Shown here: piece after piece, positions 1 through 64,000 of the stretch | How positions within the stretch are numbered: position 1 is the stretch's first letter | How the letters are laid out: each line of letters opens with the position of its first letter | IMG/VR virus record: IMGVR_UViG_3300025858_000016 | Span: 30,010 to 94,009 of that record | Reading direction: 5' to 3' (one strand) | From: a virus | Taxonomy: Duplodnaviria; Caudoviricetes | Length of the DNA: 64,000 nt | Program-made: the position numbers and the translations under genes | The notes under the pieces: model-generated | Databases searched by the model: none | The model's input: only the letters and a program-made list of their open reading frames with translations | Told to the model about the DNA's origin: nothing

Positions 1-86
1 TTACAGATAATGCAGCATGGGCAGCCTTAACTACTTTAGCTAGATGTAGTTATAATAATGATGAAAGTAATGCAATTATCATATAA
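1..86 (+). CDS. 3' end of a gene truncated by the window edge (probably structural)
   Basis: Open frame from position 3 (TDNAAWAALTTLARCSYNNDESNAIII) to TAA at 84-86. Confidence 0.5.
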   Translation, partial: TDNAAWAALTTLARCSYNNDESNAIII

Positions 87-98
87 TTAAAATTTGTC

Positions 99-1958
99 AT
101 GCCTGAAATAAATGACTATACTAAAGTTGGTGGAGTTTTTGTAGACTCGGGTGATGGCGATATGGATTTTTATTCATATTGGTATTCTATTTGTTATTTA
201 GTTGGCATGCTTAATATTTATAGATATGTATTTAGAGATATTGATAATTATGATGAAATGGTTAGAAGATTTTTAAAATCAAGAGAAATTGCTTTTAGTA
301 ATGATTCAGATAGTTATTTGTTAGATTATTTGTATAAATACTGGAGAGAAGAAATAAGTAAACGAGGCACTAAACAAATTGATAATTATATTGGTAAATC
401 AGATGAAGTTGGATCAAATATGTATGAATTAACAGAAGATATAGAATCAGATATAGATAATAATAGTGGGATTGGTGTTATTGGTGGGGCTTGTTCATTA
501 GACACTTCTGTTTATTTAGGTTTTTTTCATTGTATAGAGTTTGATATTTTATTAAAAAATGGTGATACTTTATTAACTGTTGATGGCGATTTATTTTATA
601 GAACATTAAGTAGTTGTTTTATTCATATAAAGAAAGTAAGTGACCCAGACGAAAATAATATAGGAGTGTATAGTATTTCATATAATTGTTATACTAATGT
701 TTTAACATATAATGCATCATTAGATGTTACTATTGTTAATAATGTGAAGTTTATAAGAGTAGGCACTAATATTTATCTGTATATTAATGGTGAACTAATA
801 AGTAGTATAGTAGTTTCCACAGTTAATGCATATACGTTTATACACTTGTTTAATGGTTCATTACCTGTTTTAGCTAACCTTAGAGTTACTAAATATAATA
901 GTGATTATACTATTGATGATGTATATCAATGGAAATGTAATGAAGGAGGAGGATTTATATTAGATAGTAATAAAGCACCTTTATACCCCGGAGTAATGGG
1001 AGTAACTGTTGATGGTGTCTGGGATAGTAATTGGGTAAGAAATGTTGGATTTGATAATATTGATTATGTAAGAGTTGATGGAGAGATAAGAAGATTGATT
1101 AATCATATTGATGGTGAATGTTTAACCGAGTTGATAAAATCATCAGAATTAGGGTTAACTATTGATGTTAGCTCCCCTATTTCTCAGGAAGCAAGTTGCG
1201 TTAATTTAAACAAATCGTATGAAAAGGGAGTTGTAAATAGATTAAGTAGATATCCATTATTATGGACTAATAATATTAAGCCTATAATTAGTAATGGATA
1301 TATTCAATATTCTTTAGATTTTGAAAATCCTGGAGTATTTGGGTTAAATACTGTAGATGTTATGACTCTAGATTCTTATAAGCCAAATACTTTATTCCCA
1401 TTTTGTCCAATACCTATTGCTACAGACAGTGATGATATTTCCGGGTATGAAATTAGTTTTGTGATTAAAACAGATGCTAATATTAATTTACAGTTTGGTA
1501 TAAAGACATTAGATGTTGATTTCAATGAAGTTGATAAGACTAAGAAGTATAGTGATGATACAGCTTCTAATATGTTTATTGAAGACACTTTATTTTCATT
1601 GTGTAATGGTAGAGATTTATGGGTAAGAGGAGTATATTCATTGATAAAGTTACCAGATGTTGCTGATACGTTAAATATAAATATTGGCAGTAATTTGTAT
1701 AATGATTCTCAGAATGAAGTAAAATATTTGATGCCAGTAATTAATTTTTATTGTTCTGGTTTAGGAGCAGTTGTTAATATAAAAGATATTGTAGTCAGGC
1801 CATTGAGTTTGAATACTTCAAAAGGAATGATAGATAATAAAAATAAGATGATTTGTTTTTTAAAGAATAATTCAGGTATGTCAGATGAGTATATCAAAGA
1901 TTTCATTGATGATAAATTAATACCTTATAATTGTAATACCAATATTCAATTCATATAA
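99..1958 (+). CDS. putative baseplate/tail structural protein, possible LamG-like beta domain
   Basis: 619 aa; beta-rich segment VKFIRVGTNIYLYINGEL; context of structural-looking genes. Confidence 0.45.
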   Translation: MPEINDYTKVGGVFVDSGDGDMDFYSYWYSICYLVGMLNIYRYVFRDIDNYDEMVRRFLKSREIAFSNDSDSYLLDYLYKYWREEISKRGTKQIDNYIGKSDEVGSNMYELTEDIESDIDNNSGIGVIGGACSLDTSVYLGFFHCIEFDILLKNGDTLLTVDGDLFYRTLSSCFIHIKKVSDPDENNIGVYSISYNCYTNVLTYNASLDVTIVNNVKFIRVGTNIYLYINGELISSIVVSTVNAYTFIHLFNGSLPVLANLRVTKYNSDYTIDDVYQWKCNEGGGFILDSNKAPLYPGVMGVTVDGVWDSNWVRNVGFDNIDYVRVDGEIRRLINHIDGECLTELIKSSELGLTIDVSSPISQEASCVNLNKSYEKGVVNRLSRYPLLWTNNIKPIISNGYIQYSLDFENPGVFGLNTVDVMTLDSYKPNTLFPFCPIPIATDSDDISGYEISFVIKTDANINLQFGIKTLDVDFNEVDKTKKYSDDTASNMFIEDTLFSLCNGRDLWVRGVYSLIKLPDVADTLNINIGSNLYNDSQNEVKYLMPVINFYCSGLGAVVNIKDIVVRPLSLNTSKGMIDNKNKMICFLKNNSGMSDEYIKDFIDDKLIPYNCNTNIQFI

Positions 1959-1960
1959 AA

Positions 1961-3625
1961 ATGCAACAGACACCTAATTTCAATAGTAAACAGATAATTT
2001 CTAAAGAAGAATTAAGACTTTGGGATGAATCTTTGAGAGAGTTAGTTGGTAATGTATTACGATATAATCGTAATTCAGATTTAGTGGGAGGGTCTTTAGA
2101 TGCTTATGATACTAATACAAGTTCATTAATAAATGATTTTTTTAAAGTATCATTAGGATCTGTTCAAGTTGAGGGTTATAATACATTAAAGGTTGGAGTT
2201 GGACGTGGTGTTCTGTGTGTTGAAAATACAACAACAAAGAAAGTATCAGGGTTGGAGTATTATAATAACTCTCTTTCTAAGCAATTAGTGACATTGTTAA
2301 AATGGGAAGAGACTGATAATATCACAGTTGATGGTATAGAAACTTATGGTAGTGGAGATGAAGTTTATATGGGTCTCTCCCCTATTTGGGATCCATTAGA
2401 GGTTGGGTTGTGTAATATTTCTTCTTCTAACCAGGTTACTATAACTGGGGGAGATTTTACGAAATTAAGAGGACAATCTCTGAAGAATCCTACTAAAATA
2501 CGATTTTATACAGAACTTGGTGCAGCAGCTGTTAATAGTGAGACATATGAAGTAATATCAATTATAGATGATAATAATATTATTATTTCAGGTATAGTAA
2601 GTAATGAAACTAATGTAAAAATGTTGATTGTTGGGTCTTATGATTTAGATATTCAAGGCAGTTTGACAAATAAATTTTCATATGTTACTGCTAATGGGAA
2701 ATTAACGTTTACGGAGACAGCATCAGATATAACAGGGGCAGGTGGTTTTATTATTTGTAAATTAGTGTTTGGTTCAGGTGGGGCATTTACTGTAGTGGAT
2801 CTGAGAGGCGATTATTTGTTCAATTTTGCTTATTCACCTGATATAGTATATAAGAGTTTAGTTCAGACAATTACAGGTAAAAAGACTTTTTCAACAGCTG
2901 TGCCCTCGTTTGCTTCATTTTTAGAATATTATTTAGATTCTATATCAGCTGTTACTCCTATTACATTAACGAATGGGAATAATACTAGTAGTCTAGTTAT
3001 TCCTGATAGGAATGGATCATTGTTTTATATAACTGCTACTGGTGGATATGAATTAGTTAGTATTACTTGTACTAAATCAGTATTACCAGGGACTTCTTTG
3101 TTTTTAAAATTAGATGATAGTAGTGTCGATTTAACAATTGGAGTAAAAGTAAATTCTGATCCAGCTGTAGCTTGGTCTATAAAGACTAATGATTATGCTC
3201 TTAATTATGTAGTAGGGCCAAGAGTTGTGATAAAGAGTGGTAGTATTATACATTTAGTTTTAGATAAAGATAATGTTTGGAATTTAGTAAATATCAATTC
3301 AAGTTGGGTAGATTCTCCTTGGGTTCAAGTTGATAAGATGTATGATACTAATTCTGCTCTTATAAGTACTGCTACTAATAAGGTGTATTATAAATATGAT
3401 GTAAATAAATTAGTAATTAATATAGAACGCATTGCAATATCTGTAGCGGTACCTATTACTTTTGTAGTGCCATTTACATTTTCTCATAAAGTGGTAGATT
3501 TTCTACAATCTTATGATAGTATAGAGATGACTGGTAAGGTTACTATAGATATTAATGGGTTAGTAACGATTATGACCACAACTGGCATTGGGAATTGTTA
3601 TAAAACAGTAATTATATACTTCTAA
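1961..3625 (+). CDS. putative tail/baseplate or fibre-base protein
   Basis: 554 aa, T/S/G/V-rich; fibre-like QTITGKKTFS motif. Confidence 0.45.
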   Translation: MQQTPNFNSKQIISKEELRLWDESLRELVGNVLRYNRNSDLVGGSLDAYDTNTSSLINDFFKVSLGSVQVEGYNTLKVGVGRGVLCVENTTTKKVSGLEYYNNSLSKQLVTLLKWEETDNITVDGIETYGSGDEVYMGLSPIWDPLEVGLCNISSSNQVTITGGDFTKLRGQSLKNPTKIRFYTELGAAAVNSETYEVISIIDDNNIIISGIVSNETNVKMLIVGSYDLDIQGSLTNKFSYVTANGKLTFTETASDITGAGGFIICKLVFGSGGAFTVVDLRGDYLFNFAYSPDIVYKSLVQTITGKKTFSTAVPSFASFLEYYLDSISAVTPITLTNGNNTSSLVIPDRNGSLFYITATGGYELVSITCTKSVLPGTSLFLKLDDSSVDLTIGVKVNSDPAVAWSIKTNDYALNYVVGPRVVIKSGSIIHLVLDKDNVWNLVNINSSWVDSPWVQVDKMYDTNSALISTATNKVYYKYDVNKLVINIERIAISVAVPITFVVPFTFSHKVVDFLQSYDSIEMTGKVTIDINGLVTIMTTTGIGNCYKTVIIYF

Positions 3626-3628
3626 GAA

Positions 3629-4192
3629 ATGAAATTATACTATACTGTAGCATCAGCTCAGAATGATGTCCAATTTAAACCTGAACTAAGTTTAGGTGGA
3701 TATAAATCTGCTAATTTAGTTGAGAGTAATAGATTTGAAAATTTGTTTAGTGACATATCAATGTATACTGTTAAGAATAACAACAGTAATAAATATATTG
3801 GTCTAATTTTAGTTAATGAAGATTCTGTAGCACATTCAGATGTATATTTTTGGTTTAAATATCCAAGTTCTTGTTCTTCTAAATTTAGGGTAGCTATTGT
3901 CGATTTAGCTACTGATACAGACGGTATAGAATTTATGGAACATATTAGTAGTAATGAGAGTAAACCATTGTATGCAACATTTTATGAAGCTGATGGAGAA
4001 GATAATAAAATTAGTATAGGCAGTATAGCTTCAGGTGGTATGCTTGGTATTTGGTTTGAAAGAGAATTAAATTTAGATGCTATTAAGTTAGAACAAAATT
4101 CTATATATCAACAAGACTCTAGTGATCCATATCATTATAATGAGGTGGAACTTTCTAAAGAGGATATTATTGATATTAATTTTCAGTGGTAA
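3629..4192 (+). CDS. putative virion structural protein
   Basis: 187 aa, coupled to the upstream gene; SLGGYKS motif. Confidence 0.4.
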   Translation: MKLYYTVASAQNDVQFKPELSLGGYKSANLVESNRFENLFSDISMYTVKNNNSNKYIGLILVNEDSVAHSDVYFWFKYPSSCSSKFRVAIVDLATDTDGIEFMEHISSNESKPLYATFYEADGEDNKISIGSIASGGMLGIWFERELNLDAIKLEQNSIYQQDSSDPYHYNEVELSKEDIIDINFQW

Positions 4193-4269
4193 AAATATTT
4201 TTGGTTTTTTAAAGTTTATATTGATAAATTATATAATTTTATAAATTAAAATATAAAATTTATATTTAA

Positions 4270-4761
4270 ATGATAGATTTGGTTAAAGATATATTTAATA
4301 AAGTATACATGCAGATATATGGTTTTGAATATCATTTTAAGAATGATAAAGTTGAGAAATTAATAAAAGATTTTATAGATAAGATTAATATTAATGTTGG
4401 AGAACAGTGGTTGTTAGATTTTATTATTTTTCAGTTTTCATATTATGATGGTATGAAAACACGATTCGATAGGGTTTATTTGAATTGGATTTTTGGTGAT
4501 AAGGCAATTGAGAGATGGGAGAATAGGACAGAACAACAAGTTTATTTTGCTAATGAATTTAGAAGAAAATTAGGTATTAATAGAGAATTTGATAAATTAA
4601 ATATAAAAGAACATAATGAGAGAGAGAAATTAAGATTTACTGATATAAATGATAGATTATTATATTGTGATGAATTAAGTTTATTTAGCGATAGTTCTGA
4701 TATTTGTAAATGTTGTATTAATTACCAAATTTGTTATAATCATGTCAGACGGTTGTGTTAA
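4270..4761 (+). CDS. hypothetical protein with C-terminal Cys cluster
   Basis: ORF track; follows an AT-rich promoter-like gap. Confidence 0.6.
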   Translation: MIDLVKDIFNKVYMQIYGFEYHFKNDKVEKLIKDFIDKININVGEQWLLDFIIFQFSYYDGMKTRFDRVYLNWIFGDKAIERWENRTEQQVYFANEFRRKLGINREFDKLNIKEHNEREKLRFTDINDRLLYCDELSLFSDSSDICKCCINYQICYNHVRRLC

Positions 4762-5266
4762 ATGTGGTAGTTCTTATGTAACAAATAAGAAATACTGTTT
4801 ATGTGATAATTGTAATTTTATTAGATTACATGGTAAGAATAAGTTTGAATATGAATTAGATAAGCAAAGAAATAAAAGTATAGTAAAGAAAAAGAAATCA
4901 AGTGTTATTAGTAATTTGAAGCAAGAAAGAATTGATAAACGTAAAGAAGAACTCAGGTTGGATGAAGAAGTATATTATGAAGTTTTTTGCAGTCAACCAA
5001 ATAAGTGTGCAGAGTGTGAGACAGAATTGCCAGATATTTTTAGAGACAGTAATGGTTTTGTTATAGATAGATATCAGTATTCACATATATTGAGTAAGGG
5101 AGCATATCCAGAATTTAGAAGAAATAAGAAAAATTTTAATAGATTATGTCAAAGAGATCATACTAGGTGGGAAAGTGGTGATAGAGAGAATATGAAAATT
5201 TTTAAAATGAACCAAGAAATAATACAAGAATTATTTGATGAACAAATATCTAAAGGCAGCATCTGA
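4742..5266 (+). CDS. Zn-binding HNH-like nuclease
   Basis: CxxC pairs; CAEC...SHILSKGAYPEFR..KKNFNRLC..DH. Confidence 0.6.
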   Translation: MSDGCVKCGSSYVTNKKYCLCDNCNFIRLHGKNKFEYELDKQRNKSIVKKKKSSVISNLKQERIDKRKEELRLDEEVYYEVFCSQPNKCAECETELPDIFRDSNGFVIDRYQYSHILSKGAYPEFRRNKKNFNRLCQRDHTRWESGDRENMKIFKMNQEIIQELFDEQISKGSI

Positions 5267-5747
5267 TAGATACCCAGATGAAATCAAGGATAAACTCATC
5301 CATCCTATTTCTGATATAGATGGACAGATAGTTACTGAGATTATTGAGTTATTTAAGAAACTGAGATTTAAAGATGTGGTTGAAATATTGAATAATTATA
5401 AATATAAATCAGATGATGATATTGCTTTAGCCTTATTAGAAGTAAATACAAATATTACTAATAGTAAAGAGGGTGATAATAGTAATCCATTATTTCTTAG
5501 GTATTTAAATACTTGTGGTCGAAGATTAGATTTATTTTTATTGATCGGGTATGATTCTGTAGATTGGGTATCTGAAAAAGATGGTATAATCTATGTTATA
5601 AGATTGAACCCTACTCCAGATAATGCGAAACAAGTACCATTTTATGCTAACGAAATTTTAGAATATGATAATTTAGAAGATAGAGATAGTGTTCTTAAGA
5701 AATTAGATGATTATATGGAATTATATAGAGGGTTATTTTTAAGATAG
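5238..5747 (+). CDS. hypothetical protein
   Basis: ORF overlapping the upstream gene; ATG at 5238. Confidence 0.6.
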   Translation: MNKYLKAASDRYPDEIKDKLIHPISDIDGQIVTEIIELFKKLRFKDVVEILNNYKYKSDDDIALALLEVNTNITNSKEGDNSNPLFLRYLNTCGRRLDLFLLIGYDSVDWVSEKDGIIYVIRLNPTPDNAKQVPFYANEILEYDNLEDRDSVLKKLDDYMELYRGLFLR

Positions 5748-5778
5748 TATTTCGATTTATTTTTTATGTTTATGAAAA

Positions 5779-5982
5779 ATGTTAACAAACATAACACTTA
5801 CTTTTTTAGTAAGTTATCTTAATGAAAATTATAAGAAGAAGACTGGTAAAAAGTTTACTATTAGTGATGTTCAATCTTATATTAGACGTGGACATTTACC
5901 TAAATATTTAGGTGGTAATATAATTGTATTGAATAGCGAAATTAAATGTGTAAAACTATATAATCTTAAAAAGAATGGATAG
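5779..5982 (+). CDS. small putative DNA-binding protein
   Basis: Basic 67 aa; FTISDVQSYIRRGHLP is HTH-like. Confidence 0.45.
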   Translation: MLTNITLTFLVSYLNENYKKKTGKKFTISDVQSYIRRGHLPKYLGGNIIVLNSEIKCVKLYNLKKNG

Positions 5983-6625
5983 TCCATATCAAAATTTTAT
6001 TGTAATAGATGTAGAAACTGGGGGGCTCCCCAGTAAGATTAAGAAAGCAGTATTTGATATTGCTTTGACTGAAATAGCTTTAGTGGTTGTATCAAAAGAA
6101 TTAGAAATAATTGATCAGTATTCATGGTTGATTAAACCCTATAAAGAAGGTTTAGTATATTCACAAGAAGCAGCTGTTACATCTGGTATAACTAAAGAAA
6201 TGGTAGAAGAGCAAGGGGAAGATTTAAAAGAAGTCTGTATGAAAGTTATTGATGTATTTAAAAAATATAAAGTGGGAACTAAGTTACCAGTATTATTAGG
6301 ACATAATTTTATCAAATTTGACTCTGAATTTATGTTGAATATGTTTGAATTTTGTAAATTTGATTTGATGAAGTATGTTAACCCTGAACCTGAAGACACT
6401 ATTAAATGGTCACGATTGGCATGGGTAGAATCTGTTAATTATAAGTTAGGGACTTGTTGTGAGAATGCTAATATAACATTACAAGACGCACACAGAGCAT
6501 TAAGTGATACTATTGCTACTGCTAAATTATGGATTGAATTTATGAAGAGGTTGCGTGGTATGTCAACCAGTTGTAATGATCAGTCTGAAGTTAAAAATAC
6601 ATATAGAGTAAAATTTGAATTATAA
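5975..6625 (+). CDS. DEDDh 3'-5' exonuclease (Pol III epsilon-like)
   Basis: IDVETGG, GHN..KFD and HRALSD motifs. Confidence 0.9.
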   Translation: MDSPYQNFIVIDVETGGLPSKIKKAVFDIALTEIALVVVSKELEIIDQYSWLIKPYKEGLVYSQEAAVTSGITKEMVEEQGEDLKEVCMKVIDVFKKYKVGTKLPVLLGHNFIKFDSEFMLNMFEFCKFDLMKYVNPEPEDTIKWSRLAWVESVNYKLGTCCENANITLQDAHRALSDTIATAKLWIEFMKRLRGMSTSCNDQSEVKNTYRVKFEL

Positions 6626-8307
6626 TGTCATACTCATTATCGACTCACAAGAAAGCATTAACGAAATTACAGATACAAAATGTATATAGATATGTTGAAG
6701 AGATAATTAAGAATTTGCCTGATGTTGCTTTAAAGGAACTGTTAGAAGGTTATGATAATGATTTGAATAAATTGTTATCTGAATTGCTTGTTCAGACTAA
6801 TAATGTTATAAATAATAATGTTTCAAGTTTAGATTCTGAGAAATTAGAATATTTAGATTATTTTGAAAAGAGTTTAGATGATCAATATAAAATACTTTCA
6901 TATAATTATTTTAAATCAACATGTTTAACTAATTTTACTCAGAATTGGAGAAATTTAGAGTGGGGCAATTTAGTTCAACTTTACCCTTGGTCTGGGTATC
7001 TATGCCAACGTGGTAGTGGTAAAAGTTTTGAATTTACATATGCATTTCCACTTTGGAGGTTATATTCGTATAGAAGGCCTCATCCACTTATCCCAGATAC
7101 TAAAGATAATTTGTTAAGAAAAGAGACTTGTTTAATCACAAATGAGTCAAGATTAGGTAATTTACATATTAGTAAAATTGTAGAGGAGATAAAGATAAAT
7201 GATGTATTAGGAGAGAAGATTAATCCAACTGGTGGAGCTAATTTAGGCAAAGAGGGTATTACTTCAGAAGCTGGTGCAATTTTACATAAAAGATCATATG
7301 GATCATTTATACGTGGTCTTCATGTGGGTAGTTCTATTACAGACGATTTTTTAGATAAAAGTTGTTTGTATTCTAAAGATCAAAGAGGTAAGTTTCACGA
7401 AGTATTTTATGCTGAAATAAAGTCAATTGTTGAACAAGGTGGATATAATTTAGTATCTGGTACCCCTTTTCATCAGCAAGATTTATATGGTGATTTGATG
7501 AAAGATCAAATGTTTAAAGTGTTCACATACCCAGGCATACTTCCTAATAAAGAATTGTTAGCTCCTGATAGATTTACATATGATTATTTGATGGAGTTGA
7601 AAAAGTCATTAGGGACTATAGTATTTGCTAGAGAGATTTTAGTATCCCCTATTTCAGATTCTTCTTCTTTGTTTCCATATGAATATCTTATGAGATCAGT
7701 TATAGGTATGGAGAATATAGGGTATGTTGATAATATTGAATCATTCCCGATCAAATTAGAAAGAGTTGTTGTTGGTTGTGACTTTGCTATTTCTGGAGCA
7801 ATAGGAGCAGATTATACTGTATATACTGTATGGGGTCGAGATAAGTTTAAGAATTTATATTTACTACATATTTGGCGTAAGCAAGGTGCATCTCATGATG
7901 AACAAATTAATCAAATAGTAAGTTTGGATCAAAGATTCAAACCTAATAAAGTAGTTTGTGAAGATAATGGATTTCAAGGGATATTAAGTGATATGGCTAG
8001 AGCCAGAGGACTTAAGAATATAGAAGGATTTACTACTACTTCAGGTATTAAAAAGGATTTATATAATGGATTACCAGCTATGAGTGCAATGTTTGAGAGA
8101 GGCCAATTAAAATTGCCGTTTAGAGATGATGAAGATACAAGAAATACAACTAATTTGATTTTTGGGGAGTTTAATTCAATAACTTTTAATGAAGACACAG
8201 GAAAATTAGAATCTAGTGATCAACATGATGATATACCAATGTCTTCATTTATGGCAGTAAATGAATTAAGAGAAAAAGATTTACGGTTTGAATCTTTCTG
8301 GGTATAA
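6625..8307 (+). CDS. terminase large subunit
   Basis: Walker A QRGSGKS, IRGLH..ITDD, GTPFH, nuclease VVGCDFA and C-terminal HDDIPMS. Confidence 0.88.
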   Translation: MSYSLSTHKKALTKLQIQNVYRYVEEIIKNLPDVALKELLEGYDNDLNKLLSELLVQTNNVINNNVSSLDSEKLEYLDYFEKSLDDQYKILSYNYFKSTCLTNFTQNWRNLEWGNLVQLYPWSGYLCQRGSGKSFEFTYAFPLWRLYSYRRPHPLIPDTKDNLLRKETCLITNESRLGNLHISKIVEEIKINDVLGEKINPTGGANLGKEGITSEAGAILHKRSYGSFIRGLHVGSSITDDFLDKSCLYSKDQRGKFHEVFYAEIKSIVEQGGYNLVSGTPFHQQDLYGDLMKDQMFKVFTYPGILPNKELLAPDRFTYDYLMELKKSLGTIVFAREILVSPISDSSSLFPYEYLMRSVIGMENIGYVDNIESFPIKLERVVVGCDFAISGAIGADYTVYTVWGRDKFKNLYLLHIWRKQGASHDEQINQIVSLDQRFKPNKVVCEDNGFQGILSDMARARGLKNIEGFTTTSGIKKDLYNGLPAMSAMFERGQLKLPFRDDEDTRNTTNLIFGEFNSITFNEDTGKLESSDQHDDIPMSSFMAVNELREKDLRFESFWV

Positions 8308-8344
8308 AGAGATTTATTATTTTATAACTTAAAATTTCGTAACA

Positions 8345-9721
8345 ATGGCTAATGAAGTTCTTAGTACTAAATTCATAGAAGAGATATTCCGTTTGTGTTT
8401 TTTAAAGAAGAGTATTGTAGAGAGATTACAGGAGAATTTGAAGTATCAATATTTACCTACCCCAGAATTAAAACAGATATACAAAGATATAATTAATCAT
8501 TTTAAATTAACTGGGAAATTACCGACTTTTGGAGTAATTTATGAAAAGAATAAAAATGATGATAAGGTATTATTTGAATTAAATAAGATAAAAGATTGTG
8601 ATATTGTAGATCCAGAACCTGTACTTCACCAATTAGAAAATTATATTAAAGATATAAGATTTCAGTTATTATGGGATGATGTCATAGAAATTCATAAGAG
8701 TGGGGATAGAAAGAGAGCTATTGAAGTTATGTCTAAGAATAGTGTTGAGATAGCAGAGTTTTCAATTTTTAAGGGGTCAAGTAAATTTTTATATGTTTTT
8801 AATGATTTTCAACGTGTTCAATTAGAAAAGGCCATTAATAAAGAAGAGAAGATAGATAGAACAAAAATACCATTTGGTATTTTACCTTTAGACACTTTAT
8901 CAGAGGGAGGTATAGATAGGAAAGATACAGTTCTTTGGATAATGAGATCAGGAGTAGGTAAGTCAACAGTATTAAAATGGCATGGGATGTATGCTTGTAG
9001 ATTAGGGTATGATGTATTACATATTCAATTGGAAGGTAGTGAAGATGAAGCGTATGATAAGTATACACAGGTATGGTCTGCTGTCAATTATAGTAAAGTT
9101 AAGAATGGTAATATAGAAGGCGATGAGTATGACAAATTACTTTCTATAGCTCAACAGATGGTAGTTAATAGACAAGATATTGCAATACGTTCTTTTGAAC
9201 AATTTGATGAGGCTTCAATGTTAGATGTTAGAGACAGTATTATAGAATATAATAAAGAAAAGGGGAAGTTTCCAGATATATTAATTCTAGATAGTATAGA
9301 TTTATGTCATCCCGGAGATGGGTTACATTATGGTGTAGATACCCAGTCAATCAAAATGAAATTGAATAATGCTTCAAGAAAATTTAAGAATTTGTGTAAT
9401 GAGTTTGATATGCGGGGGATTACGGCGACCCAAACATCTGATGTCCCTATTATGATATGGAATGACCCAGATAAGGTTATTACACGTTCAGACTCTATGG
9501 GAGATAAAAATATTGCTAATTCTTATAGTTTTGTTTTAACGGGGAACCAAACAATAGATGAAGAAAAAAGAAGAGTAATGAGAATTTTTTGTGATAAATT
9601 TAGATATTATAGTCCTTCAGAAAGAACCTATCCTATTGCTACTAACTACAGTTTAGGGAGGTTTTATGATAATACTAGAACATTAAAGATTTACAAAGAT
9701 ATATATAATAAAGATGAATAA
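8345..9721 (+). CDS. DnaB-like replicative helicase
   Basis: SGVGKST, HIQLEG, LILDSID, TATQ motifs. Confidence 0.85.
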   Translation: MANEVLSTKFIEEIFRLCFLKKSIVERLQENLKYQYLPTPELKQIYKDIINHFKLTGKLPTFGVIYEKNKNDDKVLFELNKIKDCDIVDPEPVLHQLENYIKDIRFQLLWDDVIEIHKSGDRKRAIEVMSKNSVEIAEFSIFKGSSKFLYVFNDFQRVQLEKAINKEEKIDRTKIPFGILPLDTLSEGGIDRKDTVLWIMRSGVGKSTVLKWHGMYACRLGYDVLHIQLEGSEDEAYDKYTQVWSAVNYSKVKNGNIEGDEYDKLLSIAQQMVVNRQDIAIRSFEQFDEASMLDVRDSIIEYNKEKGKFPDILILDSIDLCHPGDGLHYGVDTQSIKMKLNNASRKFKNLCNEFDMRGITATQTSDVPIMIWNDPDKVITRSDSMGDKNIANSYSFVLTGNQTIDEEKRRVMRIFCDKFRYYSPSERTYPIATNYSLGRFYDNTRTLKIYKDIYNKDE

Positions 9722-10679
9722 AAGTAAGATAATATCAGAGTTTAATTTAAAGAAGTTTGGTCAAAAAGGGTGGCTTAGAGGTAATTTATTTTGTCCAGAA
9801 TGTGGACGTAATGACAAATTTGGTGTTTTATTTACTGATAATAGTGCTGTTTGTAAGTGTTTTTATTGTTCTAAATCTTATTCATTATTTTCAGTATTAA
9901 AGAGTGTAAGTAGGTTAGATTTATTGGATAAGGAATATTATTATGAAGAAGAAAAAACATTGCCTACGCTATCTAAAACGGTTAATGAAGTAAATAAAGA
10001 AGTTGAATTACCATTATGTTTAATAGATATTAATTATGATGATTATCTTAATGATAGAGGGTTTTTAGATTATCAATATAGAAAATTTAATGTGTGTAAG
10101 TCTGATGTAGACCCTAGAGTAGATAATATGATAGTATTTAAGATATTTCAAAATGGGGTTTTAAGTGGTTGGATAGCTAGATCAAGAAATAGTAAGGAAT
10201 GGCATCATGAAAATTTAAGAAGACATAAAGAGTTAGGTGAACCACTTGTTTTAAGGTATAGAAACTCGAACAATGATTTTTCGAAAATGCTTGGAGGGTT
10301 AGATGAAATAAATGATAAGACACATACATTAATACTAGTAGAAGGGTTATTTGATAAGGCTAATGTAGATAGGTTGTTGAGATTGGATGACATTGATGAT
10401 ATAAAGTGTTGTTTTACATTTGGGAGTAGCTTATCAATTGATCAAATTAATTTAATTCCTTCAACTATAAAAAGAGTTATTTTGATGTATGATTTGGGAA
10501 CTATAGATAGTATGAAGGATGCTGGTAGTAAATTATTAACAATGTTTGAAGTAGATGTGGCATTATTATCAGATGAAAATATTGACCCTGGGAATATGAG
10601 TTTTGAATATTTATGTTATTTGTTAAAGAATCTTAAGAATTTTATGCAATTTTTTTTACAATTAAAATCTTATAAATAA
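9714..10679 (+). CDS. DNA primase (Zn finger + TOPRIM)
   Basis: CPEC...CFYC; ILVEGLFD; LMYD; DPG. Confidence 0.85.
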   Translation: MNKSKIISEFNLKKFGQKGWLRGNLFCPECGRNDKFGVLFTDNSAVCKCFYCSKSYSLFSVLKSVSRLDLLDKEYYYEEEKTLPTLSKTVNEVNKEVELPLCLIDINYDDYLNDRGFLDYQYRKFNVCKSDVDPRVDNMIVFKIFQNGVLSGWIARSRNSKEWHHENLRRHKELGEPLVLRYRNSNNDFSKMLGGLDEINDKTHTLILVEGLFDKANVDRLLRLDDIDDIKCCFTFGSSLSIDQINLIPSTIKRVILMYDLGTIDSMKDAGSKLLTMFEVDVALLSDENIDPGNMSFEYLCYLLKNLKNFMQFFLQLKSYK

Positions 10680-11173
10680 TGACTTCTCAAGTAACTAAAT
10701 CTCGTAATTTGCCACTTACAGAGTATTACTCTATACTCCAGATGGAGTATATCTCCTATTATGTCAGATCAGTTATTTATCCTGGTAAGTATTCAGAGAA
10801 GTATAAACAATATTGTGTTCTTAAGAAAGAAAAGATTGATAAAATTGGTAGTAAAAATAATTTGCCATCCATATTTAATAATACATCTGTAAGAGAGAGT
10901 TATATTAATAAATTTTTTAACCCGTATGGATTACCTAATTTTGAGTATAGAGATGAAGAATCAATCAGAATGATGGGACGATGGGACAAGAATTATTGGT
11001 TTTCAGAGGGTACAAGTATACAAATAAGAGATAATGGTGGTATGGTGTGTACTAAGATAATTAAGAATCTTGGTAATGATAATTGTGTAGTAGCTGAGAT
11101 TAATGGTTTTACACGTAGATTTAGTTATGAATTCATTTCGAGAATTTTAACTGATAAATTGATAAATTTTTAA
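10679..11173 (+). CDS. hypothetical protein
   Basis: 164 aa ORF coupled to the primase. Confidence 0.6.
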   Translation: MTSQVTKSRNLPLTEYYSILQMEYISYYVRSVIYPGKYSEKYKQYCVLKKEKIDKIGSKNNLPSIFNNTSVRESYINKFFNPYGLPNFEYRDEESIRMMGRWDKNYWFSEGTSIQIRDNGGMVCTKIIKNLGNDNCVVAEINGFTRRFSYEFISRILTDKLINF

Positions 11174-11235
11174 TATAGATTTTATATTAGAATTGAAAAT
11201 TATTTATTAATTTTAAAACTTCAAATTAAGAAACT

Positions 11236-11808
11236 ATGTGGATAATCACTAAGCAGTTTGATTTTTGTTATGGCCATCGTGTTTGGTCTCAAACATTAAA
11301 TACTGATTTTTCTTTAGATTCATGTTTAAAGTGTAGACACTTACATGGACATCAGGGAGTAGTTAATATTTCATTATCTGGAGAAGAGTTGAAGAGTGGA
11401 ATGGTTACTGATTTTAAACATTTGAATTGGTTTAAAAAGTGGTTAGATGATACACTAGATCATAAATTTATTATAGATATTCATGATCCGTTGGTCGTGA
11501 GTGGTTGGTTTTCAGAATTAATAAAAGAGAAACGTAATGATAATAAACAGTATTCTGTAGTGGATAAAGAGTTATTTAATATTGATGAATATGGCGCAAT
11601 GACAATAAAACAAAAGCTTTATAGTTCATTTATAACATCCTATCGAGAACTATATGAAGGGATGGTGTTTGTCAATTTCGTTCCAACTTCAGAAAATCTC
11701 TCTAAGTGGATATTTGACATTGTTCAGAAGAAGATGTCAGAATTAGATGTTCAAGTTCATAGAGTTGAGTTTTTTGAAACTCCTAAATCACGAAGTATAT
11801 ATGAGTAA
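11236..11808 (+). CDS. queD: 6-carboxy-5,6,7,8-tetrahydropterin synthase
   Basis: F.YGHR, CRHLHGH, MVTDF, LDHKF, PTSENL, ETPKS. Confidence 0.92.
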   Translation: MWIITKQFDFCYGHRVWSQTLNTDFSLDSCLKCRHLHGHQGVVNISLSGEELKSGMVTDFKHLNWFKKWLDDTLDHKFIIDIHDPLVVSGWFSELIKEKRNDNKQYSVVDKELFNIDEYGAMTIKQKLYSSFITSYRELYEGMVFVNFVPTSENLSKWIFDIVQKKMSELDVQVHRVEFFETPKSRSIYE

Positions 11809-12556
11809 AATTATGATTGAAGGTAATCCTTCATTTAAAAAAGAAAAGCCACAGATTAATTATTTGAATGTTGCTGAGTTTTTCTGTGATACAATTCAAG
11901 GAGAAAATTTTGTAGGGTACCCAGCAACTTTTTTAAGATTACAGGGGTGTACATCCGTTTGTTCATATTGTGATACCTTGGAAGTATGGCGTTTTGGCAA
12001 CCCCTATACATTTGAAGAGCTTTTTGAATTGATTGAGAAATTTGATCTTGTTCGAAAGTTTAGAGAGGGACAACATTTAGTATTGACAGGTGGTTCGCCT
12101 ATGTTGCAACAAGACAATGTAGTTAGATTTATACAAGAGTTTATTAAGCGTTATGAATTTAAACCTTATATTGAGATCGAGAATGAATGTACTTTAATGC
12201 CACATGACCAATTAGTTGATATAGTTGATTTATGGAATAATTCACCTAAGTTACTAGACTCAGGGAGTGCAGATTTTATTCGTTATCAACCTCGTATACT
12301 CTCTTATCTCTCATCTTTAAAGAATGCTTGGTTTAAGTTTGTAATTAGTAAAGAAGAAGATTGGAAAGAGATTAAGTCAGACTTTTTAGATAAAAGATTA
12401 ATTAGAAAAGATCAAGTTGTTTTAATGCCTTTAGGCGCAACACGTCAGGAGTTAATTGAAAATAGAGAGAGAGTAGTAGAGATTTCAATACGTGAAAATG
12501 TAAGATATACAACAAGAGAACACGTTATAATTTGGGATAAAAAAACTGGAATATGA
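11801..12556 (+). CDS. queE: 7-carboxy-7-deazaguanine synthase (radical SAM)
   Basis: TIQGE, FLRLQGCTSVCSYCDT, LTGGSP, SPKL; ATG at 11801. Confidence 0.9.
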   Translation: MSKIMIEGNPSFKKEKPQINYLNVAEFFCDTIQGENFVGYPATFLRLQGCTSVCSYCDTLEVWRFGNPYTFEELFELIEKFDLVRKFREGQHLVLTGGSPMLQQDNVVRFIQEFIKRYEFKPYIEIENECTLMPHDQLVDIVDLWNNSPKLLDSGSADFIRYQPRILSYLSSLKNAWFKFVISKEEDWKEIKSDFLDKRLIRKDQVVLMPLGATRQELIENRERVVEISIRENVRYTTREHVIIWDKKTGI

Positions 12557-13143
12557 TTGATAGTGAAAAACTTATAGCGGCTGAACAAGCTTATGCTAAA
12601 TTTATGGATGTGGTTCTTCCTAATTGGAGAGAAGATCCAAATTCGAAAGATACCCCTAAGAGAGTTGCAAAAATGTTTCTTCAAGATTTATGGAAGGGAC
12701 TGTATAGTGAAGAACCTGTAATTACTGTTTTTGAAAATTGTGAAGTTTATGATGGGATTGTCTTTCAAGGGAATATTGAAGTGAAGTCTCAATGCTCTCA
12801 TCATCATATGCCCTTCTGGGGTAAGGCTTATGTAGCTTATATCCCAGGGAGTTCGAATCGTATTATTGGTCTCTCTAAGTTGAATCGAATTGTTGAGTAT
12901 TTTTCAAGAAGACCTCAAGTTCAAGAAAATCTTACAATGCAAATACATAATTTTTTGCAAGAGATTTTACAAGATAGTAAGGGGATAGCAGTGTTAATTG
13001 AAGCTCAACATACTTGTGTGTCTCATCGAGGTATAAGACAAGATTCAACTATGAAAACTTCTAAATTATCTGGTGTCTTCTTAGATAATACTGATAAATC
13101 AAGAGAAGAATTTTATCACTTTATAAATGATTTAAAAAAATGA
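12553..13143 (+). CDS. folE: GTP cyclohydrolase I
   Basis: TPKRVAK, SQCSHHHMPF, GLSKLNR, RPQVQE, HTCVSHRG. Confidence 0.95.
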   Translation: MIDSEKLIAAEQAYAKFMDVVLPNWREDPNSKDTPKRVAKMFLQDLWKGLYSEEPVITVFENCEVYDGIVFQGNIEVKSQCSHHHMPFWGKAYVAYIPGSSNRIIGLSKLNRIVEYFSRRPQVQENLTMQIHNFLQEILQDSKGIAVLIEAQHTCVSHRGIRQDSTMKTSKLSGVFLDNTDKSREEFYHFINDLKK

Positions 13144-13469
13144 TTTCTTTTAAAGAGTATAGTGAACTATCTAGTCAAGTTTTAATTTACCCTCGTAATA
13201 TAGCCCCACTCTATCTAGCTTTAGGGATTAATGGTGAAGCAGGAGAAGTAGGTGAAAAAGTAAAGAAGGTTTATAGAGACAATGCTGGGATATTTGGAGA
13301 AGAACATATAAATGCAATTAAGAAAGAGATTGGAGATGTATTATGGTATTTGAATCGTCTTTCAGAGGAGTTAGGATTTACTTTAGAAGAAGCTGCTGAA
13401 TTGAATCTTATTAAACTTGAAGATCGTATTCAACGTGAAGTAATTCAAAGTTCTGGTGATGATCGTTAA
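13140..13469 (+). CDS. MazG-like nucleotide pyrophosphohydrolase
   Basis: LGINGEAGEVGEKVKK...KEIGDVLWY. Confidence 0.88.
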   Translation: MISFKEYSELSSQVLIYPRNIAPLYLALGINGEAGEVGEKVKKVYRDNAGIFGEEHINAIKKEIGDVLWYLNRLSEELGFTLEEAAELNLIKLEDRIQREVIQSSGDDR

Positions 13470-13480
13470 ATTTATATAGT

Positions 13481-13915
13481 ATGACAACAATAAAATTTAA
13501 ACAACTTAGAGATAATTTTAAGTTACCTGAAAAAAGTTTCAGTACTGATGCTTGTTTCGATGTTGTAGTACATCATATAGAGAAATTAGGACATAAATGT
13601 ATCTGTTATTTAGGTTTTTCTACAGAGATACCTATAGGTTGGAAGGGGGTCATTGTACCAAGAAGTAGTATAACTAAGACTAATTGGACAATGCTTAATA
13701 GCCCAGGTCAGGTGGATTCTTCATATCGTGGTGAATGGCAAGTAAGATTTACTCATATTGATACTGGGGAGGAACCAGAATTCCCATATAAAATTGGAGA
13801 TAGAATTGCTCAAATTTACTTTGAAAAGGTAAATGAAGTATCTTTAGAGTTGGTAAATGAAGTAAGTGATACTGATCGTGGAACAGGTGGATTTGGGCAT
13901 ACTGGTTCTAAGTAG
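13481..13915 (+). CDS. dut: trimeric dUTPase
   Basis: ACFD, PRSS, GQVDSSYRGE, GDRIAQ, RGTGGFGHTG. Confidence 0.93.
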   Translation: MTTIKFKQLRDNFKLPEKSFSTDACFDVVVHHIEKLGHKCICYLGFSTEIPIGWKGVIVPRSSITKTNWTMLNSPGQVDSSYRGEWQVRFTHIDTGEEPEFPYKIGDRIAQIYFEKVNEVSLELVNEVSDTDRGTGGFGHTGSK

Positions 13916-13919
13916 TTTT

Positions 13920-13938
13920 ATTTAAAATCATTATAAAT
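13920..13938. promoter_or_regulatory. palindromic operator copy (Fur/PerR-box-like)
   Basis: ATTTAAAATCATTATAAAT, one mismatch to the repeated palindrome. Confidence 0.55.
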
Positions 13939-14028
13939 TTATGGTTTTTATAAATTATTTTGATTGAAAATTAGATTCGTAAATATAAATTTTATATTTT
14001 TAATCCATAATTCAAATACATAAAAATC

Positions 14029-14736
14029 ATGAAAACAAGAACAGATTTAGAGAAAATGACCACTTTATCACTTCGTGAAGAATGTAAAGGTAAGATTAAA
14101 AATTATGGTCGGATGACTAAAGAAGAGATGATCAACGCCCTTATTGAAAATCCTGCTACTGTGACTTCAGAGGAGATTTTTACTGATCGTCATAATCTCC
14201 CTATTAATAAGGGACAAAGAGTAAGTGTTAGAATAGGTGGGAATTGGTTTCCGGGAACAGTTGTTCGCTTGAAGAAAATACAGGGTGATGATTGTGCCTC
14301 TATTCTTTTGGATGGCAAAGATTTACCTAAGCTTTTTTACTCAACAGACATTGATATTGATGTGCCTGGCGATTTAAATAAGAAAGCAACATCTGTTAAT
14401 AAGACAGAGAAAAATACTATTGAAACAGTAATCTCTGAGATTAAAAAAGAAGAAGTTATTGCTTCCTTTACTGTTAGAGTAAAGAAGTATCAAGAATTTC
14501 TTGATTCTGTTGATAAAATGGGATATGAAATTGGACAAGATGTTACATTTGAAGTCTCAAAAAGAAGCAAAATAAATCCTGGGGCTATTTTATCAGGTAA
14601 AATAAAATCTTTTGTTTGGGATCCTCAGGGCAATTGTGCCTTCTTTATAATTAAAGTGGAGGGAGACAGTCGGGAGTTTTATAAGACCCCTAAATCTTTG
14701 TTCAACTTTGCTTCTACCTATTCTCAGAGTAAGTAA
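14029..14736 (+). CDS. hypothetical protein with Rho-N-like N-terminal helix pair and possible SH3/Tudor-like domains
   Basis: LEKMTTLSLREECK..IKNYGRMTKEEMINALIE; GQRVSVRIGGNWFPGTVV. Confidence 0.5.
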   Translation: MKTRTDLEKMTTLSLREECKGKIKNYGRMTKEEMINALIENPATVTSEEIFTDRHNLPINKGQRVSVRIGGNWFPGTVVRLKKIQGDDCASILLDGKDLPKLFYSTDIDIDVPGDLNKKATSVNKTEKNTIETVISEIKKEEVIASFTVRVKKYQEFLDSVDKMGYEIGQDVTFEVSKRSKINPGAILSGKIKSFVWDPQGNCAFFIIKVEGDSREFYKTPKSLFNFASTYSQSK

Positions 14737-14751
14737 TATAAGAGATAGCAG

Positions 14752-14792
14752 TATAGTATAGAGAGACTTTGACAAAGTCTCTCTATACTATA
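14752..14792. repeat. 41-bp inverted repeat with perfect 20-bp arms
   Basis: TATAGTATAGAGAGACTTTG-A-CAAAGTCTCTCTATACTATA. Confidence 0.9.
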
Positions 14793-14870
14793 TAATAAAT
14801 TAGTTTAGAGCTGATTATATTTGATATAGATATTGTGATATGTTAGAGTATATAAATACAACTTTAAGAA

Positions 14871-15665
14871 ATGAGAAAAATATCACATGAGTGCCCTCTA
14901 GCACTTTTATCAGAAAGTCGTAGTTTTAATGACTATGATTATGCACTAGTCCATTTATTTGAACAATATCCACAATATTATCAGTTTTTTGTAGAGTCAT
15001 TAAAGTTAGGTCGTGAAGTAATATTAGATAATTCGATATTTGAACTTGGGAAGTCTTTTGATAATGACCAATTTGCAACATGGGTAGAGAGACTACAGCC
15101 AACTTACTATATTATCCCTGATGTTCTAGAAGATAGTAAGGCTACAATTGAACGTTTACATAATTGGGTATCAAAGTATAATTTTTTGCCTGGAAAGAAA
15201 ATAGGGGTGGTCCAAGGGAAGACATATGAAGATTTAGTAGAGTGTTATCAAGAAATAGATAGATATTGTGATGTTATAGCTATTTCTTTTGACTATAGTT
15301 ATTATGAAAGTATATTTGAACTTACTAATAAATTTAAAAATTGGGTGTATGGGAGACAGTCTTTGATAGTAAAATTAGTGAGAGAGAGAATAATAAATAA
15401 AAAGAAACCTCATCATTTATTAGGGTGTAGTTTACCACAAGAATTTCTTTTTTATCAATCTAATGTCTATGATTTTATTCAATCTATTGATACTTCCTCC
15501 CCTATTGTACATGGTTTGTTAGAGATTTACTATGATCAATATGGGCTAGAGAAGAAGGAGTCTATTAAATTATTTGAATTGATTGATGCAAAAGTTACGG
15601 ATTTACAAAGAGTAGCAATTAATAATAATATTAAGATTTTTAAACAGTTAGTAAATGGGAACTAA
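14871..15665 (+). CDS. DpdA/TGT-like 7-deazaguanine transglycosylase paralogue
   Basis: ILDNS, IIPDVL, GVVQG, HHLLGC, SIDTSSP motifs of the TGT barrel; sits inside the que cluster. Confidence 0.7.
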   Translation: MRKISHECPLALLSESRSFNDYDYALVHLFEQYPQYYQFFVESLKLGREVILDNSIFELGKSFDNDQFATWVERLQPTYYIIPDVLEDSKATIERLHNWVSKYNFLPGKKIGVVQGKTYEDLVECYQEIDRYCDVIAISFDYSYYESIFELTNKFKNWVYGRQSLIVKLVRERIINKKKPHHLLGCSLPQEFLFYQSNVYDFIQSIDTSSPIVHGLLEIYYDQYGLEKKESIKLFELIDAKVTDLQRVAINNNIKIFKQLVNGN

Positions 15666-16194
15666 GATATTAATTACAGGGACACATAGTACAGGTAAAT
15701 CAACTTTACTTGAAGAATTGAAAAAGTTGGATAAGTTTCGAGATTTTAAGTTTATTGGTGGTGTTACACGAAGTGCTAGAAATTTAGGACTTGAGATCAA
15801 TGAAAGTGGAGATGAATATACACAATTATATTGTATGTGTAAGGATTTTTTAAATCTTATAGAAAATGAAGATAGTAAAGTAATTTATGATAGAAGTATT
15901 TTAGATACATTGATTTATTCATTATATTTATATGATAAATTACCAAGTTGGGTGATTGATATAAATCGAAGTATGTGTAATCTTCTTATTAAGAAGTTTG
16001 ATTTAATTGTATGGTTAAGACCTGAACAAGAGATAGATGATGACTCAGTTCGAAGTATGAATATGGATTTTCAAATTGAAGTAGATTATATGTTTGATCG
16101 ATTTTTTAAGCAAAATAATTTGCCAGTATTCCAGTTAAAGGGATCTATACAAGAACGAGTTGATCAATTTAATAAAATTTATAGTCATGAATAA
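15655..16194 (+). CDS. P-loop nucleotide kinase-like protein (NadR/AAA_28 type)
   Basis: ITGTHSTGKST; YDRSILDTLIY. Confidence 0.75.
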   Translation: MGTKILITGTHSTGKSTLLEELKKLDKFRDFKFIGGVTRSARNLGLEINESGDEYTQLYCMCKDFLNLIENEDSKVIYDRSILDTLIYSLYLYDKLPSWVIDINRSMCNLLIKKFDLIVWLRPEQEIDDDSVRSMNMDFQIEVDYMFDRFFKQNNLPVFQLKGSIQERVDQFNKIYSHE

Positions 16195-16999
16195 GTCAAA
16201 CAGTTTTAAATTAGGCCAGAAGACCCAATATGACAATGAGTATAATTCTGATTTAATTGATGTTTTTCCTCGTTCAGAGAGACGTAAGGGGATGTCATCT
16301 TTGATGTTTGGGATTGATATATGGACAGCATATGAATTTTCTTTTTTATTGAAAAGTGGGTTACCTTATTTTTGTGTACTACGAATTTATAATTTTGCAT
16401 ATTCTGAGTATATTTTTGAATCAAAATCTTTAAAGTTATATTTGAATTCATTTAATAATACATGCTTTTCAGGGATTGCAGAAGTTAAGCGAATTATTGA
16501 AAGAGATTTATCTAGGAAAGTTGGCACTGAAGTTTTTGTAGAGAAATTAAATAGTTTCCCAAGATCTAGAGTTGAAGATAAGATTTGTTTAGAGAGAGAA
16601 TGTAAAAGTATTAAAATTAATGAGTATGAGTATAACCCTAAATTACTTAAGTCTTATGAATCAGGTTATACCAAACAACTTTTATACTCTAATTTATTAC
16701 GTTCAAATTGTGAAGTTACAAATCAACCAGACTGGGGTCGTGTTACAATTGAATACATTGGGAGTCGTCGAGTTGACTACGAGTCATTACTTAAATATTT
16801 AGTATCATTTCGAAAACATCAAGGGTTTCATGAAGTTGTTTGTGAGAGAATTTATAACGATCTTTATAATGAATTAAAGCCTACTTATCTTTCAGTTTTA
16901 TGTCAATATACAAGACGGGGCGGAATTGATATAAACCCATTTAGATTGTCATACCCAGACTTTAATATGCCATCACTTTCTAAGTTATTACAACAATAA
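16187..16999 (+). CDS. queF: NADPH-dependent preQ0 reductase (bimodular)
   Basis: DIWTAYE, ESKSLKLYLNS, SNCEVTNQPDWG, FHE..CE, YTRRGGIDINPFR. Confidence 0.93.
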   Translation: MNKSNSFKLGQKTQYDNEYNSDLIDVFPRSERRKGMSSLMFGIDIWTAYEFSFLLKSGLPYFCVLRIYNFAYSEYIFESKSLKLYLNSFNNTCFSGIAEVKRIIERDLSRKVGTEVFVEKLNSFPRSRVEDKICLERECKSIKINEYEYNPKLLKSYESGYTKQLLYSNLLRSNCEVTNQPDWGRVTIEYIGSRRVDYESLLKYLVSFRKHQGFHEVVCERIYNDLYNELKPTYLSVLCQYTRRGGIDINPFRLSYPDFNMPSLSKLLQQ

Positions 17000-17036
17000 A
17001 TCTAAGTTTGAAATCAATTGTACTTAATTTTAAAAA

Positions 17037-17768
17037 ATGAAACACGCCGTTCTATCAATTAGTGGAGGTATGGACTCTACTTCTCTTTTACTACATCTTC
17101 TATCAAGAGATTATTTTGTACACTGTATTTCATTTAACTATGGGCAGAAACATGTTATAGAACTAGAAAGAGTTGAGAAGAATATAAGATTTCTTCAGAT
17201 ACTTACAGAATCAAAAATAGAGTGGGAAGTAATTGATCTTTCACAGATAATGAGAAAGTTTCATTCATCATTGACTTCTGATTCAATGAATGTGCCAGAA
17301 GGGCACTATGCAGATGAGAATATGAAGAGTACAGTGGTTCCTAATCGTAATGCAATCTTTTCATCTCTTATATATGGGTATGCGCTTTCACTATCTAAGA
17401 GTTTAGATGAAGATATTCAGATATGCTTAGGTACACATTCAGGTGACCATGCTATTTACCCTGATTGTCGTCCAGAGTTTCATACAGCATTAGATTATGC
17501 ATTTAAAATTGGTAACTGGGGGTCTGAACGTGTATCTAACTATCTTCCCTATCTTCAATTAGATAAGGCTGATATATTAAGAGATGCATTAGCAAGTTGT
17601 GTGATATTAAAGATTGACCCTTTTATGATTTTTGAAAATACGAATACATGTTACCGACCTAATGAAAAAGGTGAATCATGTGGAAAGTGTGGGTCGTGTA
17701 CAGAGAGACTGGAAGCATTTGATAGAGTTGGGATAGTTGATCCTGTAAAGTATGTGTCATATGAATAA
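17037..17768 (+). CDS. queC: 7-cyano-7-deazaguanine synthase
   Basis: SGGMDS, YGQKH, VPNRN, YPDCRPEF, CGKCGSC. Confidence 0.95.
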   Translation: MKHAVLSISGGMDSTSLLLHLLSRDYFVHCISFNYGQKHVIELERVEKNIRFLQILTESKIEWEVIDLSQIMRKFHSSLTSDSMNVPEGHYADENMKSTVVPNRNAIFSSLIYGYALSLSKSLDEDIQICLGTHSGDHAIYPDCRPEFHTALDYAFKIGNWGSERVSNYLPYLQLDKADILRDALASCVILKIDPFMIFENTNTCYRPNEKGESCGKCGSCTERLEAFDRVGIVDPVKYVSYE

Positions 17769-18099
17769 TGAAGAATTTCTTATCTATCATAAAGAATGTT
17801 GTGATAGAATACATAAAATAGTGTCTGCAAAGAATCATGATTATTCAGGTTTTGATAAACTTGATGCTTTTGCAAATTTCAAAGTTGTTGAAAAGATAGG
17901 GGTTGCTTCTGTAGAACAAGGTTTTCTAACACGTATGATGGATAAGATTTCGCGTGTAAATTCTTTTGTTCTACAGGGTGTTACTAGAGTAGAGAATGAA
18001 AAAATAGAAGATACATTACTTGATCTTGCTAATTATGCATTATTAATGTCTGGATACATTAAATCAAAGAAAGATGAAACTGATAAAACCAAGTTATAG
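17761..18099 (+). CDS. nucleotide-modification-associated helical domain protein (DUF1599-like)
   Basis: KNHDYS..FANF..RMMDKISR..EDTLLDLANY. Confidence 0.7.
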   Translation: MNNEEFLIYHKECCDRIHKIVSAKNHDYSGFDKLDAFANFKVVEKIGVASVEQGFLTRMMDKISRVNSFVLQGVTRVENEKIEDTLLDLANYALLMSGYIKSKKDETDKTKL

Positions 18100-18826
18100 A
18101 ATTGAGACTCCTATCAATGGAGAAGAGATTCTTATTGCTATTGAAGCTGCTGGGAGAACTGCTTATAAAAGTGAAGGTAAGATAGAGATTTTAGAACAGA
18201 GAACTAATATTGGAGGGAAAGAGTATTCACGAATTGGTATTTCAGCACATGAATTTCTTTCTAAACTTCTTAAACGTGGACATGAAGCGCCGCTTGAATT
18301 AGGTGGGATGATTAATGTTCGCTTTATTTGTGATAGGGGAGTAACTCATGAACTAGTTAGACATAGACTTGCAAGTTTTGTACAAGAAAGTACGAGATAT
18401 TGTAATTATGCTAATGGGAAAGATATTGAGTTTATTATTCCTAGTTGGTTAGATATTAAAGAGGGTGTCTATAATCTAAATAAAGACTATGATAATTTTA
18501 GTGAGTATGATGGTACTCTTACTTGGTTAGATAGTATTAATAAAGATGAAATAAAATATAATAATCTTGTTAATCAAATTAATCCTAAAACTGGTAAAGT
18601 AGATTTAAGATTTCGTAAGTGGTCTCCTCAAGAAGCTCGTAGTATCCTTCCTAATTCTCTTAAAACTGAGATTGTAATTGGTGCTAATATTCGTGAATGG
18701 AGATATATACTTAGACTTCGTACTGCTGAAGGTGTACATCCTCAAATGAGAGAGTTAATGTGTCCTTTATTAGAAGATTTTAAGAAACAGATTCCTATTT
18801 TATTTGATGATATAAAGGGAGAGTAA
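18074..18826 (+). CDS. thyX: flavin-dependent thymidylate synthase
   Basis: GHEAPLE, THELVRHRLASFVQESTRY, ARSILP, HPQMR. Confidence 0.93.
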   Translation: MKLIKPSYRIETPINGEEILIAIEAAGRTAYKSEGKIEILEQRTNIGGKEYSRIGISAHEFLSKLLKRGHEAPLELGGMINVRFICDRGVTHELVRHRLASFVQESTRYCNYANGKDIEFIIPSWLDIKEGVYNLNKDYDNFSEYDGTLTWLDSINKDEIKYNNLVNQINPKTGKVDLRFRKWSPQEARSILPNSLKTEIVIGANIREWRYILRLRTAEGVHPQMRELMCPLLEDFKKQIPILFDDIKGE

Positions 18827-18827
18827 A

Positions 18828-21800
18828 ATGCAAGAGTTAGTATCATATCTTATAAGTAAGAAAATAAAGTTTGAAGAAATTGATGATCAGCTTTTAAAAA
18901 TTGATGATCAGCTTTTTCAATTAGTAGCCCCTACAGAAGAGAAGTTGTTTAATGAAGATTTCCATTTAATTATAGATGATATTAAGGGTGAAAATTTAGT
19001 TTTTAATTTTGGTGGTAAGTGGTATTATATATCAAGTGATTCTGTTAATAACCCTCAACTAGTTAAGTTAAGATATTTAGGCAATTTACAAGAAGAAATT
19101 TTAACAACTTCATTTTTAGGTGTTAGAGGGATGTATGAGTTGTTAAATGGATCAGGACATTATAGTGAGTGGATTAGAAAAGCTAAGTTTTTAAATGTTA
19201 AATATTTGGGAATTTGTGAGAAAAATACATTAGCAGGGGTTTTACGATTTCAGAATCAGTGCCAAGCATCAGGAATATCTTCTATAATTGGTGCAACATA
19301 TACAGTTTATCAAAGTAAGACAGATTACAAGTATGATGTTAAGTGCTATGTTAAGAACTCAATAGGGTGGGAGAATTTATTATTAATTAATACTGAAGTA
19401 AATGTCACTAATAATAAGTTTATTAAACAGGAGAGATTTTTAGAGTTACTAGAAGGAATAGTAGTTGTATTAGATCCAAAGTCTATAAATTTTAATAGAG
19501 TATTAGATTTTCTTAATAAATTGGAGATTTACTATCAGTTAGACACTGTAGAATATGAAGATAAAGAAAGAGATCAGGAGTACTTAGTTAATCTTAAGAA
19601 GTTTGTAGATAGTAAACTATCTCCGATATCTATTACAGATGCTTTTTATTTAGATAAAGAGGACAGTTTTATTAAGACACGTTTAAATCAAATTTCAGAA
19701 ATAAAAGAATATAAATCTCTGAACCAATTTTTTAAAAGCAAGTTAGAATATTTTGATGAGTTAAGTGTTTTATTCAAGGATGAAGAACGTTTATTTAACT
19801 ATTTTGAGAGTGCATTATCTAATGAATTATTATTATGTTCCCAGTGTAATTTTCAAATTAGTTCTACAAAGAAATTTCTTCCAATTTATAAAATGACAGA
19901 TGAGCAAAGTAGAGAGTATAAAGATAATGAAGATTTATTTTGGGGGTTAATTGAGAAGGGAATAGAGAAAAGAGTCCCCAAAAATAGATATAAAGAGTAT
20001 TTAGATAGAGTTGAGAGAGAAGTTGAAGTAATTAAATTAGGTGGGTTTATTGATTATTTTTTAATTTTGTGGGATATTATACAGTGGAGTAACAGAAATG
20101 AGATATTGACAGGGATTGGGCGTGGATCAGCAGGTGGGTGTTTGGTTGCATATTGTCTAGGGATAACCCATCTGGACCCTATAGAGTTTGGGTTATTATT
20201 TGAACGTTTTCTTAATAAAGGGCGTGTGGAAGGGGGATCATTACCTGATATAGATTGTGATTTTGCTGGCGATAGAAGAGATGATGTTAAACATTATATG
20301 GAGAAACGATATGGAAAGTATCAAGTTTGTTCTGTTGGGACATATACTACTCTACAATTAAAGGCTGCAATTAAAGATCTATCAAGAATTTATAATCTTG
20401 ATATTGGAGACGTAAATTGGATTACTACAGTACTTAATGATGAAGATGATTCTATAGCTGGGATATTTAAAAATGCATTACAACATAGTAGAATAATGAA
20501 TTTTATTCAGAATCATGTTGACTTAGTAAACGATTTAGAATCAATTTTAAAATTACCAAGATCTCAATCTGTTCATGCCTGTGCTACTATTATTTTACCT
20601 GAGGACCGTGATATATTTCATTGGATCCCAGTAAAAAGTGTAATGACAAAAAATAATGAAAATTTATTAGTGAGTGAGTGGGAAGGCGGAGAATTAGAGT
20701 CAATAGGTCTTTTAAAAGAAGATATTTTAGGCATTAGACAATTAGATAAGTTTCAGTTTATTCTTTCTCTTATAGAAGCTAATGGGAAGAAGAGACCTGA
20801 TATTTATAAACTTTTTTATGATGATGAAATTGTATTTAAGTATTTTCGTAAGGGGTGGAATCAAGATGTATTTCATTTTGGAGCGAAGGGATTAACAAAG
20901 TATTGTAAAGAGAGTAAACCAGAAAATATAGGGGATTTAATAGCTGCTATTTCTCTTTATAGACCGGGGCCTATTGAATCTAATCTTCATAATGAATATA
21001 TCTTTCGTAAAGAAGGATCAAAAGAAGTCGAGTATCTTTGGGGTACTGAATCTATTACAAAAGAGACTTATGGGATTTTAATTTATCAGGAGCAGATTAT
21101 GCAAACATGTGTGCAAGTTGGTGGTTTTACACTTATTGAAGCAGATGAGATTAGAAAGGCCCTAGGGAAGATGAAGAAAAAATATTCTGACCCCTATAGA
21201 GAGCGTTTTATTAAAGGGGCAGAAGAGAGAGGTTGCCCTCATGATGAAGCAGTTCATATTTGGGAAGTTATGGAGAGATTTGCTTTATATGGATTTAATA
21301 AATCACATGCTGCAGCTTATACTATTACTGGGTATATATGTCAGTATCTTAAAGTACACTATCCTATTGAGTTTTGGACTTCTGCTTTTGAATTTATTGA
21401 TGAGAGTAGAAGAGAAGAACGTACATTTCAATTTGTTTCAGAGATTAATAAAACAGGCCATATAAAAATTAAATCTCCGAATATTAATGTTTCTGAATCA
21501 TCTGTGAAATCTGATCATCTTTCTAATATAATTTATTGGACTTTATCTTCTGTAAAGCAAGTAGGTGGGATAGCAATGGATCAAATTTTACAAGAACGAT
21601 CAAAAAATGGTAAGTATTTTAGTTTTGAAGAATTTGTCCAACGTCATACTTTTACTGGTAGTAAAGTTAATAAACTTCATATAGAGAATTTAATTTTTTC
21701 AGGTGCTTTTGATGAGATTGAAGATATTCAAACTTCAAATGGTCGGATTCGTTTATTAACACAATTTAGAGAGATAAAGAAGATTAAAGTGGATAAAGAG

Positions 21801-22250
21801 AGAGATTTATTTACACTTGATCAAGAGTTTGTTTATTATAATTGGTGGTGGGATTTACAACAGAAACGATTAACAGGGATTGCATTTTTTAATTATGAAG
21901 AGATTTGTGATAAATATTTAGTAGACTATACTTATATAAATAGTTCAGATATACAAGATGATACAAATGATAACATCTATTATGGGATTGGTGGGTATAT
22001 TATTGAAGTTATAGAACGAGAGAGTAAGAAGAAAGGGAAGTATTGTAGTATTAATTTAGACAGTAATAGTGAGTCAGTTTGGGTTAATATATTCCCAGAT
22101 CAATATAAACGTATTTTAGATTCAGGAATACAATTAGTTGGTTCAGAAAAAAAGCTTCTAATTATTACAGGGTTGATAAGAGAAGATGAATATAGAAAAG
22201 AAAAAGTAGTAAAAATTTGGGATAGTTCAGAGGTTATATTATTAGGGTAG
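18828..22250 (+). CDS. dnaE: DNA polymerase III alpha subunit (family C)
   Basis: PHP-like N-terminal region, GRGSAGG, LLFERFL, PDIDCDF, KEDILG, YRPGP, YGFNKSH. Confidence 0.93.
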   Translation: MQELVSYLISKKIKFEEIDDQLLKIDDQLFQLVAPTEEKLFNEDFHLIIDDIKGENLVFNFGGKWYYISSDSVNNPQLVKLRYLGNLQEEILTTSFLGVRGMYELLNGSGHYSEWIRKAKFLNVKYLGICEKNTLAGVLRFQNQCQASGISSIIGATYTVYQSKTDYKYDVKCYVKNSIGWENLLLINTEVNVTNNKFIKQERFLELLEGIVVVLDPKSINFNRVLDFLNKLEIYYQLDTVEYEDKERDQEYLVNLKKFVDSKLSPISITDAFYLDKEDSFIKTRLNQISEIKEYKSLNQFFKSKLEYFDELSVLFKDEERLFNYFESALSNELLLCSQCNFQISSTKKFLPIYKMTDEQSREYKDNEDLFWGLIEKGIEKRVPKNRYKEYLDRVEREVEVIKLGGFIDYFLILWDIIQWSNRNEILTGIGRGSAGGCLVAYCLGITHLDPIEFGLLFERFLNKGRVEGGSLPDIDCDFAGDRRDDVKHYMEKRYGKYQVCSVGTYTTLQLKAAIKDLSRIYNLDIGDVNWITTVLNDEDDSIAGIFKNALQHSRIMNFIQNHVDLVNDLESILKLPRSQSVHACATIILPEDRDIFHWIPVKSVMTKNNENLLVSEWEGGELESIGLLKEDILGIRQLDKFQFILSLIEANGKKRPDIYKLFYDDEIVFKYFRKGWNQDVFHFGAKGLTKYCKESKPENIGDLIAAISLYRPGPIESNLHNEYIFRKEGSKEVEYLWGTESITKETYGILIYQEQIMQTCVQVGGFTLIEADEIRKALGKMKKKYSDPYRERFIKGAEERGCPHDEAVHIWEVMERFALYGFNKSHAAAYTITGYICQYLKVHYPIEFWTSAFEFIDESRREERTFQFVSEINKTGHIKIKSPNINVSESSVKSDHLSNIIYWTLSSVKQVGGIAMDQILQERSKNGKYFSFEEFVQRHTFTGSKVNKLHIENLIFSGAFDEIEDIQTSNGRIRLLTQFREIKKIKVDKERDLFTLDQEFVYYNWWWDLQQKRLTGIAFFNYEEICDKYLVDYTYINSSDIQDDTNDNIYYGIGGYIIEVIERESKKKGKYCSINLDSNSESVWVNIFPDQYKRILDSGIQLVGSEKKLLIITGLIREDEYRKEKVVKIWDSSEVILLG

Positions 22251-22325
22251 AGAGTTTTAATATAATTTGTTCAGACTTAATTAGTGAAAAAGATTTTTAT
22301 TAATTTTAATAAATAAAACATTTAT

Positions 22326-22889
22326 ATGTCTAATGTAACAATATTCTTTGGTAATCAGACTGTTGTACTTCAATTTGAAGGGTTTAAAGATGAAGTGAAT
22401 GTTGATGAATTAACTTCTATAGATTATAGTAATTTGTATGGTGAGATAGTAACAGTTTCAGCTCTTTTGAATAAGATTGGGTTATTAAGAGCAGAGGCAG
22501 AAAGTGCTGTATCTTTAAAACAACTAGAATGTGATGTATATTCGGCAGATTTAGGTAAGAGATATAGAAGAGAAGCTAATGTTAATGGAGGTAAGTTTAC
22601 TATTCCAGATGGTGAACATTTGGTATCTATAAAACTTACTGAAGATTCTATAAATCAGGCAATAATTTTAGATCCTATTTATCAAGCTAAGAAGAATAGT
22701 CTAATTGAATCAAAAAAGAACTTTGGGTTTATAGATTCTTTGTATTGGGCCATACAAAGTAAGGATAAGAAATTGTCATTGATAACTAGACCAGTAACTC
22801 CTGAAGAATTTGTAAATGAAATTATTGAAGGAGAAATAAATGGAATGTTTATTAAAAAATTAAAAGATAATTGGACACAGAATTCATAA
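22326..22889 (+). CDS. hypothetical helical protein (possible recombination mediator)
   Basis: Coiled-coil character; lies upstream of SSB-like and RecA genes. Confidence 0.4.
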   Translation: MSNVTIFFGNQTVVLQFEGFKDEVNVDELTSIDYSNLYGEIVTVSALLNKIGLLRAEAESAVSLKQLECDVYSADLGKRYRREANVNGGKFTIPDGEHLVSIKLTEDSINQAIILDPIYQAKKNSLIESKKNFGFIDSLYWAIQSKDKKLSLITRPVTPEEFVNEIIEGEINGMFIKKLKDNWTQNS

Positions 22890-22902
22890 AACTCACAAAT
22901 AA

Positions 22903-23169
22903 ATGAACATTAAAATTGAGAATTATATTTTAAAGCCTTGCACCGGGGCATCAGAACGATGGGATTTAATTGAAGTTGTACAACGAAAGAGAGAGTCGGA
23001 TGGCAAGATATATGATGATTATAATGAAATTGCTTTCGGTATATCTTTAAAAACAGCTAAGCAGAAGATAGTTGGTATTATGTTGGCCAAGGATACACGA
23101 ACAGTTGATATAAAAACATTTGAACAAGAACTCACAAAACTCATAAATAAAATTGAAACATTAATCTAA
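22903..23169 (+). CDS. hypothetical protein
   Basis: ORF track. Confidence 0.6.
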   Translation: MNIKIENYILKPCTGASERWDLIEVVQRKRESDGKIYDDYNEIAFGISLKTAKQKIVGIMLAKDTRTVDIKTFEQELTKLINKIETLI

Positions 23170-23180
23170 AACAAAACATC

Positions 23181-24602
23181 ATGGACAGAAGTCAATTTAA
23201 AGGAGCAACATTAGGCTCTATCAAAGATGAACAAGAAAATGCCAAAAAGGCAATCCCTACTTCTGATGGAGAGGGTAGAGCCGGGTTTCACAAAATTGAG
23301 GATGGTGAAAATTGGCGTCGTATTGCACCAGCACATAAACCAGATCAACCGGCATATTGTGCTAAGTCAACAGTATTTCTTGAATGCGAAGTGGATGAAC
23401 TTGATAAAGAAGGTAATCCAACAGGCAGAAAAGAACTTAAAACTAAAAACATTTTTATTGCAACTCAGCATTCTAATGTTTTAAAGGAAGATCCTATTCT
23501 TCTTTATATTTCATTTGTTCAAAAACGTGCAAATGATGAGATTCAGGATAAAGATGAGCGACAGAAGTTTTTGTACCCTATAAATGGTTGGAGAGGTAAA
23601 GACGGTAAATGGAATTGGGGTATAAAACCTTCAATTGAGTATATTTGTTATGCTTGGGATAAAAATGGCAAATTAGGTAGAGAGACTCTTTATTCTTATA
23701 TGTTAGATAGTATGAAGAAAATTTCAGTTCAACAAGCACCAGAAAATACTGAAATTATCCCTGATATTTTTACTGACCCTGATGAAGGTTATCCATTAAT
23801 TATCACAAAAGGTAAAAATGATAAGGGAAAAATTGAATACACTATATCCTGTGAACTCCCTTCAAAAGAAAAGCGTGAATCTTGGGATGATTTTTTTAAG
23901 AGGACTAGAATTACTGATGAACAGTTTGTTGATTTCATGAAAAGAGAGAGTTTGTATGAATTATATAAGAATGTGTATACTATGCGTGATTTTGAGATGG
24001 CTATTGATGGATTGATGAGATTTGATAAAAGATATAAGTATAATATTTTTGAGAATGAAGAATTTCTTGAAAAGATAGCCAATCTTAAAAAACAAGTCCC
24101 TGCCTATACTCCTAAACAGTATGGAGCATCATCTGAAGAAAGATCTAATGATGAAAATCATAAGGAAGAAGTATCTGAGAAAAATATTGCTCCTGATAAG
24201 AAACATGGAACTGGTATTAAAAGTGAATCTTCAAAGGAAGTGACTAGTAATAATTTACCTGCTCCTATTCCAGCTATGAAACGTCAATTGTCGGAGTATA
24301 TTAAAGATAATTATGGTGATGATTATAAATTACCTGAGTTGTCAAGGGAACAGTTGATTGAATGGTATAAGTTAGCTAAGAATGGTGATGAATTACCATT
24401 TGATGAAATAGAATTAAAAGAAATAGGTCAGGACAATAAAATAACAGAACCGAAAGAAGAGTCAAAAATTGAGAAAGAAGAAGAACCTGAACAATCAAAT
24501 GAGTCATCTAATAAGCCTGAAGTTGTTGTAAATTCAAAACAGATTGATCCTGATTTACAGGCACAAATTGATGCTTTAAGAAAAAGAAGACAAAGTAAAT
24601 AA
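23181..24602 (+). CDS. putative phage ssDNA-binding protein (gp32-like) with charged tail
   Basis: GENWRRIAP, FTDPDEGYPLIITK, low-complexity charged C-terminus; replication context. Confidence 0.55.
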   Translation: MDRSQFKGATLGSIKDEQENAKKAIPTSDGEGRAGFHKIEDGENWRRIAPAHKPDQPAYCAKSTVFLECEVDELDKEGNPTGRKELKTKNIFIATQHSNVLKEDPILLYISFVQKRANDEIQDKDERQKFLYPINGWRGKDGKWNWGIKPSIEYICYAWDKNGKLGRETLYSYMLDSMKKISVQQAPENTEIIPDIFTDPDEGYPLIITKGKNDKGKIEYTISCELPSKEKRESWDDFFKRTRITDEQFVDFMKRESLYELYKNVYTMRDFEMAIDGLMRFDKRYKYNIFENEEFLEKIANLKKQVPAYTPKQYGASSEERSNDENHKEEVSEKNIAPDKKHGTGIKSESSKEVTSNNLPAPIPAMKRQLSEYIKDNYGDDYKLPELSREQLIEWYKLAKNGDELPFDEIELKEIGQDNKITEPKEESKIEKEEEPEQSNESSNKPEVVVNSKQIDPDLQAQIDALRKRRQSK

Positions 24603-24614
24603 TTTTCGTAAATT

Positions 24615-24650
24615 AATAGGAGTGGGATTAAATCACCCACTCCTATTTTA
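24615..24650 (+). terminator. intrinsic terminator
   Basis: AATAGGAGTGGG-loop-CCCACTCCTATT followed by T. Confidence 0.75.
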
Positions 24651-24662
24651 AAATTTTGTAAC

Positions 24663-25712
24663 ATGAAAAAGGAAATAGCAGTTATATCAACTGATTGGCA
24701 TTTAAAAGAAAGTAATATTGAACAAATAAAAGATTTAGTTAGACAAAAATGTGAACTAGCTAAATCTTTAGGAATAAAAGTATTATTTTGTTTGGGAGAT
24801 ATGTTAGATAGTAGACCCGGCCAGAAAGAAGTAGTTCTTACAGCTTTAAGCGATATAATTAATATGGTATGTACTCAGTATGAGTTTGATTTTTGGGTAA
24901 TTCCGGGTAATCATGATAAACAGAATTATTCAAGTTATGATAGTTATTTGAATAGTTATAAGTTTCACCCTAAATTTAAAGTAATAGATAGAAAGGGAAT
25001 GTATTCAGTAGGTGATGTTCTATTCCATATGATGCCCTTTTTTAAAGAAGATATGTGGTTCAAGGAACTTGAAGATTTTAAGGAATATATTGGAGAGTTT
25101 GATAAGAGTAAAAGATATGTTTTATTAAGTCATCAAGCTATTAATGGGTCAGTAAATAATGATGGGTCAAAAGTTCAATGTGGTATATCTGTTAATGATT
25201 TTAAAGGATTTAATTTAGTTTTATTGGGTCATTATCACAATGCTCAACAATTATCTAAAAATATCTTTCATATTCCTTCTATACAACAAAATAATTTTGG
25301 TGAAGATTCTGAAAAGGGATTTACTGTCGTGTATGATGATTGTACTATTGATTTAGTAAAGTCAAGTTTTAAAGAGTATGAGAAAGTAATAATAGATATG
25401 GATAAACATAACACTGATTATGTTGATGAACAGATAGTAAAGTATGCTAGTTTAAATAAGTTTATTAGATTTGAGTTTGTTGGGTCAGAAGATAGGGTTA
25501 AATTTATTAAGAAAGAAAAGTTTATTGCTGCTGGTATTGATGTTAAAATAAAAGTTAAGGAGATTGAAAAAGAGATAGAATATGCTTCTAATGAAATTAA
25601 GAAACATGATAAAGAGACTATTGTTGAAGAGTTTAAAGAATTTTGTGCTGAGAATAAAAAAGACTTCAATGAAGGCATTAAATTTTTAAATAAAAAATTG
25701 AATGGAAAATAA
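24663..25712 (+). CDS. SbcD/Mre11-like metallophosphoesterase nuclease
   Basis: TDWH, LGD..D, PGNHD, LGHYH. Confidence 0.88.
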
Positions 25713-26688
25713 TAAAATAAAAGATGCCATTTTTGCTTTAGAAAAGAAATTTGGTAAAAATACTATTATTGGTCTTGATGATGATGGTGAAAGCACATCA
25801 GGTATAAAGTTTGTTTCATCTGGTTCTATTACTCTTGATAATGCATTAGGGGGTGGTTATGCCAGAGGCAGAGTTATTGAAATATTTGGCCCTGAATCGT
25901 CTGGTAAAACTACATTAACCTTGCATGCTATTGCTGAAGTTCAAAAAGAAGGTGGTGTAGCTGCTTTCATTGATATGGAACATGCTTTTGATAGAGTGTA
26001 TGCTCAAAATTTGGGTGTTGATATTTCTAAAGAGAGTCTTTTGTTTTCACAGCCTAGTAATGGAGAACAAGCATTTGACATTGCTGAAACTTTGATTCGT
26101 ACGGGAGAAATAGATATTGTTGTTATAGATTCAGTTGCAGCATTGACCCCTAAAGCAGAAATAGAAGGTGATTTCGGAGATTCAAAGATGGGGTTACAGG
26201 CCAGATTAATGTCACAGGCTTTACGTAAACTAACTTCAATTGTTGGTAATACTGATACTATATTATTTTTTACTAATCAGTTGCGTGAAAAAATTGGTGT
26301 TATGTTTGGTAATCCGGAAACAACAACTGGTGGAAATGCTTTAAAATTTTATGCTTCACAAAGATTGGATATTAGAAGAATTAATATTAATAAAGATGGT
26401 GATGAAGCTATTAGTAACAGAGTAAAAGTAAAGGTAATAAAGAATAAAACAGCTCCTCCATTTAGGGTTGCAGAATTTGACATTATATATGGAGAGGGTA
26501 TTGATAAATTAAATGAACTTATTCAATTAAGTGTTGAATTAGGAGTAATTAAGAAAAGTGGGTCATGGTATTCATATGAAGATACTAAATTGGGACAAGG
26601 TATAGAACAAGTTAAAAAAATTATATTGGATAACCCTGAATTGCTTGGTGAACTTGAAGTTATTATTAATAAAAACTTTCGTAAATAA
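25702..26688 (+). CDS. recA: recombinase RecA (bacterial-like)
   Basis: [39 protein letters not shown]. Confidence 0.97.
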
Positions 26689-28703
26689 TGGAAATTAAAT
26701 TCTTAAAAGCTGTAAATTTTCAATCATTTCGTGGTGAAGTTTACTATCAGATCCAGAATGGATTACCTGTTCTAATAAAAGGTGATAATCAAACAGACCC
26801 TGGCCAGGAATCTAATGGGTCTGGGAAATCAGTATTGATGTCAATTGTGGAGTATGTATACTTACATATGACTTCTAAGAAAGTTACTGATGTTAATTTG
26901 ATTAATTGGTTAGAAGATAATTGCACTCTTTCTTCAGAAATTTATTGCCCTATCCGGAAGGAATCTTTGTTGATAGAACGTGAAATATCACGTAAAAATG
27001 GTGGTAGTAGTCAACTATCAGTAAATGGTAAGATAAAATATGCATTCGGAGATAAAATGGTCAATGAGATTGATAAGTTCATAATTGATTGGATTGGTAT
27101 TTCTAAAGAAGATTTGCAGAATTTTTTTATATTGAATAAGTTTAAGTATGTGTCATTCTTTGATTCATCTAATACTAATTTGATAAAATTAATTGGTAGA
27201 TTTTCTAATTCAAGTATTATTTCTGGTATAGATAGTGATATTTTGTCAAATATTGGAGAATTAGAAACTAATTTAAAATTATTACATGGTTCTAAAGAAC
27301 GTGTTCTAGGCAAGATTGAAGTTCATAAACAGAATATTGATAATGAAAAGAATATTGATAAAGAGGTCCTACTTGTTCAAGAAATGAATAAAATAGATGA
27401 ACAGATAATTGAAGAAAGTAATAAGATTATTGCGTACAGATCAGATATTAGTTGTAATAATGAAGAGATTGATAAATTATTATGTGATTTAAAAACTATA
27501 GATAGTCAGCTTGTTAAGATTAAAGAAGAGGTTAATGATTCAAAAAGTAAACTGTCGGTATTTGATTTAAAATACAAAGAGATTGATAGTAAGATTTCAA
27601 ATGTTAGAGTTGATAAAGATGTTGTAGATAATGAAATAAATAAATTAAATGATAATAAGAGAGAGATATTGTTAACTATTCAGGAAATAGAGATAAATTT
27701 GAAAGGTACTGTTGTTTGTCCTAAATGTAGTCATGAATTTATAGTTAGTAAAGAAGATATTGATGTTACACAGGAGAAAGAGGCTTTGAGTCAAGCTAAA
27801 GAATTAGTTGATAAAATAGAGAATAATTATAATTCTTTAAAAGAGAAGTTAAGGTTATATGATCAAAATATTACTTCATTAAAGAGAGACAGGCTAGTGG
27901 TGGAATCAGAAGAGTCAGAAATAAAGACATTAAATAATAAATTGAATCAGAGTATAGATAATAGCTTATTGTCAATAAGAAGAACAAATAATGATATTGA
28001 AGTTTTAAAACAAAGTTCTGATAGTAAGAAAAAATTGATAGAGATTTGTGATAGTAATATTAAAAATCTTGAGACCAGTAAGTCGAAATTAAATACTAAT
28101 AACTTTGATAATACTGATAAAATTAAAGCTATTGAACAAGAGATAAAAAATTGTGAAGATGAAATTGAAGATATTAGTTTAAATATTAATAAAATAGATG
28201 AAGAGATTTTGAATTATAAACAATGGGCTTTTACGTTCAAAGAATTTGTACAATATCTATCAGTCAAAACATTAAAGGTTTTACAGAGTTATGCTAATAA
28301 GTTCCTAAATGATCTAAAAACAGATTTAAGAGTACAATTAGAAGGATATAAGATAAAATCAGATGGTACACTGTCAGACAAAATAACAGCATATATTGTT
28401 AGGGATGGTCAAGTAAGAGAGTTTGGTAATTTCTCTGGTGGAGAGAGAGTAAGATTAGAAGCTGCTATGATTCTCACCATTCAACATGCTATAAATTCAA
28501 CACACCTTTATGGAGGATTGAATTTTTTAAGTATAGATGAAATATTCGAATCAGCTGATAGATTAGGTATTAATTTACTAACATCTTCATTGGTTGATCT
28601 TAAAAAGACAATTTTAATTACTACCCATATACCTGGTGATAATTATGAATGTCCTGTAGTTACTATTCAAAAAATAAATGGAGTCAGTAAACTTGTAAAT
28701 TAA
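26688..28703 (+). CDS. SbcC/Rad50-like ATPase
   Basis: NGSGKS, coiled coil, CPKC zinc hook, FSGGE, SIDE. Confidence 0.9.
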   Translation: MEIKFLKAVNFQSFRGEVYYQIQNGLPVLIKGDNQTDPGQESNGSGKSVLMSIVEYVYLHMTSKKVTDVNLINWLEDNCTLSSEIYCPIRKESLLIEREISRKNGGSSQLSVNGKIKYAFGDKMVNEIDKFIIDWIGISKEDLQNFFILNKFKYVSFFDSSNTNLIKLIGRFSNSSIISGIDSDILSNIGELETNLKLLHGSKERVLGKIEVHKQNIDNEKNIDKEVLLVQEMNKIDEQIIEESNKIIAYRSDISCNNEEIDKLLCDLKTIDSQLVKIKEEVNDSKSKLSVFDLKYKEIDSKISNVRVDKDVVDNEINKLNDNKREILLTIQEIEINLKGTVVCPKCSHEFIVSKEDIDVTQEKEALSQAKELVDKIENNYNSLKEKLRLYDQNITSLKRDRLVVESEESEIKTLNNKLNQSIDNSLLSIRRTNNDIEVLKQSSDSKKKLIEICDSNIKNLETSKSKLNTNNFDNTDKIKAIEQEIKNCEDEIEDISLNINKIDEEILNYKQWAFTFKEFVQYLSVKTLKVLQSYANKFLNDLKTDLRVQLEGYKIKSDGTLSDKITAYIVRDGQVREFGNFSGGERVRLEAAMILTIQHAINSTHLYGGLNFLSIDEIFESADRLGINLLTSSLVDLKKTILITTHIPGDNYECPVVTIQKINGVSKLVN

Positions 28704-28708
28704 AAAAT

Positions 28709-29236
28709 ATGAAAAAGTTGTGTATTGGTATTGATCCTGGTAAAGATGGGTATGTAGTAACATATAATGATGTTACTGGTAACAGAACTATGTTACCTAT
28801 TCCAAAGATAGGAGACAAAGTTGATGTACATGGTATATATGAATTGTTTGGTGTTATAAAAACCACATTTCATGACTATTCTATACAAGTATGTATAGAA
28901 GATGTTCATGCTATATTTGGAGCATCTGCAAAGAGTACTTTTGAATTTGGGTACATTAATGGTATATTAGAGATGGCTATTGTTTCTTGTGGATTTTCAT
29001 ATACTAAAGTAGCCCCTAAAAAGTGGCAATCATTAATGTGGCAAGGTGTACCTATACAGAAGAAAGTATCTTCAACAGGTAAAACTTTAGTTAATAATAC
29101 TAAAGCTATTTCAGAAATGGCAGCAAGAAGATTGTTCCCAGATATGGATTTTCGTCGTACAACAAGGTGCAAAAATAATGATGAAAATCTTATTGATGCA
29201 CTTTTGATATGTGAATATTGTAGGAGAAATTTCTAA
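28709..29236 (+). CDS. RuvC-like Holliday junction resolvase
   Basis: IGIDPGKDG, CIEDV, PKKWQ, DALLI. Confidence 0.8.
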   Translation: MKKLCIGIDPGKDGYVVTYNDVTGNRTMLPIPKIGDKVDVHGIYELFGVIKTTFHDYSIQVCIEDVHAIFGASAKSTFEFGYINGILEMAIVSCGFSYTKVAPKKWQSLMWQGVPIQKKVSSTGKTLVNNTKAISEMAARRLFPDMDFRRTTRCKNNDENLIDALLICEYCRRNF

Positions 29237-29565
29237 TGGCTATACTATCATGCCCTAATTGTGAGTATGAAGTTACTGTTCATAAAGTAACTTATTGCAA
29301 AGATGGTAAAGTTTTTAAAGTAAACAAAGTATGTCCTAATTGCGGTACAGCGTTAGTTGAAGAACCATCATTTATTAATGAGAGTGCTATAGAAGGATTT
29401 GAAGTATCAAGATGGGGGTCAATGGGAGAAAAAGAAAAGAGACAAGTTATTAAAGACAGAGCTAGACGTCATTATAATAATGTTGATAAGAAAGAAGCTG
29501 AACATAAGAGAGATGAAACAATAAAAAATATAAAACAACAATTTGAAAAAGGAAAACAAAAATGA
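29236..29565 (+). CDS. zinc-ribbon protein
   Basis: CPNC...CPNC. Confidence 0.6.
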   Translation: MAILSCPNCEYEVTVHKVTYCKDGKVFKVNKVCPNCGTALVEEPSFINESAIEGFEVSRWGSMGEKEKRQVIKDRARRHYNNVDKKEAEHKRDETIKNIKQQFEKGKQK

Positions 29566-29882
29566 TACAGGATCAAGATTCTTTACAGTACATTATTAAT
29601 AAAGTAGGTAAAACTATTTTAGTGATTCACGATGTTGATGATAAAGATTATTGTTATTTGATTGAAGAATTTAAACCAGCTAACCCTTCTAATCATATAC
29701 ATGATAATTTTGTGAAGGGAAGATGTATTAATGGAGTAATACAAGCATTGGGAAGTTTTTCTAATGGATTTAGTGTAGGAGATTTAACTTTGTCTCAAAA
29801 GATGATGGAGATACCTATACAAAATTTTGTTTTTAGTGATTTAAAATGGATATGGTTTAAAGGTTATGATAGTGTTATTTAA
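29562..29882 (+). CDS. hypothetical protein
   Basis: ORF track. Confidence 0.55.
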   Translation: MIQDQDSLQYIINKVGKTILVIHDVDDKDYCYLIEEFKPANPSNHIHDNFVKGRCINGVIQALGSFSNGFSVGDLTLSQKMMEIPIQNFVFSDLKWIWFKGYDSVI

Positions 29883-29911
29883 TTGATAGTTAATATAATA
29901 ATCAATATCCC

Positions 29912-30006
29912 TTATTTATAATCATTATAAATTAAGGATATTTTTAAAAATAATTGATTAATAATTTTGTTTGTGTTAATTATTATATTAATTTTACCGT
30001 GTTAAA
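29912..30006 (+). promoter_or_regulatory. 95-bp promoter module, copy 1 (palindromic box + TTTG...TAATTTTA)
   Basis: 92/95 identical to 51844-51938. Confidence 0.8.
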
Positions 30007-30039
30007 TCATTCAAACATTAATTAAAAAAACTTAAGATC

Positions 30040-31026
30040 ATGTCACACAATTTAGCAATGGATTCAAAATCAGGGGAAGCTGCTCTCTATCTTTTACAGC
30101 AACCCGCTTGGCATAAATTAGGCCAGGTCGTTGAAGAAGCAAAAACTTCAGAAGAGGTTCTTAAAATTGCCCATCTTGACTGGGAAGTTGAGAAAATTCC
30201 TAATTTTGTTAGTGTTAATAATGAATGGAAAGAAAGTGGTTCATTTTCCACCATTCGTACTGATAATGGGGATATTCTTGGTAACATTTTCGGAAATCAG
30301 TATTCACCTGTTCAAAACAGGGAGGCTTTTGATTTTCTTGATTCTTTAGTGAAAGATCAAAAGGATATCGTTTATCATACTGCTGGTGCACTCGGTAAGG
30401 GAGAAATTGTTTTCATTACTGCTAAACTTCCTAAATATCTTAAACTTGGTAAGTCAGATATTATGGAAGAATATCTATTGTTTTCAAATACACATAATGG
30501 AGCAGGGGGGTCTGTTCAGTTTACTAACATAAGAGTTGTTTGTAATAACACTTATGATATGGCAATGAAAGATTGTAAGAACAGAGTATCTTTACGTCAT
30601 ACTTCTGGTATTCATGATCGTCTCAAACTTGGCAGAGAGCTTATTGGTTTAGCTACTGAATGGTCAGATAAACTTGCTGAAGTATTACAACAACTTGGTA
30701 AGATACAAATCAACGACACTCAGGCAAAGGACATTCTGAATCATACTTTTCTTACTTCAGAAGAGTATGCTACTTTAGCATTAGGAGAAAGTCTATCTAC
30801 TCGTCGTTCGAATTTTATGCAGGAAGTTTACAATGCACTTTATTCAGCACCTGGTCAGAACATTGGTGAAGGTACTGGACTTTGGGTTTTAAATGGAGTA
30901 ACGTCATTCCTTCAAAATGTAAAATCATACAAAACAGAAGATCGTAAGATGTCTGGTCTTATGTTTCGGGGCGAAGAATCTCTACAATCACAGAAAGCAT
31001 TTGATCAATTAGTATCAATGATATAA
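30040..31026 (+). CDS. DUF932 family phage/plasmid protein
   Basis: PAWHKLG, YSPVQNREAFDF, TAGALGKG, RVVCNNT. Confidence 0.85.
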   Translation: MSHNLAMDSKSGEAALYLLQQPAWHKLGQVVEEAKTSEEVLKIAHLDWEVEKIPNFVSVNNEWKESGSFSTIRTDNGDILGNIFGNQYSPVQNREAFDFLDSLVKDQKDIVYHTAGALGKGEIVFITAKLPKYLKLGKSDIMEEYLLFSNTHNGAGGSVQFTNIRVVCNNTYDMAMKDCKNRVSLRHTSGIHDRLKLGRELIGLATEWSDKLAEVLQQLGKIQINDTQAKDILNHTFLTSEEYATLALGESLSTRRSNFMQEVYNALYSAPGQNIGEGTGLWVLNGVTSFLQNVKSYKTEDRKMSGLMFRGEESLQSQKAFDQLVSMI

Positions 31027-31039
31027 TTTACGTAAATAC

Positions 31040-31066
31040 AGGTGGGAGATTCATCTCCCACCTTTT
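31040..31066 (+). terminator. intrinsic terminator
   Basis: AGGTGGGAGAT-TC-ATCTCCCACCT-TTT. Confidence 0.8.
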
Positions 31067-31091
31067 GTAAAACTATCAAAAACTAATAAAA

Positions 31092-31565
31092 ATGACAACA
31101 CTTGATTTAGAACTTAGAGTTGAACAGTTGATTGACAATAGTGATAGAATCACCATTAATCAGATAGTAAATGAGTTTAAAGAGATTTCTGAAGATTTAC
31201 GATCATGTATAAGATCAATAGTTAGTCAGTTGATTGTCAAGAAGAATCTTAAGACAGAGTTTGTAAATGGTAGACTATTTGTTACCAACAAATCTGCTTT
31301 AGACAAAACTTCACAAGTAAAGTCTATTAAGCGATCTAATGGAGATGTAGATACAATTTCTCCTAAGTGTGTGCCAGCTGATGGGGATTGGATTGTTTAT
31401 TTAAGAGGAGATGATAAAGATCATATTTATGTTGATAAGAAATTCAATAGGACAGATGCCCGGTTGTTGTATTCTAAACTGAATAAAGTTGATTACAAAA
31501 AAGTCAATATCAAAATGTATCATAAAAAAGATGTTCTGATTGTTGCCCCTTATCAGTGGGATTAA
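31092..31565 (+). CDS. hypothetical protein
   Basis: ORF track. Confidence 0.6.
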   Translation: MTTLDLELRVEQLIDNSDRITINQIVNEFKEISEDLRSCIRSIVSQLIVKKNLKTEFVNGRLFVTNKSALDKTSQVKSIKRSNGDVDTISPKCVPADGDWIVYLRGDDKDHIYVDKKFNRTDARLLYSKLNKVDYKKVNIKMYHKKDVLIVAPYQWD

Positions 31566-31575
31566 TATTTTTAAT

Positions 31576-31648
31576 GGTCTCGTAGCTCAGTGGATAGAGC
31601 AGCAGCCTTCTAAGCTGCGGGTCGTAGGTTCGAATCCTACCGGGGTCA
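31576..31648 (+). tRNA. tRNA-Arg(TCT)
   Basis: GGTCTCG..TAGCTCAGTGGATAGAGC; GCAGC-CTTCTAA-GCTGC; GGTTCGAATCC; CCA not encoded. Confidence 0.95.
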
Positions 31649-31666
31649 CAAGTAAAAACTAAGATC

Positions 31667-33715
31667 ATGAAATCAATAAAAATACAACAAGAACAATCTA
31701 ATATCGTAAAAGAATTAGTAGGTGAAATCCAGTATCTCAATGGAGAGTATCGAGCTGGTAATCCTCAGGTATCAGATGAAGAGTATGATGAACTAATTGC
31801 AAAACTTGCATCAATTGATCCTGAAAATTCTATTCTAAAGAGGGGGATTATTGAGGAACAGAAAGACAATTCTCGTAAAAGAAAATTGCCTATTCCAATG
31901 ATGAGTATGAACAAATGTAAGACATTTGAAGAACTTAAAAGTTGGATTTACTCTACACTTAAAAAATTAAATTACTCTGATGAAGAAATTCAGAATGTAG
32001 AATTAGTTTTAACTCCTAAATATAATGGTATTTCTTTATTATATGATTCTAAAAACTTAGAAGCATTTACTAGAGGAGATGGGGAATTTGGTCAGAAATG
32101 TGATAATCATTTCTTAAAAATGGATATAAATTTTTCTGATGCTCCGGATATTTCAGATGGGACTTTTACTATAGGAGAAGCTATCATACCAACTTCTATT
32201 TGGGAAAAAGAATTTAAAGGTAAAGTTTCTCCTACCGGATTACCATACAAATTGAATAATGCTACAGTAGCAGGTTTATTCAATTGTGATGAACCATCTG
32301 ATATGTTACAGTATGTAACATTTATGAAATATGGTACACCAGTATTACCTCTTACTAATAAAGTTGAACAATTAGAGTATCTTAATGATATTTCAACACT
32401 AAAAGTTGATTTTCTTAAATTAAAATTCAGTGATCTTACTGAAGATATTTGTGATTTGATTTTTAAAAAGAATTCTAAACTGCTTCCTATTGATGGAGTA
32501 GTTGTTGAATTCAATGATAGAGACATTCGAAATAAATTGGGAAGAGAGCCTAATGGTAACCCAGCATATGCTCGTGCATTAAAATTAGATAAATGGTCTG
32601 AAGAAAAAGATACAGTAATTACTGGTTATGATTTTCAAATTTCAAAACAAGGTAAATTAAAGGGGGTTGTCACATTTGACCCTGTACTTATTAATGGTAC
32701 AGATGTTAAACAAGCTACTTTTTATAATGTTAAATTTATACGTAAGTATTGTTTATTTCCTGGTGTGAATATAACAGTAAAGAAAAGTGGAGAAGTTATA
32801 CCTAAAATAGTAGCTGTTGAAGGAATTAAATTGCCCACTGGATCAAATAGTGTTGAAGAATATGAGGTTAGTAAGAGGATATTTGAGACTGTTAAAGATA
32901 AGAAGTTTCCCAGTGATCAGGATATTATTAAATACTTCTTATCAACATTCTCCACTTGTCCATCATGTGGTTGTGGTTTAGTTGATGATGATACTTTTGT
33001 TGAACGTATCTGTAGTAATCCTAATTGTAAAGATAAACTAATTTCTAAATTGGAGCATTTTGTTACTGTATTAGAAATTGAAGAAGTTGGTCGTCCTACT
33101 ATTGAGGCAATGTTTGAAGCTGGTATTAATACTTGTGAAAAATTATATACTGTGTCAAAAAATGATTTAGCTAATATTTCAGGTTTTGGCGAATCAACAA
33201 TTAACACTATCGTTTCCCAATTCACTAAAGTGAGAGAAAGGGGAATTTCACTTGCTAAGTTAATGTATGCATTGGATATTTTTGAAGGTAAGATTGGTGA
33301 AAAGACTACTCAATTAATATTTGATTCTCTTGATATTTTTCTCGAAGAGAACCAAACAATTGATAAACTAAATAAGATAAAAGGTGTATCTGATATTACT
33401 GCAGGAGTATTCTTAGAAGGACTTGAGAAAATTAGTTCTAACACACTTTCTCTTTATAACGTGAATATGGTTGAGACAATACAGATAGTTCCTTCTGGGG
33501 ATAAATACCATGGTTTCTCAGTATGTTTCTCAGGTTTAAGAGATAAAGAACTTGAAAAGGTTATTATTGATAATGGAGGCAAGATTTCAGATAGTGTGAG
33601 CAAAAATACTACACATCTTATTGTTGCTGATATTAATCAGCATACTAGTAAAACTGTCAAAGCCAAAGAAATTGGAATTTATATAATGAGTGTTGAACAA
33701 TTCAAATCCATATAA
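31667..33715 (+). CDS. ligA: NAD+-dependent DNA ligase
   Basis: YRAGNPQVSDEEYD, PMMSM, KYNG (KxDG variant), TRGDG, IDGVV, SGEVIP, Cys4 finger, HhH, BRCT. Confidence 0.9.
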   Translation: MKSIKIQQEQSNIVKELVGEIQYLNGEYRAGNPQVSDEEYDELIAKLASIDPENSILKRGIIEEQKDNSRKRKLPIPMMSMNKCKTFEELKSWIYSTLKKLNYSDEEIQNVELVLTPKYNGISLLYDSKNLEAFTRGDGEFGQKCDNHFLKMDINFSDAPDISDGTFTIGEAIIPTSIWEKEFKGKVSPTGLPYKLNNATVAGLFNCDEPSDMLQYVTFMKYGTPVLPLTNKVEQLEYLNDISTLKVDFLKLKFSDLTEDICDLIFKKNSKLLPIDGVVVEFNDRDIRNKLGREPNGNPAYARALKLDKWSEEKDTVITGYDFQISKQGKLKGVVTFDPVLINGTDVKQATFYNVKFIRKYCLFPGVNITVKKSGEVIPKIVAVEGIKLPTGSNSVEEYEVSKRIFETVKDKKFPSDQDIIKYFLSTFSTCPSCGCGLVDDDTFVERICSNPNCKDKLISKLEHFVTVLEIEEVGRPTIEAMFEAGINTCEKLYTVSKNDLANISGFGESTINTIVSQFTKVRERGISLAKLMYALDIFEGKIGEKTTQLIFDSLDIFLEENQTIDKLNKIKGVSDITAGVFLEGLEKISSNTLSLYNVNMVETIQIVPSGDKYHGFSVCFSGLRDKELEKVIIDNGGKISDSVSKNTTHLIVADINQHTSKTVKAKEIGIYIMSVEQFKSI

Positions 33716-33717
33716 AA

Positions 33718-33939
33718 ATGACAACAAAAGAGCTTAAAAAGAAAGTCTATTCATCAAATGAATATGATGCATTACCTACACCTTGGGATGTTAAAGTTGT
33801 TCAGGAGACTCCTATTATCATAGATAGAGATGGTAATGAAGTTGCACAGGTAAGAATTTATGATAATGAAATGAATCCTTTATCAGAATTAGAGATTGTC
33901 GCAAATGTTAAAAGAATATTGATGAGTAATACTAAATAG
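33718..33939 (+). CDS. hypothetical protein
   Basis: ORF track. Confidence 0.55.
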   Translation: MTTKELKKKVYSSNEYDALPTPWDVKVVQETPIIIDRDGNEVAQVRIYDNEMNPLSELEIVANVKRILMSNTK

Positions 33940-33941
33940 TC

Positions 33942-34175
33942 ATGAATCAGAAAGAAAGAAGAATTTTACAAGAGTTTCCTAAAAAACTTGATGAAATAGT
34001 TAATGAAACTTTTGGTGAAGAAGTTAATTGTACGACAAAACTTAATTTCTTTGAAAATATGAGTTACACTACCTATTTTGAAGCCAAAGGAGAAAGGAGA
34101 AAAGAAATTGAGGCTTTTATTAATGGTTTTATGAAGGGTAATGAGGAATTAAGAACAAGATTAGAACTTGCATAA
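33942..34175 (+). CDS. hypothetical protein
   Basis: ORF track. Confidence 0.55.
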   Translation: MNQKERRILQEFPKKLDEIVNETFGEEVNCTTKLNFFENMSYTTYFEAKGERRKEIEAFINGFMKGNEELRTRLELA

Positions 34176-34178
34176 AAT

Positions 34179-34649
34179 ATGAAAAAGATTTTGTTAGTAA
34201 GTTTAGTTTTAATGTCTTTAAATTCCAGATCTCAATCTATCGGACTTGATTTTATGATGTCCTCAAAAGGATCATGTCAGTATGGCATAAATGTCGAATC
34301 ATTGTATAAGTGCTTCGGTGTTTATGCCAATACTCTTATTAAAGAGGACATTAATGCTGATATTACTTGGAGACATGATGGAGTAACTAATTATCATGGT
34401 TGGATAATAGGGGTAAGTTTGGATACAGGTTGGGATTTATTTCCTATTATTTGTATTGGTGCTGGTAAAACTAAATATATTCATTATGATTATTATGTTA
34501 CTGATATTATTAGTAAGCCTATATTTGAAGTAAGATCAGCAATACGTCTTTCTAAATTAAATAAAAGATTATCTTGGATTGATTTAGAATTTGGCATTAA
34601 TACTGAGATGCAGATAAATACTGGGGTGTTAATAAGATGTAAATTGTAA
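34179..34649 (+). CDS. secreted/outer-membrane beta-strand protein
   Basis: Signal peptide MKKILLVSLVLMSLNSRSQ; alternating hydrophobic strands. Confidence 0.5.
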   Translation: MKKILLVSLVLMSLNSRSQSIGLDFMMSSKGSCQYGINVESLYKCFGVYANTLIKEDINADITWRHDGVTNYHGWIIGVSLDTGWDLFPIICIGAGKTKYIHYDYYVTDIISKPIFEVRSAIRLSKLNKRLSWIDLEFGINTEMQINTGVLIRCKL

Positions 34650-34678
34650 AGGGTTATAGCCAGTTATTCATTTCAATC

Positions 34679-34912
34679 ATGGATGATAAATTAAGGCAAG
34701 AGCTAAGATCAAAGAAAATTAGGGAAATGAAAAACCCAACAATCGTAATGAATGAAAACGATTTTGAAGTTTTCAAAAAAGAAATTGAATCAAAAACAAC
34801 TGTTGTAGTTAGCGACAATCCAACTTATGAAGGTGTACCTATAAAGACAAATAATATAATTCAAAAAGGCAATATTGTTGTGTACGATGATGTTTCTCAT
34901 AATTGGCTATAA
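34679..34912 (+). CDS. cassette 1 hypothetical protein
   Basis: Stop TAA lies inside the CTATAAC inverse core. Confidence 0.65.
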   Translation: MDDKLRQELRSKKIREMKNPTIVMNENDFEVFKKEIESKTTVVVSDNPTYEGVPIKTNNIIQKGNIVVYDDVSHNWL

Positions 34913-34993
34913 CGTTTGAGTGTAAAAAAACGTTTTAATGTTTTTTACACTTTGTTATGTGCCGTTTTAATAAAAAATTAAAATCAAGAAACA

Positions 34994-35383
34994 ATGGAAA
35001 CAAAAATCGTTTACAGAATTGAAAATCCAGAAGATAAAGACGGGATGTGGTACACAAAAGATGGTATTCTTAGAAAGAAAATACACATACTTTGCCCTGA
35101 TGGGATAGCAAAAGATTTTCCAATGCCTTTTAACCCTATTCACAAAAAAGACGGTCATATTTGGCAAAGTGCAGGAAAGAGTGCTGAAAATATGAATCAA
35201 TGGTTCACAGCTTCTGATGCAATAAACTTATTCAATAACGGCTTTAAGTTATTTGAATTTGAAACCACAATGTTTCAGGAATTAGAAAATGAAATTCTTT
35301 TTTGTCTAAAAGGAATAGTCAAACAAAGAGAAATTCCATTGGAAAATGTTTGGGATATAGCTTCGGTGATTGGTCGCCCCTAA
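34994..35383 (+). CDS. cassette 2 hypothetical protein
   Basis: 129 aa; stop codon at the start of the TAAAATGGCACATAAC repeat. Confidence 0.7.
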   Translation: METKIVYRIENPEDKDGMWYTKDGILRKKIHILCPDGIAKDFPMPFNPIHKKDGHIWQSAGKSAENMNQWFTASDAINLFNNGFKLFEFETTMFQELENEILFCLKGIVKQREIPLENVWDIASVIGRP

Positions 35384-35480
35384 AATGGCACATAACGAAT
35401 GGCTATACGTAATAGCCTGAAAGCCTTGATAATTGCGGGATTTGAACTTTAGAGAAGATTTATCTATAAAATAAAGTAAT

Positions 35481-35687
35481 ATGACATTAGAGGGAATGAA
35501 AGAAAAGATCCTTAAATGGAAGGATTTCTATGGTGGAGATATTGCTGATTATGAAAGAGTAAATAGAGCAAATTCTAAAGAAGAATTAAAAACAATTCTT
35601 GAAGAACATAGATCATTCATGGAAGACATGTTGTCTGATGCTAATTCTCATTTAGATAATTTTGAAAAAGAATTAGGGATTTATTAA
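35481..35687 (+). CDS. hypothetical protein
   Basis: ORF track. Confidence 0.55.
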   Translation: MTLEGMKEKILKWKDFYGGDIADYERVNRANSKEELKTILEEHRSFMEDMLSDANSHLDNFEKELGIY

Positions 35688-35696
35688 AAATAAACT

Positions 35697-36047
35697 ATGA
35701 AAGAAAAACAATTTAACTATCGAAAATTTTATGAAAAATACTTGAGTCTCAAACTTGAGAATAATGAAGTTATTCATCATATAGATTTTGATAGAAATAA
35801 CAATGATATACTAAATTTAGTAGCCTTGCCTAAATGGTTACATAATAAATATCATATGTTATATAAAATTCATATGGGAAAATATTTTATTGATATCTCT
35901 TTAAACAACCCAGAGTTTGGTAATTCTATTAACAAAGAATATTTGAAGTCTTTATCAAAAATGATAGATGTGATTGAAGAGTGTAGAGCATATATAGAAA
36001 AACGAAATTCTATAATCTATAATAAACATATTGAGAATGAAAAGTAA
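35697..36047 (+). CDS. HNH endonuclease
   Basis: VIHHIDFDRNNNDILNLVAL...HNKYH. Confidence 0.8.
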   Translation: MKEKQFNYRKFYEKYLSLKLENNEVIHHIDFDRNNNDILNLVALPKWLHNKYHMLYKIHMGKYFIDISLNNPEFGNSINKEYLKSLSKMIDVIEECRAYIEKRNSIIYNKHIENEK

Positions 36048-36408
36048 AAGAGTTTTAACAGGCATTTGGATACCTATAGAAATATGGGAAGATACTAATT
36101 TAACTAGGGTAGAAAGAGATGCATTTGTTGAGATTATGCATTTAAGTAAATCATCTGAAAAAGGTTGTTTTGCTTCAAACTCTTATTTTGCTAAGATACT
36201 TAGAGTGTCAAATGGAAGAGTTAGCCAGATAATTAGTCATTTGAAAGAAATGGGGTATATTTTTGTTGATATGCAATACAAAGAATATTCAAAAGAAATT
36301 AATAAAAGGTATATAAGAGTTAATTACGCAAAAATTTATATAGAAGGTAATGAAGAATATGAGAGATTACTACTAAAAAGATTGTCAGAAAAATATGGGG
36401 GTATTTAA
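36037..36408 (+). CDS. HTH protein resembling the N-terminus of phage replication initiators (possibly truncated)
   Basis: GIWIPIEIW, GCFASNSYFAKIL.VS..RVSQIISHL..MGYI. Confidence 0.7.
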   Translation: MKSKRVLTGIWIPIEIWEDTNLTRVERDAFVEIMHLSKSSEKGCFASNSYFAKILRVSNGRVSQIISHLKEMGYIFVDMQYKEYSKEINKRYIRVNYAKIYIEGNEEYERLLLKRLSEKYGGI

Positions 36409-36457
36409 TTTATTAAATGGGGTATTTAATTTATTAAATGGGGTATTTAATTTATTA
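36398..36457 (+). repeat. 21-bp tandem repeat, about 3 copies (iteron-like)
   Basis: GGGGTATTTAATTTATTAAAT at 36398, 36419 and 36440 (last copy partial). Confidence 0.9.
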
Positions 36458-36520
36458 TAAGGATAGAATATAATAATAGATAATAATATTAGAAAATAGG
36501 AGGCGCAAGCGTACATTTTT

Positions 36521-38191
36521 ATGTCATTAAAAGAATATACAATAAGACATCACCTAATTAGTTTTAAAACTGATTATGATATTAACTTCATCACCTCTAT
36601 TAAAAATATTAGAGGCAGAAAATATGATGCAATAAATCATATTTGGTATTGCCCTATTAATTTGATAAATAAAGATGATATTGAAGATTTGATTTTAAAA
36701 TTTGGAATTCTTTGTTCTAATAATAGCGATTGTGATTGGAACACATATTTACTTGAAAATATAGATCTTTTATTAGAACAAAAGATAGACATGTTAGAAC
36801 GGAAAATAGAAGAGTTGAAGTTACCTTGGCTCGTTAGAGATTATCAATTTAATGGTATTGTTTATATGTTATATGCTAAAAGGTGTATTAATGGTAGTGA
36901 TATGGGAACTGGTAAGACTTTTATGTCTATTATGGCTGTTGAAACTGAGAATTTATTCCCATGTATAGTGATATCTCCTACTTCAGTTAAATATTATTGG
37001 GAAAGACAATGGAAATTTGTTAATAAAAATAGATTAATATCAGTTTTGGAGAATAATAAAATTGATTTTAACTCTGATGTATTAATATTTACTTATGGTT
37101 CACTGGGTAATAAGAAAGAAGAAGATGACAAAGTAAAGATTGATATAAAATATAAAGAATTATTAAATATAAGATTTAAATCAATAATTTGTGATGAATC
37201 ACATAACTTAAAATCTAGTAAAACCATAAGATCTAAATCTGTAAGAAAATTATCTAAGAATATTGATTATAGATTTTTTCTTACTGGCACACTTATTATG
37301 AACAGGCCATCAGAGGTTATAAATCAATTGAATTTATTAGATCAATTTAGTGATATTTTTAACTGGAATTATTTTATTGATAGATACTGTGGAGCATATA
37401 TGTCACCATTTGGTTTGAATTACTCAGGGGCAACTAATACATTAGAATTAAATACTATACTTAAAAAATATTGTTATTATCGTGTTGATAAGAAAGAAGC
37501 ATTACCCGACCTACCTAATAGAGTTGAAACTGTGTTGAGTGTTGATATTGATAATATGAAAGAGTATAAACATGCAAATAATGATTTTATCGAATATGTT
37601 AGAGAGAATATGGGTAATATTAAAGCTGAATCTGCTTTACTTGCAGAAACTATTGTTAAGATAAATTCATTGTCATATTTATCAGCTATTGGTAAGATAT
37701 CAAATATAGTAGAATGGGTTGAAGATTTTTTAGAGTCATCTAATGAGAAAATTGTTTTGTTTGGTATACATACAGATATTATAAAAGAATTATCCAGGAA
37801 GTTTAAATGTGATTATATTATAGGAGAAGTAAGTCAAAAGAAACGTCAAAATATAATTGATGATTTTCAGACTAATGATAAACGTATTTTAATAATGAAT
37901 ATTTTAACAGGTGGATTTGGGATAGATGGTTTGCAGAATATTTCTTCTAATATGTTGATTTATGAATTGCCTTGGCGTCCTACTGATATAGAACAGGTTA
38001 TTTCTAGATTAGAACGTAGTGGGCAAAAGAATAGTATTGGTGTTTATTTTATGCTAGGCAATAATACTATAGATATAAAAATTTGGGACATTATTTTACA
38101 GAAAGATAAAATTACTAGTAGTGTTAATAAGGGTGTGGAATCAGATAATAACAATAGATACTTGTATAATCTTATAGGTTCTTATTTATAA
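36521..38191 (+). CDS. SNF2/HARP-like helicase
   Basis: RDYQ, DMGTGKT, CDESH, LTGT, WRP...QVISRLERSGQ. Confidence 0.88.
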   Translation: MSLKEYTIRHHLISFKTDYDINFITSIKNIRGRKYDAINHIWYCPINLINKDDIEDLILKFGILCSNNSDCDWNTYLLENIDLLLEQKIDMLERKIEELKLPWLVRDYQFNGIVYMLYAKRCINGSDMGTGKTFMSIMAVETENLFPCIVISPTSVKYYWERQWKFVNKNRLISVLENNKIDFNSDVLIFTYGSLGNKKEEDDKVKIDIKYKELLNIRFKSIICDESHNLKSSKTIRSKSVRKLSKNIDYRFFLTGTLIMNRPSEVINQLNLLDQFSDIFNWNYFIDRYCGAYMSPFGLNYSGATNTLELNTILKKYCYYRVDKKEALPDLPNRVETVLSVDIDNMKEYKHANNDFIEYVRENMGNIKAESALLAETIVKINSLSYLSAIGKISNIVEWVEDFLESSNEKIVLFGIHTDIIKELSRKFKCDYIIGEVSQKKRQNIIDDFQTNDKRILIMNILTGGFGIDGLQNISSNMLIYELPWRPTDIEQVISRLERSGQKNSIGVYFMLGNNTIDIKIWDIILQKDKITSSVNKGVESDNNNRYLYNLIGSYL

Positions 38192-38202
38192 TGTTTATAA
38201 AT
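38184..38202. promoter_or_regulatory. palindromic operator copy
   Basis: ATTTATAATGTTTATAAAT followed by TAATGATA. Confidence 0.55.
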
Positions 38203-38294
38203 TAATGATAAATTATATTCGTATTTAGATTTTTTATAATTTTATTGTTCCAATTAAAATAAACAATGGTATTAATTAACAGAAAGAAAAACAG

Positions 38295-38648
38295 ATGAAG
38301 ACTTTCAATCAGGTCGTATTGGTTGGTTATGTAGGTGTAAAACCAACAGAAAAACATTTTGAAAATGACACAAGGTGTGTAAATCTTGTAGTTAAGACTC
38401 GTGAATTTTTTGGTCCCAAAGAAGACCGAAAGGTTGAGAAGAATTTCCATAATTGTATTCTTTGGAATTCAATTGGAGATGAAGCTATACGGATTCTTAA
38501 CAAAGGTGACAAAGTTATGGTTGTCGGTAAGTTAAAGACTAAGAAATTAGAAAAAGATGGAGAGTTTATCTATAAAACTGAAGTTGTTGTATCTGAATGG
38601 ACAAAAATTGCAGATAACGTAGATTTTGAGAAAACAGATGAAGATTAG
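38295..38648 (+). CDS. ssb: single-stranded DNA-binding protein (bacterial OB type)
   Basis: NQVVLVGYVG, FHNCILW, KGDKVMVVGKLKT. Confidence 0.85.
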   Translation: MKTFNQVVLVGYVGVKPTEKHFENDTRCVNLVVKTREFFGPKEDRKVEKNFHNCILWNSIGDEAIRILNKGDKVMVVGKLKTKKLEKDGEFIYKTEVVVSEWTKIADNVDFEKTDED

Positions 38649-39108
38649 TATCTATTGTGATGGTAGCTGTGATCATCGTAGTAGACTTGGTGGGATAGGC
38701 GTTTATATGAATGATGGTGATAGAGAATGGTTTCTTAGTGAAGGTTACAGAGATACCACAATATCACGTATGGAAGGGTTTGCATTATTACATGCATTAA
38801 GGTCTCTTAGTAAAGAGATTGAAATAAGTGCTAATGTATATTCTGACTCTGAATATATTGTTAGATCATTCACAGATAATCGTTTAACTAAGTGGGAGAT
38901 GATTGGGTGGTCAGGAGTAAAGAATGTTGATATGTGGAAAGCTATCATTGCAGAGATAAAAAATCATCCATTACTAACTTTAACATTTAAACACATTCGT
39001 GGGCACCAGACTAACATATCTGGTGCCCATGTTTTTGGTAATGCAATGGCGGATATGTTAGCAAATTATAAAACAAAGAATATTTATTTATCAGATAAAA
39101 TATCTTAA
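38638..39108 (+). CDS. rnhA: ribonuclease HI
   Basis: IYCDGS, RME, YSDSEY, KNVDMW, HIRGH, GNAMADMLA. Confidence 0.9.
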   Translation: MKISIYCDGSCDHRSRLGGIGVYMNDGDREWFLSEGYRDTTISRMEGFALLHALRSLSKEIEISANVYSDSEYIVRSFTDNRLTKWEMIGWSGVKNVDMWKAIIAEIKNHPLLTLTFKHIRGHQTNISGAHVFGNAMADMLANYKTKNIYLSDKIS

Positions 39109-39109
39109 T

Positions 39110-40702
39110 ATGCAAACACAAGAAATAACTATTGATACTAAAAAACTTCGTATTGGTGTAAATAAATTAGCTGATGCAGTAGGTAGTACTCTAGGAGCTA
39201 AAGGGAGAAATGTGATTATTGATAATGGATATATGTCACCTACTATTACTAAGGATGGCGTTACAGTTGCTCGTTCAATTACTCTTACTGATAGAGTAGA
39301 AAATATGGGAGCAAGGCTAATAAAAGATGTAGCTCATAAGACTAATGAAATTGCAGGTGATGGTACAACTACAGCTACAGTTCTTGCTGCTGCTATTCTT
39401 AATTCAGGGATGAAATATGTTGAATCTGGTTCTAATCCTATCTTCTTAAAAAGAGGTATTGATAAAGCAGTTAAAGTTGTTATTGATTATTTGAAAAGTA
39501 TAGCGGTTAAGAATGATGATACTAATAATATCAGAAGAGTAGCTACAGTATCAGCAAATGGTGATGAAGAAATTGGTGAAGGTATTTTTCATGCTGTTTC
39601 AAAAGCATCTAAAGATGGTATTATTTCAATACAAGAAGCATCTGGTATAGACACAGAGATTGAAGTTACAAAAGGTATGAAATTTGATAAAGGATTTTTA
39701 TCCCCTTATTTTGTTACAGATACTGTTAGAATGGAAGTTGTATTTGATAATCCCCTGATATTTTTGATAAATAAAAGAGTATCATTAGCTAGAGATTTAA
39801 TACAGTCATTAGAAATAGCTATTAAAGAAAAGAGACCTTTACTTATTATTGTTGATGATTTGGATTTGGAGGCTACCCAGATTTTAATTATGAATAAGGT
39901 CAAGAATGTGGTGCAAGTAGCTGCTGTTAAATCTCCATCATATGGAGCAATGAGAAAAGATATAATGCAAGATATTGCAATTTTAACAGGTGGTTTCGTA
40001 TATGAAGAAAATACTGGTTATAATTTGGAAGAAGTCACATTTGATACTCTTGGTAAAGCGAGTAAGGTTATAATTACTGCAAATGATACAGTTATTATTG
40101 ATGGCAAAGGAGACACGGAGGAAATAAAACAAAGGGTAGAATTAATAGATGAACATATAAAATTGGCTCCTAGTGAATATGATGCAGAAAAGTTACGTGA
40201 AAGGAAAGCAAAGTTAATTGGTGGAGTAGTGATAATTTATGTAGGTGGTATAAGTGAAGTTGAAATGAAGGAGAAAAAAGACAGATATGAAGATGCTCTT
40301 AATGCTACTAGAGCAGCTATTCAAGAAGGAATAGTTCCTGGCGGAGGTGTAGCATTATTACGTTGTATTAAAAGTTTAGATGATTGTGAATATGATAATT
40401 ATGATGAAAGATTAGGTATAGAAATTATACGTAAAGCTATAGAAGAGCCTTTTAAAGTTATAATGAAGAATGCTGGCTTGCCTGTAGATGTGATTATGCA
40501 TAGCATAATAAATGTTGATCCTAAAGTATATGATACAGGATATAATGTTTATAATGATAAATATGAGATGTTTTTTGATACTGGTATAATTGATCCCGTA
40601 AAAGTAACCAGAGTTGCTTTAGAGAATGCAGCTTCAGTTGCTGGATTATTACTTACTACTTCTTATACTATTTATAATGTTGGAGAAGAGAAAGATGAAT
40701 AA
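39110..40702 (+). CDS. groEL: chaperonin GroEL
   Basis: TLGAKGRNV, ITKDGVTVA, GDGTTTA, DALNATRAA, PGGG, DPVKVTR. Confidence 0.96.
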   Translation: MQTQEITIDTKKLRIGVNKLADAVGSTLGAKGRNVIIDNGYMSPTITKDGVTVARSITLTDRVENMGARLIKDVAHKTNEIAGDGTTTATVLAAAILNSGMKYVESGSNPIFLKRGIDKAVKVVIDYLKSIAVKNDDTNNIRRVATVSANGDEEIGEGIFHAVSKASKDGIISIQEASGIDTEIEVTKGMKFDKGFLSPYFVTDTVRMEVVFDNPLIFLINKRVSLARDLIQSLEIAIKEKRPLLIIVDDLDLEATQILIMNKVKNVVQVAAVKSPSYGAMRKDIMQDIAILTGGFVYEENTGYNLEEVTFDTLGKASKVIITANDTVIIDGKGDTEEIKQRVELIDEHIKLAPSEYDAEKLRERKAKLIGGVVIIYVGGISEVEMKEKKDRYEDALNATRAAIQEGIVPGGGVALLRCIKSLDDCEYDNYDERLGIEIIRKAIEEPFKVIMKNAGLPVDVIMHSIINVDPKVYDTGYNVYNDKYEMFFDTGIIDPVKVTRVALENAASVAGLLLTTSYTIYNVGEEKDE

Positions 40703-41036
40703 ATATTATATAATTAATCAAAGAGAGAACGTTGTAGACATTTCTAATGATGAGGTGTTTAAAGAATATTTGATATCTAAAGAAGATATTGTTGAACATT
40801 TGAGAGCACAGTTGATTTTTATGAAGGAACATAAAGATTATAGAATAAAACCAATTTTGATAGGTGTTACTACTGAGAAGTTTACTGAACTGGTAAGTCA
40901 TTTAAGTAGTAAGTATAAAGGATTTTTGTATAGTTATTTCGTTAATAGAAATCAGATACCTATATTACTTCAACCAAAAGGTGGTGTAATGATAGTTATA
41001 TTGGATTCTGAAAAAATGGCTAAAAACAATGACTAA
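40695..41036 (+). CDS. hypothetical protein
   Basis: Probable ATG at 40695, overlapping the groEL end. Confidence 0.55.
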   Translation: MNKYYIINQRENVVDISNDEVFKEYLISKEDIVEHLRAQLIFMKEHKDYRIKPILIGVTTEKFTELVSHLSSKYKGFLYSYFVNRNQIPILLQPKGGVMIVILDSEKMAKNND

Positions 41037-44000
41037 AGAAGAAATATTTTCATCAGTATGTGAATATTTTAATGGCGATGAACTAGCTGCTAATGTGTGG
41101 ATAGATAAATATGCATTGAAAGATAAAAATGGTGATATAAAAGAGAAGACACCTGAAGATATGCATAGAAGATTAGCTAAGGAGTTTTCTAGAATAGAGT
41201 CTAACTATCCAAATCCCATTTCTGAAAAGAAGATATTTGAATTGTTTGATAGATTTAGATATATAGTTCCACAGGGATCACCTATGTTTGGGATCGGGAA
41301 TGAATTTTCAATAACTTCTCTTTCCAATTGTTTTGTTATAGATTCTGCTATAGATTCTTATGGTGGTATAATGCGTACAGATGAAGAACAAATACAGTTA
41401 ATGAAACGAAGAGGTGGAGTTGGTCATGATTTATCTAATCTAAGACCGGCTGGGGCTTTAGCTAATAATGCTGCTTTAAATGATATGGCAGGATCAGTGT
41501 TGTATGCTCAGAGATTTTCTAATTCCACTAAAGAAGTAAGACAAGGTGATCGTAGAGGGGCATTGATGTTATCTATTTCTATTAAACATCCCGATGCTGA
41601 AAGATTTATAGATTCAAAATTAGAAAGTGGTAAGATAACAGATGCTAATATATCTGTTCGTATAACAGATGAGTTTATGGGAAGAGTAGTATGTGATGGT
41701 GATTTTTATCAAACTTTTCCTATTGATTTAGAGATACCATATTGTAGTAAAGATTATGATTTAATTAATAAATTAGAGTATAACAAACTACTAAAGGTTG
41801 ATGGTGGGTATATAAAGAAAGTAAAAGCAAGATATCTCTGGGATAAGATAATTAAGAATGCATGGAAATCAGCTGAACCGGGTATCCTCTTTTGGGATAC
41901 TATTATAAGAGAATCACCTGCAGATTGTTATGGAGAAGAGTGGAAGACTAAGTCAACTAATCCATGTTTAACTGGAGATACAATTATTGCTGTTGCTGAT
42001 GGAAGAAATGGTGTTACTATTAAAGAATTAGCTGATAAGGGAAGTAAATTTTTAGTATATTGTGCTGATAAGAATGCTTCTAACGGTAATAGAGGTGGAG
42101 GATGGAAAGTTAATATTAAAGAAGGTATTGCATTTAAAACTGGTATAAGAAAAGTTTTAGAAGTAATTCTTTCTGATGGCTCTTCTTTTAGATGTACTCC
42201 AGATCATTTATTAGCTACTTTTGATGGTAATTATGTTGAAGCAAAAGATTCTTTAGGAGTTAAGTTAGGTAAATTTTATTCTTTTTCTAATAAAAATAAT
42301 GGATCATCATATAGACATATTAATAGTAGATATAATGGGTATTCTAAACAATATAGAATGATTTATGAATATTTTTATGGTTCTTATGATGGTAAATTAT
42401 ATAATATTGATCATATTGATCGTGATTCTACAAATGATTCATTAAATAATTTAAGGTTATTAGATATAAATGAGCATGTTAAAATTACAGATAGAATTGG
42501 AGAATCTAATCCTATTCATAAGATAGTTGGTACAGAACGTTTAAGATTAATGAATAAACGTAAAAATATTTATGCAAATGCTAAAAAATATAATTGGGAT
42601 AATGATAGATTAGAAAATTCTTTAATGTTATTTGATAAGGAATTTGGTAATCTATTAAAAGAATTAGAACCTGAAGATATTAATGTTAATTTAGATGAAT
42701 CTATATATGTAGATAATATTATAGAACTTGCTAAAGAAGAAGTATATGATATTTATGTTGAAGATTATCATAATTTTTATATTATAACTAAAACAGATGA
42801 TGATAAATTCTTAAACAGTTCAGGTTTGTTAGTTCATAATTGTGGAGAGATTCCACTTTGTCCTCAAGACAGTTGTCGATTGATGTCTATTAATCTTTAT
42901 TCATATGTTGTTAATCCATTTGAGAAAGATGCATATTTTAATTTTGATTTATTCAAAGAACATGTAATTATTGCTCAAAGATTAATGGACGATTTAGTAG
43001 ATTTAGAACTTGAGAAGATAAACAGGATACTTGAAAAAATAGAAAATGATCCTGAATCAGATAGTATTAAGAGTGTTGAAAAAGAACTTTGGGAGAATAT
43101 ATTTTATAAAACTCAAGCAGGTCGTAGAACAGGATTAGGAACAACAGGAGAAGGTGATATGTTGGCTGCATTAGGGTTTACATATGGTTCTGGATTAGCT
43201 ATTGATATGAGTGAGAGAGTTCATGAACAATTAGCTATTTCAAGTTATGTATCATCTATTATAATGGCTAAGGAGAGAGAGTCATTTCTTAAGTGGGATT
43301 TTGAATTAGAAAAAAATAATCCATTTGTTAGTAGAGTTATTAATTGGATATCAGATTTTAATTATAGTGATTCTGAATTGGGGAGATTTGATTTAGTTTA
43401 TAAACAATATGGTCGTAGAAATATTTCTAACTTAACTATAGCCCCTACTGGGACTACTAGTATAATGACACAAACTACTTCTGGTATAGAGCCTTGTTTT
43501 GCTGTATTTTATAAACGTAGAAGAAGGACTATAGATAAGAGTAAAGCTACTTTTATTGATGAACATGGTGAGATGTTTGAAGAATATAATGTATTTCATC
43601 ATAAGTTTAAAGACTGGTATGATAAAAATTGGTATAAAACAGATATTAAATTGTTTGATATTGATTATAAAAAACCACTGGAAGATTATACTGATGAAGA
43701 ATTAAATATATTAGTTAGTAAGTCTCCTTATCATAATTCAACTTCATCAGATGTTAATTGGGTTGATAAAGTTAAATTGCAAGGTAGGGTACAAAAGTGG
43801 GTTGATCATTCAATATCTGCAACAACTAATATTCCAGAAAACACTCCTATTAGTGTTGTTGATGATATTTATATGACAGCTTATAAAAGTGGTTGTAAGG
43901 GAATGACAATATATAGAGAAGGATCAAGATCTGGTATATTAGTTAATGATAAGAAAAATAATTTTGAGTATGTTGACGCTGTTAAACGGCCAAAAGAGTT

Positions 44001-44481
44001 GGAGTGTGATATTTATCATAAAGTGGCATTGAAAATAAATTGGATGATTTTGGTAGGTAAATATGAAGGGAAACCATATGAAATATTTGCATTTCCAGAG
44101 TTACCTAATCATATTTTCCCTTATAAGATACAGAAGGGTACTATTAGAAAACTAAAGAGTAGAGTATATAAGTTAGTAGGTGTTGATAAGGAATTTGATA
44201 AATCTTATGAAATTCCTAATATAATTGATCTTATAGAGAATGAAGATCAAGTGGGTACACGTAAGTATTCCATGATGCTTAGACATAAGATAGATCCTAA
44301 GTTTATCGTTTCAGAAATAGAACAATATGCATTGGTTACTAGTTTTGATAAGGTTGTTCAAAGGGTTTTACGTAATTATATAGATAGTGAGTTTATAGAG
44401 TGTCCTGAATGTGGTAGTAAACTACAACCATCAGATGGATGTTGGAAGTGTTTGAATTGTGGGTATTCAAAATGTGGTTAA
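41029..44481 (+). CDS. nrdJ: class II (B12-dependent) ribonucleotide reductase with intein
   Basis: SNCFV, RRGALM, EPG, NP[intein]CGE, RRTGLG, APTGTTS, SGIEP, GCKGMTIYR, C-terminal Zn ribbon. Confidence 0.92.
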   Translation: MTKEEIFSSVCEYFNGDELAANVWIDKYALKDKNGDIKEKTPEDMHRRLAKEFSRIESNYPNPISEKKIFELFDRFRYIVPQGSPMFGIGNEFSITSLSNCFVIDSAIDSYGGIMRTDEEQIQLMKRRGGVGHDLSNLRPAGALANNAALNDMAGSVLYAQRFSNSTKEVRQGDRRGALMLSISIKHPDAERFIDSKLESGKITDANISVRITDEFMGRVVCDGDFYQTFPIDLEIPYCSKDYDLINKLEYNKLLKVDGGYIKKVKARYLWDKIIKNAWKSAEPGILFWDTIIRESPADCYGEEWKTKSTNPCLTGDTIIAVADGRNGVTIKELADKGSKFLVYCADKNASNGNRGGGWKVNIKEGIAFKTGIRKVLEVILSDGSSFRCTPDHLLATFDGNYVEAKDSLGVKLGKFYSFSNKNNGSSYRHINSRYNGYSKQYRMIYEYFYGSYDGKLYNIDHIDRDSTNDSLNNLRLLDINEHVKITDRIGESNPIHKIVGTERLRLMNKRKNIYANAKKYNWDNDRLENSLMLFDKEFGNLLKELEPEDINVNLDESIYVDNIIELAKEEVYDIYVEDYHNFYIITKTDDDKFLNSSGLLVHNCGEIPLCPQDSCRLMSINLYSYVVNPFEKDAYFNFDLFKEHVIIAQRLMDDLVDLELEKINRILEKIENDPESDSIKSVEKELWENIFYKTQAGRRTGLGTTGEGDMLAALGFTYGSGLAIDMSERVHEQLAISSYVSSIIMAKERESFLKWDFELEKNNPFVSRVINWISDFNYSDSELGRFDLVYKQYGRRNISNLTIAPTGTTSIMTQTTSGIEPCFAVFYKRRRRTIDKSKATFIDEHGEMFEEYNVFHHKFKDWYDKNWYKTDIKLFDIDYKKPLEDYTDEELNILVSKSPYHNSTSSDVNWVDKVKLQGRVQKWVDHSISATTNIPENTPISVVDDIYMTAYKSGCKGMTIYREGSRSGILVNDKKNNFEYVDAVKRPKELECDIYHKVALKINWMILVGKYEGKPYEIFAFPELPNHIFPYKIQKGTIRKLKSRVYKLVGVDKEFDKSYEIPNIIDLIENEDQVGTRKYSMMLRHKIDPKFIVSEIEQYALVTSFDKVVQRVLRNYIDSEFIECPECGSKLQPSDGCWKCLNCGYSKCG
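41965..42840 (+). mobile_element. intein (292 aa) with HNH endonuclease in the RNR active site
   Basis: Begins CLTGDT, block B CTPDH, block F VYDIYVEDYHNF, ends LVHN before CGE; internal DHIDRDSTNDSLNNL...EH. Confidence 0.92.
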
Positions 44482-44494
44482 ATAATAATTAAAT

Positions 44495-44710
44495 ATGAAT
44501 CTTACAGAAGAACAAAAACAAAAAATTTGTGATTTAATAGAAAAATCATTGAATAGTGTGACGTTGAGAGAATATAAAACAGATGGTGATGAAGAGTTGT
44601 TATTAATTGATTTAATATTTTCAATAATAGGAGATATAAATAAAACTAAGATAGAAATTGAAAATATAGTTGAACAGATTTATTTTGATATGGATGACTG
44701 GGATATTTAA
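44495..44710 (+). CDS. hypothetical protein
   Basis: ORF track. Confidence 0.55.
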   Translation: MNLTEEQKQKICDLIEKSLNSVTLREYKTDGDEELLLIDLIFSIIGDINKTKIEIENIVEQIYFDMDDWDI

Positions 44711-44757
44711 TTTTGTATAATTATATAAAATAAAAATAATAATTAAATACATTATTT

Positions 44758-44925
44758 ATGGCAAACAATGAAATTGGATTAGGCACACTTAATAAGAATA
44801 ATAGGTTAGAGGCTTTAAAGGTTTTAGAGAGGTTGAAAGCTAAAGAAAAGAAGATGAAAAGTGTTATAACATCTTCTGTTGAAAATGGTAGAACAACCAT
44901 TAGAGAACATTTTTTGAGAGAATAA
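44758..44925 (+). CDS. small hypothetical protein (55 aa, not in the track)
   Basis: MANNEIGLGTLNKNNRLEALKVLERLKAKEKK... Confidence 0.55.
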   Translation: MANNEIGLGTLNKNNRLEALKVLERLKAKEKKMKSVITSSVENGRTTIREHFLRE

Positions 44926-44927
44926 TT

Positions 44928-45000
44928 ATTTATAATCATTATAAATTAATGATAAATTAAAAATAAATTTTGTTTGTATTAATTATTATATTAATTTTAA
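44928..45000 (+). promoter_or_regulatory. promoter module (palindromic box + TTTG...TAATTTTA)
   Basis: ATTTATAATCATTATAAAT, then TTTGTTTGT..AATTATTATATTAATTTTA as at 29912. Confidence 0.7.
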
Positions 45001-45024
45001 TATGTTTTAAAGGATTAATAGTCA

Positions 45025-45237
45025 ATGAGTAAAGAAATTGAATTTGGTCGTTTAAGAAATTACGGTATTCAGAAATTGAAGAAACCAACTAGAGGTAAAT
45101 TAGTATTTATTGAAAATGGTAGAGAATCAGTGTTGTATGATGATAAACCGTTTGCTTGGTTGAGTTTTATGAAGAAAGAATTAATAAAACAGGGATACTC
45201 ATTTAAATCTTTAAAAGTTAAATACTATGTCAGTTAA
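45025..45237 (+). CDS. hypothetical protein
   Basis: ORF track. Confidence 0.55.
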   Translation: MSKEIEFGRLRNYGIQKLKKPTRGKLVFIENGRESVLYDDKPFAWLSFMKKELIKQGYSFKSLKVKYYVS

Positions 45238-45469
45238 ACCATTAATAATAATTCATGTTTCTGAAGTATTTTCACAAGAAGATATAAATAATTTTTTAGA
45301 GAGTTTTAGAAAATCTGAAATAAATAAAGAGTATTTTTGTCTTATAGTACCATGTGAAGAACGTAAGGGAGAAGTGAATGTGTATTACGAAAAAGATTTT
45401 GAACAGAAGAAAATAGAAGAAATTCAAAACGAAGTCATATCATTAATGAAACAAAACAATTTACAATGA
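45227..45469 (+). CDS. hypothetical protein
   Basis: ORF track. Confidence 0.55.
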   Translation: MSVKPLIIIHVSEVFSQEDINNFLESFRKSEINKEYFCLIVPCEERKGEVNVYYEKDFEQKKIEEIQNEVISLMKQNNLQ

Positions 45470-45699
45470 AAAACAGAATGAGAACTCGTAAGAGTGTAGG
45501 CAGAGTATCAAGATTCCTACAGGGATTAAAACGAAAGAATTCCGGAGCATCAGAAACCAGACGTATTATACGTAAAGCAAATGAGTATCCTAATTCAACT
45601 AAGGTTGGAGCATGTAACGTGGTAACATGTAGGAGAAGGTTACCTCAACAGGTATTACATCGTAGAAATCATCGAGTAAATGATATTGTTCAGGGTTAA
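45466..45699 (+). CDS. small Arg-rich basic protein
   Basis: 77 aa, very basic. Confidence 0.5.
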   Translation: MKNRMRTRKSVGRVSRFLQGLKRKNSGASETRRIIRKANEYPNSTKVGACNVVTCRRRLPQQVLHRRNHRVNDIVQG

Positions 45700-46030
45700 A
45701 TATTATCAATTTAATTGGTTTTTAACCATTATCCTACCTAAATGGGTAGGTGGTATAACAATAGCTCCTTTTGGTATATATTTAAGAGATATGAATGCAA
45801 GTAATTGTGTTAAAACTCATGAGTATATACATTGGGAACAACAGAAGGAGTTATTGTTTATATTCTTCTATATCATATATTTTATTGAATGGGTGATTAA
45901 ATTATTTGTATGTGGGGAAAATTCATATTATAATTTGTCATTTGAAAGAGAAGCTAGAAGTGGGGAGAAAAATTATTTATATCCATTAATTCGTAGTAAG
46001 TTTTGTTGGTTTAAATACATAATAAAATGA
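45680..46030 (+). CDS. HExxH membrane-associated metallopeptidase-like protein
   Basis: GITIAPFGIY, THEYIHWEQ, SFEREA. Confidence 0.65.
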   Translation: MILFRVKYYQFNWFLTIILPKWVGGITIAPFGIYLRDMNASNCVKTHEYIHWEQQKELLFIFFYIIYFIEWVIKLFVCGENSYYNLSFEREARSGEKNYLYPLIRSKFCWFKYIIK

Positions 46031-46506
46031 AGAAAAATAAAAAAGTAAATGAAAAGGTTGAGATATTATTGACTATTATTCTCCCTATTTTAATTTTTAT
46101 ATCTCCGGTTATTTTAGTTGCTATAACAGGTAATAAAATGTTTTATTGGGGCTTTTCGTTTTCTTGGGTTATTTCTATAGCTATAGCTATTTCTGGGTTA
46201 TTCATGGTGTATGGTAAGTTTGAAGAAACAGAAGTAGACAGTATGGATTGTAACTGTTGTAGTGGTTGTGTAAGTACAATTGAAGATTGTGAAATATGTG
46301 AATATAATAGTTAGTGTTATGAAGAGAGTGAGTGTTGTCCATTTTATGAAGTTACTTTTAAGAGAGTTAGAAATGGAGAAGTTGAAGATATATTATATAT
46401 TGAAAAAGTTGTATAAGTTGATAAAGATGAAGTAATACATGTTAATTTGTACAATAATTTGGATGATAAGTCTAAAAAACATTTTTTAAATAAGATAGGA
46501 AATTAG
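46027..46506 (+). pseudogene. membrane protein with Cys-rich domain; frame continues past two in-frame stops
   Basis: ORF ends at TAG 46314, then the same frame reads CYEESECCPFYEV...KVV*VDKDE...IGN*. Confidence 0.45.
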
Positions 46507-46530
46507 AAGACAAATAAACGTAAAAATAAG

Positions 46531-46716
46531 ATGACACATTTGAAGAAAGTTTCTTTAAAGAGTATTTTGAAAGAAGGTGAAAGTTTATCTTCTGAAAAAA
46601 TTATATTTACTGAGGAATTTAGTAATTTTATCATTGACTGCCAAAAGGAGCAAGAAAGGGTTTTACAAAGTAAAATAGTGACTAAAGAAGATTTGAATTT
46701 AGTAGTTAATATTTAA
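46531..46716 (+). CDS. hypothetical protein
   Basis: ORF track. Confidence 0.5.
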   Translation: MTHLKKVSLKSILKEGESLSSEKIIFTEEFSNFIIDCQKEQERVLQSKIVTKEDLNLVVNI

Positions 46717-46739
46717 ATTGAAGTAATAATTTAAAAACT

Positions 46740-46895
46740 ATGATAAAGAAAATTAAAACTATTTTAACTGTGACAGCAGTTTGCTTATTAATAATAGGTG
46801 TTATATATGGAATTGGGTATATTAATTATAAAACGTGGAGGGTAGAACATCCACAAGCAAAGACATGGACATTTTTCATTCATAATGATAGATAA
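46740..46895 (+). CDS. small membrane protein (51 aa, not in the track)
   Basis: MIKKIKTILTVTAVCLLIIGVIYGIGYINY... Confidence 0.55.
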   Translation: MIKKIKTILTVTAVCLLIIGVIYGIGYINYKTWRVEHPQAKTWTFFIHNDR

Positions 46896-46911
46896 TCTAG
46901 ATAAATAAAAA

Positions 46912-47193
46912 ATGGTAAGAAGTTTTAGAATAAGAAGTTGCAATATTACAACTGTTTTACGCCATAGATTTGAAAAATCTAAACGTATAGATAGAGTATT
47001 CTCAAAATGGGAAGTTGGGTTGTGGTTTAAAAGAGATAAGATTGTAGGTAGAAAGGATTTTAACCATACTAAAGAATGGGGTAATAATCTTGTAAATGCT
47101 TATGAGATTGGTATTAATCTAATATTAGTTAAAGCATGGGTATGTTGGAGCTTTAATGGTATGTATTTTGAAGAAAAGAAAAAAGAGTTGTAA
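46912..47193 (+). CDS. hypothetical protein
   Basis: ORF track. Confidence 0.55.
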   Translation: MVRSFRIRSCNITTVLRHRFEKSKRIDRVFSKWEVGLWFKRDKIVGRKDFNHTKEWGNNLVNAYEIGINLILVKAWVCWSFNGMYFEEKKKEL

Positions 47194-47295
47194 CAGTAAG
47201 GAAGTATAAGAAGGGTTGCAGAAATGTTCTTTCTGTGTATTTGATAATTGTGAACATTGGTATTAAATTAAACTAACAACATAAAAAATAAATAT

Positions 47296-48228
47296 ATGAA
47301 AACAGCATGTATTTATCACAACGTTGATCTTGATGGTTGGATGTCTGCAGCCATTGTTAAACATTGGTCTACAGAACACGTTAAAATTTATAAGTCTACT
47401 TCTAAGGATTATTTAGATTTTATAGGTTATGATTATGGACAATCTATTCCTGATTTATCAGGGTATGATAAAGTAATTATGGTTGATATTAGTTTTCCTA
47501 AAGAAGAGATTAAAAAGTTGAATAATAAGTCTCTATTATGGTTAGATCATCATATATCTGCTATAAAAGAAGTAAAAGATTATTTTCATAGTTTTAGAGA
47601 CAGTAAAATTAATAATAGTATTTGGGGAATTAGAGATATTAATTATGCTGCTTGTGAACTTACTTGGAAGTTCCTCTCCCCCAATGAACCTATGCCTGAA
47701 ATAGTAAGACTTATTGGTCGTTATGATTGTTTTGGTGGTATAGGCACTATTAATTGGAAAGATGTATTAGAGTTTCAATATGGTGTTAGATCAATAATTT
47801 CTAGTTATGAAGATGCTTATATATTTTTGCAAAGAAGTTTTAATTCTCCTATTAATAAAAGTGACATAGAAATAATTAAGAATGAAGGAAGAGTAATTTA
47901 TAAGTATCTCTGTACAGAAGCTAAACAACTTTATAAAAATGGAGTTGTTGTTACATTTTCTAACATTACTATTCTGGAAGAGGGATATAATTTTATTTGT
48001 ATTAATAGACAGAGACTTAATTTAACTGATTTTGGTATAGACTATCATAAAGATGGTTATGATGGGTGTGCCAGTTTTTATTATGATGGTTCAAAATGGT
48101 GTTTTAGTTTATATAATGATAACGGGCTTGTTGATTGTTCTATTATTGCTAAACAATATGGAGGTGGAGGTAATAAATGGTATGCTAGTTTTATAGTTAA
48201 AGATATTAATGATATTATTAATCTTTAA
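47296..48228 (+). CDS. DHH family phosphoesterase
   Basis: IYHNVDLDG, MVDIS, LDHH, AACELTW; GGGGN where GGGGH is usual. Confidence 0.85.
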   Translation: MKTACIYHNVDLDGWMSAAIVKHWSTEHVKIYKSTSKDYLDFIGYDYGQSIPDLSGYDKVIMVDISFPKEEIKKLNNKSLLWLDHHISAIKEVKDYFHSFRDSKINNSIWGIRDINYAACELTWKFLSPNEPMPEIVRLIGRYDCFGGIGTINWKDVLEFQYGVRSIISSYEDAYIFLQRSFNSPINKSDIEIIKNEGRVIYKYLCTEAKQLYKNGVVVTFSNITILEEGYNFICINRQRLNLTDFGIDYHKDGYDGCASFYYDGSKWCFSLYNDNGLVDCSIIAKQYGGGGNKWYASFIVKDINDIINL

Positions 48229-48236
48229 ATAAGATT

Positions 48237-48332
48237 ATGGATGATTTTCAAAGAATTCTAATACTAGAACACTCCCTAAAAGAAGTAAGGGATGTTGCAG
48301 AAGAAGCATTAGGCGAATTAGACATTTTATAA
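48237..48332 (+). pseudogene. probable 5' part of a gene interrupted by the TnpB element
   Basis: MDDFQRILILEHSLKEVRDVAEEALGELDIL*; can be joined in frame to LEEKKQLKEETVM after the element. Confidence 0.45.
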
Positions 48333-49597
48333 AATGTAGCGGATTTACAAAAAAGTATTATCTTTGCATAAATAAAACTATTTAATAGTATAATGAAGAC
48401 AATTTTTCGGACATATCAATTTGAATTGCAGCCAACACAAGAGCAAAAAGTGTTGTTGGATAAGCATTTTGGTTGTGTTCGGTTTGTGTTCAATCACTTT
48501 TTAAATGAAAGAAAAGAGCAATATCAAGCAGATAAAAAGTCTGATAGTTACTATAAACAGGCTGCTACATTAACCGAACTAAAAAAGAAAGAAGAAACTG
48601 CTTGGCTCAAAGAAGTGAATAGCCAATCATTACAATTTGCTTTAAGATGTTTGGATACTGCTTACGTAAACTTCTTTAGAGGTAACGCTAAGTTTCCACA
48701 ATTTAAGTCAAGGAAAAAGAAAAACTCATTCACAGTTCCACAGTTCGCAAAACTTGAAGTTGGTAGATTTTTTGCACCAAAATTCAAAGAAGGTATTAAA
48801 GTAAATGTTCACCGTGAAGTTAAAGGGGAAATTGGTAAATGCACTTTGAGCAAAACACCAACAGGAAAATATTTCGTATCAATACTATCAGAAGAACAAT
48901 ATCAACCAAAAGAAAAGACTGGTGCTGTTTGTGGAATAGATTTAGGTTTAAAAGACTTTGCTATTACTTCTGATGGTGTCAAATTCAAGAACAACAAATA
49001 CACAAAACAATATGAAAAAGAGTTAGCGAAAGCACAAAAACATCTTTCTCGTAAAGTAAAGGGTAGTAATTCGTTTGAAAAACAAAGACGAAAAACAGCC
49101 TTAATTTACGAGAAGATAACCAACTCACGAATGGATAACTTACACAAGGTATCTCACAAATTGGTAACTGATTATGATATAATCGCATTAGAAGATTTGA
49201 ATGTGAAAGGTATGGTCAAAAACCATAAACTTGCAAAACATATATCAGATGCCAGTTGGGGAACTTTTGTAAGATTACTTGAATACAAAGCAAATTGGAA
49301 TGACAAACAAATTGTTAAAATCAATCGCTGGTATCCAAGTTCAAAAACCTGTTGTGAGTGCGGTTGGATAAATCAAGACTTAAATCTTTCAATAAGAGAA
49401 TGGACTTGCAAAAATGGACACGTATTAGACCGTGACCTTAATGCAGCAAAGAACATTTTTAAAGAAGGATTAAAAATATTAAACTCGGCAGGAACTGTCG
49501 AAAACACGGATGGAGATGGTGTAAGAAGTAGTAATACTCAACTATCTACGAAGTCCGAAGCCCAACCCATCAGCTTTGCTGTGGGTGGGTAGTTCAC
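48325..49597 (+). mobile_element. IS200/IS605-family non-autonomous element (tnpB only); left end approximate
   Basis: tnpB ORF; right-end hairpin GCCCAACCCA...TGGGTGGGT and terminal TTCAC at 49593-49597; own TATCTTTG promoter box. Confidence 0.8.
48393..49592 (+). CDS. tnpB: RNA-guided endonuclease TnpB
   Basis: FGCVRFVFN, GIDLGLK, IALEDLNVKGM, SSKTCCECG, DRDLNAAKNI. Confidence 0.95.
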   Translation: MKTIFRTYQFELQPTQEQKVLLDKHFGCVRFVFNHFLNERKEQYQADKKSDSYYKQAATLTELKKKEETAWLKEVNSQSLQFALRCLDTAYVNFFRGNAKFPQFKSRKKKNSFTVPQFAKLEVGRFFAPKFKEGIKVNVHREVKGEIGKCTLSKTPTGKYFVSILSEEQYQPKEKTGAVCGIDLGLKDFAITSDGVKFKNNKYTKQYEKELAKAQKHLSRKVKGSNSFEKQRRKTALIYEKITNSRMDNLHKVSHKLVTDYDIIALEDLNVKGMVKNHKLAKHISDASWGTFVRLLEYKANWNDKQIVKINRWYPSSKTCCECGWINQDLNLSIREWTCKNGHVLDRDLNAAKNIFKEGLKILNSAGTVENTDGDGVRSSNTQLSTKSEAQPISFAVGG

Positions 49598-49632
49598 TAG
49601 AAGAGAAGAAACAATTAAAAGAAGAAACAGTT

Positions 49633-50163
49633 ATGAGAGACTTAAATGAAATACTCAATGAGACTTATAAACAGTCAGTTGAACAACGTTCTTCAGATTG
49701 GAGAAAGATTTGTTTAATAGCTATGGAAAAGGCTATTAAAGAAAGTAAAGAAGAAAGTGTGAGTGAAGAAATAAAATACCCTAAGCCTAATATCAAGACA
49801 TCTATAAAAAGGATAGAAAGGTTTATAGAGTATGGAAGATATGTTTATAATTGTGGAGAAACAGGCGAATTAATAGGGTCATCTATTAAAGATGAGTTTC
49901 TTAATGGTTTATATGGTTCTAAAGAAGATATGGTTGTGCAGGTAGATGAGGCTATTGAAACATTAAAATATATACTAGAAGAGAGAGTATATGATGAAAT
50001 TAAATTTTTTAAATTAGTTGATGAAGAAATGAATGATGTGAATAGAAAATTAATAGGTGAAGTTTTTCGTCCAATACAAGAACTTGATCGTATAAGAAGA
50101 AAAATTAGAGACAGAATAGAAAAATTAGAAGGGACTATTAAAGAGATAATTTTAATTTCGTAA
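49633..50163 (+). CDS. hypothetical protein (possibly the 3' part of the interrupted gene)
   Basis: ATG at 49633 in the track ORF. Confidence 0.55.
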   Translation: MRDLNEILNETYKQSVEQRSSDWRKICLIAMEKAIKESKEESVSEEIKYPKPNIKTSIKRIERFIEYGRYVYNCGETGELIGSSIKDEFLNGLYGSKEDMVVQVDEAIETLKYILEERVYDEIKFFKLVDEEMNDVNRKLIGEVFRPIQELDRIRRKIRDRIEKLEGTIKEIILIS

Positions 50164-50188
50164 AGGTAATAACACAGTCTAATACTAC

Positions 50189-51355
50189 ATGGATAGACTA
50201 TCTATGATACAAGATGATACCGACGTTCAGTATAACGAGCGTGGTATTGTCATACTTCCCAGAGAGTTTGATGATGCTCCTGAGGATATTAAACAGTTGT
50301 ATATCAATTGGTTACAACTAGGAAAAGAAACAAGGGAACATCCAAGACGATATTTTCAATTTGTAAATAGTAAGACAAAAGAGGTGGAAAGTGTTGATAC
50401 ACTATTGTTTAACGGGATGGCAGTTAAGAGAGCAAAAGAGAAGAATATTTCACCTACTGATTTGACATCATTGGAAGATTTATGTAAGGAGATGGAAGAA
50501 AGAAAGCATCAAAAGAGTAGATTAAAGTTTGCATGGCTAAAATGGATAAGACCAAGATTGGGAAAGGATATATTTGATTGGAGAAAGGCAGACATAATTG
50601 ATGAATTTGCTAAATATAAGACTTTTGAGGAAGTTGAAGAAATATTAAAGAATTGGGGGTATCAGACTGATAGTGTGTTAATATATAAGTTCTTCCTAAA
50701 GAACAAGGACACTATTGATAGAAAGAGAATGGAGTTTATACGATCAGCTAAAGATCATTATTTAGCTACTGATGCAGGACGTGTTGAAACTTTGTCTATA
50801 TTGTATAGTAAGTTTATGGCTATTTTTAATGATCTGTATAGTAAGAAAGATAGAGACACTACACAGATAAGAACTGAGTTAAAAGGGATAAGTCAAGAGA
50901 TCAGGGCTATCATTGAACAGGTAAGGAAAGAAATAAAGGGTGATGAAGTAAAGTTGACAATAGATGGTAAGATAGATGTTAATGCTACATTAATGGCAGC
51001 ATCTACTATTACTGATATAAGTAAGAAGGTCCCTATCCATTTAATACCAGTTTATCTAACTGCTGCCAAACAGCATATTAATCCACATATTATATTAACA
51101 GCACTAACTTCTTCTTTTTACAGTCAGTTTAATGGGTTTAGTAAGTTGTCTACAAATTTGGTACCTACTACAATGGATCTTATACGAAATTATGATTGGA
51201 ATGAGATAGAACAATATCAGAGGAGTAAACCAGATAGTAGTATACAAGATGTATCATATGAAGAACTTCCATTAAAGGATACTCAGAAGGTCCAGAGTAA
51301 TAGAGATAAGTTATTGGAGATAATTAAGAATGATCAGAATAGTATGGAGGAGTAA
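50189..51355 (+). CDS. hypothetical helical protein (possibly small-terminase-like)
   Basis: 388 aa; no diagnostic motif recognised. Confidence 0.4.
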   Translation: MDRLSMIQDDTDVQYNERGIVILPREFDDAPEDIKQLYINWLQLGKETREHPRRYFQFVNSKTKEVESVDTLLFNGMAVKRAKEKNISPTDLTSLEDLCKEMEERKHQKSRLKFAWLKWIRPRLGKDIFDWRKADIIDEFAKYKTFEEVEEILKNWGYQTDSVLIYKFFLKNKDTIDRKRMEFIRSAKDHYLATDAGRVETLSILYSKFMAIFNDLYSKKDRDTTQIRTELKGISQEIRAIIEQVRKEIKGDEVKLTIDGKIDVNATLMAASTITDISKKVPIHLIPVYLTAAKQHINPHIILTALTSSFYSQFNGFSKLSTNLVPTTMDLIRNYDWNEIEQYQRSKPDSSIQDVSYEELPLKDTQKVQSNRDKLLEIIKNDQNSMEE

Positions 51356-51370
51356 TTAAACATATTAATT

Positions 51371-51808
51371 ATGAAGACAATGAGATTATTTTTCTCTATA
51401 TTGGTGCTCATGCCTACTGTAGTGATGGCTCAATATAAGTTTCAGCCTGTACCAACAGGATTAATGTTTATATCTGGAGCAAGTAAAGGAACTGCCGATT
51501 TCCTGCAATTCCATTACACGGGCAATTCCAAGTTCTGGAATCCCGATTTAAGCTGGCAAAATAAGTGGAAAAACGGCGATCCTGCACAGGGTGAAAAGTT
51601 TCCGGGTTCATCAACAATCTTTGTCACATTTACCGATGGATGGCATATGATGAATACTTGTAATAAGTATTCAACAATATTAGCTATAACAGTTCAAATC
51701 GGAGGTAAGAAGAAGCCATTTAAATATTATTTGGATGATTTCGTGATTTATTCTTTAGCATATTCGGCTGGGTTTGTTATGACTTATGAGATAATATTTA
51801 AGGACTAA
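51371..51808 (+). CDS. membrane/secreted protein
   Basis: Signal-like N-terminus; KWKNGDPAQGEKFPGSSTIFVTFTDGWH; C-terminal TM segment. Confidence 0.6.
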   Translation: MKTMRLFFSILVLMPTVVMAQYKFQPVPTGLMFISGASKGTADFLQFHYTGNSKFWNPDLSWQNKWKNGDPAQGEKFPGSSTIFVTFTDGWHMMNTCNKYSTILAITVQIGGKKKPFKYYLDDFVIYSLAYSAGFVMTYEIIFKD

Positions 51809-51843
51809 AAAATATAGTGTGTATATTAGTAATAATGATAATA

Positions 51844-51938
51844 TTATTTATAATCATTATAAATTAAGGATATTTTTAAAAATAATTGACCAAAAATTTT
51901 GTTTGTGTTAATTATTATATTAATTTTACCGTGTTAAA
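51844..51938 (+). promoter_or_regulatory. 95-bp promoter module, copy 2
   Basis: 92/95 identical to 29912-30006. Confidence 0.8.
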
Positions 51939-51953
51939 GAAACAATATAGATT

Positions 51954-52151
51954 ATGGAAACAATTAAAACAAAACAGGAACAGAATAATTTGTACAATAT
52001 AACTGATTCGATGGGAAGAAAGACCGACGTTTATTATTGTGCATCAAATATTGATGAAGCATACAAAATGTTCAAAGATGATAAAGTCAACTTCTCAAAA
52101 TATTATTACGGTAAATTGAGAAGATGTTATAATGGAGGGGTAAGAGGGTAA
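51954..52151 (+). CDS. hypothetical protein
   Basis: ORF track. Confidence 0.55.
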   Translation: METIKTKQEQNNLYNITDSMGRKTDVYYCASNIDEAYKMFKDDKVNFSKYYYGKLRRCYNGGVRG

Positions 52152-52183
52152 TCATTCAAACAATAATTAAAAATCTAAGCAAA

Positions 52184-52432
52184 ATGAAAACAACAATCAA
52201 TGATTTAGCCGCAGTACTTAAAGAGAAATTTTCAGGAAAAACTTTCGACCCTTGTACCAGAAGAAATAAGATTCCAAGTAAAGGTTGGTGTGTAGTTGGT
52301 TATGCCGCAATTACAAAAGCTATAAAGCAAGCCGGGTTACCTTATAACCAATTTTGGAGCGGATCAAACCCTACTCCATCGACACAAGCCCCTATTGAAA
52401 TAGTCGTGTTTGCACAGTCATTGTGTTTTTAA
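52184..52432 (+). CDS. hypothetical protein
   Basis: ORF with the repeated TTCAAACAATAATTAAAAA leader. Confidence 0.55.
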   Translation: MKTTINDLAAVLKEKFSGKTFDPCTRRNKIPSKGWCVVGYAAITKAIKQAGLPYNQFWSGSNPTPSTQAPIEIVVFAQSLCF

Positions 52433-52517
52433 AATCTGTGTTTTCTGAAAAGTTTTGCAGCGTAGGTGATAACTATAAAACATCATTTATTCAAACAATA
52501 ATTAAAAAGTTAAGATC

Positions 52518-52757
52518 ATGTTACTAAGTGATGAATTACTGAAAATTGGACAGTTTGCCAACCCAAAGAACAATCTGTCAATGTATCAACAAGAATCGGT
52601 GATGATAACCAGAGTCAGAGAGGCTCATAAGAAAGGAAGTTCTATTAAGCAACTGTATAATATTGTAAACATGGTTTGCAATCAGTTGAACAAACAGGGT
52701 TACAACTACTTTAATGTCGATCATTTCTTTGTTAAAAATCAGGAAGGAGTAATGTAA
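52518..52757 (+). CDS. hypothetical protein
   Basis: ORF with the repeated leader. Confidence 0.55.
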   Translation: MLLSDELLKIGQFANPKNNLSMYQQESVMITRVREAHKKGSSIKQLYNIVNMVCNQLNKQGYNYFNVDHFFVKNQEGVM

Positions 52758-52849
52758 TGGAAGCAATGTTGACAATAGTTGTATTCGTTGCACTGGTAAT
52801 TGGTGCATTTTCAAGTGTCGATCCTATTGAAGTAGATGACGAGTTATGA
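52757..52849 (+). CDS. 30-aa membrane peptide (not in the track)
   Basis: MEAMLTIVVFVALVIGAFSSVDPIEVDDEL; start and stop overlap both neighbours. Confidence 0.5.
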   Translation: MEAMLTIVVFVALVIGAFSSVDPIEVDDEL

Positions 52850-53031
52850 AAATTAATAAAGAAGAATTAGACAAATTGAGTATGGCAGATTTTATAAAGA
52901 GGAAAAAGGAGATTGAAGCACATAATGCAAAGTTATCTGGTCTGATGGTGAAATTGGTAGACACGATAGACTTAAAATCTATTACTCATAGCGAGTGTGC
53001 CAGTTCGACTCTGGCTCAGACTACAAAATAA
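52846..53031 (+). CDS. hypothetical protein reading through tRNA-Leu
   Basis: ATGA-coupled start; 3' half overlaps the tRNA. Confidence 0.4.
   Translation: MKINKEELDKLSMADFIKRKKEIEAHNAKLSGLMVKLVDTIDLKSITHSECASSTLAQTTK
52939..53023 (+). tRNA. tRNA-Leu(TAA)
   Basis: GGTCTGA/TCAGACT acceptor, TGGTGAAATTGGTAGACAC, ATAGA-CTTAAAA-TCTAT, long variable arm, GCCAGTTCGACTCTGGC. Confidence 0.93.
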
Positions 53032-53290
53032 GTTCTTTGAAATTCCTGATTGAAGCAAACAAATTATAGAGCCTGCTTGGTACGACATATAGTCAAAAGT
53101 TATAATTAGACCTCTTGCAAAGGTCGTTGTTTGTGGATAGATAAAAGTTGACAAAGTGTTACATATTCAGTTGTCCAGATGCTCGGCGCAACCGACGGTG
53201 GGTAGCAGACTGTAGATTAGACTCAGATATGTATCACAGAGGTTAATGTATTATTCCGTAGGCATAACGGTCAGGAATTTTTAAAGGACT
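53030..53290 (+). ncRNA. unassigned ~260-nt multibranch structured RNA (RNA-1)
   Basis: Closing stem AATTCCTGA/TCAGGAATT, many internal helices, no ORF, higher GC than the genome. Confidence 0.7.
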
Positions 53291-53291
53291 A

Positions 53292-53680
53292 AAGTTCTTT
53301 GAATAATTGAAAATCTTTGGCTAAACATTGATCCTTTGTGAATAAAACTATCTCACAATAGTAATTATCTGTGTCATGCGCATGTCGCTTGTAAGTAAGC
53401 TAAAACTGGCAGATAGATTCACATAAAGATGATAATCCTGAATTGACAGGATGTTGAATATGCAACATACGATGGCAGAAATGCTGATAGGAGTTGTAGG
53501 CGTAAAAACATCAATGGAGTAATCCTATACGTGTTGTTCCCTTGAGAAAGGATACCATGATTCAATTCTTGATATGTAAAAATGGCATATCCAACACGAA
53601 TGAGTTCTCAGCATGACCCTACTACTCTCGTAAGAGATACGTGGAATAAATTTCAGTGAGTCTGAAGATAGAGGGTGCTA
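53292..53680 (+). ncRNA. unassigned ~370-390-nt ornate RNA with two predicted pseudoknots (RNA-2)
   Basis: About 10 helices, GNRA tetraloops, TGAGAA/TTCTCA loop pairing; no ORF. Confidence 0.72.
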
Positions 53681-53703
53681 AAACAATTTATAAAACAAAT
53701 ATT

Positions 53704-54021
53704 ATGACAACAGATAAATTAGAAAAAGCTAATGAATTAAAGAAGACTATTGATGACTATAAGAATAGAATTCGAGCATCAGTTTCTTTCAGGGATGAGA
53801 CATGTTCTTTAGTTAAGGACTGTTCTTTAAGTATTCAGACAGTTGTTGTGACTAAAGAAGGTGGGAAAGAATATACATCTGATAATTTTGGGACTGCTAA
53901 TGGTATATCTGAAGAATTAAAAAAGAAAGTAGTTGAAGAGATTCAAGAATGTGCTATTCGTATTGCAAGGATTTTTGAGAGAGAGATTAAGCATTTGGAA
54001 GAAGAATTCGAATCACTTTAG
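53704..54021 (+). CDS. hypothetical protein
   Basis: ATG at 53704 (the track's GTG start lies within RNA-2). Confidence 0.6.
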   Translation: MTTDKLEKANELKKTIDDYKNRIRASVSFRDETCSLVKDCSLSIQTVVVTKEGGKEYTSDNFGTANGISEELKKKVVEEIQECAIRIARIFEREIKHLEEEFESL

Positions 54022-54059
54022 GATTTTTAAATAAAGTGATTAGTAAAGTTCTTTGAAGA

Positions 54060-54125
54060 TATTGTTATATTGTTGACGTTATTTGTAACTATGTTTGGAC
54101 CGGGGTTCGATTCCCCGCAGCTCCA
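54060..54125 (+). ncRNA. ssrA: tmRNA acceptor piece (permuted gene)
   Basis: GGAC-CGGGG-TTCGATT-CCCCG-CAGCTCC-A; upstream part is complementary to the coding piece. Confidence 0.9.
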
Positions 54126-54155
54126 CATAATTCGCCTAATGCGTAATCGGTGAAC

Positions 54156-54289
54156 AGATAATAAACGATGTTGTTCTCGAGAAGAACTGAGGAAAGTTTG
54201 ATCCAAGAAGTAACCCATAATCCAGGGAGAGGTGGTTTTTTATATTTTTTTATACCCACCAGATGATGCCAGGTGATCGTTTATTATCT
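54156..54289 (+). ncRNA. structured RNA nested in the tmRNA intervening segment (RNA-3)
   Basis: Perfect 14-bp closing stem, three internal hairpins, GAGGAAAGT motif. Confidence 0.6.
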
Positions 54290-54297
54290 TCTTATTA

Positions 54298-54454
54298 GGG
54301 GCTGACTGGTTTAGACAGCATAAGTTGTGGATAAAAGAGATATAACAGTGCAAAATAGATGGCAACATCTTTACACAAAAACAGGAAATGAGATTAGCTG
54401 CATAAGCTGAATTTTATTTCTGATTAGGGTGGCCTGTCTAAGATAGACCACCCT
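54298..54454 (+). ncRNA. ssrA: tmRNA coding piece; tag (A)GNIFTQKQEMRLAA at 54361-54405
   Basis: 5' GGGGCTG pairs with CAGCTCC including G3-U70; tag frame ends LAA-TAA inside a hairpin. Confidence 0.9.
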
Positions 54455-54463
54455 TCTTATTTA
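54426..54463 (+). terminator. terminator hairpin ending the RNA island
   Basis: AGGGTGG.CTGTC-TAA-GATAG.CCACCCT then TCTTATTT. Confidence 0.7.
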
Positions 54464-54520
54464 TAATGAATAAAAATTAATGATAAATATAAAAGTTATA
54501 TTTATTTTTATTAATTTTAT
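54459..54520 (+). promoter_or_regulatory. degenerate promoter module
   Basis: ATTTATAATGAATAAAAAT-TAATGATA ... TATTAATTTTA. Confidence 0.5.
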
Positions 54521-54536
54521 GGCGTTAAAATAGAAT

Positions 54537-54674
54537 ATGAAAAAATATCATAAAATGAAGAAATATTGGGAAGCCATTTTAATGGTAAATTTGAATAAAT
54601 TGTTTAATGCTCCTAATTATTATTATACTTGGTGGCAAGTCAGATTAGATATGATTAAGAAAGGGTTGATATGA
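54537..54674 (+). CDS. small hypothetical protein (45 aa, not in the track)
   Basis: MKKYHKMKKYWEAILMV...; stop overlaps the next ATG. Confidence 0.45.
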   Translation: MKKYHKMKKYWEAILMVNLNKLFNAPNYYYTWWQVRLDMIKKGLI

Positions 54675-54880
54675 AAAGAATTTCAAAAGAAAAGAAATTG
54701 GCAGCTAAGAATAAACTGTTGAAGATAGTTAACAGTTGTACATCTCTAATCCATTTAGATATGGTATGTGTTATGATGGATAGATTTTGTGAATTATTTG
54801 TTGATGATGAAGAAGATTTTGGTTGGTATATGGAGATTGATAATGCTTATTCAGAAAAATTAAACTCCCTATTGATATGA
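54671..54880 (+). CDS. hypothetical protein
   Basis: ORF track. Confidence 0.55.
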   Translation: MKRISKEKKLAAKNKLLKIVNSCTSLIHLDMVCVMMDRFCELFVDDEEDFGWYMEIDNAYSEKLNSLLI

Positions 54881-55170
54881 AGATAGTTGAAAAAATTTTA
54901 AAGAAGTTTGGGTATGTAAGATTACCTGATGATTCTCATATTGTAATAAATATGAGTAATGTGATTAAGATAAGTAGTAGTAATAGATATTTAAAGTATA
55001 ATAAAATGATAGTGGGCAGACCAGATTATGAGAAACTAAAATATAATAATATTTTGTTATCATTACTTCAAGAAATACAAGATAAAAATTATGTTGAAAA
55101 GAAAGTAAGAGAGATTGATAATGATTTTGAAGAATTAACACTAACCCTTTATTTATTTGATAAGAGATGA
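54877..55170 (+). CDS. hypothetical protein
   Basis: ORF track. Confidence 0.55.
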   Translation: MKIVEKILKKFGYVRLPDDSHIVINMSNVIKISSSNRYLKYNKMIVGRPDYEKLKYNNILLSLLQEIQDKNYVEKKVREIDNDFEELTLTLYLFDKR

Positions 55171-55544
55171 AAATGACACAAGAAGAAATAATTGAAGGTA
55201 ATGAATTAATTGCTAAATTTATGGGTGCAACAGAATTGGGTAAATCTTCTGGGTTATCCGATCCATCAAAATGTTTAAACATGGTTCACCCAATTAATTG
55301 TGATGGGATAGAATATGTTTCTCTTTCAGAATTGAAATATCATTTCTCTTGGGATTGGTTAATGCCTGTTGTTGAAGAGATAGAATCTTTGGGCTGGATT
55401 GTTGAAATAATTGAGAAAAGTTGTGCCATTAGATGTGGTAATAAACCAAATAGATTTTTTGAGAATTTAGTCATATGTGATTCAAAATTAGAGGCTACTT
55501 GGTCTTCTGTTATTAAATTTATAAAATGGTATAAGAAAAAATAA
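55167..55544 (+). CDS. phage protein of the YH.SWDWLMPVV family (ABA-sandwich-like)
   Basis: GNELIAKFMG; LKYHFSWDWLMPVVEEIE. Confidence 0.65.
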   Translation: MKMTQEEIIEGNELIAKFMGATELGKSSGLSDPSKCLNMVHPINCDGIEYVSLSELKYHFSWDWLMPVVEEIESLGWIVEIIEKSCAIRCGNKPNRFFENLVICDSKLEATWSSVIKFIKWYKKK

Positions 55545-55556
55545 AATTAGATAATT

Positions 55557-55934
55557 ATGAAAAAGTTATTACTAATAGTAGTTTTAAGTGTTCTAACACT
55601 GGTATCCTATTCTCAGGATGGAAGTGTTTGGAAAGTGGAGAAGTATAAAGGAGAACAATTAATACACAGTGTCAGACTAAAGAATGAGAACATTCAAATA
55701 AACGAAGAAGGCAAGTTTATAGCTTTTAATGAAGCAGGTATATTTACTTTGATTGAGGCTATACCTGATTCAATTTGTAAAAGCTGTGTATCATCTTATA
55801 TAGGGGCAAGAGAAGAAGAATTGTATTGTGTTTATATTTTTGATGACAGAGTAATATTTATGCCTTTAATTGAAGATTGTGATGATTTTGTAGTTTATTA
55901 TTTCAGAAAGTTCAAACCCAAGACAGGGTATTAA
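55557..55934 (+). CDS. secreted hypothetical protein
   Basis: Signal peptide MKKLLLIVVLSVLTLVSYSQ. Confidence 0.6.
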   Translation: MKKLLLIVVLSVLTLVSYSQDGSVWKVEKYKGEQLIHSVRLKNENIQINEEGKFIAFNEAGIFTLIEAIPDSICKSCVSSYIGAREEELYCVYIFDDRVIFMPLIEDCDDFVVYYFRKFKPKTGY

Positions 55935-55952
55935 TAATACAAAACAATTGTT

Positions 55953-56426
55953 ATGAATCAGAAAATTTATGAGTTAGCTAAAAAGTTAAACAATACTATG
56001 ACATCTGAATGTTCAGAGTTTATAGTAACTGGGTCATTAGCTTTAAATTTATTTGGGTTAGTAAAAGATGATAATGTTAAAGATCTTGATGTTATACTTA
56101 TTCATCCGACAATAAGTTTGATTAAAAGTTTAAGATTATTAGAGAAGACTTCCCCTGCTATTGGTAGATCAGAATATCACATTAATCTACAAAAAGATGA
56201 TTTGATTAGAGTATCAATGAATGGTATTAATGTTGATTTCTTTATAGATACAAAAGAAAGAGAGTGTGTGAATCATTTTGGTATACTATTTAGTACAATT
56301 AATGAAATTGTTAAAGCTAAGAAGTTAATGGGTAGATTAAAGGATTATATTCAATTGATGGGAATAGCAAATGAAATTATATCAACACCAGAATTAGTTG
56401 AATTCTTAAATAAAAAGAATGTATAG
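55953..56426 (+). CDS. nucleotidyltransferase-superfamily protein
   Basis: IVTGSLAL...KDLDVI...VDFF. Confidence 0.65.
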   Translation: MNQKIYELAKKLNNTMTSECSEFIVTGSLALNLFGLVKDDNVKDLDVILIHPTISLIKSLRLLEKTSPAIGRSEYHINLQKDDLIRVSMNGINVDFFIDTKERECVNHFGILFSTINEIVKAKKLMGRLKDYIQLMGIANEIISTPELVEFLNKKNV

Positions 56427-56841
56427 AAAGATAATAAGAATATTAATAGTAACCATTTTACTTTTAACTCTCACACCTATAAAAGATGTGGGAGTTAATG
56501 ATTTAATCGGTATAGAGTTAGTTTGTAGTGAGATAGTAATAACTTGTTATAATCCAGTAATAGGTCAAACAGATAGTAATCCAGACATAACTGCAAGTGG
56601 TAAAAGGATAAATTTGAATGACCCTATTAATCATAGATGGGTAGCTATTTCAAGAGATTTAGAGAAGAGATTTAAGTTTGGTGATGAAGTTTATATTTGT
56701 GGTACTGGTTTATATGATGGTATATGGGTAGTGCAAGATAGAATGAATAAAAGGTTTAATAATAGAGTAGATTTGTTGGTAGGTAATAAAGATATTATTG
56801 ATAGGTGGGATAATGTGAGTGTTTATAAAATTTTTAGATAA
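56419..56841 (+). CDS. 3D-domain (cell-wall lytic-like) protein
   Basis: TM anchor; TCYNP..QTDSNPDITASG, VAISRD, VQDRMN..RVDL. Confidence 0.75.
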   Translation: MYRKIIRILIVTILLLTLTPIKDVGVNDLIGIELVCSEIVITCYNPVIGQTDSNPDITASGKRINLNDPINHRWVAISRDLEKRFKFGDEVYICGTGLYDGIWVVQDRMNKRFNNRVDLLVGNKDIIDRWDNVSVYKIFR

Positions 56842-56914
56842 ATTTTTATTTGTGTTAAAAGTTTTATAATTTTATTGCCTTAAATTATTTTGTTCTCATA
56901 GACACCATAAAAAG

Positions 56915-57886
56915 ATGGAAAATTTACTAAGAAGTGAAATAGAAAAATCAGTGAAATTAGGTGAGATTGAATGTTTTACAAGTGATCAAATAAGAAACTT
57001 TACAAAGGAATCTTACGAAGAGATTAATAAATCTATAGATAAAGAAGCCAGAGAGGAGATGATAGAATGGGTGGCATTAGAAGTTAAATCATTCAGACCT
57101 GTTGAAATTACAGATGATAATACATTACAGAAATCAGTTCAATTTATACGTCCATCTCAAATTGTATGGGACTTTTCTGAAGGAGACGATATTCAGAAGT
57201 CACGTACAGGTAAGTATCTTGATACGGAGTTAAATAGAAAACTTGGTCGTGCAGGTAAAAGGTATGAAGAAGTTAATAATATTGAGAAATCAATTGATAC
57301 AGATATTGAAAAAGGTGGCAAGAAGGCAGCTATTGGTGAAATAAGAGAATGGGGTGGAGTAAAGTATCGTAAGGTATCATCAACAGGTAATCCTAATAAG
57401 GATTGGCAGAAAGTTCAAGAAGGTGGTAAGAGTAGTGATATAGAGTGGAATAAGGATGAAGATGGTATTTATACTGCTGTAGTTGGAGATACTAATTTTG
57501 AAATAATGAGAACACATGTAAGTGGTGAATTTGTTTTGACTGCTAATGGGAAAGGTATTGTTAAAGGAACTTTAGGTGTATGTAAGGGTGCAGCTAAAGA
57601 CTATCTTGATGGTAAGATAGGTAAGAAAAAAGAAGACATTACTGTCGAAAATCAAAAACACGAATTAGACAGAAAAGCCAAAGATGAAGAGAACGAAAGT
57701 AAGAGTAAAAATTTAGATCTAGGTATTATTGCTAATAGCATTAATGATTTAATGTATGGTAGTATAAAAGCTGGTGGTAAGGAGATGAGTGAAAGTGAAA
57801 GAAGATCAGCAGTACAGTCATTAATTGATAAATTAGTTAAAGAAGGTAGAAGTGATTTAATAGTTCAAGCATTTACTAAGAAGTAG
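56915..57886 (+). CDS. putative head-associated protein
   Basis: Repeated [IL]xK[SG] motifs; IGEIREWGG..YRK motif shared with the 60320 protein. Confidence 0.5.
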   Translation: MENLLRSEIEKSVKLGEIECFTSDQIRNFTKESYEEINKSIDKEAREEMIEWVALEVKSFRPVEITDDNTLQKSVQFIRPSQIVWDFSEGDDIQKSRTGKYLDTELNRKLGRAGKRYEEVNNIEKSIDTDIEKGGKKAAIGEIREWGGVKYRKVSSTGNPNKDWQKVQEGGKSSDIEWNKDEDGIYTAVVGDTNFEIMRTHVSGEFVLTANGKGIVKGTLGVCKGAAKDYLDGKIGKKKEDITVENQKHELDRKAKDEENESKSKNLDLGIIANSINDLMYGSIKAGGKEMSESERRSAVQSLIDKLVKEGRSDLIVQAFTKK

Positions 57887-57937
57887 TTATTCAAAAAGTA
57901 AATTATAATTTCGCAATTCATATAACACATTATAAGA

Positions 57938-58501
57938 ATGAAACAGTTTATTTATTCACCGATAGATGAATCCTTCTTTGTCTCCTATTTGACTAATGCA
58001 GTAGGTACAAATGATCGTTTATTCATTAATGAGATTAAACATAGTACAGACGGTGAGAATTGGTTACCTGGTCTTGGTGCTAGTGGGGCAGCAGTTAATC
58101 TTTTTGGTGATTATCTTGAAACTACTCTTAAATTAATGAAGGCTAAAGCAGTTGCTTTAAATATGAATTTAAGGGTATATGAAGACAGACAAGCAGAGAG
58201 TAATATTAATGATGAGTTGTGTAATATTTTAGAATATTCAATAGGAGTAGAAGATGAAGTAGTAGTTATTGATCACGAAGAAGGCACTATTGATATAGAT
58301 GTACCAGCTGAAACAGTAGTAACAGCATTAAAGGCTACATTTAGACTTACTAACAGTGCAACAGCTAAAATTGGAGCAACAGCCCAGGTAAGTGGTACCA
58401 CAGAAAATGACTTTACTGCCGCTAAGACTTATCGTGTTACTGCTAAAGATACTGTCACCTATAAAGATTATGTGGTTACTGTAACAGTTTTATCTGAATA
58501 A
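57938..58501 (+). CDS. virion protein with C-terminal Ig-like domain
   Basis: IDVPAETVVTALKATF...QVSGTTENDFT...YRVTAKD...YVVTVTV. Confidence 0.65.
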   Translation: MKQFIYSPIDESFFVSYLTNAVGTNDRLFINEIKHSTDGENWLPGLGASGAAVNLFGDYLETTLKLMKAKAVALNMNLRVYEDRQAESNINDELCNILEYSIGVEDEVVVIDHEEGTIDIDVPAETVVTALKATFRLTNSATAKIGATAQVSGTTENDFTAAKTYRVTAKDTVTYKDYVVTVTVLSE

Positions 58502-58539
58502 TTTATTTTATTTCGGATATTTTTGATCTGTTATTAGTA

Positions 58540-59964
58540 ATGAGTGATAAAATCAGAGAGTATGATGAACAAATAGCTAAACTTCAAATTGAAAGAAATT
58601 TGAGGTTGGAGTCAGATTTACGTTCTAATGACCCTGATGCTATATTTAAAGCTCAGAATTACTTACAGGAGTCAAGAAGTAAAAAGAAGGATATACGTTC
58701 GTTTTTGTTCGATCCATTTGAGGCTTACTCAGCAACAGGTGGATATAAGCAGCAAAGGAAACGTGTATCCTTTGATATTTTAAAGAAAGTAGCTGATACT
58801 CCTATTATTAGTCAGGTAATTACAACTCGTATAGCTCAGGTTCAGAATTTCTTAAGATTTACTCAGAATGAACAAGAAGAAGGGTATACTATAAGAAAAA
58901 AGAAGAGTTTATTTGATGATGGTAAAAAGAAAGAATTGACTGATGAAGAAAAGAAGAAAATTGAGTATATTGTTAATTTTTTAGATAATGGGGGAGTAAA
59001 GAGTAAGTGGGATATTACTGATGATTTGCATAATTTTACTGCAAAAATATTAAAAGATTCTCTGAGTTATGATCAGATAGCTGCTGAGTGTGAGAGAAAT
59101 TATAGATTTGAACTTATTGGCTATAATGCTATAGATGCATCAACCATAAGATTATTAGAAACTATTGATCCAAGATTTACAGAACAGGCTAAGCAGAAAT
59201 ATAATGAAATGTTTGGATATTTACCTCGTTATGGCCAGGTATATCAGAGTAATATAATGCGTAATTTTAAGACTAATGAAGAAATAGTCTTTTATCCATG
59301 GGAGTTAATGTATGATCAGAGGAATCGTTCCACAGCACTTGAAAAGAATGGTTATGGTACATCTGAGATAGAGATCTTGTTAGATATTATTACTTGGGCC
59401 TTGTGGGGTATGCAATACAACGGTAACTTCTTTAAACAAGGAAGTAACCCAAAGGGATTTGTGAATATAAAGAGTAATGATGTGAATATGGATATTTTGA
59501 ATGATTTTAGACAGACATGGCGACAGATGTTAGCTGGAGTAAATAATTCACATAAAATCCCTATTTTTTCAGGTATAGATTTAGAGTGGGTGGATTTACA
59601 GATGAATAATAGAGATATGGAGTTTCAACAGTGGATGGAGTTTTTGATGGTTATGATATTTAGTACATTCACTATTGACCCTAGTGAGTTAGGCTATTCA
59701 TTTAAAGAACAGGCTCAGATATTTGGTCAGGATGGTCAGAAGGAGAGATTAAAACATAGTAAACATAAGGGGTTAAAACCTTTGTTATTGTTCTTAGAAA
59801 AGAATTATACTAAGTCTATTGTATCAGAACTTGATAGAGAGTATGAATTTATATTTACAGGTATAGATAGGGAAGATGAAGAGGTTGTGGTAGATATTAC
59901 AAAGAAGAAATTAGATGCAGGTATGATGCCATTAGAAGCAGCTTTTGAAAAGGAAATGGGATAA
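58540..59964 (+). CDS. portal protein (apparent frameshift near the 3' end)
   Basis: DSLSYDQ, AIDASTIR, GYGTSEIE, NFFKQGSNPKG, NRDMEFQQW, IDPSELG, GLKPLL. Confidence 0.85.
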   Translation: MSDKIREYDEQIAKLQIERNLRLESDLRSNDPDAIFKAQNYLQESRSKKKDIRSFLFDPFEAYSATGGYKQQRKRVSFDILKKVADTPIISQVITTRIAQVQNFLRFTQNEQEEGYTIRKKKSLFDDGKKKELTDEEKKKIEYIVNFLDNGGVKSKWDITDDLHNFTAKILKDSLSYDQIAAECERNYRFELIGYNAIDASTIRLLETIDPRFTEQAKQKYNEMFGYLPRYGQVYQSNIMRNFKTNEEIVFYPWELMYDQRNRSTALEKNGYGTSEIEILLDIITWALWGMQYNGNFFKQGSNPKGFVNIKSNDVNMDILNDFRQTWRQMLAGVNNSHKIPIFSGIDLEWVDLQMNNRDMEFQQWMEFLMVMIFSTFTIDPSELGYSFKEQAQIFGQDGQKERLKHSKHKGLKPLLLFLEKNYTKSIVSELDREYEFIFTGIDREDEEVVVDITKKKLDAGMMPLEAAFEKEMG

Positions 59965-60208
59965 ATTAGATCCTAAAAAGGATACTATATTAAATAGTGT
60001 ATATTTACAATCACAACAGATGAAGATGTATGGCGGAGAAGAACAAAATCAAATGGTTGATGAAATGACAAGTGAAGAAGAAACAGGTGTTCAAAATCCA
60101 TTTGATAAATTTGAAAATGGTGTTACTCCTGATATGAGAAAGTCTATAAATAGTAATCCTATAACGAGAGAGTGTTTGAAATACGTCGATTCTCAATTAA
60201 ATTCATAA
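59945..60208 (+). CDS. probable out-of-frame C-terminal part of the portal
   Basis: Overlaps the portal end; KLDPKKDTILNSVYLQSQQMK... Confidence 0.5.
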   Translation: MKRKWDKLDPKKDTILNSVYLQSQQMKMYGGEEQNQMVDEMTSEEETGVQNPFDKFENGVTPDMRKSINSNPITRECLKYVDSQLNS

Positions 60209-60319
60209 AGTCATGGATTATATTGATATATTACATAATTTAAAACCAAATGAATTTATAATTCATTAGTGTTGACTAATTTGTTAATTTATTCTGTATA
60301 ATTTTAAAATTAAAATAAA

Positions 60320-61858
60320 ATGGATATTGAACAGAAAAATAGAGAGTTATTACAATCTCAAAGAGATAATATTCGTAAGTCTTTATTAGAATTATCAGAT
60401 GATGTGCAGGATGAAATTATAAAAGCTAAAAGAGCTCAGGTTGGTGAAGTACGTAAATGGGCTGGCGGTTCATTTAGGAAGACAGAGAATGGTTGGGTAC
60501 CAGTAAAAGAAGGTGGAGAAAAAGCTCCTAAGACAGTTGAAGAAGAAACTAAGGAGGGTCCACAAGATATTACAGAAGCAGCTAAGAATGCTTCTGAAAG
60601 TGCTTTACAGAATGCTATAAAGGTTAGTAATGATCCTAAAGTAAGAGAGGCTGCACATAGGGAATTAGAACGTAGAAAGAATGAAGAAGCAACAGATACA
60701 TTTAAGGCACCTGAAGATTTTCCTCCATCAGAGTTAGGTAAACATGCTGATGAAGTTATGAAGGAACGTATGAAGAATACAGAATCTGAAAAGAGTAAAG
60801 ATAATGGTAAGAATAAAGATGAAACTAAGCAAGAAAACAAAAAGGAAGAACCTATTAGTGATAAAGATAAAGATATGTTAGATAAGTTTAAGAAACTTTC
60901 ATCTGAAGCACAGAAAAGAGTATTAGAAGATATGACTAATCCTGAGCAGAAGAAGAATGATTTACCAGATGAAGTAAATAAATTATTAGATAAGATGTCT
61001 CCTGAAGAACGTAAGAAAGTATTAGAACGGGCTGTTGGTGGGGAGAAGAAAGAAGAAGGCAAAAAGGGTAATACTGAGAAAGAAAAACAAACATATTCTG
61101 ATAAGTTTGATTATGATAATATAAGAGAGTGGTCTGGTGAAGATATAACTGATAAACAAATTAATGATGTTATGGGGACATTATTTGAAGAAGGGGAAGT
61201 AGATGTTAAAGATTTTAAAATAAGAGCAGAATCCAAAAATGAAGAGAGTAGAAAAAGCTGGGATAAAGTTGATAGATTAATGATGGAGGTAAAACCTGGT
61301 ATGTGGCCGGTTGATATGTCAGATAAAGATATAAAAGATGTTATATGGGGTGCTATTATGAATTATAACACAAGTTCTAAAAATATTGTAAAATCATTAC
61401 TTTTACAAAACATAGAAGATAAAGATTTAATTGAGAAGTCACATATCAATGAGTTTGTGTATAATAAAGATATGGAAATAAGCAAGACAGGTAAAGAATT
61501 AAAAGAAAAGTTTGGTGAGATGTTAAAGGAAGAGATTGACGATGTAAGAGGATTATCAACTAAGATAAATGAAAAAGTTGAAGAAATTAGTGAACGACCA
61601 ACTAAGAAAGTAAAAGATGTGTGGGGTTGGAGAATTGATGGTTGGGAAGATAAATTACCAGTATTACCTCTTGTATATAACGAAGAATATATAGTTGGTG
61701 GAGCACCAGATAAAGACAAGTGTGAATATGATCGATTAGTAAGTAGATTAATAGATTGTAGTATAGAGGTTATTATGTTGAACACTATGATAGATAATAT
61801 GAAAGACAGTAAAGAGTATAAGTTAACAGTAAGACAGGCTTCAATGTTAGGTTTTTAA
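60320..61858 (+). CDS. putative head-associated charged protein
   Basis: E/K-rich; IRKS, IIKA, IVKS and IEKS motifs; VGEVRKWAGG..RK. Confidence 0.5.
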   Translation: MDIEQKNRELLQSQRDNIRKSLLELSDDVQDEIIKAKRAQVGEVRKWAGGSFRKTENGWVPVKEGGEKAPKTVEEETKEGPQDITEAAKNASESALQNAIKVSNDPKVREAAHRELERRKNEEATDTFKAPEDFPPSELGKHADEVMKERMKNTESEKSKDNGKNKDETKQENKKEEPISDKDKDMLDKFKKLSSEAQKRVLEDMTNPEQKKNDLPDEVNKLLDKMSPEERKKVLERAVGGEKKEEGKKGNTEKEKQTYSDKFDYDNIREWSGEDITDKQINDVMGTLFEEGEVDVKDFKIRAESKNEESRKSWDKVDRLMMEVKPGMWPVDMSDKDIKDVIWGAIMNYNTSSKNIVKSLLLQNIEDKDLIEKSHINEFVYNKDMEISKTGKELKEKFGEMLKEEIDDVRGLSTKINEKVEEISERPTKKVKDVWGWRIDGWEDKLPVLPLVYNEEYIVGGAPDKDKCEYDRLVSRLIDCSIEVIMLNTMIDNMKDSKEYKLTVRQASMLGF

Positions 61859-61883
61859 TCGTTAAAAATTAAAGAAACTAAAT

Positions 61884-62516
61884 ATGAGACTTTACACATT
61901 TGATGGTAACAAGATAAATGGTATAGCATACCCACCTAATACTTTGGGATTAGGTATTACGGGTAATACTATTTCATTATATTATTTGTCTAATTTTTCT
62001 TTATGTTTGACAGCAAACTTGGAAGATATAGAAGATAGTAATGGAGATCCATTCACTACTATTGCTGATTTTATAACTTATTGGAATTCAGCATTTATTG
62101 ATACATCAAGTAATATAATAGCAGAACTACCTAAAGACACTATTGATCAGTTTGTCTTAACATCATTAGTTGATACTACTAATGTAACAGCTGGGACAAA
62201 TTATTACTCAGCTGCTGGCGGTATAAGTATGGATGGGTATAGTAGTTTATCATTAACCGGTAAATTAATAACTACTGGCACTATTACGATGACTGTTGAA
62301 GTAACTAATGATGAGGATACTGCTAATGCAGATTGGGTACAGAGTTATTTTTATGATTTGAAAAGTGATGGTTTTGTAAATTCTCTAACAGTCACTAATA
62401 CAACATTAACTTTTGCTATATTGATGAATGGTTTGAATTGCAGATTAGTTAGAATAAAGATAGTGGATAGTGCTTCTACTAATACTTATATTGTAAAATC
62501 AAGACGGGTATTTTAA
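61884..62516 (+). CDS. putative virion structural protein
   Basis: T/S-rich beta protein in the structural region. Confidence 0.45.
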   Translation: MRLYTFDGNKINGIAYPPNTLGLGITGNTISLYYLSNFSLCLTANLEDIEDSNGDPFTTIADFITYWNSAFIDTSSNIIAELPKDTIDQFVLTSLVDTTNVTAGTNYYSAAGGISMDGYSSLSLTGKLITTGTITMTVEVTNDEDTANADWVQSYFYDLKSDGFVNSLTVTNTTLTFAILMNGLNCRLVRIKIVDSASTNTYIVKSRRVF

Positions 62517-62517
62517 T

Positions 62518-63939
62518 ATGAAAAGTAGATTTGGATTTGAATTTTGTAATCAATTAGGCGAACTTGGAAACGTTCGACTTGGCTCAAAGTTGAACCCTCA
62601 ATACGGGGTGCAATGGGATACAACAGTACCTTCTACAATACTTACAAAAGTAGGTGCTGCAAGTGTTCATCTTGCACAGCCTATTTACAATAAGATCAGG
62701 TTTGCTTGCGTAAATGATGATCTGTCAATAAATTATTATCTTGACCCAACAAATCATAATTATAAAGAAAATGGTGATCCTTCAAATTTAACCGGTGCTG
62801 ATGGGCAGGTAATTGGTATCATCCCTGCGTTTTATGTTAAATTTTATTCAATAGGAACACAGCCTTATCTATTAGTGTCTGAATCACCAATTTCTGGCTA
62901 TACTTACAAGTTTCCAAGAACTGGTATTGGTAAGTATCTAGGTTCGATTGATAGCAACGGGAAACTTGCATCTGTGTCAGGAGTTATGCCTGCTGTAAAT
63001 TATGCTTGTAGTTTTGCAGCAAATAGTTTCGGCGCAAGAGCAAGAGCAAGGGGTGCTGGATGGAATCCTGTTACTGAATATCAGGCTTTGCAGCAACAGA
63101 TCATTGAACTGATTTTTACTGCTAATTTCAATGCACAATCTGCCATCAGTGCAGGTGCTACTAATGACGACGGGGGATGGTCATATCGTGGTTATGGTGG
63201 GATCAAGTTAAATGGGCTTTCAAATTCATACGGCAACTACACAGGCTCAATTCCTTTTACTGTAAACGATTGGTTTAAAGGTGCTACGACATCAACAGCA
63301 ACTAATAAAGTAATAAGCACAGGTCGTTTCGCAATAGCAAAAGGATGGAAAGCGGGATTGATAGGCCTGACGATTAAAAATACGACAACGAACGCAACTG
63401 CTGTGATTACTGCTAAAGATAGCGACAACCAGCTTTCAATAGATGCTGACATCTTCACCGCTACTGCTCAGAATTTCACAATTATCAATAGTACATTTTC
63501 GTCACAGGATGCCGTATTTGCCGGCTTTGAGGATTATTTCGGACAAGTTTACGAATGGCGCGCCGGCGCGCTCGTTAACTTCAGCGAAATAGGAGGAGCA
63601 ACACCGTTGGCGGAATTATATCGGTGCAAAGATGCCTCTAAAGCTGCTGACACGATCACGGCTGATTATGCGAAAGTAGGTGAGATGCCTACTGTTGGGG
63701 GATTTATCACGAGCCTAATTCCGGGCACCATGATGCCGCTCACGGTGGGAGGGTCGTCAGCTATATATATGGCAGATTACTACTATGCAAGCACCTCGAA
63801 CGGCGTCCGCCTCGTCCTCTCGGGTGGCCACCTGAACTCCTGGGCGTCTGCCGGCCCGCGCCCCGTGAATGCGAGCAGCGCTACCGACTACGCGCATGCC
63901 ATCATCGGCGCTAGGCTGGGCTTGACTTTCGCGGAATAA
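62518..63939 (+). CDS. fibre/adhesin-like protein with C-terminal CLec-like domain (DGR target-like)
   Basis: GFEDYFGQVYEW; GGSSAIYMADYYY; SGG..N....AG....N.......IGARL. Confidence 0.7.
   Translation: MKSRFGFEFCNQLGELGNVRLGSKLNPQYGVQWDTTVPSTILTKVGAASVHLAQPIYNKIRFACVNDDLSINYYLDPTNHNYKENGDPSNLTGADGQVIGIIPAFYVKFYSIGTQPYLLVSESPISGYTYKFPRTGIGKYLGSIDSNGKLASVSGVMPAVNYACSFAANSFGARARARGAGWNPVTEYQALQQQIIELIFTANFNAQSAISAGATNDDGGWSYRGYGGIKLNGLSNSYGNYTGSIPFTVNDWFKGATTSTATNKVISTGRFAIAKGWKAGLIGLTIKNTTTNATAVITAKDSDNQLSIDADIFTATAQNFTIINSTFSSQDAVFAGFEDYFGQVYEWRAGALVNFSEIGGATPLAELYRCKDASKAADTITADYAKVGEMPTVGGFITSLIPGTMMPLTVGGSSAIYMADYYYASTSNGVRLVLSGGHLNSWASAGPRPVNASSATDYAHAIIGARLGLTFAE
63808..63920 (+). repeat. 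putative DGR variable repeat (VR)
   Basis: GC-rich stretch; NNY codons at the positions where a template would carry AAY. Confidence 0.65.
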
Positions 63940-64000
63940 TTTTAAATAGAAATGTCATGTTAATAAATCAGAGTAGTGACTTTATAATGCCAGCTTTCTT

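Follow-up and report, generated by a model that had tools for sequence, protein, structure and literature searches.

The intervening segment of a phage-borne permuted tmRNA gene: a probable ordinary spacer with one conserved hairpin

The 172 nt at 54126-54297 of the viral DNA analyzed here (hereafter the window, i.e., the whole stretch of 64,000 nucleotides) are the intervening segment (IVS) of a permuted tmRNA gene, and with a probability of roughly two in three we regard them as an ordinary, structured and excised spacer that carries one small motif of possible function. ARAGORN places a permuted tmRNA with the tag GNIFTQKQEMRLAA, followed by a stop, at 54035-54496, and the Rfam model RF04321 (tmRNA_permuted) matches 54066-54405 with 62.3 bits, against a threshold of 47. 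In the RF04321 alignment, the segment corresponds to an insertion outside the model that separates the two acceptor strands. It is thus flanked by the acceptor and coding pieces of an above-threshold tmRNA, which makes it an IVS, and its bounds coincide with those of the original prediction, which had described a ~170-nt intervening segment of a tmRNA and had seen in it a folded RNA with RNase P-like motifs. ARAGORN and RF04321 bear out the tmRNA context; the RNase P reading fared differently, as described below.

The permuted tmRNA gene and the fold of its intervening segment

The gene lies in a 94-kb IMG/VR virus record that has ~30% G+C and carries every gene on one strand; the features of the locus are listed in Table 1. 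Neither the tRNA-Arg and tRNA-Leu genes of this phage nor its tmRNA gene encodes CCA, the discriminator being followed by CA in each, and Shine-Dalgarno motifs stand at 3 of the 62 gene starts. Unencoded CCA and genes without Shine-Dalgarno motifs fit a Bacteroidota host, and the phage, which is uncultured and comes from activated sludge, probably infects Bacteroidota. The motif GTTCTTTGAA occurs three times on the plus strand (53032, 53294 and 54048), against 0.31 occurrences expected in the window, and a related phage, L030, likewise has GTGTTCTTTGAAATATTG between a tRNA and the tmRNA acceptor piece. The 12-mer found just upstream of the acceptor piece in the window may be a processing or transcription signal common to the neighbouring RNAs. 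A scan of the plus strand, of a kind that does not cover Bacteroidota-type promoters, revealed neither a sigma-70-like promoter nor an intrinsic terminator within the IVS. The most striking feature nearby is the unclassified RNA-2 (53326-53668), whose abundance in metatranscriptomes is very high.

Table 1. Features of the permuted tmRNA gene and its IVS, in positions of the window
Feature	Position	Strand	Basis or remark
12-mer AAGTTCTTTGAA	54046-54057	+	Just upstream of the acceptor piece
tmRNA acceptor piece (P2 3′ strand, T-arm, acceptor 3′ strand)	54066-54125	+	RF04321, ARAGORN, direct reading
Acceptor 3′ strand CAGCTCC	54118-54124	+	Discriminator A54125; CCA not encoded
IVS of the permuted tmRNA gene ("RNA-3")	54126-54297	+	RF04321 insertion
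Conserved hairpin, UUCGCC / 12-nt loop UAAUGCGUAAUC / GGUGAA	54131-54154	+	MFE and centroid folds
5′ arm of the perfect 14-bp closing stem, AGATAATAAACGAT	54156-54169	+	Longer than the shuffle maximum of 9 bp
32-codon ORF (MLFSRRTEES...)	54168-54266	+	Judged non-coding
Closed-domain interior, three weak hairpins (GUUCU/AGAAC, CCC/GGG, GGUGG/CCACC with U-rich loop)	54170-54275	+	Fold
3′ arm of the 14-bp closing stem, ATCGTTTATTATCT	54276-54289	+	
8-nt A/U leader UCUUAUUA before the predicted RNase P site 54297/54298	54290-54297	+	Direct reading
tmRNA coding piece (acceptor 5′ strand GGGGCUG starting at G54298, tag frame, terminal hairpin)	54298-54455	+	
Tag reading frame	54361-54405	+	
Terminal hairpin of the coding piece	54426-54454	+	

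The stems of the original prediction were all recovered. The small hairpin (TTCGCC at 54131-54136 with GGTGAA at 54149-54154) has 6 bp, one of them G·U, and the stem that closes the large domain is perfect over its 14 bp, with 106 nt between its arms; it ends 8 nt before the start of the coding piece, which is the predicted RNase P site. Within the domain, GTTCT/AGAAC is found inside a palindrome (54170-54187), the MFE structure contains CCC/GGG and GGTGG/CCACC as hairpins, and the two sequence motifs that had been singled out, GAGGAAAG and AGATGATG, stand at 54189-54196 and 54261-54268, respectively. The 14-bp stem is far above chance, the longest perfect stem in 100 dinucleotide-preserving shuffles having a mean of 6.6 bp and a maximum of 9. 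The IVS folded alone on the plus strand is unexceptional (MFE of −37.6 kcal/mol, z = −1.24 or −1.48). Moreover, the large domain contains zero G·U pairs and its minus strand folds at least as well (z = −2.74), which indicates that the pairing of this domain is not strand-specific; the 14-bp stem could be an inverted repeat at the level of the DNA rather than a selected RNA helix. As for the small hairpin, it is weakened on the minus strand, its G·U pair making it specific to the plus strand.

Folding of the precursor (54060-54460) gave z = −4.45, with P2, the T-arm and the 7-bp acceptor stem all formed and the IVS folding independently above them. Three elements surmount the acceptor stem in this fold: the conserved hairpin, the domain closed by the 14-bp stem, and a leader/trailer helix of 4 bp in which AUAA (54127-54130) pairs with UUAU (54292-54295).

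Resemblance to RNase P RNA

The original prediction had seen in the order of these elements an echo of P3, CR-I, P15, P18 and CR-IV of the RNase P catalytic domain. A covariance-model check for RNase P, run over 53950-54550 with permissive filters, returned no family at E ≤ 10. A search with RF00010, positive in 11 of the 14 control genomes, gave nothing at E ≤ 10 over the whole 94-kb record either, and the neighbouring non-coding stretch 52800-53750 contained no RNase P match when scanned with Rfam. When ribozymes, riboswitches and other Rfam families were considered, 53950-54550 yielded at E ≤ 10 only the tmRNA itself and matches at chance level, and no Rfam family was found at gathering thresholds inside 15 other phage-type IVSs.

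The motifs themselves are at chance level. GAGGAAAG, the octamer that equals the CR-I core, occurs once in the 64-kb window, against 2.8 occurrences expected, and AGATGATG, which had been read as CR-IV, occurs nine times, against 4.7 expected. GAGGAAAG is also present in the IVS of phage L030, a weak coincidence given our estimate that two 170-nt sequences have some 8-mer in common by chance about one time in three. Compared with bacterial RNase P RNA of type A (RF00010) or type B (RF00011), the IVS thus offers the octamer and a series of hairpins in loosely similar order; unlike these RNAs, it is without the P4 pairing partner (the 3′ strand), CR-V and the specificity domain, absences that had been correctly stated at the outset and that the folds confirm, its closed domain of ~134 nt is about one-third of the model length, and this domain is not conserved between related phages, having no counterpart in L030. 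Given the lack of a model match, the chance-level motifs and the missing P4, CR-V and S-domain, the resemblance comes down to pattern-matching on short motifs, and the IVS is unrelated to RNase P RNA. Had the reading been true, a remarkable minimal ribozyme or decoy would be embedded in its own substrate; the reading fails, and it is a warning that short motifs of a ribozyme core are easily over-read in AT-rich spacers. A purely speculative idea is that a GCC-containing loop serves RNase P as a mimic of the 3′ CCA end.

Relatives of the intervening segment and the conserved hairpin

The nearest retrievable relative, phage L030, encodes a 145-aa protein 80% identical to that of the window and has the GTTCTTTGAA motif upstream of its tmRNA. 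Its IVS is 171 nt long. The tRNA-like parts of the two genes align and the two IVSs do not, except for a 23-nt block at 54128-54150 (TAATTCGCCTAATGCGTAATCGG in the window, TAATTAGCCCAATGCGTAATCGG in L030), in which 21 of 23 nucleotides are identical and which reaches a local score of 36, against a maximum of 24 in shuffles. This block is the small hairpin: its 12-nt loop is kept (YAAUGCGUAAUC, window and L030), and its stem is maintained in L030 by a double change of C-G to A-U together with a change of G·U to G-C. Downstream of the hairpin, each of the two IVSs continues with a long-stem domain and ends in a leader of 8-9 nt, and that of L030 has an extra domain ahead of the hairpin. Only this first hairpin shows cross-phage conservation and, on these sequence comparisons, it may be a specific processing or protein-binding signal.

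Sites complementary to the hairpin loop on the plus strand of the window need two mismatches and number 15, against 8.7 expected, which is near chance. The pattern CCYAATGCGTAATCGG led to four loci besides L030, every one of which was a chance match in coding DNA. UUCGCC was also considered as the complement of the tag codons GGCGAA, which would encode Gly-Glu, presumably as the first two residues of GENNYALAA-type tags; this idea was dropped, as the tags of the phages begin with GGC AAN. The phage GenBank collection gave no match, the flanking 388-aa and 117-aa proteins had none in IMG/VR, and the flanking 121-aa protein fell only into its own 3-member cluster.

Scanning IMG/VR, JGI metagenomes and GTDB genomes by pattern yielded 32 unique IVSs, including that of the window and nearly all from phage contigs, in genes that have the same T-arm and acceptor sequence and a coding piece starting with GGGGCTG. 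Fifteen other permuted tmRNA genes with IVSs were checked; all pass the Rfam threshold, all but four come from viral contigs, and the tags of these phage tmRNAs begin with G (GK.., GN..). The same 5′-end pattern also retrieved one-piece tmRNAs with GENNYALAA-type tags, a type that we take to be typical of Bacteroidota. The 32 IVSs range from 40 to 346 nt in length and have one layout in common, namely a 5′ tail (median 2 nt), a folded body and a single-stranded, A/U-rich leader (median 5 nt). Leaders of 8 nt are seen in L050, L055 and L340 as well as in the window; those of L030, L031 and L044 have 9 nt, and that of L319 has 10 nt. Folding gave z between −2 and −5 in 12 of the 17 unique IVSs tested, and in many phage IVSs the longest stem has no more than 5-7 bp. 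The IVS of the window is a typical member of this phage-type set. In the pair L050 and L055, the trailer hairpins are identical except for one wobble change, the 10-bp closing stems are identical and the interiors have diverged, a pattern that, at the level of sequence, suggests that closing helices matter and that the interiors of IVSs are free to vary. No look-alike of the window's closed domain was found in the 2.77 Mb of fetched loci, which cover the 31 other unique IVSs (nearly all from phages), and an exact 22-mer search of IMG/VR found no sequence similar to it.

Permuted tmRNA genes and their IVSs are already known, the latter differing greatly in length, and a tRNA-Ala and a repetitive element have been reported inside them (PMC11915505). 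Like the IVSs of bacterial permuted tmRNAs (RF04321; alphaproteobacterial, betaproteobacterial and cyanobacterial), the one described here lies between the acceptor 3′ and 5′ strands of one gene, is by definition absent from the mature RNA and is flanked by sites for tRNA-processing enzymes. It differs from them in its length of 172 nt and in its perfect 14-bp closing stem, in a gene that does not encode CCA. Unlike the three bacterial permuted lineages, the phage set has a 5′ end, GGGGCTGAYTGGTTTWGAC, and G-initial tags that resemble those of the GENNYALAA-type one-piece tmRNAs. Phage-encoded two-piece tmRNAs are known as well, from the OM43 phage Melnitz and from pelagimyophages, with 53 counted in phage genomes (PMC9004378). 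They resemble the present case in being phage-borne permuted tmRNAs from an aquatic or engineered-water habitat, located among small RNA genes. The Melnitz tmRNA is, however, of the alphaproteobacterial type and has a glutamine riboswitch linked in its 3′ domain, whereas no riboswitch is found here, and IVS structure is not described in that paper (PMC9004378). The common layout of the phage-type IVSs and the conserved hairpin are undescribed in the papers that could be searched, and we consider them modest additions.

Among public sequencing data, metagenomes of activated sludge and wastewater contain the stretch, and a second DNA sample (X2, record 6) carries it unchanged. In run X3, a relative of ~98% identity has only two differences within the IVS, A to G at 54129 and C to T at 54133; the latter turns a C-G pair of the hairpin into U·G, which is still paired. 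Contigs in X2 and X3 that span 54127/8-54320 show 19-20 differences and seven gaps (~88% identity), and a contig over 54044-54150, which takes in the upstream flank, the acceptor piece and 25 nt of the IVS at its 5′ end, is ~81% identical and may belong to another genome than the ~88% contigs. At the RNA level, the metatranscriptome X5 (record 31) contains an exact 206-nt contig (54067-54272, depth 4.3) that joins the acceptor piece to most of the IVS, and the flanking ORFs have zero contig cover in the same run. Being an assembled contig, this RNA evidence displays no ends, strand or processing, and it fits an unprocessed precursor. In the RNA runs X4 and X5, no contig covers the coding piece (54298 onward), an absence to which we attach no evidential weight.

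Proposed maturation and rival explanations

Based on the precursor fold, we propose that one precursor would be transcribed from the two-piece gene, in which the 7-bp acceptor stem would be capped by the compact, Y-shaped fold of the IVS. This cap would consist of the short leader/trailer helix, the 6-bp hairpin with its 12-nt loop and the domain closed by the 14-bp stem, and the 8-nt leader before G54298 would stay largely single-stranded. Such a cap would keep both acceptor strands together, so that the tRNA-like domain could form. Host tRNA-maturation enzymes would then act: RNase P would cut at 54297/54298, and an RNase Z-type cut or exonucleolytic trimming after discriminator A54125 would be followed by addition of CCA, because CCA is not encoded. 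The two tmRNA pieces would be released and the IVS freed as a by-product. Among the roles that the original prediction had put forward, it is reasonable to see in the IVS a cis-acting element that aids processing, and also to see in it an RNA released by tmRNA maturation.

A different nuclease might initiate the excision. RNase III excises the IVSs of fragmented 23S rRNA without religation, and these IVSs resemble ours in being transcribed spacers with a long closing helix that are cut from the precursor of a stable RNA. Here the 14-bp helix would be the site of this double-strand-specific type of enzyme, with RNase P and 3′ trimming merely tidying the ends. The perfect stem far above chance would be expected of such a site, as would the recurrence of long helices ending 8-9 nt before G1, in the form of a 16-19-bp imperfect hairpin in L030 and the 10-bp stem in L050/L055, where the closing stem is identical while the interior differs. 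Yet 14 bp, and even more so 10 bp, is short compared with a classical substrate of about two helical turns, many phage IVSs have no stem longer than 5-7 bp, and no ends inside the stem appear in the data, which are assembled contigs. Since tRNA-type enzymes alone also suffice for the Caulobacter-type two-piece tmRNAs (PMC11915505), we judge excision by an RNase III-type enzyme to be unlikely. A further possibility concerns the fate of the IVS after the RNase Z-type and RNase P cuts: protected by its stem, the ~172-nt RNA might persist, and its loop might recruit a host or phage protein or RNA. Excised spacers do occasionally act in trans, as illustrated by the 3′ETS-leuZ tRNA spacer, which acts as an sRNA sponge. 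In favor of a released sRNA, two IVSs that cannot be aligned elsewhere have both kept the hairpin and its loop, with stem changes that compensate each other, the two ends of the IVS lie next to helices in the precursor fold, and the IVS is present in the RNA-library contig; in addition, the ~88% relatives can be aligned over the whole IVS, compared with ~81% for the 54044-54150 contig, possibly from different genomes. That same RNA contig, however, joins the IVS to the acceptor piece and is thus precursor rather than free IVS, the loop has no outstanding complementary target, and the remainder of the IVS is unconserved in L030, which together make a functional released sRNA quite unlikely. If it did exist, the maturation of the tmRNA would at the same time generate a second functional RNA.

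We attach still less credence to a small protein translated from the precursor, that is, from the 32-codon ORF whose start region and post-stop sequence would be locked in the 14-bp stem. At its inner end the 5′ arm overlaps the AUG, the stop codon (54264-54266) sits 9 nt before the 3′ arm, and the sequence upstream is A-rich, as at the Shine-Dalgarno-less gene starts of this phage. Nonetheless, its codon score is 0.008 per codon, compared with 0.41 ± 0.14 in the phage's own genes, and lies below that of 99.7% of 32-codon genic windows. An ORF at least as long is present in 7% of shuffled IVSs, a low-complexity U-run lies within this one, and L030 has no counterpart. The peptide is absent from a collection of 15 billion proteins, and phmmer matched it only to repetitive parts of proteins 265-1054 aa long. 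We rejected this ORF as a gene on the basis of its codon usage, the shuffles and the homology searches. Highly improbable, finally, are an RNase P-like ribozyme, a decoy for RnpA and the inserted remnant of a mobile element with 14-bp terminal inverted repeats. The likeness of GAGGAAAG to CR-I and its presence in the L030 IVS could be cited for the ribozyme or decoy, against which stand the negative covariance-model searches for RNase P RNA and ribozymes (E ≤ 10), the readiness with which two 170-nt sequences share some 8-mer by chance and the missing parts of the RNase P fold. With regard to a mobile element, a perfect 14-bp inverted repeat works on either strand, and a tmRNA IVS containing a repetitive element has been reported (PMC11915505). 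No second copy was found, though, in the 94-kb record, IMG/VR or the fetched loci (2.77 Mb), the flanks GTGAAC and TCTTAT at the repeat ends are not duplicated as in a target-site duplication, and the alignment of the ~88% relatives extends past both repeats, from 54127 to 54320. A miniature inverted-repeat element, which would be recognized by further copies and a target-site duplication, was rejected on these grounds.

We thus retain the reading of 54126-54297 as a structured spacer that is probably excised from the precursor of a two-piece tmRNA. To our knowledge, the maturation of two-piece tmRNAs has been little studied outside Caulobacter. The phage-borne permuted tmRNAs of the type described here have long spacers that are usually well structured and that follow one common layout, and the 23-nt hairpin block provides a concrete candidate for a processing or binding signal in the maturation of these RNAs.

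Abundant non-coding RNA and a motif shared upstream of stable RNAs

The non-coding stretch designated RNA-2 in the original prediction is extremely abundant in RNA sequencing runs. Its summed word depth reached 11,448 and 759 in two activated-sludge metatranscriptomes (X5 and X4, respectively), versus ~20-110 in DNA run X2, and exact RNA contigs were found over 53326-53453 (322x), 53426-53545 (370-553x) and 53523-53668 (218x). Many diverged relatives were present among sequencing-run contigs, with variable inserts at 53452-53513 and 53552-53592, and zero Rfam families matched RNA-2 at E<=5. RNA-2 looks like an undescribed RNA family, widespread and highly expressed.

The motif GTTCTTTGAA lies directly 5′ of RNA-2, of RNA-1 (a neighbouring RNA) and of the tmRNA acceptor piece, and these are the only + strand copies in the window (3 versus 0.31 expected). 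In L030, the nearest retrievable relative, it is found between a tRNA and the tmRNA, at about 13187-13196 on the minus strand. This motif may be a processing or transcription signal common to stable RNAs.

Features flanking the permuted tmRNA (window coordinates)
Feature	Position	Location or description
GTTCTTTGAA copy	53032	directly 5′ of RNA-1
GTTCTTTGAA copy	53294	directly 5′ of RNA-2
RNA-2	53326-53668	non-coding stretch
121-aa ORF	53673-54045	between RNA-2 and tmRNA
GTTCTTTGAA copy	54048	directly 5′ of tmRNA acceptor piece
AT-rich stretch	54454-54494	directly 3′ of tmRNA terminator

In DNA run X3, a relative with ~98% identity retains the tmRNA and its intervening sequence (IVS) and carries 128 other nucleotides instead of the 121-aa ORF; this ORF is an insert that varies among strains in the RNA-2/tmRNA interval. 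On the other side of the tmRNA, the AT-rich stretch has four further copies in the 94-kb record (68188, 74935, 59920 and 81853; 82-91% identity), and may represent a promoter or regulatory element present in several copies.

Trailer hairpins and IVS variation in permuted tmRNAs

Using the first ~20 nt after CTCCAC, we found that a subset of phage permuted tmRNAs (loci L043, L171, L340, L041, L050, L055, L029, L110, L143 and L037) display a mini hairpin of 4-6 bp directly after the acceptor 3′ end. Its stem sequence varies between phages, while its 4-6-nt loop contains GCC, often as CGCCA or GCCAA. The hairpin is formed by 10 of the 13 trailers with GCC, the chance per sequence being 0.5-17%. 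The window trailer keeps the UUCGCC letters and lacks the GCC-loop hairpin. UUCGCC also occurs at most 10 nt from CCA in many alphaproteobacterial permuted tmRNAs, in a pattern scan that itself required the hexamer.

In the closely related L050 and L055, the trailer hairpins are identical except for one wobble change, as are, without exception, the 10-bp closing stems of the IVS (GTAACTAACA / TGTTAGTTAC). The IVS interior (~40 nt) is mostly replaced, with an inner hairpin retained via a compensatory change (AAGGCA/TGCCTT to ATGGCA/TGCCAT). This interior behaves like an exchangeable or fast-evolving cassette. Another phage tmRNA, L351, harbors a second T-arm-like element, GAGGTTCGACTCCTC, inside its IVS.

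Novelty and probable host of the phage

PHROG and Pfam searches of the 10 neighbouring proteins returned almost no matches, so the phage is very novel. A host from the Bacteroidota fits several of its features: Shine-Dalgarno-like motifs are rare (they precede only 3 of the 62 ORFs in the whole window that are 100 codons or longer), regions upstream of ORFs are A-rich, with peaks at -13 and -3, and CCA is unencoded in both window tRNAs and the tmRNA.
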